A stretch of 63,996 bases of DNA, filler included, from Basidiobolus ranarum (taxonomy: Eukaryota): NCBI GenBank assembly GCA_040143965.1. It is 3 parts of 3 records of this genome, joined end to end, with 100 filler letters (N's around TTAATTAATTAA, not from the genome) between each part and the next. Parts side by side here need not be neighbours in the genome. Positions count along the whole stretch, not along the records: positions 23,047 to 45,916 come from JASJQH010007052.1; 2 more parts are not named here. One strand, 5' to 3'. The position numbers were made by a program, and so were the translations under genes. Numbering within the stretch: position 1 is the first letter of the stretch; each line of letters starts with the position of its first letter. The notes below the pieces were generated by a model. That model was not told the DNA's origin, ran no database searches, and was given only the letters and a program-made list of their open reading frames with translations. This document shows positions 1-63,996 of the stretch, one piece after another.

Positions 1-12502: not shown

Positions 12503-13087
12503 TCATACGTGAGTCTTATAATGTCTTCTCAGATTGGATAGGACAGAGAATCTTCGCTGGCAGTTGGTAAACTCACAAATGTATGGCTTCTCACCGGTGT
12601 GAGTGTGTAGGTGTACACGTAGTGAACTTGGGCGTGGGAACCGTTTATGACAAAGATGACAAACGTGACGTTTGGCAATGTAATTTGGCTGATTACGTTG
12701 GTATTCTTCGGTCATTTCACTCAAGTGAATCTTTTTCTGTGCGTACATCCCTATTTCCTCATCGGCGTCAGGAGTGGTGGGTGCACTGCCATTGGTATGG
12801 TCGTCAGAATATGGGCTTATACCAGATTCTAGAAGCGAAGGTAGGAGAGCTTGAAAAGCGGAATTGTTGGAATTTCTATCTTGATAATCTGATTTCATTT
12901 TTTTATACGAGAAGTAGTCCTGGTTTTTCACCTCTGGACATGGCTTAAACCAAGTTTCTTTGGAGAAAAGGTCTTGAATGCTAGGGAGTTGGCTATCTGG
13001 TGGAGTCCAAAGGCCGTGAGATTTTGTAGCGGCAGTATCTTGATACTGAGATTGATACATACTATGAGTTAGGCTAAGTTGAGACAT
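12503..13087 (-). CDS. C2H2 zinc-finger transcription factor (two C-terminal fingers)
   Basis: CHLCHKRFPRPSSLRVHLHTH-TGEKPY-ICEFTNCQRRFSVLSNLRRHYKTH; intronless 194-aa ORF. Confidence 0.92.
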   Translation of the reverse strand: MSQLSLTHSMYQSQYQDTAATKSHGLWTPPDSQLPSIQDLFSKETWFKPCPEVKNQDYFSYKKMKSDYQDRNSNNSAFQALLPSLLESGISPYSDDHTNGSAPTTPDADEEIGMYAQKKIHLSEMTEEYQRNQPNYIAKRHVCHLCHKRFPRPSSLRVHLHTHTGEKPYICEFTNCQRRFSVLSNLRRHYKTHV

Positions 13088-13906
13088 ATTGAAGGAGTTG
13101 CCAATAGAACTGATCCTCGAGCTTATGGAAGGTGGATTTGGAGAGTGATCTAGAATGGGTAAAGAGGAGTAGCTAAATATTTTAGAGAGATAGGTGGCAG
13201 TTAGTAAGACAAATAGCCTCAGCGGGGTTTTATACTCTCCAAATGGATAATCTGAAACGGAACTAAGTGTAGCTCGATTGTAGATCTACTTTCTAATCGA
13301 CTACAAATATTGCCATGAGGGATAACGGAAGTCTCTGACCCTATTTTGGAAGAGATGTGAATTCAAGCTGATCAAGGATCACTGTAATATTTATTGGTGT
13401 CGACCGATTGTGATAATAAAATATATATATATGGTCATTTGGTGACAAGCTCCCCGACAGTATTCGCTTAAAGAAATGGGAAATTAAGCAACCCCTCATT
13501 TCCAACTAGCGAGGAAAGCCGATGATAGCTGGTCCAATCACCATATAGGTTCAATCAAGAATCAGGGCTATTTTTAGGATACGGTGTAATATAGCGGCCA
13601 ATTGAAGGACCAAACACAGCGTTCTTAGAAATGGTTGAATTCCGTCTTGTACACTAGAGGGTTGGACATACAGTAGCGATCTTCCTTCCATGAGACGGAA
13701 AAAGGCGAGAAAATGCGTGTAAAAGGCGTGGATTAGCATGAAAACAACATCTATGGCACAACCGGTATTTCCCATAATAGCATTATGCTGACGACCGCAC
13801 CCCACGCAAAGTACCAAATCACCTCCCTTTCCCCATGTCTAAGGCTTTATCTATGGTAGCACCAGTTTATTACGGTTGGGTTGATGCATAGTTCCTGTTT
13901 AGGTAA

Positions 13907-13998
13907 GAGAGTGATCAAAAAATGCGTAAATTCTAGAGTGATCAATAGTCTAAATTCTAGAGTGACTAATAGCCTAAATTCTTGACTAAATTCTTGAT
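13907..13998. repeat. Degenerate 24-bp/12-bp tandem repeat upstream of the C2H2 gene
   Basis: TAAATTCTAGAGTGATCAATAGTC, TAAATTCTAGAGTGACTAATAGCC, then TAAATTCTTGAC and TAAATTCTTGAT. Confidence 0.8.
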
Positions 13999-16888
13999 TC
14001 TTTATTTGCATCTGATTTGTGGACATGATGTTGATCAAATGATACGTGGGAATCTCTCGCAATCCATTCCTCACCGTTCTTCACCATTCCTCTAAGCTCG
14101 GGGCCATCCAATGAAGGCGGCTTGGTTTGGATAACATCATTTGACAGGATCTCATTAGAGATATCGAATTATATAAACTCCATGTTTTCCAAGTGAAAGT
14201 CGTGGTGATTGGTAAGTTTTTACTCTCTGAACTTTTATTCTGATGAATATTGTTATAAGTGGCCAGAGGAGGCGGGACAGTGTAGTGGGAAGAAAAGGAA
14301 GACCGTGGTTGGTGGTTGGATTACTGTCACCTCAGTATCAGAAAGACCCGTCTGGGAACTACAATGACTTGCGCTTTTAGTCTAGCTAGCTCATAGCCAA
14401 TGTCATTGAACCTGATATATCGAGATAAAGAGCAGATTTGATCTACAGATAGGCCCCGAGCTACATGTTAATTACAGATCTTCAAACCTAGATGATTGTT
14501 CTATGATGAATCTGACGATATCTCTAGCCGACTCCAAACTCTTATGGATGAGTCAGCCAGCTGGACCATCCAAAGCCGCTCATGCTGTCTGGCTTGATTG
14601 GTCGTTCTTGAATCTTTGTTGTAGTGGAAAATTTGAGGGTACGTTTGGTGTAGCGTTGGGTGCATTTGCAATATCCCTCTCCCCCAGCTCGAGTGTAACA
14701 AATCTGATCTACATTAGTGCATCAATTCAGCAGGTAATTACTCCGTTATTTAGTGAATAGTATGAATTGTGTGAATTATGCAGATTGCGCCAGTTCTTAT
14801 CAAACCTTGTGAATCAGTCCTACCGCTGGGCACTTACTTGTAGTGATTTTCAGGTCATACAGTGGTAGGAAGTGTACGCAACAGACCTGAGAATCTTCTG
14901 TAACGAAACAAACAGTTCCAAGAAAATCACTGAATCACCATCGTACAACTGAATGGTCACTTGATGTGTTTGTCAACACATAAGAGATACGCGGTTCATC
15001 TCAAAAGAGTATTATATTGATGGGTGTCTTAATATATCTATAAAAGTACATCCATACATATGTTCAGAGTACAAGTCACCTGATCATTGGATGAGATCAC
15101 GTTTGCTCTTCGAAGCTCTAGTCTACGTCGTCAGCGAGCCAACAACGTAGTGAAGAGTTCATTGCTGATGAGTTTGTAAGACCACGGACGATCACTCATT
15201 AAATCTAGACTTCACCAAGATCGGGAACATTTCATGCTAAGCACCACTGAAGGTACTGATCGTTGACCACCGGATGAATGGTGATTCTCTAAATGTGGAT
15301 TATCCCAGGTCTAGGGGATCAGCAATGCAGTGAATTCATTCGAGAAGAGCTGGCGACAGCTGGTTGGTGAAGAAGGATATTCCCATGTTCCCAATATTCG
15401 TAAAAGTAAATGACACCTAGCCCTTGCTCTTACTCTTGCCCTCACCCCCGTTTGATGCTTAGACCCATTGAACTGATCAGCAGGACTGGAGATGAACCTT
15501 TTGACAGGTGCATGATCACAACTTGGTAGATCTTGTGGGTGTTACATTGTATTAACTATTTTAACGGGGTAATGGCGAGGGAATATTTTGTTTTTTTCCC
15601 AAGTTAGGTGGAGTGTATCTGAGTGAACGAAAGGATACGTGCAAGCACATTAAGAACGATCAATATGATATTGGCCCGATCTATTTTTTCATTCAATCAG
15701 ATCCCACAACGGTCTATGCCATAAAAGGTTAGACATCCAAATATATCTACAATTTTTCACTTGTCTCACAATCCCACCTGGCCATCGAGAGCAGCGGCAA
15801 TTAGTTTGCATACTGCTAGCTGCTTGACCATTATACATGAACTAGACCAAGCAGTCCATGATTGGTGATTGGGACCTCGTCTATATTAACGCTTAATATG
15901 GGAACCAAAGCGTCGTCCAACCTCACGAATTCAGTCATGTCCGAAACAGTGTTTACCTTTCTCTAACAGTAATGCTCAGTCAACTTCTTATTTGAATTTC
16001 ATATCTAATATTGACTATTGCTTGGTTTAAGTGAATGCTTTCTCAACATCTAAACATCACTTCATTGGTCCGTTGTTAAATTAATCAAGTTAGTGATAAC
16101 TATAAGGGAATTAACAATATTTCTCTATACCTGCCCTACCTAATATAGTGATTTTTCATATAACTGTTTCGAAGACCACATCATGTCTCAGTATTATTAC
16201 CCAAAATATTATCTACTTGAAATTTACTTACCTTTAGTGAGTTAAGTTAAATCTCTCATATCCCTCCACCTTCCCCACATCTCTTAAAATTGCTTGATAA
16301 TCTTAAACAGAAGTTACCATTTTAGTTAAAGCTAACTATATAGAAGTTGGATAAAATCATGGTCAGGTAAATCACTTGGTGATAATGGATTGGTGTTTTA
16401 CATGCAATATAGGGTCTTACATATGAAACTATAGTCACTAACTGTCTAAACTGTGATAATAAATGATTTTTATTGGAATATTGGATCATGATCTAGCAAT
16501 ACTGTAAACCTTGCGTTGATTCAACTAGTAGATGGTATTTGCCATTATGGCTCGTGGTTCTCTGGATCAGGCCCTCTGGATCATTATCCATATCCATACG
16601 CATACGCACCCATACGACTATCTTCGAAATAAAATTGACCTGTCAAAGGATAGCATGGAGGCTTCCCGGGAGTGAGGTTAGAGCTGACAACATGAGAGGT
16701 CAAATCTCGGAACAAAAGTGTTTATTACAAAGGAGAACCGAATGGATAGTACGAGAGCTTGAAAGTAGTCGATAAAGAACATCTACAGTAAAAAAAAAGA
16801 AAAGAAATTCGTGTGGTACGGCCAAAATTCAATCAACATTGGTGATATTGCCAGTGATCTAGGTTAGGTTGTTTCAAAGGTATGGAGG

Positions 16889-19800
16889 CTATGTGTTGGA
16901 CTGTGGATTGAATTGACGCAAGTGTTGTTGAATTGCGTTCATCTGTTGTGGTGTTAGTCCCATGTTTTGCAGCATCAATCCGTTCGTTCCTGCTATCAAA
17001 GTAGTTAGAGTTAATATATGTTGGGAATACAAGGAGAGAGCAGAGAGTGTTTAATAGTATGCGTATTTACCATTCTGTCCAACGCCAACCCCATTAGCTG
17101 CATTCATCATTTGAAGTCGTTGTTGCTGAATTAACGGATTTGCCTGTGGCGAAAGGTTGGGAATCGGCACTTTTAAGCAAAGTAATCCCACCAATCGTTG
17201 GTTGGTACAAACTAAAACCATGCCATAAGTGGATCCATTGGCTGTTGTAAATCTTGCTGTAGCAACCTGATAATACAAGAATTGAGGTTAGAGTCAGTAT
17301 TTCAACTGAAAATGTAGATCACATTACCATTCGCTTAGATTCCAGATTTTTAGTCAAAGCTAGATAGTACGCTTGATTTTCAGTGGAATTTAAACTTGCT
17401 GTTGGGAGTAATGAGACATAAGGGAGTCGATTTTCTACCGCTAATCGTTGTAATTCTGGTATTTTAGCTGGCATCAAACCAGTGATGACTAGCCGTTGAG
17501 GCCAAGAATCCAACATGCTAATGGTAAATGTTTTGAGTATTGATAAAATTACGTGAAAAATAAACATTCATAAACTTACTATTCCTCCCTTTGGAATGGA
17601 ACTCCAGTCTTGTTATTCACAGGGGAAGCACTTACAATGCAGCTTAATTCCCGCTGAGTACGGGTTGCGGTATCAGTCGCATGCCAGACAATCTGACCAT
17701 TCCATATGGGTTGAGATTGGTTGGGAGCTGCGCTTTGAGCAGTCTGAGCTGCTTGCGCTTGTGCCTGGGCTTGTGCTTGGGCAGCTTGCAGACGCAACTG
17801 TTGGAATTTTTGAGCGGCAATTCCCTGGGCATTGGCCTGACCAGCACCGTTGTTACCAGCAGCTTGAAGCAAAGCCGCTTGTGCTAGTAAATTAGCTTGA
17901 GCTTGTGCGTTGAGTTGTTGGTTGGCATTGATCATAGAATTAGTCACCGATGCCATTGATGTCATGGGGGAGTTTTGAAGGCTACCAGATGTTGCGGCTG
18001 CAGTATTGTAAAGCATAGGATTAATAGTAGTTGCTGCAGCTGAATCTCCTTGATTTAGTCCTATTTGTTCATTATTTTTAAGCTGTTGCTGTTGCAATTG
18101 TTGAAGTTGAACAAAGCGTTTTTGCTGCTCTTGTTGCTTTGTAAGCTGCGCTTGAAGTAAGTGTTGCTTTGCTTGTGCTTGTAAATTCTGTGTATTGGAG
18201 ATGCGGGCTTGAAGCTGCTGCAATAACATAGGCTGTTGATTGGCATTTCCGGGTAGTGAGGTAGGCGAGCCACTTTGGCCCCCCGCACGATTCATGAATT
18301 GTTGTTGTGCTGCAGCTTGAGCTTGGGCATTTTGAATATTCTGTGCCATCATTTGTCTTTTGAGTTGTTCCTGTTGAACAGGGGATAATGGTTGAGCCAT
18401 CTGCATATTTGGAGAAACAGAGCTCTGTTGCATCGAAGGAGACATTTGCTTTTGCTGAATAGAAGGTGAGAGCTGCTGTTGTGGGGGTGACGACATCAAG
18501 TGTTGAGATGACGGAGATAGATGATGTTGAGGAGGTGGCGAAAGTTGATGGAGTTGTGGTGATGGAGTATGTTGTTGTGGATTGGGTGATTGCTGCACGG
18601 CTTTGAGTGGTTGTGAAGAGCTTTGAGGTGTTTGAGGTTGTTCAACTTTAACCTTGCTTTTGGGTTTTGGCATTGCCATAGGAGATTGTTCAGCAGCTTG
18701 AGGTAATGAAGTATTTGGCTGCTGTTCAGCCGAATCATTGGCCTGTGGGGTCTGTGCGTTTGCTAGGCTATCACCACCATCATCGGGGACGAGTTCTTTG
18801 TTGCTTGTAGTCTCTGTTTTGACTTCCGGCTCCAATGACTGTATCGGCGGTGGTTGAGGTGTTTGAGGCAATGGAGATGCGTCGATCTTTTGCCTTTTGG
18901 GAGAGGGTTGAGCAGGCGATATGGGAATACCCGCAGGGCTTATACCAAGTCTTCCTGGTGAAGTTTCAACAAACTCTCTCTTAAGCTCTATAATAGACTA
19001 ATAGTTAGTATATATATCGAATAAATGCGCTGTCAATAGATATCAATGTACGGTACCATTTTTAAGGAGGGGAGGGGGCAGCTTGAAACCACCGAGTTTA
19101 ACGACAAAATCTTTAGCGTGGGTATCGTCAATATGGAAAGTCTCAATTTTGTTTTCTTCGTTCACCTTTAGAGTCCAAGCTTAATAGAGGGATTCCATTG
19201 AAAGACATAAGGTTGACTTACCTGCTTAGCAAGATTTTCAAGAGTTAAAAGTCCTTTCCTCAATCCGATAAAAGAAAAGCGAATATTTTCCTATAGTTGC
19301 CGGTTAGTATACATACGAAGTTGGCAATCAAGAGAGATGTCATAGAAACTCCACCTTAGTTATGTGTGTAGCAATATCGGGAAGTTTGAAATTATCATAT
19401 TTCTCATCATTATTACACCTGCATCCATTCAAATAAGGAGCTGTATTGGCAATCAAAATACAATGTCGAATTGGATTTGGACTTTCTGTGTGTCTTGTTG
19501 TGTTATGCATATCGAACATCTATCATGAGTTAGTAAAGATCTCATGAAAGTAAAGTTGATAGAAACATACTTCCAGAGCTCCGACAAGGCCCTCGCCAAC
19601 TGCATTCTTTAAGGGGCCCCCCTGAGTAAATTTGATTTTTTCAAGAATATTTCGGAAAAAGTGATAGTCACTGGTAAAATACTTCGTATCAACGGTTATT
19701 ACAGTTGAGGCCCCGTAATCTCCATAAACAACAATGCCAAGCTTTAATACAGGCTTTCAAGTTGAAGATGTCAATATACATCATGAATAATATGGTATGC

Positions 19801-20159
19801 ACATATTACTTGTAGCTTACGTTAACTTTGGTTTTCTGGTTTTCACCTGCCTCGACGATGATTGGTGTTCGGAGTTGTCTGATAGAAGTAAAGTTGGTTT
19901 TTAGCAACTCTGAATAAACCCATATCCTATAGATCCAAGCTTACCGAATTATTGGTTCTATGTAGGTTTGATAAATAGTGTCGAACTGTTTGGCTAGAGC
20001 TAAAGTCCCTTCTAAAACGAAGATACACAGAACCTCTTGTTTTGGAGATGGATTTGTAATGATCGAATGAGTCTGATAAGAGTTTGTAGTATGTGGAGAT
20101 CCATTTGAGAGAACAGGAGATAAAGGTGGTATTTTTGGTGTATGGGTACTCGCCAGCAT
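16889..20159 (-). CDS. MED25: Mediator subunit Med25-like protein (N-terminal VWA, long Q/P-rich linker, C-terminal ACID/PTOV-like domain), multi-exon
   Basis: N-terminal CIFVLEGTLALAKQFDTIYQTYIEPII resembles the Med25 VWA start (VVFVIEGTA.LGPYF..L...Y..P.I), followed later by AVGEGLVGALE and RHCILIANTAPY. The C-terminal PIWNGQIVW...WPQRLVITGLMP...LTKNLESKRMVATARF...GMVLVCTNQRLVGLL resembles the ACID domain. Confidence 0.8.
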
Positions 20160-20706
20160 TATAGTAAATAAGACTTCTCTAAAAACTTGAAACCTTCTCA
20201 CGATGGTTGAAAACGGATTATTTTACTGACTTTCTGTTGATTTTCAAACTTGTGTATGTATGTATTTCGGTAATATAAAGTTAGATGTTTCAAAATTGGA
20301 AGAGATCTTGATCGCCAAAGGATGAATATGTTTCCTTGCTCTAGAGAAGAGAGCTTGCTGGACAATAGATAGCTAAGAATGTATTGATATAATTGAGGTT
20401 TTTCCAAAATGCCTCAGATGCAGATCGCGTAAAAGTGGTGTTTTCAATGATTAAAAAGTAATCTTAGCATATAGAATTAGTTCAAAATTAAATCAACTAC
20501 CATAGAAATCCAAAATCCAGCATAAATAATGTGAAATTTAACACTTATTTGTAATCTTGACATACATTGTTTTGTCCCTTTTGTTTTGCCCTTATTTTTA
20601 AACCTATATTCTACGAGTGACGAGAAGCTGACTACGTTGGCCCTCTTTAATCCAAATATACTGAGTGTCACTTGAACAAGGTAGATTTATCCGAAACTCT
20701 TGCACT

Positions 20707-21156
20707 ATGTCATCTGCTGATTTATCCAAGAACTCCGAAGTAGACATGCTCGAGCCACAAGACTATAGCGCTACAGTAAGTGTACCCATGGATTTCGTGA
20801 CCAAATTTTCATACTTATCTCTATTTATATTTGAAGATTCTAAGTAACGTAAAAGAAATGGTAAGAAAGAGTAAACATCCTCACCACTGTATCGAAATAT
20901 GTTTTGCTTACATCTCCCAACTTACTAGCAAGATAGACTTGATGCTTTATCAAAAAATATCTTCACCAAAAGTACGTTAAGCACTTTTATCACTTGATAG
21001 GCATATTGAGTTACTAACATATTTTGCTACTTAGTGGATGACATAACCAGTAAGATAGACGAGCTTGACAAAGCCGTTAGCGGTATGGAGGCTGATCTAG
21101 AAGCCCCAATTGCTTCCGCAGATAGTAGCGATGAGGTTCCGACGACGGAAGAGTAA
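20707..21156 (+). CDS. HSBP1: Heat shock factor binding protein 1 (HSBP1)-like, 4 exons
   Basis: Spliced: MSSADLSKNSEVDMLEPQDYSAT-ILSNVKEM-QDRLDALSKNIFTK-MDDITSKIDELDKAVSGMEADL...EE-stop, matching the HSBP1 coiled coil (QDRF..MS..I..RIDDM..RIDDLEK.I). Confidence 0.75.
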
Positions 21157-21627
21157 TCCTGGAAATGCACTCCAGTTAGCCCCCAACCACTCAAAGTATC
21201 AATCTTTTGAGAATTGTAAAATGTAGGTACTTGTATTTATCAGCTTAGCATGAGCACCACCCTCTTGACGCAGCATGATACTTTTCGAAACAAGTAGAAA
21301 AGCATTTGATGTTTTGTATCTGTTTTCGTGGACTTGATATAATCAATAATAAAATGTTTGCTATTTGCTCAGTAGCTCATATTCATAGATATACAAAGGA
21401 ATATCAATCCATTCATTTTGACATTTAAATCAATTATTGAGACTGGAGGTTTATTTAATAATTGAAGACTCATCGAGTTCACTAGAAAACTAAATTCCAA
21501 TAAAAAAGTCTAGATATGAAAGGGAACCTTGGTCTTTTATAAAGTGGACAAGATACTACAGCCGAGACAGGTTCGCTTGAAAGGAGAGATGCAAGGTGAA
21601 ATGTATGTAAACTGAGGGATAGGTAAA

Positions 21628-21984
21628 TCATTTATGGACTTCTCCAGTTTCAGGATCAACCCATTTACGAGCAGGCTTGATGATTTCTGCTACTGTGAAG
21701 GATTTTCTTTTACTCAAAGGACGACAGGCTTCAATGCGAACTACGTCTCCAAGTTCACATTTGGTCTTTTCATCGTGAACCAAGTAGTTTTTGTGAAGAG
21801 TGATAATCTGTGACGAACAGTTACTCAAGTTAGCCTGGATTCACCTGAAGGTTGTCCATCTGCTATGAAGGAAATAAACACTTACCTTTTTAACTACTGG
21901 GTGAGGAATATGGCGAGGTACGCGAACCTTGACAGTCTTTCTCATGGCGGTTCCGACCACCATACCGATGAAATTTTGTTTCAT
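21628..21984 (-). CDS. MRPS17: Mitochondrial ribosomal protein uS17m, 2 exons
   Basis: [22 protein letters not shown]...HPVVKK / [37 protein letters not shown] is the S17 signature. Confidence 0.92.
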
Positions 21985-22883
21985 TTTTGGAATAAAAAAA
22001 TGCTTTCGAAGTCCGGCAAGAGAAGAACTTGGAGTTGACAAAAGTTCACTTCAATTTCCTTCTATCAATCGAAATTTTTCAATTCTTCAAGGTACATTCC
22101 GGAATTTGAAATTTTCGGCTTATAATATTCTAGAATTGAGGCAGATTGATTCATGGGACTAATCACACCATTCAGATTTATTGAAATTAGTGCATGGATG
22201 GTTAAGCATGGTGTTAAATCATAAACTGGAATTAGAGTCATGTTTTATCGCTCATATCCCGATATTTATTTCAAATCGTAATCAATGTTCTCGCCATTTG
22301 TCTTGTCCTCTGCAAATTTGATCAACTATATTCCAGTTAAAAGCTTTGCGCATGAGGTATATCTGCTGTTATAAATGTACATTCCAACAAGTTAAAAACC
22401 ATTTCTGTGCTTAAAATAATCTATAGCTTAAGGATACTGTCGTGAAATTGCACTCGGAGTATAGAGATATATGAGCTATACCAATTACCACTGAGTATTA
22501 GAGATATAATTAAGGCACATGTTAGAAGACGCTCAATTGCTAGCAGTGTTTGTGGTGAGGATGTTTAGAATTATTAGAAAGCATAGGTATAAATTGATAG
22601 CGGAAATTGTGAATCGGCACTGTGATTAAAAAAATTTGGTTGATTTTTCCAGTGAAGTTCAGCTGTATTTGCAGTGAATCCCACATGATGACACATACAA
22701 ACCCCTTCTCTATTTCGAAAAACTGCAACGGAACCGTTAAATGCATATAGATATCAGAGATGTTCTATTTTCTTGAACCAGATAATCGTTTGTATGCTGT
22801 TAGATAAAGTGATCGAAATCCATGTGCTTCAGTCTGGCACTATTCAGTTAGGTAGCTTTACAATCACTTAATCATATTAAATC

Positions 22884-22946
22884 TGTTAAAGTATTTGGGA
22901 GCCTGTTGGAAGTGGTTTGGAGATTTAGAGAAATTGGTGGTTTTCA
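22884..22946 (+). mobile_element. 5' end of a dispersed TG...CA repeat (LTR-like or long-TIR element), cut by the contig end
   Basis: TGTTAAAGTATTTGGGAGCCTGTTGGAAGTGGTTTGGAG... is a near-exact reverse complement of 46618-46680 and is similar to about 42110-42174. Confidence 0.75.
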
Positions 22947-23046
22947 NNNNNNNNNNNNNNNNNNNNNNNNNNNNNNNNNNNNNNNNNNNNTTAATTAATT
23001 AANNNNNNNNNNNNNNNNNNNNNNNNNNNNNNNNNNNNNNNNNNNN
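22947..23046. other. Artificial assembly spacer (N44-TTAATTAATTAA-N44)
   Basis: Fixed 100-bp block containing a six-frame stop linker. Confidence 0.97.
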
Positions 23047-23346
23047 AGTGTTCTTCTCGTGTTCAACGGAAGGGTTCAAAAGGTCGATAGCTAACTAAGA
23101 AAACGAGGTGGTTAGATACTGTTTCTCGACAAGAACAATGCACCCCAGTCCTTTGTTCACTATAAATCCGCAGGTTTCATCGATGGCTACACTCTCATCC
23201 ATCCATCGTCAATGCTCTTAAGAATGTGAGCAAGTTGGTTTCCAAGTCGCTTTGCACTATCGTAAGCATAACTGTCGTATGTAGTGAATTGCAAAGTGTG
23301 GATGCATTGTAGTTTTAGTGGATAATGAAAAATAACTTACCACCAT
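23047..23346 (-). CDS. RPS27: 40S ribosomal protein eS27, 5' part (truncated by the gap)
   Basis: Exon 1 is ATGGTG (23346-23341), followed by a GTAAGT...TTAG intron (23340-23095). Exon 2 reads LAIDLLNPSVEHEKNT, giving MVLAIDLLNPS..., the fungal eS27 N-terminus. Confidence 0.85.
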
Positions 23347-24625
23347 GATAAACGCTAGTACAATAGAGAACGCTGATCACAAGCGAAAAAGGGGGAACCA
23401 ACCGAAATATGGGGGGAAAGTATTTATATTACTGTGGCTTCAATTCCCCTTCGTAGTAGTAGTTCATTGGTTGAGGGTGAAGTTTTTTCTTGCAAGAAAA
23501 ATATCCTCCATCCAGATTTTTTGAGCCATGCTACCTATAAAACCAAGTTGATTATTTTACGTATTTTGTTACTCAGATTCCTTTCGCAGTATCACTCTCG
23601 GTGTCTGCGCCTTGTAATGATTACTACTACCTATCTCAGAAATAATGCCACTTAAATTTGACTGTTAACTAGAAAGAAAGTTCAATAGCAAGCACAAGAG
23701 ATGCTACTAGCCGATATTTTGATATAGCGCATTTTAAACTTCAAGCAAGTAAGGCTAGTAGTTTTCAACCAAAATCACGAAGAAATACCAAAAAGGCGAG
23801 GCAAAGGTTCAAGCGGTCAGACAAAGAAATACATGATTGAGCATTAGTAGCAATACTTAACATTAGGAAATAAAGAATTCAACGATTGCTCCTTGTAACA
23901 ATAAAGCATGACCTTTCCACCAGTACACAAGCAATATATTAAGATAGCACATGAAAATAATATGGCTCTATAAAAATCTTGATATGAATTACAGAAGAGC
24001 TGTTACACGTACTCTTATTCTTTTGTCTCCTACAAGTTACAATACACTGTTATAGGTAGTGACAAAAGAAATGCTGTAAAGTACATGTGTAATTGATGTA
24101 AAAGGGAATAATAGAGATTGACTCGGCGCACTCAGTTCCTTCAACGAATACCGAAAGTATATTACCATAAAGTAAGGTTGTTATTCATCACTCTCCGATT
24201 TTGGATGGGTTCAGCTTGTTACCAATTTGAACAAGGTGATCAAATCTGCTACCTTCAACAGTTAAGGGTGATGTTATGGTGAGCCAATAATATAGTAGTC
24301 ATAGTCATACTGAGTTTCTGGATATAGATTAATTGCATGTATTGTCCAATCAGAGAATACCAACTGTGAAGATGCAAATACTTCATCGAAAATTACGCCA
24401 TCACGCTGAGCTCGATAAGGCTACTAGATAATCTATAACTGCATGCTGACCAGTCATTGTAATCAGACCGATACTCCGCAAAATTCGGAAAATAGATTAG
24501 ACTATCGAAATATTTATTTTCACGATGTGTGAGTGACATAAGTCAAGTGCCAAAATGGGTGAAAATCTAAAATGCGAATGGGTCGGTGATTACAAAATAT
24601 TTAAAGACAATACAGTATTAAAGAA

Positions 24626-26117
24626 TTAATTGGGGTTAAGGATATTACGGAAGAATCCTGGACCATGCCAGATACCCTTCAACAAGCCTGACCAATATAG
24701 CTCTGGAAGGACGTGGGAAGTAAGATGATACATAGAGGCTCTCTCTGCGGATTGGTTTACGGGGAAAGTTTCCTGTGGTGTGGCTGTATAACCACTGAAT
24801 TCGGCGAGAATGAGCTTATTCTTTCCTGTAACTAACGGACAAGAAGTATAGCCATCATATTTAGCGACTAACTCTTTGCCAGCCATCAAGGATAACAAGT
24901 TTTGCTTTACGACCTGTGATTCGGAAGTGATAGCAGCGGCAGTCTTTCCAGTAGGGCAGGACGAGCAATCGCCAAGGGAGAAAATATTGTTGTATTTAGT
25001 GTGTTGAAGGGTAGCAGCATCAACATCAACCCATCCAGCTTTGTCAGCAATAGGTGATTTTTTAATGAAGTCAGGTGCACCCATAGGTGGAGCTACGTGT
25101 AAGAAGTCGTAATCGTAAACTTGCTCTTCTGAGCCGTTAGGTCCTGTTTTCTTAAAAACAGCTTCACGACGATCAGCTCTAATCTCAGTGAGTTCAGTAG
25201 TAGTATTGACAGTGATCCCTCTTTCTTGACAGATTTGAGACAAGGTGGAAGCATATTTGTCAATACCAAATATTTTACCAATACCAGTGTTATAGATCAC
25301 TTGCGCATTATCACGAACTCCGTTCTTTCTGAATTGCTCTTCAGCCAAATACATAATCTTTTGAGGGGCGCCAGCACACTAAGGAAATGGTTATCGATGA
25401 GTAAGAATATTTTAGGTCATGGGTTCACTTTTGCTAACCTTAATGGGTGTGGAAGGCATAGTGAAAATAGCGTTGCCGCCTTTGAAGTTGTTAATAAATT
25501 CCCAAGTGCGTTGAACGCTATCAGCAGAGTAGTTGCTGGTAACACAATCTTTACCGAGTGCCTCTTTGAGGCCTTTTACGCCATCCCAATTGACTTGGAT
25601 TCCGGCGGCAACAACTAGGTAATCATAACTAATCTTTTGACCATCGGCCAAGATTACTACGTTACTACTTGGTTCGAAACCAGCAGCTGCCTTCTGTATC
25701 CAGTCAACTTCCTTGGGCATAACATCCTCCATTCTTCTCTTGGATTGGTCAAAACTCTTGAGACCGCCACCAACGAATGTCCACAAAGGTTGATACTTAA
25801 TAAAATAATTAATTTAAACTTCAATGATACTCAAAACTCGACTATAAAAAATGTACATACGTAGTGAACATCCGAAGGTTCAACAACGGCAACGTTATTT
25901 TTACCAAGGATTGCTGATAATGTAGAGGAAACTAGTCGAAGAGAGGTTAGACATAGTCAGATTAGATACACTATGTCAAAATAATACCAGATAAACCACC
26001 AGGTCCTCCACCAATAACAACAACCTTATAGGAAGAGTTAAGGGAAGAAGAGGCGTAACGACGCACCGAGAAAGGAACTCTGGAAGTTGGGAGGCGACCT
26101 AAAGAAGCTCTTAACAT
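24626..26117 (-). CDS. SQOR: Mitochondrial sulfide:quinone oxidoreductase (SQOR/Hmt2 family), 4 exons
   Basis: Presequence MLRASLGRLPTSRVPFSVRRY; KVVVIGGGPGG FAD motif; HYYQPLWTFVGGG; PIKCAGAPQK; GDCSSCPTGKTAAAI; YDGYTSCPLVTG. Confidence 0.93.
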
Positions 26118-27904
26118 AATGAATTATACTGGAAGCAAGAGACGATGTAACTTCGAAGTCATCAATATTCCACTTTTTATACTAGTCGCAATCAACAAAT
26201 TGACTCACTACTAATTTATGTCACAAATTGCAACATTTTAGTATCGACCCAAGATAATCATAGATTACTAATAACACTCAAATGATCAGCAATTTATGCG
26301 CAAAATTGCACCATCACACTCTTCCTCCCAATGAGGCAACCAACATTATGTCGAATAACGATTGGAGGTAAATAGAGATGGGACTCGCTCCAAATTGAGT
26401 GAAGTTGCGTATATTTCCAGTTATGTCCATTTCAAGTAGTTGGCGATCTTTCGTAAGATCACATCTTATGCCACGAATTTAGCACAGATCATGATGAATT
26501 TAGAGGCTGGTTGATGGAGTATTCGATGGTGAAAAAATAGTGTGACCAGTAATTCTACCTTAACGTCGAAAGTTCTTCTTGCACCTGATCATGTCCATCC
26601 TAAATGTATTTAAATACAGTACATTCGGGCTGTTCACCCGCTCATAACCAGAGAAACTGCCGAGTATGGTGTCAAATGAATTACTTACTGTTCGTCATAA
26701 CAACTTGAAGTCAAGTTTAGAGTGAACTCTTCTTAGTATATCATTAATCGTGAGAGGGAAACTTGCACAATGAAGAATACCTTTTGGGGAAACATTTCTT
26801 CTCTCTAGGAAACTCCTCTACAGGTTTTTTTGCTCGCTATCATAGTCAGGCGTAGTGTCTGCTCTGAAGGTTGCCGCACATGACCGAGAGTGATTCATAC
26901 GCCTCAACAGGTTGTATCCATGATGTATCACGTGCTTTATATGGTAAACGTGATAATGATAGTTATGCAAACATTTGTGTATTGTCTATCAGTTCTTGCT
27001 CCCATTTGCCACCATATCTTTGATATCCCTTGATTCTTGATCCCACGCCAGTTCATCTGTGACCAATCATCATGATGAGCTTTGACTTCTTTTTGGAATG
27101 GCCTTAACACAGTACAGCTAAAACATGTTTTTGCAAGTTATTTCAGTAAAGTAGTATAAATACGTATAACCTTCCCTTCTTCATCTGCTATAAACCGCCT
27201 TTCAGATGTAAATAACTTCCGACGGAATTGTTTTGAATTTCTAGCAACTTTACCTTCCTCGGTTCATTTCAGGAATGAATAAAACATCCAACGGCCTGAC
27301 GATGTTGACTTTGAATCTTGGATATCTCGTTTTCGATTTTCTGGATTTTTTGCCAGTTACTGTACGGTTTTCTTTTAACAAGACTTCTTCTCATCTTTCT
27401 GTTCCCACACCCTACATCTATGTTGGCTGGTGTGATTTTACAGCTAGGTGGCGGCTTCTAGAAATCACGGCTGTTGTTTGTTTGGTCACCGTTTTCATCT
27501 TATCCCTTTTTATTGTATTTCTGAAGAATAATTATTTAGAACTTGAAATCTGTTGTGAAGTTCCAAGTGAAATTTGAAACGATCCAGGGTGAAACTAACT
27601 GTATTGGTCATCGTAACAACTCTGCTGTCCGTCCTTGAAAAAAAATCATTATTGCTCACGCGGTCCTATCTATATATGTCTCTTTGGTCCACGACTTGGA
27701 GCTGCAAGGTTGCGTCGAGTGGAAACGCTTGCGAATCAGTCTATTTTTATTCTATACTGATTCAGGGATTTCATTGCCTTGAATGCTCATATACTAGAGT
27801 AATTGCGGGATGCTAGAGTGTATGCTTTCATCATATACAAGTATTTTAACATTCACTGATCCAGTCATTTTATTTTTGCTGGATTGCTTAAATTGTAAAC
27901 TAAT

Positions 27905-28651
27905 CTATGCAGCCAAGCCACCATTAACCTTGATGGTTTGACCAGTTATCCATTTCGCATCCTCTGAGCAAAGGAAGGATACAACGCCGGCAATATCCCC
28001 TGGAGTACCTAATCCGTACAAAGGTGCCATCTTCTTCATCTTTTCAATAGTAGCCTCATCTTTTCCGTTTCTAAATAGTTCAGTATCTGTAGGGCCCGGA
28101 GCTACTGCGTTGATGGATATTCCTTTGGGACCCAGTTCAGTGGCTAAATGCTTTGTTAAAGTTTCAACCGCCGATTTGGATGCAGCATAAAGGCTGTATT
28201 TAGGCATTTGCAGGGCAGTAGTTGTGCTTGACAAGTTGATGATACGACCACCTTTCGACATACCTACCTTAGTAGCTTCTTGAATAGCAAAATAGGTAGC
28301 GCGGACGTTAGTACTGAAGATTTGCTCATACGTCTCCTCCGTATGGTCTTCAAGAAGCTTATAGTGAACAATCCCAGCATTGTTCACTAAAATATCGATC
28401 TTGCCAAATTGTTTGACGGTTTCGGCAATTAAATTCCTGATGTCGGATACCTTTGAAATGTCTCCTTGAATGGCAAATGCATCTCCACCGCTAGATTTTA
28501 TTGTAGACACAATGTCCTCAGCTGCTTTGGCGCTTTTCACGTAGATTATCACCACTTTAGCTCCATCCTTAGCTAAGCGCAAGGCGATCTCTTTGCCAAT
28601 GCCTCTGGAGGCGCCAGTAACTAATGCTATTTTTCCTTGGAGTTCAGACAT
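27905..28651 (-). CDS. Classical short-chain dehydrogenase/reductase (FabG/THN-reductase-like), intronless
   Basis: TGASRGIG, DILVNNAG, IINLSS, YAASK and NAVAPGPTDTELF motifs. Confidence 0.92.
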   Translation of the reverse strand: MSELQGKIALVTGASRGIGKEIALRLAKDGAKVVIIYVKSAKAAEDIVSTIKSSGGDAFAIQGDISKVSDIRNLIAETVKQFGKIDILVNNAGIVHYKLLEDHTEETYEQIFSTNVRATYFAIQEATKVGMSKGGRIINLSSTTTALQMPKYSLYAASKSAVETLTKHLATELGPKGISINAVAPGPTDTELFRNGKDEATIEKMKKMAPLYGLGTPGDIAGVVSFLCSEDAKWITGQTIKVNGGLAA

Positions 28652-29069
28652 GTTCAGTAGATGAATTGTAAGAAGGGACTCAAGAGGCTCAATATAAATA
28701 TTCGTCAACAACTGACATCCTGACTGTCCTCAAGTGCTATCTTTGAGCGATAAGGCTACGTAACTCATCTCCATACTTGGAATTTTAATTGGCCAAACCA
28801 TTTTTTATTATAGTAAGCCCGTTTGTGAGCTAACCAGCCAATAAAAAAATGCTGAATCAGCTACTCATAAGAGACTCTTGAAACAAGTTTCTGCGGAATC
28901 CATTATAGCTAAAAGAAACCTTGCGTGAGATACCAGCACCAATGTGCATTGTGGTGCATAAATCACTTGTGTGCTCCTTTTAATCTTGCCTCAAGATTTC
29001 ACAATTGCTTAGTGAGATATAAATAACTAGGCATCTCTTCACATCACCTAGCCAATTTTTTGCTTGACA

Positions 29070-29732
29070 ATGATTTTTGCAAAATATACTAGTCTGGCCT
29101 TACTCCTCAGCTTAAGTGGTCTTTGTGGCCATGCAAACGGGCTCAATCTAGCGAACACGATAAAACAACAGGTCTTCAATATTATCCAATCCACTTCATA
29201 CCGCCCAAGGAGCCACTTTGCTGATGGCATCTACAATCCAAATTTGACCTGTCGTTCCGCCATTCTGGAGGCAGAGAAGAAGTATCCAAAGCTGAGCCAA
29301 TGCTATTCGCAAATGCCACTGTTCTTTTCTTCGCTAAACGAGGTGTGTGATCAGAAATGCTTTCATGATACAGTGGGAGCCGCACAGACAGTTTCTGAGA
29401 GTTGCGGTGATTTGCAGTTGTCCTCGAATAGCCAGAGAGTATATTATTCCTGGGCCGATAATGGTGCGGCGACTGTCGCCTGTCGTAAAAGCGATGGCGT
29501 TTATTGCCTATCAAAGGTAATTAGGGCTAATGTGGCTCTCGAAAATAGCTTAGTAAAGCCAGTCCCTACAGATAAAGAAAAGCTAAGAAAGGAAATATGT
29601 TTGCCGTGCACAGAGGATTTCTACAAGGCAGTGAAAAAGCCTGGTCAAGAACCAGTATTGTACTATTATCAGATAATGCATCCTGAGAGACTATTTAGCG
29701 CATTCGAGCAGTATTGTGGTTACACTCTTTGA
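29070..29732 (+). CDS. Secreted cysteine-rich protein of unknown function (about 220 aa)
   Basis: Signal peptide MIFAKYTSLALLLSLSGLCGHANG; 10 Cys in the mature part; intronless; TATA-like ATATAAA about 50 bp upstream. Confidence 0.8.
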   Translation: MIFAKYTSLALLLSLSGLCGHANGLNLANTIKQQVFNIIQSTSYRPRSHFADGIYNPNLTCRSAILEAEKKYPKLSQCYSQMPLFFSSLNEVCDQKCFHDTVGAAQTVSESCGDLQLSSNSQRVYYSWADNGAATVACRKSDGVYCLSKVIRANVALENSLVKPVPTDKEKLRKEICLPCTEDFYKAVKKPGQEPVLYYYQIMHPERLFSAFEQYCGYTL

Positions 29733-29951
29733 TAGGATATGCTCCAATGGCTATCCATGTATCATATCCAACGATATTCCATGTATAAATAATACCCCTC
29801 TTATTTCATGTTGCGAATAAATAAACACATAATTGAAAGTTAAATTGAATTGATCGAATTTGGGTTATCTAGTGTAGCCGTTGGTACCTTAAATGCTTGA
29901 AATCAATTTTTCGTCTTTAATACTTTCTTTCTCTTGTGACTTTCATCCAAC

Positions 29952-30949
29952 ATGTTCAGAGTTACACTCCTTAAGCCTCGGATAAATAGAAATAGAATGT
30001 CACTCGTAGCATGCCAGCGTTTTGGTTTCACCATATTCAGCAAGGTACTTTCAGAACAGATTGACTACTTTGATTGTCATTATTTTCTTAATATTAACCC
30101 AAGTAATTGACAGACTCCTTCTGTCCGCTGTATTAATACTAAACATAATTTTGATACTTATCAAACAGTTTCGAAATTAGAAGCGAATGGCAAATTCCCA
30201 AGAAATCAGGCAGTGGCTATAATGCGCTGCATCCGAGTACTGATGCGGGATAGGTAAGCGCTTGAGATAGAACAACAAGCACAATTCTGAAAATTCAAAT
30301 ATTTCTTTTCTTCAGTTCAGCTCAAGTGCGTTCGGAAATGTTGGCCAAGTCAGAGATGGAGAAGGTATTGTTTCTATTTTTACCTGATTAATACTTGTAA
30401 CGTTTTATTTTGACCTTTTCTTAGGAGTTATATCTTTTTAAAGCAACTTTGAGTGAATTACGCACGGAAATCAAGATTCTTCGTAAAAATGACCACAGCA
30501 TCTTGGAATCAGAGGTGAGTGCTATCAGTAGAGATGTTGAGGCCTTATCCCAGAAACTTCGAGAAGTTATCGGAAGTTTGAAGAGTGATATTCACTTGGA
30601 CTTCAATAACCGTAAAGCTGAAGTCCGTCAGGAGCAGAAGAGAATGGAAATGAAAATTCACGAATTTGACAACAAGTATACCCTACAACTTTCAGATATT
30701 CGTACTGACATCGAGGCATTAAAATGGGAAACTACACGCAAAGGAATGCGTAAGTAACATATTCCCTATTCCCACCCCAGTTTTTACTCAATTAACATCT
30801 ATCGGTTTAAAGTCGCAGCTTTCGGTACAGCTACGGTAATCCTTTTAGCTGGAATCTTATTCAAATGGAAAAATAAACCAGCCTCATCTTCCGAAGAAAC
30901 GACCACAACAGAATTCATACCAGAGGGTGCCGAGATTTCCGTTTCTTGA
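29952..30949 (+). CDS. Mitochondrial coiled-coil protein, DUF1640 (Fmp32/CCDC90/MCUR1 family), 5 exons
   Basis: Presequence; HNFDTYQTVSKLEANG.FPRNQAVAIM; YLFKATLSELRTEI; DIHLDFNNRKAEVR; DIRTDIEALKWETTR; C-terminal TM helix. Confidence 0.88.
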
Positions 30950-31350
30950 GAAACCCTAGCAAGTTTTGATCTACTATTTGTTCTTTTTGAGACGGTTCAC
31001 TTCAAGCATATCAATTCATTCATTCGATTCAAAACCATCCTTTTGCTCTGCACTTATTATGCGGATTCCTATGTAGAGCACTGAGTGTAATAATCATCAC
31101 TACACTTCATTTAGGTTAGTCTAAATGAAGCTTGTCCTATGGTAATAAATGTTTTACAAGAATTTTCAAGCTATACAGCTAAACATTTCTTGGGTAACTG
31201 ACTTTCATACATCACGCCATTCTATCATTTTTAGCCAAGGGGTTTGTAAAAAATAGTTATATTTGGAGGTATTGTTGCCGACAGGGATAATATGTATCGA
31301 CTTATTTATTTCAAAGCATAGAAATAAGCAGTGATGTAAGCCAGCTTTCT

Positions 31351-31878
31351 TTACAATTTAATCTCATCAAGCAAATCGGAAGCGTTTTTGAATTCCTTAG
31401 TAGTGTTAATACTGGGTTCATCAGCATTTTGAAGCTAAAGTAAAAAATAAAAAGGGTTTGTAAGAAGGATTTGAGAAAAACTCAGTGGAAGATGATTTAC
31501 CACTAATGTTTGTAATTCTTGATAAGCGGCAGCTAAACGTTTTTTCCCATCAGGAATCATGCGTAAAGTTTCATCCAAAACTTCTCTCTTTGGAGCGGAA
31601 AAATAAAGAAAAATTGTCAAAATGGTACAGGAGAGAATGGATACTAAAGAGGCTTCCGACTCACCTGCTTTCTGATGTCATATATGTCAGCATCGTTTGC
31701 AACCATCTTATCGATCTTGGCTTGTTGTTGGTCTTTTTCTTTAACATAATACAAGCCTTCCTTATAGATCCTAAAGAGTTCAGATTTTAGTATAATAATC
31801 GTGTGAGAAGCATGTCTGTAGCAGTAACCTTTTCACTACACCGGTTTGAATTTCTAAGTGACGTTGAAGAGTGGACAT
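31351..31878 (-). CDS. TBCA: Tubulin-specific chaperone A (TBCA/Rbl2), 4 exons
   Basis: MSTLQRHLEIQTGVVKR-IYKEGLYYVKE...DADIYDIRKQ-REVLDETLRMIPDGKKRLAAAYQEL. Confidence 0.88.
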
Positions 31879-33226
31879 ATTGAAGTATTAACTGTCGCAA
31901 AAGCTGGAGTGGTCTTGGTTAATGTAAGGTGGTTCGCTCTATATTCATTGGGCTATTGGGGATCAATCAGATCGAGCCCGCGTATATTTTTTTGTTGTGA
32001 TCTACTGATCACATTTGTTGTTATTGATTCGCAATCAGATTCCTCAGGCCCTAACCTAGGACTGTTGTAAATGCCGACTAAAGTCCGGTCTGACTGGTGG
32101 TGTAAAATTTACAGACTTTCTCATTAAACCTCTCTTATGTTGAAGTTGTCTATATACTTGGAAGACCTGAAGAGTGAATATGTATATACTTGAGAGCACA
32201 TTTAACTATAATCACAGCTACTCAGTTTGAAGGCAAATCATACAATTCCAGAAAGCGGTACTACCTTTGGAAACGACGGTGAACATACTCCTCGCTCTTG
32301 TTAAGGGAGATTTTAGATATAGTTTATTAGCAAAGTATTGGGAAGTTTCTTGAAAGGAATAGTTAGCCGAGGAAATCTACATTCTCATCTGGACTTCATT
32401 TTAAAAGTACGGGAATGATGCTTGTGAGTATTGTATGAAGTGCACGTAGAATATACTAGACGATATGAATACGTGCGAGTAGATTGCGCAAAGTAGAGTT
32501 TGAAAATAGATTGCAAATACTGTTTGGCCATCGGGGAAATCATTACCAAGATATGGAGACTGGAGTGATAATAGAACATCCCTCACTCAACAGGCAGAAA
32601 GTGTATACTTAACTCTAACTCTATATCTGTGGAGGGAGCTTGGTAAAAGGCTTATGAATAACACCTCCATTTCGTAAATCTAAGGCAGCAAATGAGCATT
32701 TTTTTTAACACCACTAATCAAGCTATCCGAAAAGTAGTCCAGCGAATAAAGTTCTGTATAAATCATTTTATATCACGCTTGCAGAGCTACGTGACTTGAT
32801 TGATGTTCATTTATTTGATATTCAAAAATGACATCTTGATCTATTTTTCGAATCGCTTGATCTATTTTGTTCTACCATTTGCCCTTCTTGAAATTACCCT
32901 TAGACATATCAAATCATGACGCCTAACGATCCTTTCTAAAGCGGTCACTCCAAATTCATAACTAGGAAGGATAGGGATCTTGATGACAATCTGGCACACG
33001 TAAAACTTGTCACAACTCGCTCAAGGAGCTCTAAGGTTGAGATGCTAGTCGTACTCATCCAGAAGTCTCTTAAAAACGTTTCTGACTGTGGTAAAAGTTG
33101 CAAAAATATATCATGGTTAGATTTGTACTATTTGAGAGATAAGTATAAAAGGAATTGTTTCCGAGTATTTCCCACAGTATCTCTTTAATCTCTATTTCTC
33201 GTGACTATTTTCTCTTCAGCGCAAGT

Positions 33227-34198
33227 ATGATTGGAGTCAACTACGCTTCTATCTTAACATTGGCTTTCGTCTTGGTAACACAAGGGCAGGACCTAGTAAG
33301 TGTTACCAGAACCTATCCTCTCGAAACTATAACTTGGCATCTAGCTACTGAATATATCACTGCTGTGATTTCTGCTCATACTCAACTGGCTTCCATCGAG
33401 GCTGTCACATTCTCTGAAACTCTTGCTGGTACCACCGCAACTTTTGTAGATGAGCGTTACACTATTTTAAGAACTGTAGTACCTGTCACAAATGTTCGTG
33501 TAGTTCCTAGCTATACTCTAGCTGCTTCCTTGAAGTTGACCACTATTAGCAGAACATTGTTCCCTTCAATATATACCGGGACGGACCCTTTCGCAATTAC
33601 TGTTGATATTGAGACTCCTGGGATTCCCGGCTATGTCTACACCATTACCGGGCCAATTGACAATGGTGTTGCTGTCGGAACAGTAGTAGAGCAATTATCT
33701 GCACGATCGGTTATCAAAACTATACCAGGGCCAACTGTAACACATCAGATTGGATTGGGAAATGAGGCTGTTGTAACTGAAAATGGAGTAGCTACAACCC
33801 AATATGAGCGCACTTCGACATATACAGAGTCATTCAGCTCAACTCTCGTGACTCGTCATATTGCTTCATCTTCACTGGTACATGCGGTACTCATCACCAT
33901 TTCAGGCAGTCGGTCTCCGTCTCCATCTCCATCTGGCAGTGTCAGTGGTATTGAGAGTTCAAGACCACCACCTCCAACTGTGACCTTTACTCAAGACATT
34001 ACTGCTTCTACAACTATCGACACTACTGCTATTCAAACGTCGGTTATACTTACAACCCTCGGAGCTCCTCAGTTTGGTGGGACTGACCTCCAATCAAATG
34101 ATATTAGACACAAATATTCGCCTGCAACCAGATCTAACAAGTGCAATACTAAACCAACCAAGTGTCCCCAATCCAATGCTGTAGGAGAAGGAAGGTGA
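33227..34198 (+). CDS. Secreted Thr/Ser-rich protein of unknown function, paralog 1
   Basis: Signal peptide MIGVNYASILTLAFVLVTQG; long intronless ORF; extensive co-linear similarity to 35043-36053; TATAAA at about 33144. Confidence 0.82.
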   Translation: MIGVNYASILTLAFVLVTQGQDLVSVTRTYPLETITWHLATEYITAVISAHTQLASIEAVTFSETLAGTTATFVDERYTILRTVVPVTNVRVVPSYTLAASLKLTTISRTLFPSIYTGTDPFAITVDIETPGIPGYVYTITGPIDNGVAVGTVVEQLSARSVIKTIPGPTVTHQIGLGNEAVVTENGVATTQYERTSTYTESFSSTLVTRHIASSSLVHAVLITISGSRSPSPSPSGSVSGIESSRPPPPTVTFTQDITASTTIDTTAIQTSVILTTLGAPQFGGTDLQSNDIRHKYSPATRSNKCNTKPTKCPQSNAVGEGR

Positions 34199-35042
34199 AT
34201 TCTCCATGAAGTTGAATAATTCCAACAAAGGTTATGCTTAATAATACCAAATTTAGTTCTATTATTGATAAGGATCCCAATCAAATTGATTTTAATTATT
34301 GTATGAATTTTTAATAAACTTTCGGAATAATGATAATGATGCCTTTTCAGCTCATCGTCCTTTATTAGAACTATCACTGTGGTGAATACGATGTTATTAG
34401 CTACTGCAAATATAGAAGCATTCAGCTTTTAGATTCCGTACTTCCATTGCCAAGTGGGCAGGAGAAGATAATCATCTAACCCAAAAATAATTCCTTAGCT
34501 GCAATACAAAGTCGGTTGTTGATAGCCTCTTGATGATTCCTTGACATCATCGAATTGTTCACAAACCCTCTTGTGGTTCGCCAGCGCTTTGACATTGAGA
34601 AGGGGTATTCTAAAAAACGGGTGACCGTGCTCAATCTAGTCAACTCAAGTGTGCTATTTTACTCCATCTTCGAGCCATCAAGCCTTCCCTGTTCAATCAT
34701 TTGTTCATACCTAAATCAATCCCATACTTGACGAATCATCGAATCCGACTAGCGCTATTTCTAAAATAGTCACTAGAATCTGTTACCATGTAACATTGAC
34801 CAGGAAAATGAGCATACCATAAAAATAGTGTAGAGGGATAGCATCATTGGTAAAAATACTCTAAAGTTATTTATTTTAGAGTCAAATAATTAGCATTCTT
34901 CTCTATAAACATAAAAATAAGTACATCTCGCGACACGAAGGTTAACTATAAAATAAACCAAATCCTGTCTCTAGTTTCTTAGACAATCATTTCGAGTTTT
35001 CTCTCTAATTCTTGGACAACAAACACTCTTTTGAACTTAAAT

Positions 35043-36053
35043 ATGGTTAAAATTCAACATTCTCTTTTTCTATTTTTGGGCTCAGCACTACTAGCGCAAG
35101 GGCAATCTCTGTATACTGCTACTCTAACTTATCCCTCAGAGACCATCACCTGGTTTGTGCAAACTGAATGGGTTACTGATACCATTTCTGCTCACACCCA
35201 GCTAGCTACTGTAGATGCAATCACTTACTCCGAAACCGTTAGTGGTGGAACATTTACCGAAGATGATGGCCGTAATGTTATAGTGAGGACCATTCCGCCT
35301 GAGACATACACCCGATCCATTCCTAGCACTGTCTTAGCTGCCTCCTTGCAGTTGACTAGCATCAGCAGAACTTTGTTCTCTTCCCAGTTTACTAGCTCAT
35401 TTGCTTCTGAGGTTATCACCGCCGTATTAACCGAAGGGATTCCAGGTGACCTTTATACTATCACTGGCCCTACGATTGGAGGTGTTGCTATAGGAACAGT
35501 AGTAGAACAATTGTCTTCAAGATCAGTCATCAACACCATTCCTGGGCCTACTGTTACTCACCCCGTTGGACAGGGACAAGAGATTATTGTGACTGAGAAT
35601 GGATCACCTACAACTCGATTTGACTCTACCTCGACTTTCATAGAGACATTTAGTTCAACTCTTGTGACTCGGCATATTGGCACATCGTCGATCTTCCACT
35701 TGATAACCATAACACCATCAGACTCTGGTAGTGTCAGTGGTATTAGTAGCTCAACAGGTCTTCCATCACCTCCTCCAACTGTAACTTTCACTCAGAATGT
35801 TACTGCTTCCACTACTGTTGGCTCAACTGTCATTCAAACATCAGTTGTGTTGTCTACTCTGGGCTCTGGCCAGCCTACATCTCGTCCCACTCAATCAGCA
35901 GGTGGAAATACAAAATGCCCTAAACCTACTAATTCTATGTCCAAGAAATGGTCTACCACCAATTCTATGACCAAGTCTAAATGTGCAACCAAACCCAAGC
36001 CAACCAAATGCCATCCCAAGAAAAAATCTGGCAACTGGTCGAACGATTACTAA
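35043..36053 (+). CDS. Secreted Thr/Ser-rich protein of unknown function, paralog 2
   Basis: Signal peptide MVKIQHSLFLFLGSALLAQG; paralogous to 33227-34198; K/C/P-rich tail; TATAAA at about 34947. Confidence 0.85.
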   Translation: MVKIQHSLFLFLGSALLAQGQSLYTATLTYPSETITWFVQTEWVTDTISAHTQLATVDAITYSETVSGGTFTEDDGRNVIVRTIPPETYTRSIPSTVLAASLQLTSISRTLFSSQFTSSFASEVITAVLTEGIPGDLYTITGPTIGGVAIGTVVEQLSSRSVINTIPGPTVTHPVGQGQEIIVTENGSPTTRFDSTSTFIETFSSTLVTRHIGTSSIFHLITITPSDSGSVSGISSSTGLPSPPPTVTFTQNVTASTTVGSTVIQTSVVLSTLGSGQPTSRPTQSAGGNTKCPKPTNSMSKKWSTTNSMTKSKCATKPKPTKCHPKKKSGNWSNDY

Positions 36054-37959
36054 ACGATTATTCCAGCCTTTTCGATAATATCTTTGGTAAAAATCCAAAG
36101 GTTCTTTAGTATCAAGTACCTCTTATTGAATTTTTTAAGTATGATTAACATCGGAAGTAGTCAATAAACTTAATACATATGTTTTATCCTTGAATATCCT
36201 CTTTATTGTTCGGTTTTTCCCCTCAAGAAGTCTCACAGCTAAAGCACAAGTGTTGTCATTATGACATCAAAAGCTTCCAATAATACCAATTATATTATTT
36301 TTCCCATAATGGAAAATGGGGTACAGCGACAAAATGAATGAGACTGGATCAGGTGCAATTCCGGATATCAACTAAGGCTATGTTGAAGATAGTTTTATTG
36401 ATATTTATTTATATGGAAGTCAATATAAAGACGTACTCGATAGATTTTGGTCTCAATAAAACTCACACCGTAAGAGCAACCATAACTATATAAATAAATG
36501 AGCATTTCCACAACAAGATTGTAACCTTATGTCAAAATAATTTTGAAGCAAAAGTTTAAAGAACTATAGCCTTCTTCGCAGTAGTGGGCCTTTGCTCCAA
36601 CCAAGTGATCCATTCTACCAACTGCAATAGGAAAATCGAGGATGAACATTATGGGTATTTCTATAAAGTTGTCTAAAGTGGATAAATAGATCTTAAAGCT
36701 GCATATGTAGAGTAGGAGAGGTTACGCTTGCATCTTTCCGGCACTTCGTGAATGGCTTGCTTCTATATCACATACTATATCTGGCAGCATCTGAGCACAG
36801 GTAATTAGTATTGAATGCTTCTAGTATAAGTTGTCCTCTCGGTGCCTTTAATCCAAAGACTCATTTGGGATACTTTTGAGCTGTAAAGGAGTGTAAATGC
36901 TGCTTTATAATGGCGTTTATGATTGTGTTGTTTAAAGCTCAAAATCACCCTTTCAAGTGCGAAGAGACGATGATAGTTTGCCTAGTATATACCTCAAATC
37001 TCCAACTATCGAACTCAATTCCATAGACCTTTCCAGTCCATAATTAATATACAATATTTCTCTATCAAATTGGTTATACCATGTGACAATGAGGGTGACA
37101 TTACTATACATATATTAAAAACACAGCTTTTGGATTCAATACACAAGAATTCATTGAGCCAATTATGGAATCCTTTCTGCTGCTTATTGAATCAAAAGTG
37201 AGATGATCCCCATACACACACCATTATATGTCTACGACAGTGGCTAATACAAAGCCTGTGTATGATGTGAACAGCTTTGGTTTCAAACCACCATTTCATT
37301 GGATCTGAGAACTGGATCTTATACACTGACCATGAAGTCACTTCATTTTTGGGAAGAATCAAATCCTATGCCTGAATATGACTTGCCCTCGATCTCTTGA
37401 AATCAAGATATCTAAATCCTAAGAGTTCGATCCAGCTCCGAATAATCAGTACAGATCAAGGATCCAGATCGGAGCCCCAGTTTAAGCCTTTAATTGGTGG
37501 CGAATGTCGAGCACTATAGTATGCTAGACCACTTGGCTGGAGATGTAGTTTGATATTCAAGTATATTAGGCAAGAGCTGAATGGTTTTATTGTCTCCGAG
37601 TTTCATCGCTGTATATATCCGTACTCATCTCCCCATGAGTGAGGATCATGTTCATATGTATGCTCTACTTCAATTTAAAGTGCCCAAGTTATTATGAGCC
37701 GATTCACTTTCTCAGTTACCCTATAATAGGAAGGACGCGCAGACTTCCATGGTGCTCGTTACTGCGCAACAGAACGTATAAAAGTCCCAAAGAAAGAGAA
37801 AACTGATGGTCAGTGTTCAAAAAATTATTCATCTCTCGCTTTTCTGCCTCCTCTACTGATTCTCTGATCGCTTTTTACTCGCTGATTCTCACCATTCATC
37901 GTGCGCTTTTTTTTATATATTCTATTAATCACAATATTAGATTCTTTGGCAAGTGACAC

Positions 37960-40800
37960 ATGCTCAGTACGCAGTATATAAAGCAGAGCCCTATCAACGT
38001 TTTGGGGATGGAAGATAGTCAACACATCCTCATGAATAATGGTCCAAACCTCTCATTATTCCCAGACTACGTTTCCTCTCCAATACCTTATTTATCTGGT
38101 AAACATACCTCGTATTTTCTACTTTATTGGGATCAGTTCAGTATTACATATTGAATTGTCAGTTTCTAACTAGACTTTCTTCCACAAGACATGACTAATA
38201 CACCGAAATACAATGAGGGATTTGACCAGAATAACCATGGTTCAAACATAATCCCGCCGAAGCAGGATGATTCTTCGCAATATCGTGGTGTATATTCTAG
38301 CTCTGGCATAGATATGATAACAGTTCTGGTAAGTCTTCTCAGAAATCGGTACATGTTGAAGCTCTAGCTGATTTTGGCAACTTTATTATTATTAATGACT
38401 TTAGTTAAAAGTAGCTACAAGGTGAGTTTTTCTCCAGTACTTTTCTTCATAGGAGTTTCGTTCAATAATGATTTCCTGTGTAAATAGACCGAACCCTCAA
38501 ATTAATCTTGGACCAGTCGACATGAGTGCTTCCTTTGTTGTAGGTAAGCTATATTCATGCCATATCCCCTTATTTTACTGTCTTGGCTTTTTTGATCGAT
38601 GTATTAATGGGGAAGCAACTTCTCCATGCCCCCAATCCGTTATAGCCTCCCTTCTTTTCCTGCAGAAAAATGGGGATGGTTTCACATTGACTGCGACATC
38701 ATAGATTAGGAAACATAAAGCATTCCCCTGAATCAATGCACAGATTATTAACTGAGAAATTCATCTAGTGAATGCCTTAGCTGACGATCTACCAATCGTC
38801 TACGCAAGTGAGTCATTTGAAACATTAACCGGATATTCGACTCAAGAGGTGCTGGGACGAAACAGTCGATTCTTACAGGCACCCGAAGGCCATGTAACCG
38901 TAGGATCACGTCGTAGATACACCGACAACAATGCAGTTTACAACCTCAAAACTCATATTATCCAGAAAAAAGAAATCCAAGTATCACTGGTGAATTACAA
39001 AAAATCTGGCGAGGTAAATTATCTTAACTACACAATAGGAGAACATCTGGCAGCTGTAGATCCGTTTATTCATGAATTCATTCTTGACAGGCTTTCGTGA
39101 ACCTGGTAACTGTCATTCCGATTTCAATGCACGGTGGAGAGATTACTCATTATGTTGGATTTCAAGTGGTTGGTTGCTAAACTGAAATAGGAAATCGATT
39201 CGTTAGTGACTCATTCAGGGTTTTTTAGGATTTTGTTGAAAGGCCAAAAGAAATTCGCCAAAAAGTCCAAGGTTTGCTAGGTTTAATTTTACCATTCGTA
39301 GTATCTCTACTAACTGAAGAACCTTCCACTCCCATAGAGGGTGCATATGTCCAGAATGAAGCCCTCTCGCTAATTGCACCGTTGTTGGATTCCGGTTTGT
39401 ACATATGTTGTATCATTGCTGATAGAATACCGAAACTGATGTATGTTCGCACCTAGACCTAGCACAAATCGAGCCTGAAGAACTATGTGAGGTTGCTCTG
39501 CCTTCCTTACCACTTTCTCAGATGTCAGAGGAATTCTACGGACTGATAGGTGCCACAAGCGATGTGGACAGAGATGAGTGCGCTCAGGTCTGGAATAAAA
39601 TGTTAATTGATGAGGCTGACGATTTCATTCATGTGTTATCTCTGAAAGGCGTATTTTGCTACGCATCTACATCATGCAGAAAATTGTTGGAGTATGAGCC
39701 TGAGGAACTTGTCGGTCAGTCAATATCCAAAATATGCGAGCCCAGTGATCTAAATCCTGTAATGCGTGAGATTAAAGAGACAAGTAACGATAGTGACACA
39801 GTTACACTATTATACCGGGCCAAGCGGAAGTATTCCGGGTATATGTGGATTGAAGCGACTGGTAAACTATTTTCGGAACGAGGAAAAAGCAGAAAATATA
39901 TCATTCTTTCTGGGCGTCCGCGACCTGTTTATAAACTATCACGAGGAATCATTAGTCGTAGTAGCGGTGGAGTAAATGACATGGATATGTGGACGAAGTT
40001 GTCTACTGAGGGAATGATTCTGCATATTGCCAGTCGATGCGAAAGCTTATTGGAATTTACCCCCTCCGACTTGGAACAAACAAACTTTGCCTTCCTATTT
40101 CCCCAAGAGCATATTTCAGGATTGAATGAATCACTTAAAAATGTACAAAGCGGGACTACAGTCAAACTTCATCATAAAGCAAGAACGAAGCAGGGCCAAT
40201 TCATCAATGTAACCAGTGTATTTTACCCAGGAAATACCGAGTATCAAGGGAAAGTCGCATTTGTTCTTTGTCAGACGCGTGTGATGCAATCGGAGTTAAT
40301 ACAGGATGTTGAGTTGGATGCATACGAAGCTTCCCCAATGCCGCAAACTGACGAAATCTCAACGGATATTGATAATTTATTTGACATATTAAGCGAGATT
40401 CATCCAACAAATTGGCAGTATGAAATGCACTTATTGAAATTGGCAAATAGAAAGCTGAAGGAAGATATAAAGAAATTGCAGGAGCATAATCACTCTATAA
40501 CTACGAAAAAGAAGGTATGTATTATTTATACACTGGCGGTAATATATCAGAGTTCCTAACTTTTAGTCCAGAAAAAGAGATCGGCGACAATAGATAAATG
40601 CTGCACAAGTTGCAAGCGTACTGATTCTCCTGAATGGCGGAAAGGTCCTGAAGGTCCCGGAACTCTTTGTAATTCTTGTGGTCTGAGTAAGTTGAATCCA
40701 ATTGTCGATTTAATAGAATCTGTTGCTAAATTATGTTGTGCTTGTAGAATGGTCAAAAATGATACGCAAATCATCACAGTTGAAGCCAGAACTTAATTAA
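37960..40800 (+). CDS. wc-1: White collar-1 family photoreceptor/GATA transcription factor (LOV-PAS-PAS-GATA), multi-exon; LOV Cys replaced by Ser
   Basis: [89 protein letters not shown]...[21 protein letters not shown] (PAS-B); [45 protein letters not shown] (GATA). Confidence 0.93.
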
Positions 40801-41795
40801 TATATTGATGAAGCACTTTGTTCCTATTTCTTGAAGATTGTAACTGCCCTTTTGGCATATAATTACCATCTTTTGGCGTAAGGCAGCTTCCTAAATCTAA
40901 TCTCATGGGATGCTATTCAAGAAATAGTTTATCCCTTTCTCTTGCTCATATTGGCAACATCTAGTCCCAGTATCTCGTGCCTTATATAGCCAGGCCTTGC
41001 CACGGGCAATTTAAAGTAATTTGTATATAGAACAATGATCCCTGTGATATTAAGTAAACCGTGCCGCCGACGAGAAGCAGCTCTAGTTAGCATCAGGTTC
41101 AAGTATCAATAATGAGTATCTTGGAATCCCTGTCGCTCTTCAGTATATATAAATACTTTTGATTTGATGATCTGAAATGATGCCATGAAAATAAATCGAC
41201 AAATGCTACAAAATTGAATCAATCTAACTCTAAGAATCCGAACCCATTGAAATCATTTCTTGGCACGCGTGAACCTATGTAATCCTAAATGTGTTAAAAC
41301 CCAGGCCATAGAAGTGGAAAAGATTCTAATTGCTCAAGGTTTCAAGATAATCCATCTTTGCTAAATATGTTTTTTGAATGTATTTCAACCGCTTAAGCAA
41401 TTTTAAGCAATTGATAGTAGATTAAATCACTCTTTGATATTCTATTGGCATTCTCTAAGAGGGTTTATTTTGTATTTAGCAGCAATCCACGCTTTTGCAT
41501 ATTCATGGCAATACGATTATCCAGTGTTAATATTGGGTAAGAGAATAAATGATCGATATGTATTGTTCATCTTCGATTATAGCAAAGATTTTCTATATTT
41601 ACTAGTCTTGAGTATCTCACCGGTTAAGGAAGGAAACTACTGTTGCTTCCACACTCTATTCTCCAGCTACTTACTATCTCACTATCTCATTTTGATAGTT
41701 ACTCACCTCCAATTTTTTGACCACTCAAGACTCTGCATCATAACCATCTTGGCCCACCATGACTCAGATTATTTCAATATAGAGACTCTACTAAC

Positions 41796-42174
41796 TGTTG
41801 AAATTAACATAGCCTAAACATCTTAGGATTAGTTTATATGACTATTTAGTTGAGGGAGAGGGTTGAAATTAACATAACCTAAACATCTATACAGTTATAT
41901 ATAGTATTAGTTTCACTAAGATATCACCCACTATTCTCAAGAGGAATTTTCTTTGAAGTTTGAGGATATATAGATTTTTTAAACTTGTCCTAGAAGCCCC
42001 AAACCTTGCACACATGTTCCTGGGACCTTCCTTAACACATTCTACACGTTTATTTATTTACATCTTGACAAAACTATAAATGTCAGCTTTCTACTTAATA
42101 AATCAATAGGTGAAAACCATCAATTCTTCTAGTTCTTCCAACCACTTCCAAAAAACTCCCAAAATACTTCAGCA
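41796..42174 (-). mobile_element. Older, diverged copy of the TG...CA dispersed repeat (solo-LTR-like, about 380 bp)
   Basis: Similar along its length to 46335-46680. Minus-strand termini are TGCTGAAG...TTTCAACA. Flanks CTAAC / CTATT match only partially as a TSD. Confidence 0.65.
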
Positions 42175-43229
42175 CTATTAAGTAGCAATACCATTTCGTG
42201 GTACTCGAAAACAAACACCAGGATGAGCTTTATTGGCTTTACGTCCAGTTGTAAAACAATTCGAAACCTTGATCAAAATCATGGAGATATCCCTGGCATT
42301 TAGTATATCTTTAGCATATCAATATATGAAGAACTCTTCCAATGGTGGGATATGGTTGTCGGTGATAATCTTTGTACTACAAAGTATATGCCAAGTTGCT
42401 CATTATTTGTTAAAAGTATTGGTGACATAGAGCCGAGTCATCATTTTCTATTAGCATACGACTGAAGCAAAACACTGTCTATGATATGGCTCAATACAAA
42501 ATTCACGATTAATAACAACTTGCCTTTGTTAATAATAATCTATATCTAAATGATAATTACCATATTTGTAACACTTACGTCATTGCGTACATGATTTGCT
42601 TCAATATTACTGGAATATGAACTGTACAGAATTTGATAGTCTCAGTCGGCGTTCTTCTTACTTGTGCACTGATTGGTTTATTCGCAATAGACAATGTTAC
42701 TCATAAAGAATACTGGCAGAGCCAGTACTAAAAATACACTTCCGAGACTGGTGTTCCTTTGGGACAAAAAGGAAATAATCGCTATGAGAAGTGGGCTGCT
42801 TTAGCGAATACATTCTAACTAAGAATTCAAATCTGATCAATAACTCAATCATACTAACTTGATGTATCGATTGTGTGGCCACAGTTATCTTTTCTGTTTC
42901 GACTTAAACCCTCTCAGATATATTTTAATTCCTCTTACCTCCAAATGTTCAGCCTCTTACTCATATTTGACCACTTTTATTGCACCTTGGCGCCTATTTC
43001 ACCCCTGATTCTACAAATAGTGACACGAGAAGAGACACTCATCGCCTGAGACAATATTGTACACTTCAACTTACAAAGGGTAGTGAAAGGGTAAAGTATG
43101 CTTTATTCAAATCCAGGTATTTGCATATTTGAAAGTTTCAGTATTTTAGATAAAGATGTAATTACTAAGGAGTAACCACATAGATATAATCCAATATAGA
43201 CCTGAAAGGCATCATGTAGGGGTCCCTGT

Positions 43230-44216
43230 TCAAGGCAAAGACTCGGTTTCGATAGAATGGCCAATATACCCTTCGGCGCGTACATAACGCTTGGCTGATT
43301 TCAACACTATCTCTTTGCCATTCTTGAATATGCTTTGGCCTAACCAGCCACCATATATTTCTTCAAAGTCAAGTGGCTTAACGGAGCGCCAAATCTGAGC
43401 AATCGCTTCTGGTTCCATAGGAATAAGATTTGGATAGGCACGCATGAAACTCACAAAATCACGATCTGGAATAACCTGAATGGTATCACCAGTAAACAAT
43501 TCTAAGATGAAACAGAACAAAGGTTAGTGATTATGACAATGAGACCACCTAAATTGTACCAGAGATGTGATTGACATTACTTTTCCCCCACTGCAGTACA
43601 CATGATCCATCAAAATGCCCTCCACAACGAACTATCTTCAATTCGCCATCCAAGATATCCAAAGTCTCACCATCCCAAACGTTTAGACATTCATGTGGAT
43701 TCATAATCCATTCTTCATCGGCTTTATGAATATACACAGGAATGCCTCCGAAGGTCTTACTCCATTCTACCATACTGAAGAAAGGTGTTAGCGAGGAAAT
43801 CTATCATCTATCTGAACATACAAGAGTCACCTATTGTAAAAATGGGGATGCGAGATAATAATTGCCTTCAAGCCACCTAATTTGTTGATGTTGACTCGAG
43901 TCTCTTCATCAATCAGTGTTATGCAATCCCACATGACATTTCCCTTGGGCGTCTGGATTACAATTCCACGTTGCCCAATGGCAAAAGGTGGCTTGCTTAC
44001 AACACTGTGAAGCCTCGGGTCATTCTCGAAGGGAATGACTTCATTACGATGGTTCTTTCGCACCTGGTCAAGAGTTGTCCATGCTTGACCTGTGGGTGGG
44101 ACTGCGGCTCTTTCATCAAGGCAAATTAGACACTCTTCTTGAGTAGCGGATGGGTATTGAGTCCCACAAGTTGCGCACATTCGTGGTAAAGAGTCACTAT
44201 TTAGGTTGTTCATCAT
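43230..44216 (-). CDS. Metallo-beta-lactamase-fold hydrolase with N-terminal CxxC...CxxC module, 3 exons
   Basis: CATCGTQY...CLICLDER; PFAIGQRG; NVMWDC; GGLKAIIISHPHFY; VYIHKADEEW; CGGHFDGS; LFTGDTIQV; FMRAYPNLIP. Confidence 0.88.
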
Positions 44217-45916
44217 CTTTTCTGGATTCTGAGTTTCATAACATACAAATCTTCCAGCCATTTATATTGACATGGAATTTTTCTCTTTCACCAAGTGGGC
44301 CATGTTCCACAGTGTAAATTACTAATCATCCAGGTATGATCTATCTTCTATCGAGATTTAGTGAAACATCAACTTCTTTCGGTCAATTTTGATTAGCAAC
44401 CTAAACTCCAAATGTGACATCAGCTGAGACTAGAGACCTGAAATCCTGATGGGAGCTATGGCTATTACTAATGCCACGGAATATATAGCTGAGTTTTTTG
44501 TTTGGCCACGTTGATGATATTGAGGAGTCCATTAATGTGTCTTCATGGATTTGAGATGCTCAGAAGGACAAACGGATACTCGCTGGTTGGAGAGAAGGTG
44601 GGTTTCATTGCGTCATATTCCTAATGCACTCTAATTATCATCTCAAACCTGTTTTTATTCCATCTGCTCCTAAACACAGCTCTCTATGGAGTAGCAGAGT
44701 TTGCTTGGAAATCACCATGAGCTTACTTAATACTAAATTATAATGTTTGTAGGGTGGGAAAATTGTCGAACTTAGAAGCCTCATAGGCCAATTGAAGGCT
44801 CAAGCGAGCATCATTAATAAATGAATGAAACACTACATTGCTCTATTGAATAGAATGTTTAACTCAAGTTGGTCGTCAGTATACATGGCGAACACACCGA
44901 CCCTCGGTTCACAATTTGTTTTCGCATTTCACCCTCCCAATGAAAATCATTGCCTCTACAGTATGTGATTGTGTGTATAATTCGTTTCAACATCACTTGG
45001 TTATTCACCCATTGGCTCATTAGCTAACCGAGGTTTATCACTCAGTGGAAAGTAAGGCTGCAATCCCATTTGATGGTTGTGTTACTATCCTCAAAGCTCC
45101 AACTTCAATTTTCAAAAAGATACTGACAGATTCTAAAGTGGATCAAAGATAAGGCTGTGGCCAAACAGTAGATTAGATGTAAAATAGTATTTATTATGCA
45201 TATCTATATTGTACTAGTCTGTTTGAGGCACCCCATTAAGCTCGATAATCTCATCCAATGGTATCGGTATCCCGTGAAACAATCTCCTTCGAGTGTTGAG
45301 GCCATATGCTAGGTAACCAGCCCGGACAGGTATTTGGAGGTATCTTAGAGATGCCATATTAAATCCCTTTACGTTTATTGACCGAAATTCATAACATTTC
45401 AAGTGGTGTTATTGATGTAGAGGCATTACTAATTAACAATCTTGACTCATTGTCATAAAAACCGATCATATTGACTACCACACAAGCAATAGATCCAAGG
45501 AGATCCTTTCTCTAATCCCATACAAGCGCCCTTATTGTGACAGATGGTGACTGTACAGCCATTCAAGCATTCTCAGGCAACACGATGGCCATACATATCA
45601 GAGATACAAATCCTTAATTTTGTCCTAGACATCTTTATTCTAAAATAAACTGGGTAAAATGAGGACTATAACATGGGTAATTTGACAATAGAAAAGGAAA
45701 ATATTCATGGATAATTGGATAGTAGCGCAAAGATCATTGAAAACCCCGAGATTCAGGTCAATGCTTCGTTGAAAGAAAAATATTTCGATAACGTAACCAG
45801 TGGATTATAAAGTTACGTAAAGAGAGTATACATAATAGTTGTAATGGTAAGAAATTAACTGGTGCCTTGTATTATTCGTTCTTATTGTAGGTAAGATCTT
45901 GCTTCGCGAAATTAAG

Positions 45917-46016
45917 NNNNNNNNNNNNNNNNNNNNNNNNNNNNNNNNNNNNNNNNNNNNTTAATTAATTAANNNNNNNNNNNNNNNNNNNNNNNNNNNN
46001 NNNNNNNNNNNNNNNN
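45917..46016. other. Artificial assembly spacer (N44-TTAATTAATTAA-N44)
   Basis: Identical structure to 22947-23046. Confidence 0.97.
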
Positions 46017-46680
46017 TGGTTGTTTTCACTTATTGAGTTGACATTTATAGTTTTGTCAGGATGTAAGCAAACTAACATGTAGAATAGGTTAAGAAAGGTC
46101 CCAGGAGCATATGTGCAAAGTTTGGGGCTTCTAGTGCAAGTTTGAAAATCTATATATCTCAGAACTTGTAAGTAAATTCCTCATGAGAATAATGGATAAT
46201 ATCTTAGTGAAATATAAGATAACTAAGTACTAAGCTATATATGACTATATAGGTGTTTAGGCAATGCTGATTTCAACAATATTAATAAAACTATTAGCTA
46301 GAGAGAAATATGAGAAATTTAGACCTTCCTTGGGATTAGTTTATAAGACTATTTAGTTGAGGGAGAGGGTTGAAATTAGCATTGCCTAAACATCTATATA
46401 GTCATATATAGCTTAGTAATTAGTTATCTTATATTTCACTAAGATATTATCCATTATTATCAATTGGAATTTACTTACAAGTTCTGAGATATATAGATTT
46501 TCAAACTTGCACTAGAAGCCCCAAACTTTGCACATATGCTCCTGGGACCTTCCTTAAAACATTCTGCACATTAGTTTGTTTAGATCTTGACAAAACTATA
46601 AATGTCAACTCAATAAGTGAAAACCACCAATTTCTCTAATTCTCCAAACCACTTCCAACAGGCTCCCAAATACTTTAACA
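46017..46680. mobile_element. Fold-back structure: two inverted copies of the TG...CA repeat (arms 46017-46278 and 46369-46680)
   Basis: The left arm (e.g. AGGTCCCAGGAGCATATGTGCAAAGTTTGGGGCTTCTAGTGCAAG) is the reverse complement of the right arm (CTTGCACTAGAAGCCCCAAACTTTGCACATATGCTCCTGGGACCT). The spacer is about 90 bp and no coding capacity is seen. Confidence 0.8.
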
Positions 46681-47378
46681 GGATTAGCCCTTGTTTATCA
46701 CTGACTTACATTTTTGCTTTGAAGTAGAGTAACTACTGCTGACTTACTGTTGAATTCCTTATATAAGTTCAGCTGGGTACTTGGTCTTCATATATGGCTG
46801 GGAGAAAAATGGATATTAGGCTGATTGCATGGTTACTATTTATTAATAGAACATTGAATATGTCCCCTGCAATAAATATCTTAAACATGATATGAATGAT
46901 TGTAGCGCACCTATAGCATGTACTGAGTGGCATATGACTAAATCTGACCTTAAACCAGCTTGGTCTCTAGGTACAGAGAAGCATACTATCATAACCCTAC
47001 TCCTAGTACTATTACCACACTCTGTCTTCATTCATATGATGATACGTGCATCCAAAGAACTGCTCAGTTGGAGTGTGCTTGTATCCATGCAAATCACCTC
47101 ATATTATTTTGTATTATTTATCGGGACTTATATACCTCGATAGCCCAGTCAATACAAACCAAGAACTTTGAAGATTGACTACCATCATGACCCCCAGAAA
47201 TAGCAAATAGCGCCCCTCTGCTTGCGATGCATATCTATCAAGCACCTTGAACCCTAACCCTTGACATTTGTATACAGTGAGGCTGGATAAATATTATATA
47301 TATTGAAACCTAACCATTTTTATCAACTTTACTCTGAATTTTAAAAACCCCTAACTTGTCATTATCTTTACTACACAT

Positions 47379-48294
47379 ATGTCGTCGCCAAGAAGACGCA
47401 TTGAAACAGATGTGATGAAACTGTAGGTGTATTTTTAGAGATATAAAGTAAATGCATCATTGTAGTAAAGCCCGCTGCTGATTTATACTAACTTTTTAAA
47501 CGGATATATTAGACTTATGAGTGATTATGAGGTTACTTTGGTGGATGATAACATGCAGGAATTTTATGTCAGGTTTCACGGACCTGAAGATAGTAAGCAT
47601 TCACCTTGTTATCAGACCATCGTTTCTAGTATTCACAACTTAGTACTTGAACCATTTTTCTAGCGCCTTTTGCTGGTGGTGTATGGAAAATCCACGTAGA
47701 ATTACCCGATCAATATCCCTACAAGTCACCCTCTATTGGGTTCCGGAATAAGATCTTTCATCCCAACATTGATGAACTGTAAATATGTTATAGTCAATAT
47801 ATGCAGTACGAAAAAGTCTCTAAAATAACGAACAATTGAAATTTCATTCCAGAAGTGGTTCAGTCTGTTTGGACGTTATCAATCAAACCTGGAGTCCTAT
47901 GTTTGGTTAGAAGTTACTTTGATATTGACGTGGTTATTGTTAGTGTTAACCAAGATTTCTTATTTATCGTTTAGATATGATTAATATATTTGAAGTATTT
48001 CTTCCTCAACTTTTGAGATATCCAAACCCCACGGATCCGTTAAACGGGGAAGCTGCAGCACTGTTGATGCGTGAACCAACGAATTACGAAAACAAAGTTA
48101 AAGGAAAGGATTTTCCCCATTTCAAGTGTTGATTTTTGCTGTTAAGTTTTGTTTAATAACTTTGAAATATAGATTATGTGAAGCTTTACGCAACCAAGGA
48201 AGCAGCCGATGCACTTGACGATGGTTCTTCGGATGAAGATATGAGCTCTATTGGATCTTTTTCGGAAGAAGAAGCGGCAGATATGGAATTATGA
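47379..48294 (+). CDS. UBC8: Ubiquitin-conjugating enzyme E2 H (Ubc8), 6 exons
   Basis: [90 protein letters not shown]; acidic tail. Confidence 0.95.
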
Positions 48295-48987
48295 AATGAT
48301 TGCAACCAAATTAATATAAAGTGAAGGGATTATGGAAGTTTCTTACTGTATGTTCAATCATTCATATACAGTATAATTAAAATATTCTTTACCAGCGTAT
48401 TCAACTTGCCACCCTGTGTTGATTGGAGCAATTCTGAGCATTCCTAGATAATTTAATCTCACTTATCTTTCTCCCAAATTGATGCATGTGGATGATGCAT
48501 GCCTCCCTGATCACTGCTTTTCCTTATCAAGGATGATCATCTCGGCTAAAAGGATAAACCAGGAAATGGTGATCAGATGCATCCAGATCAATAATCGTCA
48601 GATGAATTCAATTTTATTTCCTTTATCTATGTTTTATATAAGAGTATACAAGAAAATGGGTCAAAATTGGAGATGTAACCTATACATCCAGTAAAAAAGC
48701 TACATATGTGTAAGTGAAAAAAGGACTAGGACATGAACGATAGAGAGGAATGGGTATCATGATATCTAAAGTGGAAATTAGTGGGTAACCATTGTGTTGA
48801 TGTTGAATTCTAATAGTGAAACGTATGCCATAAAGTGTAATAGAAAAGAGGAAGTAAATAAACTTCTAGTGTTAAACTGTTTGGGAGTTCGTCTTTTTTT
48901 CAAATGTTTTCGATACTTCTATTGAGACCTACTAGGAAGTTAATTGTTAAAGCGAGTTCCGGTGTAGAGTCAGAAAATATTTGAACT

Positions 48988-51900
48988 TTACCTGATGCTC
49001 AACTGCATTTCATTCATTTCTAAATCTTCCTCTAAAGTGAGGTCGTTGTTAGACCCATCAGAACGATCTTTCTCTAGTTGGTCTAACCCACTGTTTCGAG
49101 ACTTGTATAATTCTATTTTGCTTTGGTTATTTTCGGAAAAGTTCTTTTTTCCAGATACTTTCTCCATTTCTCTAATAATATCGAGGTCTTCGTAGTACCA
49201 CATTTGTTTAGTGAACATAACGAGATAACGAGGAAGTATTGAGACCACCAGCGCAACAAGAAGTGTTAACCAGAATGTGGGCGACTTGTAGATGTATAAG
49301 CCAGATCCGTACGAGTCGGTAAAGGAGAATGAAGTGTAAATGATTGTAAAGATGAATGTGGCCAGAATACTTGCGAATACTGAGGTGAACATTATCCAAT
49401 TCCAAGTATATGCATTCAATCCGATTTCTACATTCACAATGGTGATTAAAGTAAGAGCCACGCTGGAGGAGAGATCGAAGTTTGTTGCGTCGTATCCTTC
49501 CCAGCTCACTACGTTCGTAGCAAAGGCAGCGTAAAATGCGAAATAGCAAATTACCGATTGATACAATCCCTCAAGAATATACACCCAAAACCGAGGCATA
49601 TTGTAGCGGCTCTGCTTCATGCCAATGCTATATAGTTGGGGATTATTTAAGGCATTCTCATAAGAAACAGCACGATCACATGTACCGATGATCACAACTG
49701 ATACTGTGGTAAAGATAAGATTGTAAAGTTGAATCCACATATAGTCGTAAAACATATTGGCTGAGAAACCGCAGAAGAATTGATACCAGAGTACAGCTAG
49801 GACCCAGATCACATTTTTGTAGAAGGAATCAAGAATCATCTCTGCAATTCTAAGATACGACCAAAATCCATGTACAAGAAGTAGATTTTTCAAATATTTG
49901 AACTGGGAGATGGTATAATCCGATGCCATAGCTGCTTGTAGGCCCTCTTCACCAGAAATAGCCACGCCAACATCAGCGGCTTGGATCATACTTACATCGT
50001 TGGCACCGTCACCTATGGCTAAGCATATTGCATTCATTCCCTTGCGTATCATGTGTACCACTTGAGCCTTTTGTAGTGGACTGGTACGGCAACAGATCAC
50101 TGAGTGGCAAAGAGGAGCTATCTCGAGCAACAGAGCTCTTGTGCTCACGTCTTCTAAAATGATTTTCAACGCACTGCCATCAATGACCAATGCATGCAAG
50201 ACCGATTCTCTACAGAACATGGCAGAACGGCGAGGAAGTGGCGACTGATCAAAATAAGATGCACTCGTCCTAGGATCTGTATTCATCGAGGTCGAATCAC
50301 CACGGATATTAGCAACAACACTTAGAAATTGCTCTTTAGCCAGTGCTGGGTTGTCACCACGGATCGCCCAAAGCTCCATCTCACTTGTCAGAAGATTACA
50401 AGCAAAGCCAATGTTAATGGCTGTTTCCATTTTATCTCCGGTGAGTACCCACAGCTTCATCCCGGCTTGTCTCAGAGAGAGAATACAGTCGGGCACACTC
50501 TCCTGTAGCTTATCTTCAATAGCTGTTGCTCCAATCAAGATTAGCTCTTGTTCAATCTCACTGCAACACTCTTCCATCTCTTCATCTCGATCACCCAAGG
50601 CCGTAGATGCCTGGCGATAGCGTTGTTCCCATTGCGTATGTTGTTCTTCAGACAGGACTCTATAACCAAGGCAGAGAGTTCGTAAACCTGATGAGATAAT
50701 ATGCATTAGCCAATGTAGTAATATAAATACAGTAATAAAGAATGACGAGCATACCTTCGTTTGAGTATCCATCAATGTGATCGGCTGTAGCCTGTATTAT
50801 TTCCTCTTGATCGCTAGCCAATCTCTCATAGATCACATTATCCGCACCTTTACAAAACAGAACGATATCGTTCCAGGGTTTGGGTCTTCTAACAATAACG
50901 GACATTCTCTTACGCGTACTATTAAACTCCAAAACGTGTAGCAGTTGAAAGGTGGCCTCTTCTCCAAGAATATCCAGAGTGACGGAATCTTTGTTTCTGC
51001 TCAAGAATGTAAATCCTAAATCCTTGGCAGCTGACACCAAGGCGTTTTCATCCGGCGATTCAGCTCTATACTTGAGTTGATTATCTTCAGGGGAATTTTC
51101 ATTAGTTCCCTCGGGCTTTTCAATAATCACAGTATGACACACCGCCAATAATATAAAGAATTCTCGAATTTTCTGGCTATGAGACTTGCTGAGACCCTCT
51201 TTATCGTTTAGTTCTTCTTCCCTCATATCTCGGAAGATCTCTGGGTCAGCGAATGTCATGGTGCTAGGGTCAGTATTCGCGTATTTTGGGGTATATGTAC
51301 GCTTCATTTCTTTCATAAATTCTTCATAAAGTTTTTCCGAATCAAAGCTCATTTCTGAGTCAGTAGGGTCTATTCCTTCTCTAATTTTAGCTCCCTTAGC
51401 GGCATCCGTCTCTCCTTTGAGAGATTTCCCGTAAGAATGGCCATTTATGGAGCAGCGGCTGAACTCCATGATATTTCTAGTTAGTGTACCGGTCTTGTCC
51501 GAGAATACATATTCGATTTGACCTGAGGAGCAATTGAATGAGTATGGGAGTTAATCGATTAATCGATGAATACAAGAGATACCTAAATCATCCGAAAGAT
51601 TCCATGATTTGGGGATGCACACCGAGTTTGTGGGTTCGTAATACAGCTGGATATCAGAGTGGATGAAATAGGCTTGCCATGTTTTGACGAATTCAATACT
51701 GACGTAGAGTGAAATAGGAATAATATTTTGGAAGATAATCAAACTCGCCCTGCATTCAAAAATGAATACATTTAGTCAGTTAAATTGGCCTAGTTCTTAG
51801 AACAGGAGATCATCGTCTTACCAAAATGTGACAAACCCGGTCTCGACTGGCGACTCATTCTCAGCCCCCTCAAAGGTACTAGCGGTTTTTCGTTGGCCAA

Positions 51901-53180
51901 CACCTCCGGCAAGGGCGCAAATCAAACACAGCAAAATCAAAATTCCAAAATTCATAATGATCTACAAGAGAAATGGGCTTTAGTAAAGCTCGTCACTCAC
52001 TCATCGCCAAGATACTCTTACTAACCTGTTGGTTCATAGTTTTCTCAATGCGACTTCTCTTCGACGGTGTGTCTCCTGAATTTAACATGATTTTGGTATC
52101 ACCACCGGTAAAAACAACCACGCCAATCACATAACCGGTATTTCTTAAAACGTGTCCACGTAAGAGGGTGTTGTTGATATTGATGGGAACTAAGGTGGGT
52201 GTTTTGGATACTTCGCCAGTGTGGCTAGGGGGGATAGGACTGAGAATACGCATGGTGGCTTGATAAGTGTAGAGATTCGAAGAAGGTAGATCCGACTCAA
52301 TAGAGCATTGGAAATTGACGCAATCTTGAGCAGTCTGTATGTACGAGGTTTCTTCCAGGCAAATTCTCGTTTTCAAATTCGTTTCACCGTCCAGCTCTTT
52401 GGTTTCGATGTAGCACTCGCCATCCTCCTCAGATGTGGCCAGAATGATCATATCTGCTGGGATCGATTGATTGTTCTGAACGTAAATCAAATCGCCCACT
52501 CTAACATCCTGCCATAAGATGGAATCAAATTCCGCGTTTGGAGCGTTGACTGGAGAATATTGGATGGTAGATTCGTCATCGATATCAAGATTGTCTTCTG
52601 TTTCATTGAATCCGCACCAGCCATACTTCGTAAACGGATATAAAAAGAAGTCACTGATTGCATGAATTCCACGACTCCATATGCTTACGTGTTGATTAGA
52701 GTAATTTGTATTTTCCCAGTGTTTTAAATGCTTTGTTTTCGAACTGTTAAATCTCCTATCAGAGATATGTCGTTTCCAATCTTCGAAGCCATCCTTTATG
52801 GCTGTTATACCAATGACCACCGAAAGAGGAAGTACCACGAAACCTGCACTACCCACCTCAAAATAAGGGAGTAATTGTAATATAATTAAGAATAAAAAGT
52901 ATACATTGGCAACTCGACGAAACTGTTCAAACAGATTTTTCGGTAAAAATGAAAACACTGTGTATTTTGAAGTGCGAATTCGATTACTAGGGAATTGAGC
53001 CTTTGGCAAGCCATGTCTATTGAGTGCACTAGGGGGCAAGTCGACGTTAACAAAAACTCGTCGGTTTCCGGCATTTGAATGACGCGACGGAGAACGCAGT
53101 AAAGTCTGCTCTAAACGTTTTCGTTCTGCCTTCTGTCGGTACCGTAGTAGTTGCTTTCTACCTGGTAAATGTTGGGCCAT
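48988..53180 (-). CDS. P4-type phospholipid-translocating ATPase (Dnf1/Dnf2-like flippase), 5 exons
   Basis: NRIRTSKYTVFSFLPKNLFEQFRRVAN; LDGETNLK; IIPISLYVSIE; FSDKTGTLT; AESPDE; EFNSTRKRMS; WVLTGDKMETAINIG; AIGDGANDVSMIQ; C-terminal TM helices. Confidence 0.95.
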
Positions 53181-54146
53181 GGTTATATGCGCGGTGGAAA
53201 AATATACTCAGTATGAGTTCTATTGGTATTTGGCTATATGAAACACCCAGGATTAGTATAGATCCATAGTTAAAGAGAGTCCTTGGGAGAAAGTAACCAA
53301 CCTTTAAGATCAACCTGATTTGTATTAAGTTAATTACTTGGAGTTCTTTTTGATACAGGTTGTTAACTTTGCAATGGAATATTTACAGAAAAATTGAAAC
53401 AGAATCGAGATAGAGCTTGTAATAAATAATAACTCTTGGGTCTGAAGTATCTCTACCAAGTCGGTGAAGAGAAGAAAATTCCGACTTTTGGTGTGGAAAA
53501 CACTGAACTGATAAGGTAATTTAACAACAACTCGGCAAGCATTTTATTAGGGCCGTCAAAACAAGAAAAATGGGTAAATCGATACTCACTACAGCACCTA
53601 TACTAAAAGGAACCAGTGCTATGCTGAATATAGATAAGGTGATCGGTATGGAAAATATATTAAGAGCCTTCAGACAGAAGATTTCGATGATTCGCATGAT
53701 CCCCATGACACTCGAGGTACCCCACTCCCAGTGTAAGTGTACATCTTCGATATCCAGGCGATACGGGGTTTCTATTCTAGCCCAGACATTGTATTGAGCC
53801 ATTCAGTTTCCGCAGACTAGGTTCCATGGATTTCCATTATCTCACGATGTGACTTCGGTTGGATAAGATTGGAACGCTTCGGGATGAAATCTCCCTTGGA
53901 TGATGCTTTTCAACCTCTGATCGGTCAATCAGCTACACCTGACAAGCGTGTCTTAAACCAAACATGGTATGCTAGATTTTCCAAATCCAATGAGTTTAAG
54001 CTGACTCTCATTAGAAGTTACCATAAAAAAGGATTTTAATTTGCTGATATAATTTCTACTTGTAGATTTTGATGATCCAATTTTGTGTTCTGGTAACCAC
54101 GCTCTTCATTATGCTCCTCACCACGCTCTTCACTAGGCTCTAGGAG

Positions 54147-54400
54147 CTAACCCCTAACCCTATCGATGCTGTCAAAACCCTAATATCTGCTAAGCGGATA
54201 AACGGAATACGCTGACCCTAACTTCTAGCTAAACCTAGCCCAAATCTACATCATCGCATATCAACTTATGATGCGATTCAACCCTTCTTATGATGCTATT
54301 CAACTAAGTCACATCATAAAGGTTTGGCAAATGGCAAATGATTAGGTGAATATCAATGGCTTAGCTGTGATCACTGATGTGAGTTAGGGTTAGGGTTAGG
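54147..54400. promoter_or_regulatory. Motif-dense segment of the divergent P4-ATPase/bZIP intergenic region (telomere-like boxes plus CTTATGATGC repeats)
   Basis: CTAACCCCTAACCCTA at 54147; (TTAGGG)2TTAGG at 54384-54400; CTTATGATGCGATTCAAC at 54265-54282 and CTTATGATGCTATTCAAC at 54287-54304. Confidence 0.45.
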
Positions 54401-54954
54401 TATAAGTTATGATCCTTATAAGAAACCATTGAAAAAGCGATTTAAGCTCTTTGCATTACAGCATTTGTCATGATTATGGCGAATCCTAGGTAACGTTTCA
54501 CTAAATTAAATCCAGTAAAAGTAGGAGATTTGGAGAGTATATTGAGAGCATAGAAACAGGTTGCGGGAAGTTAAGAATATGGAGAGACGGGAGAGACAAA
54601 TGAGAGAGATGGATGAGCATGTCAAACTTTAACCGTATATAGTAACGAGCATTGAGAGATTCCAGTATATAGTAATTACCATTGAGTAATAAATTATATA
54701 CCATCGAGTAATAAATATATACCATTGAGCAAATGAAATCCTTATGTATCTGTTCGCTAGGTAGGCCAATCAGGGAATACCTACACGATTGCACCATTTC
54801 ACGCTGATATTAAGTCAGTTCTCGTCATGACAAGTACCGTTTAAAATGCCAAAGGCTAGGGGAAAGTTCCTTGAGAGACCTTTTCCTCTGTTCTTTATCG
54901 CGACTCTAGACATGCCTAGAGTGTTTTCTAAATATTTTGAGTGAAAAAGAAATC

Positions 54955-55737
54955 ATGAGTTCGAAGGACCTACCCCTTTCCAATCGAATTTTACCTCCCC
55001 TTTGTTCATTAGCGTTTGAACCAGCGCCCCCAAATAACTCTACTCCAGCATCCAAATACGAGTATTTTCCCAATAATCAGTCTTCATACTCAGCACAAGT
55101 CTCTAACCAATCTTATGAGCCATACAAATTCGGCCATGGTTCTTCGATAAGTAAGTCTTCTCAAGCAGAAACTTCCTTTAGTACCAACAAGTCAGCTAGC
55201 TCACGCTTATCCAATCCTCGATTGACCAATGATCCATACCAATCGGAGGCCTCCACATCTACATCCTCACACGATACCATTATCGAAAGATATCAATCGC
55301 TCTCTCCACCAGCCGAAGGTTCTTCAGCTCAGCATATCCTCGCTGAAAAGCGACGTCGGAACGCTGGCGCATCGGCCCGATTTCGAGACCGTCGGAAGCA
55401 ACGAGAGCAAGAAATCCTGGAACGGTGTGTTTTGCTAGAAGACAAGGTGAGAGAGCTAGAACATGCGAATCCTTTTACTCACCAGTTGGCGGAATTATCG
55501 ATGGAACTTAAACATGCCCAACTGGAAAAAGAAAACGCTATAGAGAAGCTCAAGGTATTGGAAAACGAGGTAAGTCAATTTTTTGTATGTCAGCTGACCA
55601 ACCAAATATTTGCATGATCTTAGCAACTGATCTTGGAATTGTATCTTTAGGTAGCATGGCTTCGAGAATTAATCATCTCAAAAGGAGAGACTCTGCCGCC
55701 GTACACTATCCACAACATGAACACCAAGTATTCATGA
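54955..55737 (+). CDS. bZIP transcription factor (basic region related to MetR/CYS-3 type), 2 exons
   Basis: EKRRRNAGASARFRDRRKQREQEILERCVLLEDKVRELE...LKVLENE / VAWLRELIISK. Confidence 0.85.
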
Positions 55738-56414
55738 TTCTACGACAGATACCGACTCTGGTTAACTGCGTAAACGACAGACCGGTACAAAGGTCACTTA
55801 CATCATTTGGTCATTGTTTAGCGTTACAGGCCTTTACATTACACTCCCTTCATTCATCTATACAGTTCTTTCATGACTTCTAGTAAAATACTATTTTGAC
55901 TTTTATATACTCAAAACCACCTCATGCTCTTGTAGCAATCACCTCCATTGACATTGGCCAATAAAATACAAGGTTGACGAAACCTCCATAAGATTAAACC
56001 TTCCGAATTAGAAAACACAAACACGTCAAGATATATGCTTAGGGACGTGTGCTTTCTACAGTCACACCTCGATCACAGGGTCTCTTTGACATGTAATAAT
56101 TGAAGATCTGTCTCAAGTGAAGAAGCCTTGATTGGTAGCTGTGCAAGTTACCAGATCTTTATTTCAAACAACATTAAAAATGATCTCATTCCTTATTCGA
56201 TTTATGCAGCACCTTGGACCAAGTTCTTTTTGACTGCTTGATTTGCATGGTCCTAACTTTCCCTCGACGTTCTTATTACTCATCAAACACTGTTGTCCTT
56301 CTGTGTACAACACCTTAAATCGATATTTATACCAACAAATAGTACAGAGTATCCACAAGGGGGAAAAGCTATCAACTTATTGTATTAAAGAATAGTCAGT
56401 AACGATATTTTACG

Positions 56415-57618
56415 ATGTTCTCAGTCCCAAAAGTTCCATTATCTTTAAATGCACAACCCTTTCAAGAAGGGACACCACAAAGTCTACAAGAGTTATTCCT
56501 GGCCTTCGCAAGGACGACTGACGTAGCTAATATCTATTCACCGGCGCGACGTTGGTATTTACTGGTAACAATATGCCAGTGGTATATAGAGCGAGACATT
56601 TTAAAAGAAGAATTTGAGAGGTCTTTTGATCAAATTTCCCGGGATATGGAGGATATCTTAAAAATTGAACCGAGTCCTATAGTGTCAACTGCTCAAATAT
56701 CTGAACAGGCGCAATATATTTATGACCGAATGGTTATCTTATTTCCTTCCAACTCTAAACTCTCTCATATATTAAATACTAACTTGAATGGGGACCAAAC
56801 GGGGCCTGTGACTTTTAATCGAAGAGCTTCATTGATCGAAACTTCTACCTTGAAGCAAAGTAGCAATCATAAACGAAGCAGTAGCTGGCCCAGTATCCCT
56901 CAGAACAGCCTCGAAAAACCACCAGCTTACGAATATGGGATGGAGGATTTGCCAAGCTACACATGTTCTATCCATCATGAAGGGTTTTTACATAGAAAAA
57001 TGGAGTTCAATGAACACGGAGATCTCGCTAAAGATAGATCTTGGCGGTAATGTTCGATATATTCATCTAGACACCAGCTGTGTTGATACTAAGTTACATT
57101 GGACAGTAAATTCTATTTTATTTTATGGGGAACTTCGTTACATCTTCACAAATACAAACCGACACAATTCTACGTAGGTATTTCATCCCAGGAACCATTC
57201 TTTTCAAAATATTCATGAATCTCATTTCTAGCGTCCAAATCCTTTCGAAAGTTTTAGCATGCAAAAAACCAGAGTTGATCTAGCCACCGACTATCGCAAA
57301 CGAAATCATGTAATCAGGGTATTCAAAATACTTGAAAATTTTCATCATTTGTTCAAGTCGTCATCTAATCGTCCAAGAAACCTCTAGGTTCGGGTTGGTG
57401 ATGGTCAGTTTTTGTTACAAGCCAAATCTCAAAAGGATCTACTGAAATGGATAAATGAGATTCAATCTTCAGCAAATATTTCTATGCCATTAGAATCTAG
57501 GGTAAATGAGAATTTCATTCATATGTAGGAGGTATTGCGTTTTCATGGTTCCTCTTTTTTCTTGTTTATTTAGCGAATGCCAAATTTTACCGAAGTAATT
57601 CGTGGATCTTCCAGATAA
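56415..57618 (+). CDS. PH-domain protein (fungal type with LPxY motif preceding the PH domain), multi-exon
   Basis: LPSYTCSIHHEGFLHRKMEF...AKDRSWR-KFYFILWGTSLHLHK; LATDYRKRNHVIR-VRVGDGQFLLQAKSQKDLLKWINEIQSSANISMPLESR. Confidence 0.8.
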
Positions 57619-57750
57619 TTGAAACACAATTTGCGGAGTATGCAACAAACAAATCGAAGAAGAGATTGTAACACGGTGATCACTAAATAAATTTCCTCGT
57701 CACTCCAAAATACGATTTTAGAGATTTATTTATAATTAAACCTGTACTCG

Positions 57751-58729
57751 TTAGTTGTGTGCACGATTATTCCAAGCTACACAGTCGACGAATTTTACAG
57801 TCTTCCCTCCAAAAATATCCAAGGCACTATTAAAAAGAAATAAGGTGAGATTCAGGCACCCATTTAGTTGCAAGAAGAATCATCTGTACCTTCCAAAAGT
57901 TAGATCCACTTTCCCCTTGGAGAGCTTGTTAACTAGTTCCAAATCCTCAATGGCTAGAAGTTCAATGGAGACGATTCATATCAACAGTTATTCAACATGA
58001 AAATACTTAATAAGAGCAACTTTGATTACTTACCATTGGCACCACCAGCATATGTAGTAGGGATATTCACCCATTCACCCAATTCTTATATAAAGTGACG
58101 GTTAGGAATTTCAATTAACTAGCAATATGGTTTAACTTACTTTCAACTAATTCTTGGTCCACTCCTCTGCACAAACCTTCGACATCAGCAGCATGAATCA
58201 GGAATTCCGAGCAGTACTCGGCCAACAAATCCAAAGTTTCTTTATTTACTTCCAACTCGGTGATGGTTTGCCATTTATTAATAGCAACCACCCATTTCCC
58301 AGCTCTTTTACGACAACTAACGTCGACCACCAGTTTATCTTTACCAATTTTTTCTGATATCAGTTTTAACCTATCCAAAGAGAACTTTCCCTCCGGGAAT
58401 AACCAACTGGTTACGATGACTTTAGAAGCGCCAAGAGACAACCAATATTCGGCGTTTTCCAAAGTGATTCCACCACCAACTTGTAAACCACCGTGCCATT
58501 CCGCTAAAGCTTCTTTAGCTGCGAGTTCATTATTAGGACCAAGTTTGATGACATGAGCTCCGTGAAGTTGGTTTTCTTTATAAAGGTTTGAATAATATTT
58601 CGGCTTCTCCGTAGCGACAAAGTTGGTTTTTAATTCCTCTGGATTAATATCACTCAACGTACCTCCAACTATTTGTTTAACTTCACCGTTATGTAAGTCT
58701 ATGCAAGGTCTAAACTTTGTAACTACCAT
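57751..58729 (-). CDS. HIS6: ProFAR isomerase (HisA, eukaryotic His6 type), 4 exons
   Basis: [74 protein letters not shown]. Confidence 0.95.
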
Positions 58730-59170
58730 GATTTTCACTTTAGTTAGGAGAAAAATTGGGGTACAAAAGGGAAGAAATATGGGATTTGGATTTGGAATTC
58801 CCTTCTCTTCAACTCAGTCTTACCTTCTTTAGCACGGGGTAGATGATGTGACTAATATTGACTGATTTTTAGATGGATTTAATCAAGAATCCAATGATTA
58901 CATACCATTCGGAGAATTTTAAATAACATAATTTGTATGATGATTTCGATATTTTTCATTTAATACAAGTAGTATTTCAAATGAATGACTCCAACTTTAA
59001 GGTGTTGTTGTTTGGAAATAACGAAGACACGATAAATGAAGGGGGAGGGCTTCGACATATGGATTACATAGGGAATCAAAAAGGAAGATAGGGTGAATTT
59101 ACATGAGATATATGGACAAATAATGTAGCAGTAGTATAGATCACGGAATCACACGGTCGATGAATCAAGC

Positions 59171-61035
59171 CTAGGAATGAATATGATTAGAATTGAGATT
59201 AACCAAGGGAAACTGATAGTGTCTTACCGGGACAGTAATGGTCTCTCGTTTCCGTATCTGAGAGCGAACTTTCTCTCTATGCACTCGAGATCTTCGTTGA
59301 CGAAGGTTTGTGCGACATTTAAAGTAGACAAAGACAATGAAAATTATCAATGCGATCAAGCCTCCGATCAATGAAACGGTCAGGATTTGATTTAGAAATT
59401 GATAGGTCTTCAAGAAATGAATGAGTAAAGTTTGCTTGAATCTAGAGGCTAGAGTTGAACGCTTACTTGATTGTAGAGACATGGACTATTCTTTCCTACA
59501 ACCCAACATCCCGGACGTTGTATTGCATTTAAATCGATCCAAACTTGTGATTCTCCCGAAGCATTGAGACTTCTTGCCAGATATAAGCTATCTCTAGCTG
59601 TCTTGGGGATGGAGAAATAGTAACCAGCTGGACAGCCTCCATCTGCCGCTTCATACGAATATAGCTTCTGATTTTCGATTACCCACTGCCAGAGCAATAC
59701 ATCAGTCACTGAGAATAGAAATGAAAATAAGCATCACTTACGTCGGAGAGATTGCTACGTGAGAGACATGCAATTGGTAGCTTTCTATCACAACTCCTTA
59801 CTCTCCAGTGACCACTTTGAGCGTTCATTACAACGCATCTTTGATCACCATAACGGCCATAGGGATCCGGTTGATCGGGCTCCCATGACCAAATAGCAGG
59901 TATAATGTTCACTTCGTTATATACACCTGGAGCGCTGAAGGTCAATGAATATCCACAATCAGTCTACATTACAATACAACTTAGTAAGCTGAGGAAAAAA
60001 GTCCCAACGAAATGGCTGCATTACCAATGCACTTATACTATCTTCGGTAAAATTAGTACTATCCAATGGCTGAGTGATTGTACGCCAACTCCAAAAGCTT
60101 GATTGCACTTGAGTGGCAACAAGTCCAAGGTTATTACTCTGCAGTAACGACGGTGAACTGGAATTTAAACAACGATCGCTGTTGAATCCTCCGTTGGAAT
60201 CTAACCTCTCCGGTACATACAACTCACTCGAAGCAAAGAACAAGCTATCTATCAACCTCGTGGATAATTGATACGCACTAAGGCTTGAACCCAAATCATA
60301 TCCTAGTAGAACTCTGTTGGGCGTGACATATCGATTCAAATATGAATAGGTTGGCCAAGCTGATGGAGATTCCAGATACCCAGTGTTTGGATTCTTGTCA
60401 ATAACATAATAATACTGGCCAGTTGCTATCCATTCGTGGGGGAGACTCATACGTGACTGTTCCAATTTGGTGCGTGTGTAAATACTACTACCTAGTGAAC
60501 GATTTATCATATCATACAGAATATCCAAAGGATTCACCACTCCGAGGGTGTTCAAGGAATGCAGTCGAAATAGAAGAACGATAAGAAAAGAAGGTGTCAT
60601 AGAATTCATAGTGGAGACATGATGGTCCAAAAAGGCCAAAAAGTTCGAGAATTCCGCTTCGGTAGAGCATTTTATGTCGTTTGCTGTGGTTTCGTTATTG
60701 ACGGTGGTACTCACTGGACAAAACTGCCATTGACTCCTGTCTGGATTCCAATAAAGATCTATTAATAAGCGGGTATAGCCTGCCTTGACCAAGTCAACTA
60801 TACCCTGGACTTTGGGGGTGGAATAATCCTTTCCTTGAAAATATGCAGTTGTGAGATTGATACCAATGTGATTCAAACGATCGATAGGGACTTCCCAGGA
60901 CAAGTCACGCTGGGTCAGTAGAGAATTCTTGACATAAAGTGGACCCCACTGATTAATGGTTTCCTCTTGACCGAACACTATTTCTATTTTACAGAAAGCA
61001 AGTAATCCCAAAAATAATAAGCTCGAGGCTCTCAT
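59171..61035 (-). CDS. MTC6: MTC6-family membrane protein (signal peptide, PLC-like N-domain, lectin-like C-domain, TM helix), 4 exons
   Basis: QRDLSWEVPID; GYTRLLIDLYWN...WQFCP; WSWEPDQP...RCVVM...WRVRSC...IAC; CPAGYYFSIPKT; VWIDLN...CWVVG...CLY; C-terminal TM followed by basic residues. Confidence 0.8.
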
Positions 61036-61334
61036 AACAACCGATTCACCATAGAATAAGAGAAGCTAGGATAAATATCACGAATCAAACTGGATTAATT
61101 AGGTTTATAGCCTTCGATTCATCGGCTCTACACGGTAATTATTCCGAAAAAGAAAACTCATTACGTTCAAAAATTCTCTTTCGAAATCTTTTAATCAGTC
61201 AATCATCTGCATTGAAGTGGTACCAAATCAGGAAAGACTATCAATGCGTAGAATGGTTTATTGGATAGGAATGGATGATGCTATATGAATTGAAGAATTG
61301 TAAGCCACGAAACATGTACACCGTACGATGTCGC

Positions 61335-61987
61335 TTATTTGGCAGAAGCCAAGATTTTCTTGACCAACTCAGCTACAACGCTCTTGGGGGCGACAGCAGG
61401 GTCTAGTTGAATTTGTTTCATAACTTTACCCATATCTTTGACACTTTGAGCACCGGTATCTTTAATAGCCTTCAATACCTCGGCCTCAATTTCACGCTCA
61501 CTAAGTTGCTCGGGTAAATAACTTTGAAGGATATCAACTTCTTCCTTCTCGTTGACTGCGAGATCTTCTCTTCCAGCTGATTCAAAAGAAGCTATTGACT
61601 CCTTACGCTTCTTAATAGCTGATTGAATTAAGACTGCGATTTCACTATCCGACTTGACAGGTTTTCCTTGAGCCTTTTCAGCGTAAGTGATATCTGAAAT
61701 GATAGATTTCACCACCGCCAATTTGGTACGTTCTTTATTACGCATAAAACTTTTCATATCATTTTTTATCTGAACGAAAAGACCGTCAACTAAAGAAAAA
61801 GTGGGTTAATTTTTCAAATTCAGTTAAATAAATGGGAATAATTGGTTAGTATACCTGATACTTCACTAGAGTAATTACGAACTGATAAAGCTACTAAGGG
61901 TTTGTAGTTAATAGTGGTTGCTTGAGTGAGGCGTAAACCTTGGTAAGCAACACGAGAAAAGGTTTGGGAAACACGAAGAGCGTTCAT
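61335..61987 (-). CDS. AIM41: Mitochondrial YqeY-domain protein (Aim41), 2 exons
   Basis: Presequence MNALRVSQTFSRVAY; DMKSFMRNKE; KKRKESIASFESAGREDLA..EKEEVDILQSYLPEQLS; GAQSVKDMGKVM. Confidence 0.88.
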
Positions 61988-62222
61988 ATTAGTAATAAGG
62001 GAAGAAATTCTCTCGGGTACTGGAGTGAAGTATGTTGTCCAGCCATGTTGACTAAAATAACTAAAAATTTGATCCATCCAAACCATCCAAACCATCCAAA
62101 TACCAGAAAATTCTTAGTTATGGTTGCTAAATTCGATGATATATTTGGAATATTTATTTTAGATAAGAAAATGAGATGGGTGCTTATGTTCTAACAGAGT
62201 ATGGAATTGGAATTATGTATGT

Positions 62223-63996: not shown

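What the first reader, a model, noticed from the sequence alone, without database searches (positions are those of the whole stretch)
38769..39170. White-collar-1 homolog lacking the photoactive LOV cysteine (GRNSRFLQ)
Seen: codon AGT (Ser) at 38864-38866 where the LOV consensus GxNCRFLQ has Cys. The other flavin-contact residues are retained (N-x-R-F-L-Q, the two Asn in VNY and VNL, and the signalling Gln in VGFQ). The hinge Cys of WC-1/VVD (VDMSC/VDTSC) is also changed, to VDMSA. PAS-B, PAS-C and the GATA finger are intact with an open frame. Known: this Cys forms the flavin C4a adduct; Cys-less LOV domains cannot form it but can signal through the neutral flavin semiquinone; zygomycete-grade fungi carry several wc-1 paralogs. 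Inference: a paralog repurposed as a redox/semiquinone sensor, a light-independent partner, or a dominant modulator of the White Collar complex. Caveat: TGT>AGT is a single-base change.
Basis: partly seen in the sequence, partly recalled or inferred. Interest (0 to 1): 0.75.

Follow-up and report, generated by a model that had tools for sequence, protein, structure and literature searches.

The report
Cysteine-less White Collar-1 paralogue in Basidiobolus
One of about eight copies of the fungal blue-light receptor gene White Collar-1 in Basidiobolus ranarum has lost the cysteine that normally reacts with the light-absorbing flavin, yet a sister species keeps the gene almost unchanged, so it is a natural test of how such sensors work without that residue.

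Summary
AGT (Ser) sits in frame at 38864-38866 within GRNSRFLQ, and GCT (Ala) at 38528-38530 replaces the hinge Cys.

- **Gene:** It has 11 exons (38032-40800, + strand, all introns GT-AG, 642 aa). It matches Basidiobolus ranarum K7432_004858.
- **Not an assembly error:** The B. meristosporus ortholog carries the same Ser and Ala.
- **Not decaying:** Between the two species the N-cap is 36/36 identical and the LOV core 113/118. That is at least as conserved as in four Cys-bearing paralog pairs, whose LOV cores are 89-94% identical.
- **Rarity:** Only 5 of 267 WC-1-type LOV domains examined lack the Cys, in four lineages.
- **Origin:** The pair nests inside a Basidiobolus-only paralog clade. 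Its stem branch is long (1.13) and its tips are short.
- **What is kept:** All other flavin-contact residues, the signalling Gln, PAS-B, PAS-C and the GATA finger. PAS-C is heavily remodelled.

It is a selectively maintained WC-1 paralog that cannot form the adduct. It is either blind to light or signals through flavin reduction. Raw reads, expression and dN/dS could not be checked. I found no paper describing it.

The parts
38032..38098 (+). Exon 1 (start codon ATG 38032; N-terminal, poorly conserved region)
   Evidence: The exon search reproduces the annotated product exactly; donor GTAAAC.
38189..38328 (+). Exon 2 (alternative start Met of isoform P0255; start of the LOV N-cap, [16 protein letters not shown])
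38405..38421 (+). Exon 3, a 17-nt microexon (LKVAT + 2 nt) in the N-cap helix
   Evidence: acceptor TTTAG, donor GTGAGT; needed to give the family-conserved VATRPNP.
38488..38543 (+). Exon 4: N-cap hinge [19 protein letters not shown]; hinge Ala codon GCT at 38528-38530 (VVD Cys71 position)
38769..39013 (+). Exon 5: LOV core, first part, including the FAD-loop insert [12 protein letters not shown]
   Evidence: Pfam PAS_9 E 4.2e-08; gapless alignment to VVD.
38864..38866 (+). AGT = Ser126 at the position of the flavin-adduct Cys (VVD Cys108)
   Evidence: shared with the B. meristosporus ortholog.
39091..39168 (+). Exon 6: LOV core, second part (AFVNL...VGFQV); N179 at 39100-39102; signalling Gln200 CAA at 39163-39165
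39229..39271 (+). Exon 7 ([18 protein letters not shown]-terminal flank). The following intron, 39272-39337, is retained in frame in annotated isoform P0254
39338..39394 (+). Exon 8 (linker)
39457..40514 (+). Exon 9: linker, PAS-B, PAS-C, coiled coil
   Evidence: Pfam PAS_3 E 3.3e-16, PAS_11, PAS_9; AF2 pLDDT about 90 for both PAS folds and a long helix.
40572..40686 (+). Exon 10: basic stretch and GATA-type zinc finger CTSC-X18-CNSC
   Evidence: Pfam GATA E 1.1e-11; 28/29 identical to the ortholog; motif found.
40748..40800 (+). Exon 11: basic tail of the finger ([17 protein letters not shown]) and stop codon. The intron 40687-40747 is left unspliced in annotated isoform P0003

Best explanation
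This is a genuine, inherited and selectively maintained paralog of the blue-light receptor and transcription factor White Collar-1. It arose by duplication within the Basidiobolus lineage. Its N-cap and LOV domain contain no cysteine at all, so the canonical flavin-C4a cysteinyl photoadduct cannot form (shown by sequence; the photochemistry follows from established LOV knowledge). The flavin pocket, the FAD-loop insert, the N5-sensing Gln, two further PAS domains, a coiled coil and a GATA zinc finger are all kept. It therefore most likely still binds FAD, pairs with a WC-2-type partner and binds GATA-type light-response elements (inferred). My preferred reading is that it is blind to light in the canonical sense: a permanently dark-state WC-1 subunit. 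It would supply constitutive or basal White Collar Complex activity, or compete with the seven photoactive paralogs for partners and promoter sites. Its remodelled PAS-C domain would give it its own partner specificity. I put the real-and-selected part at about 0.9 and the light-blind subunit mechanism at about 0.45. The flavin-reduction sensor rival is close behind.
For: Real and inherited:
- Ser126 and Ala89 are shared by B. ranarum and B. meristosporus, which come from independent projects.
- The gene has 11 exons with GT-AG introns and an open frame.
- The public record carries three isoforms that differ only by intron retention or start site. I take this as indirect evidence of transcripts.

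Under selection:
- N-cap 36/36 and LOV core 113/118 are identical between the species, against 106-111 of 118-119 in four Cys-bearing pairs. The N-terminus is only 25/56 identical.
- The two tips sum to 0.31, against 0.21-0.43 for the other ortholog pairs.

Lineage-specific duplicate with a burst of change:
- The pair forms a clade (100*) inside a Basidiobolus-only clade (99*). Its stem is 1.13, against 0.36 and 0.47 for the sister paralog stems.

Photoswitch parts lost:
- The adduct Cys is Cys in 262 of 267 family LOVs.
- The hinge Cys is also gone.
- There is no other Cys in the 154-residue N-cap plus LOV, against 2-3 in every other paralog.
- In VVD, C71S abolishes the conformational response (passages of PMC6396943).

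Other functions kept:
- Pfam finds PAS and GATA domains.
- VVD matches at E 2e-39 without gaps.
- The model superposes on VVD at TM 0.94-0.97 and about 1 A.

Partner domain remodelled:
- 14 of 36 paralog-conserved PAS-C sites changed in both species, against 5 of 44 in PAS-B and 9 of 66 in the LOV core.

Precedent (recalled, not read here): Neurospora WC-1 lacking its LOV domain keeps its dark clock function, and Mucor wc-1 paralogs have divided their functions.
Against: - The LOV and N-cap are the best conserved parts of the protein, at least as conserved as in the photoactive paralogs. That is more than a merely structural domain would seem to need.
- Every residue that Cys-less VVD needs to signal through the neutral semiquinone is present: Gln182 = Q200 and Tyr40 = Y58, with aliphatic residues at Met135 and Met165.
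- Another Cys-less homolog, P0138, has also lost that Gln, as expected for true loss of sensing. This protein has not.
- Hinge Ala also occurs in Cys-bearing WC-1s (6 of 225), so it does not prove an uncoupled switch.
- Expression, flavin binding, WC-2 binding and DNA binding were not tested.
- No codon-level selection test was possible.
Confidence: 0.45

Rival explanations
1. Flavin-reduction (semiquinone/redox) sensor. The Cys-less LOV still signals, because blue light or a reducing, low-oxygen environment reduces the FAD to the N5-protonated neutral semiquinone. Gln200 reads this, and the signal passes to the fully conserved N-cap. The paralog would then be a low-sensitivity, slowly resetting light sensor, or a redox/oxygen sensor.
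For: - All nine LOV-defining residues other than the Cys are kept.
- Q200 (VVD Gln182) and Y58 (VVD Tyr40) are kept. These are the residues that Yee et al. 2015 found necessary for semiquinone-driven dimerisation of Cys-less VVD. Leu and Val sit at the two Met positions that were changed to Ile in that variant.
- Relative quantum efficiency of photoreduction in that variant was 0.11, and recovery took about 3 h (PMC4682037 passages).
- A Cys-to-Ser LOV1 shows light-induced electron transfer and a semiquinone (PMC11089501, abstract as shown in the search listing).
- The N-cap is 36/36 and the LOV core 113/118 identical between the species.
Against: - The hinge Cys is replaced by Ala, and C71S blocks the response in VVD.
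- There is no Trp in the domain.
- Leu and Val at the Met positions are the family majority (144 and 107 of 251), so they are not a special adaptation.
- Physiological semiquinone signalling has not been shown for any natural eukaryotic LOV, to my knowledge (recalled).
- Nothing here measures photochemistry.
Confidence: 0.35
2. Functionless or decaying duplicate: one of many wc-1 copies that lost its sensor and is drifting.
For: Eight paralogs give redundancy. The stem branch is long. PAS-C has diverged. Expression was not verified.
Against: The open frame spans 11 exons with canonical splice sites. The LOV core is 96%, PAS-B 90% and the Zn finger 97% identical between species, while the N-terminus is only 45%. 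Tip branches are no longer than those of other paralogs. Both species retain the gene.
Confidence: 0.07
3. Sequencing or assembly error: a true TGT read as AGT.
For: It is a single-base difference, and reads could not be inspected.
Against: A different species from a different project has the same Ser. That species also shares four other family-atypical substitutions in the same domain: F45I, C71A, D77N and L185F in VVD numbering.
Confidence: 0.01
4. Constitutively lit-state mimic: the hinge Ala, like VVD C71V, and the other changes lock the N-cap in the light-state conformation, giving an always-on WC-1.
For: In VVD, C71V enhances the conformational change. The AF2 model's N-cap fits the light-state VVD chain 3rh8_B (1.1 A over 145 columns) better than the dark-state chain 2pd7_A (4.6 A over 149).
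Against: The control model of the Cys-bearing paralog P0006 behaves the same way: 3rh8_B 1.6 A over 146 columns, 2pd7_A 4.5 A over 149. The fit is therefore a property of the method or the family, not of this protein. Ala is not Val.
Confidence: 0.07

Closest known systems
White Collar-1 of Neurospora crassa and the zygomycete paralog sets (Phycomyces MadA/WcoA/WcoB, Mucor Mcwc-1a/b/c)
   Same: Same architecture: N-cap plus FAD-type LOV with loop insert, PAS-B, PAS-C, coiled coil, Cx2Cx18Cx2C GATA finger. Placed inside the WC-1 tree. Multi-copy family with presumed division of labour.
   Different: Ser instead of the adduct Cys and Ala instead of the hinge Cys. No Cys anywhere in the N-cap plus LOV. 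PAS-C changed at 14 of 36 paralog-conserved sites. All the named zygomycete paralogs among my hits carry Cys.
Engineered Cys-less Vivid (VVD C108A:M135I:M165I, 'VVD-III', Yee et al. 2015, PMC4682037)
   Same: 46% identical LOV plus N-cap, aligned without gaps. No adduct Cys, aliphatic residues at both Met positions, Gln182 and Tyr40 equivalents kept.
   Different: Natural rather than engineered. Ser rather than Ala. Hinge Cys71 also replaced. Part of a 642-aa transcription factor rather than a stand-alone LOV. Photoreduction not tested.
Natural Cys-less LOV-like domains (LOV*), e.g. the halobacterial bacterio-opsin activator BAT (Yee et al. 2015)
   Same: Meets their sequence criterion: the Cys is missing and the other conserved LOV residues are present.
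   Different: Eukaryotic, FAD-loop type, fused to PAS-PAS-GATA. None of the domain architectures in their Supplementary Data 1 contains a GATA finger. BAT has Pro at the site.
Chlamydomonas phototropin LOV1 C57S
   Same: The same Cys-to-Ser replacement at the adduct site. It forms a flavin semiquinone or radical pair in light (PMC11089501, abstract as shown in the search listing).
   Different: A laboratory mutant of an FMN-type plant or algal LOV. Its electron donor is a nearby Trp, which this domain lacks.
Other natural Cys-less WC-1 homologs found here: P0138 (unnamed assembly, Ala), P0163 (unnamed assembly, Gly), P0210 (Protomyces lactucae-debilis, His)
   Same: WC-1 architecture with the adduct Cys replaced.
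   Different: Separate lineages. The AU test rejects P0138 plus the Basidiobolus pair as one clade (p 0.022). All three have long branches (1.07-3.33). P0138 has also lost the signalling Gln and the Zn finger. P0163 and P0210 keep the hinge Cys. None has a known ortholog pair that would show conservation.

Membership tests
White Collar-1 (WC-1) family of fungal LOV-PAS-PAS-GATA transcription factors | VVD/WC-1-type LOV domain with N-terminal cap and the loop insert that accommodates FAD | tested here: met
   Gapless alignment of residues 55-202 to VVD 37-184, E 2.2e-39. Model against VVD: TM 0.94-0.97, rmsd about 1 A. Pfam PAS_9.
White Collar-1 (WC-1) family of fungal LOV-PAS-PAS-GATA transcription factors | Two further PAS domains (PAS-B, PAS-C) after the LOV | tested here: met
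   Pfam PAS_3 E 3.3e-16 for PAS-B. PAS-C gives only a weak Pfam match (PAS_2, E 0.0018), but it folds as a PAS domain with pLDDT about 90 and aligns with the family throughout.
White Collar-1 (WC-1) family of fungal LOV-PAS-PAS-GATA transcription factors | C-terminal GATA-type zinc finger Cx2Cx18Cx2C | tested here: met
   PF00320 E 1.1e-11. CTSC-X18-CNSC. Basic tail restored once the last intron is spliced.
White Collar-1 (WC-1) family of fungal LOV-PAS-PAS-GATA transcription factors | Phylogenetic placement among WC-1 proteins | tested here: met
   Nested in a Basidiobolus paralog clade (99*) within the Zoopagomycota WC-1s.
White Collar-1 (WC-1) family of fungal LOV-PAS-PAS-GATA transcription factors | Heterodimer with WC-2 and binding to light-response elements | not testable with these tools
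   No WC-2 sequence of this fungus was in hand and no binding assay is available.
LOV photoreceptors in the strict sense | Adduct-forming Cys in GxNCRFLQ | tested here: not met
   Ser126 (AGT 38864-38866). No other Cys in the domain.
LOV photoreceptors in the strict sense | Flavin-contact residues (VVD N107, R109, Q112, N151, N161, Q182) | tested here: met
   N125, R127, Q130, N169, N179 and Q200 are all present. Flavin binding itself was not measured.
LOV photoreceptors in the strict sense | Blue-light photocycle with the 390-nm adduct species | not testable with these tools
   Needs spectroscopy. Expected to be absent, from knowledge of Cys-to-Ser and Cys-to-Ala LOV mutants.
Natural Cys-less LOV-like domains (LOV*, criterion of Yee et al. 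2015) | Lacks the adduct Cys but keeps at least 9 of the other 10 conserved residues (nine are named in the passage read: YtvA G59, N61, R63, F64, L65, Q66, N94, N104, Q123) | tested here: met
   Criterion read. G123, N125, R127, F128, L129, Q130, N169, N179 and Q200 are present.
Natural Cys-less LOV-like domains (LOV*, criterion of Yee et al. 2015) | Responds to chemical reduction or photoreduction of the flavin | not testable with these tools
   Needs purified protein.

The most novel reading that the evidence does not exclude
The paralog is a working sensor that uses flavin reduction instead of the cysteinyl adduct. It would be a natural eukaryotic transcription factor in which a Cys-free, thiol-oxidation-proof LOV domain reports light and/or the redox and oxygen state of the cell through the neutral flavin semiquinone. 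In a fungus that alternates between the dark, anoxic gut of amphibians and reptiles and illuminated dung or soil, it could tell the two habitats apart. The independent loss of the same Cys in at least three other WC-1 lineages would then mark a recurrent evolutionary route from photoreceptor to redox sensor, the reverse of the origin proposed for LOV domains.
Probability: 0.3. Interest if true: 0.85.

Novelty: new variant of a known kind. Interest (0 to 1): 0.6.

Why it matters
The adduct-forming cysteine is treated as the hallmark of LOV photoreceptors. In my sample it is Cys in 262 of 267 WC-1-type domains. Engineered Cys-less LOV proteins can still signal through the flavin semiquinone, but whether nature uses this in eukaryotes is an open question.

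This gene offers a clean natural case. It is a full-length White Collar-1 with only the two cysteines and a few other family-conserved sites changed. Two species keep it under strong constraint, and seven ordinary paralogs in the same genome serve as built-in controls. The domain is small and closely related to Vivid, so spectra and oligomer-state assays are straightforward.

Whichever way the test falls, it would show how a multi-copy photoreceptor family divides its labour. The finding also shows that loss of the Cys has happened at least four times in the WC-1 family. None of the nine literature searches I ran turned up a paper describing this.

Tried and rejected
1. Whole genome of the window: none is held. 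I took paralogs from protein databases instead.
The base call and expression therefore remain unverified by reads.
3. Metagenome scan for DNA of close relatives, to compute dN/dS: one locus at only 44% identity. Not usable.
4. Search for short or fragmentary relatives of the Cys-less LOV: 11 hits, best 67% identity, all with Cys. The orthogroup has only two known members.
5. Hinge Cys loss as a second hallmark: rejected as diagnostic, since 22 of 231 aligned family members lack it.
6. Leu/Val at VVD Met135/Met165 as a special adaptation for semiquinone formation: rejected, because they are the family majority.
7. P0138 as a distant ortholog (it shares Ile45 and Ala71): the AU test rejects the joint clade, p 0.022. 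Caveats: P0138 has a long branch, and I named the group after seeing the tree.
8. Light-state-like N-cap in the AF2 model: the control paralog gives the same result. Uninformative.
9. P0137 'Gly' at the Cys site: an artefact of an unspliced insert in that gene model.
10. Neighbouring genes: short-chain dehydrogenase, C2H2 finger, P4-ATPase, His-biosynthesis, MTC6 and fasciclin proteins. No WC-2 and no photobiology gene.
11. Earlier notes of this scan: nothing on this genome or sequence. The word search returned only unrelated giant-virus LOV fusions, which I did not use.
12. Literature: sought a Cys-less WC-1. sought Basidiobolus photobiology and genome papers. One search found nothing. None describes this gene. 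bioRxiv supplements and subscription journals were not searchable.
Full report
**Observation**

The stretch 38769-39170 is almost exactly exons 5 and 6 of a gene on the + strand. In the frame of the open stretch 38756-39100, the codons GGA CGA AAC AGT CGA TTC TTA CAG read GRNSRFLQ, with AGT at 38864-38866. Upstream, exon 4 reads [19 protein letters not shown], with GCT (Ala) at 38528-38530 where Vivid has its hinge Cys.

**Gene and organism**

The large exon 39450-40513 is 100% identical to a 661-aa Basidiobolus ranarum protein, K7432_004858 (P0003). It is 80% identical to a 640-aa protein of B. meristosporus CBS 931.73 that UniRef calls White collar 1 (P0004).

The public record holds three isoforms of the B. 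ranarum gene:
- P0003 leaves the last intron unspliced.
- P0254 retains intron 7 in frame.
- P0255 starts at a downstream Met and splices everything.

A search over GT...AG introns reproduces the fully spliced product exactly. It uses 11 exons: 38032-38098, 38189-38328, 38405-38421 (a 17-nt microexon), 38488-38543, 38769-39013, 39091-39168, 39229-39271, 39338-39394, 39457-40514, 40572-40686 and 40748-40800. The product is 642 aa.

Domain evidence:
- Pfam finds PAS_9 on the LOV exon (E 4.2e-08), PAS_3 and related models on PAS-B (E 3.3e-16), and a GATA finger (E 1.1e-11).
- An AlphaFold2 model built on a 56-row alignment has pLDDT about 90 over the LOV, PAS-B, PAS-C and the finger, plus a long helix between them.
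- Residues 55-202 align without a gap to Vivid (VVD) residues 37-184, at E 2.2e-39. The VVD number equals the residue number minus 18.
- The model superposes on VVD chains at TM 0.94-0.97 and about 1 A.
- Ser126 therefore sits at VVD Cys108 and Ala89 at Cys71.
- N125, R127, Q130, N169, N179 and Q200 match the flavin-contact residues N107, R109, Q112, N151, N161 and Q182.

**Is the Ser real?**

Raw reads could not be examined.

The sister species settles the matter. P0004, from a different sequencing project, has the same GRNSRFLQ and VDMSASFVV. Among sites at which at least 80% of 250 other WC-1-type LOV domains agree, the pair departs at only five, and both species share all five: F45I, C71A, D77N, C108S and L185F in VVD numbering. 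An assembly error is effectively excluded.

**How unusual is it?**

- Of 91 full-length relatives from the word-indexed search, 89 have Cys. The only two without it are this pair.
- I added the 150 best representatives from an exhaustive HMMER search. Of the 235 proteins together, 233 have an alignable LOV. The adduct site reads C 227, S 2, G 2, A 1, H 1.
- One 'G' (P0137) is an artefact of an unspliced insert in the gene model.
- A further 23 proteins and 11 short proteins all have Cys.
- In total, 5 of 267 lack it: the Basidiobolus pair (Ser), P0138 (Ala), P0163 (Gly) and P0210 (His). P0138 and P0163 come from unnamed assemblies. P0210 is from Protomyces lactucae-debilis.

The hinge Cys is less strict: C 209, S 10, A 9, T 2, H 1 and 2 unaligned of 233. 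Six Cys-bearing proteins have Ala there, including one from Entomophthora. On its own, VDMSA therefore says little.

The 154-residue N-cap plus LOV of both Basidiobolus proteins contains no Cys at all. Every other Basidiobolus paralog, and the three other Cys-less homologs, has 2-3. No relocated cysteine could rescue adduct formation.

**Selection**

I could not obtain ortholog DNA, so I used protein-level comparisons with the other paralogs as internal controls.

| Region | Cys-less pair (B. ranarum vs B. meristosporus) | Four Cys-bearing ortholog pairs |
|---|---|---|
| N-cap | 36/36 | 81-94% |
| LOV core | 113/118 (96%) | 89-94% |
| PAS-B | 93/103 | 83-95% |
| PAS-C | 73/98 | 78-85% |
| Zn finger | 28/29 | not comparable: intact in only one pair (29/29) |
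| N-terminus | 25/56 | 33-65% |

The sensor domain is the best conserved part of the protein, and it is no less constrained than in the photoactive copies.

In a 43-row maximum-likelihood tree, the pair forms a clade (support 100). That clade sits within a Basidiobolus-only clade of eight (support 99). Its stem is 1.13 substitutions per site, against 0.36 and 0.47 for the two sister paralog groups. Its two tips sum to 0.31, within the 0.21-0.43 range of the other ortholog pairs. This is the pattern of a lineage-specific duplicate that changed quickly and then froze.

The changes can be placed by domain. The table counts sites that are at least 90% conserved in the 13 other Basidiobolus paralogs and that differ in both Cys-less proteins.

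| Domain | Changed in both / conserved sites |
|---|---|
| N-cap | 4 / 19 |
| LOV core | 9 / 66 |
| PAS-B | 5 / 44 |
| PAS-C | 14 / 36 |

The domain that changed most is PAS-C, not the LOV. From recalled Neurospora work, PAS-C is the domain WC-1 needs to bind WC-2.

**Other lineages**

P0163 groups with ascomycete WC-1s, and its sister P0160 has Cys. P0210 and P0138 sit on long branches elsewhere in the tree. Holding P0138 together with the Basidiobolus pair costs 35 log-likelihood units and is rejected (AU p 0.022). The caveats are its long branch and that I named the group after seeing the tree. The adduct Cys has therefore been lost at least four times in this family. P0138 has also lost the signalling Gln (GFC instead of GFQ) and the zinc finger. 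That is what a fully blind copy would be expected to look like, and the Basidiobolus pair has lost neither.

**Mechanism**

Shown by the sequence:
- The canonical cysteinyl adduct cannot form.
- The rest of the flavin pocket, the FAD loop, the Gln, the N-cap, two PAS domains, the coiled coil and the GATA finger are kept under constraint.

Inferred:
- The protein still binds FAD, pairs with a WC-2-type protein and binds DNA.

Two readings then compete.

(a) A light-blind, permanently dark-state WC-1 subunit. It would provide constitutive activity or compete with the seven photoactive paralogs. In its favour:
- Two elements of the switch are lost. C71S abolishes the VVD response (passages of PMC6396943).
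- PAS-C is remodelled.
- There is a recalled precedent: the dark function of Neurospora WC-1 does not need LOV photochemistry.

(b) A sensor that works through flavin reduction. Passages of Yee et al. 2015 (PMC4682037) show the following:
- VVD C108A:M135I:M165I photoreduces to the neutral semiquinone at 0.11 of the wild-type quantum efficiency.
- It recovers over about 3 h.
- It forms the normal light-state dimer, provided Gln182 and Tyr40 are present.

This natural protein has Ser, Leu and Val at those three positions and keeps both Gln200 and Tyr58. However, Leu and Val are the family majority. A Cys-to-Ser LOV1 forms a semiquinone in light (PMC11089501, abstract as shown in the search listing). 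The very high conservation of the LOV and N-cap fits (b) somewhat better than (a).

I put (a) at about 0.45 and (b) at about 0.35. A lit-state mimic gets about 0.07, decay about 0.07 and sequencing error about 0.01.

The lit-state idea arose because the model's N-cap fits the light-state VVD chain (3rh8_B) better than the dark-state chain. A control model of the Cys-bearing paralog P0006 behaves the same way, so that observation carries no weight.

**Comparison with what is known**

By architecture and phylogeny this is a member of the WC-1 family. It fails the defining Cys test of LOV photoreceptors in the strict sense. It meets the sequence criterion of Yee et al. for natural Cys-less 'LOV*' domains. 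Their catalogue of about 70 such proteins lists no architecture with a GATA finger (Supplementary Data 1, read in full).

I found no paper that mentions a Cys-less WC-1 or discusses wc-1 genes of Basidiobolus in any detail:
- Searches.
- Passages read: PMC10386755, the Entomophthora preprint and PMC3778014.

Subscription journals and preprint supplements were outside reach.

**Verdict**

The gene is real, inherited and constrained. It is a new natural variant of a well-known receptor. Its function is undetermined, but it can be tested directly.

Limits: no reads, no expression data beyond the three annotated isoforms, no codon-level test and no biochemistry. The public protein sits on a contig of 22,870 bases, while the window is 63,996 bases long. 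The window may therefore come from another assembly of the species. I did not resolve this.

Noticed in passing
window 40687-40747 and 39272-39337: Public isoform P0003 (KAK9719353.1) reads through the last intron. This replaces the basic tail of the GATA finger ([11 protein letters not shown]...) with 35 unrelated residues. Isoform P0254 retains intron 7 in frame, adding 22 residues. The fully spliced 642-aa product matches the B. meristosporus protein best.
   Followed up: yes
window 38405-38421: A 17-nt microexon encodes LKVAT(R) of the conserved N-cap helix. It is easy for gene finders to miss.
   Followed up: partly
proteins P0138, P0163, P0210 (not in the window): Three further natural WC-1 homologs lack the adduct Cys. 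P0138 has Ala, plus hinge Ala, GFC instead of GFQ, and no Zn finger. P0163 has Gly in an ascomycete-type WC-1. P0210 has His in Protomyces lactucae-debilis. Cys loss is recurrent in the family.
   Followed up: partly
proteins P0007, P0175, P0182 (not in the window): Three Cys-bearing WC-1 homologs, one of them a B. meristosporus paralog (GFLVD), have Leu in place of the signalling Gln (VVD Gln182). Its B. ranarum ortholog P0005 keeps Gln.
   Followed up: no
proteins: WC-1 is strongly expanded in Basidiobolus: 8 loci in B. ranarum and 7 in B. meristosporus among the hits. About half of the gene models lack a recognisable GATA finger. That may be real, or it may come from truncated models.
   Followed up: partly
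window 22947-22990, 23003-23046, 45917-45960, 45973-46016: Four runs of 44 N, in two pairs 12 bases apart. These are masked or withheld stretches, and both pairs lie outside the gene.
   Followed up: no
window 48988-53207 (- strand): A phospholipid-translocating P4-ATPase (flippase) gene spans three large open stretches (Pfam PhoLip_ATPase_N, Cation_ATPase, PhoLip_ATPase_C). Other neighbours: a short-chain dehydrogenase (27905-28729, -), a C2H2 finger protein (12503-13285, -), a His-biosynthesis-type protein (58115-58813, -), an MTC6-like protein (59959-61065, -) and a fasciclin-domain protein (62223-63287, -).
   Followed up: partly
window 33149-34198 and 34983-36053 (+ strand): Two long open stretches (349 and 356 aa) just upstream of the wc-1 paralog have no Pfam match at E 1e-5.
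   Followed up: no
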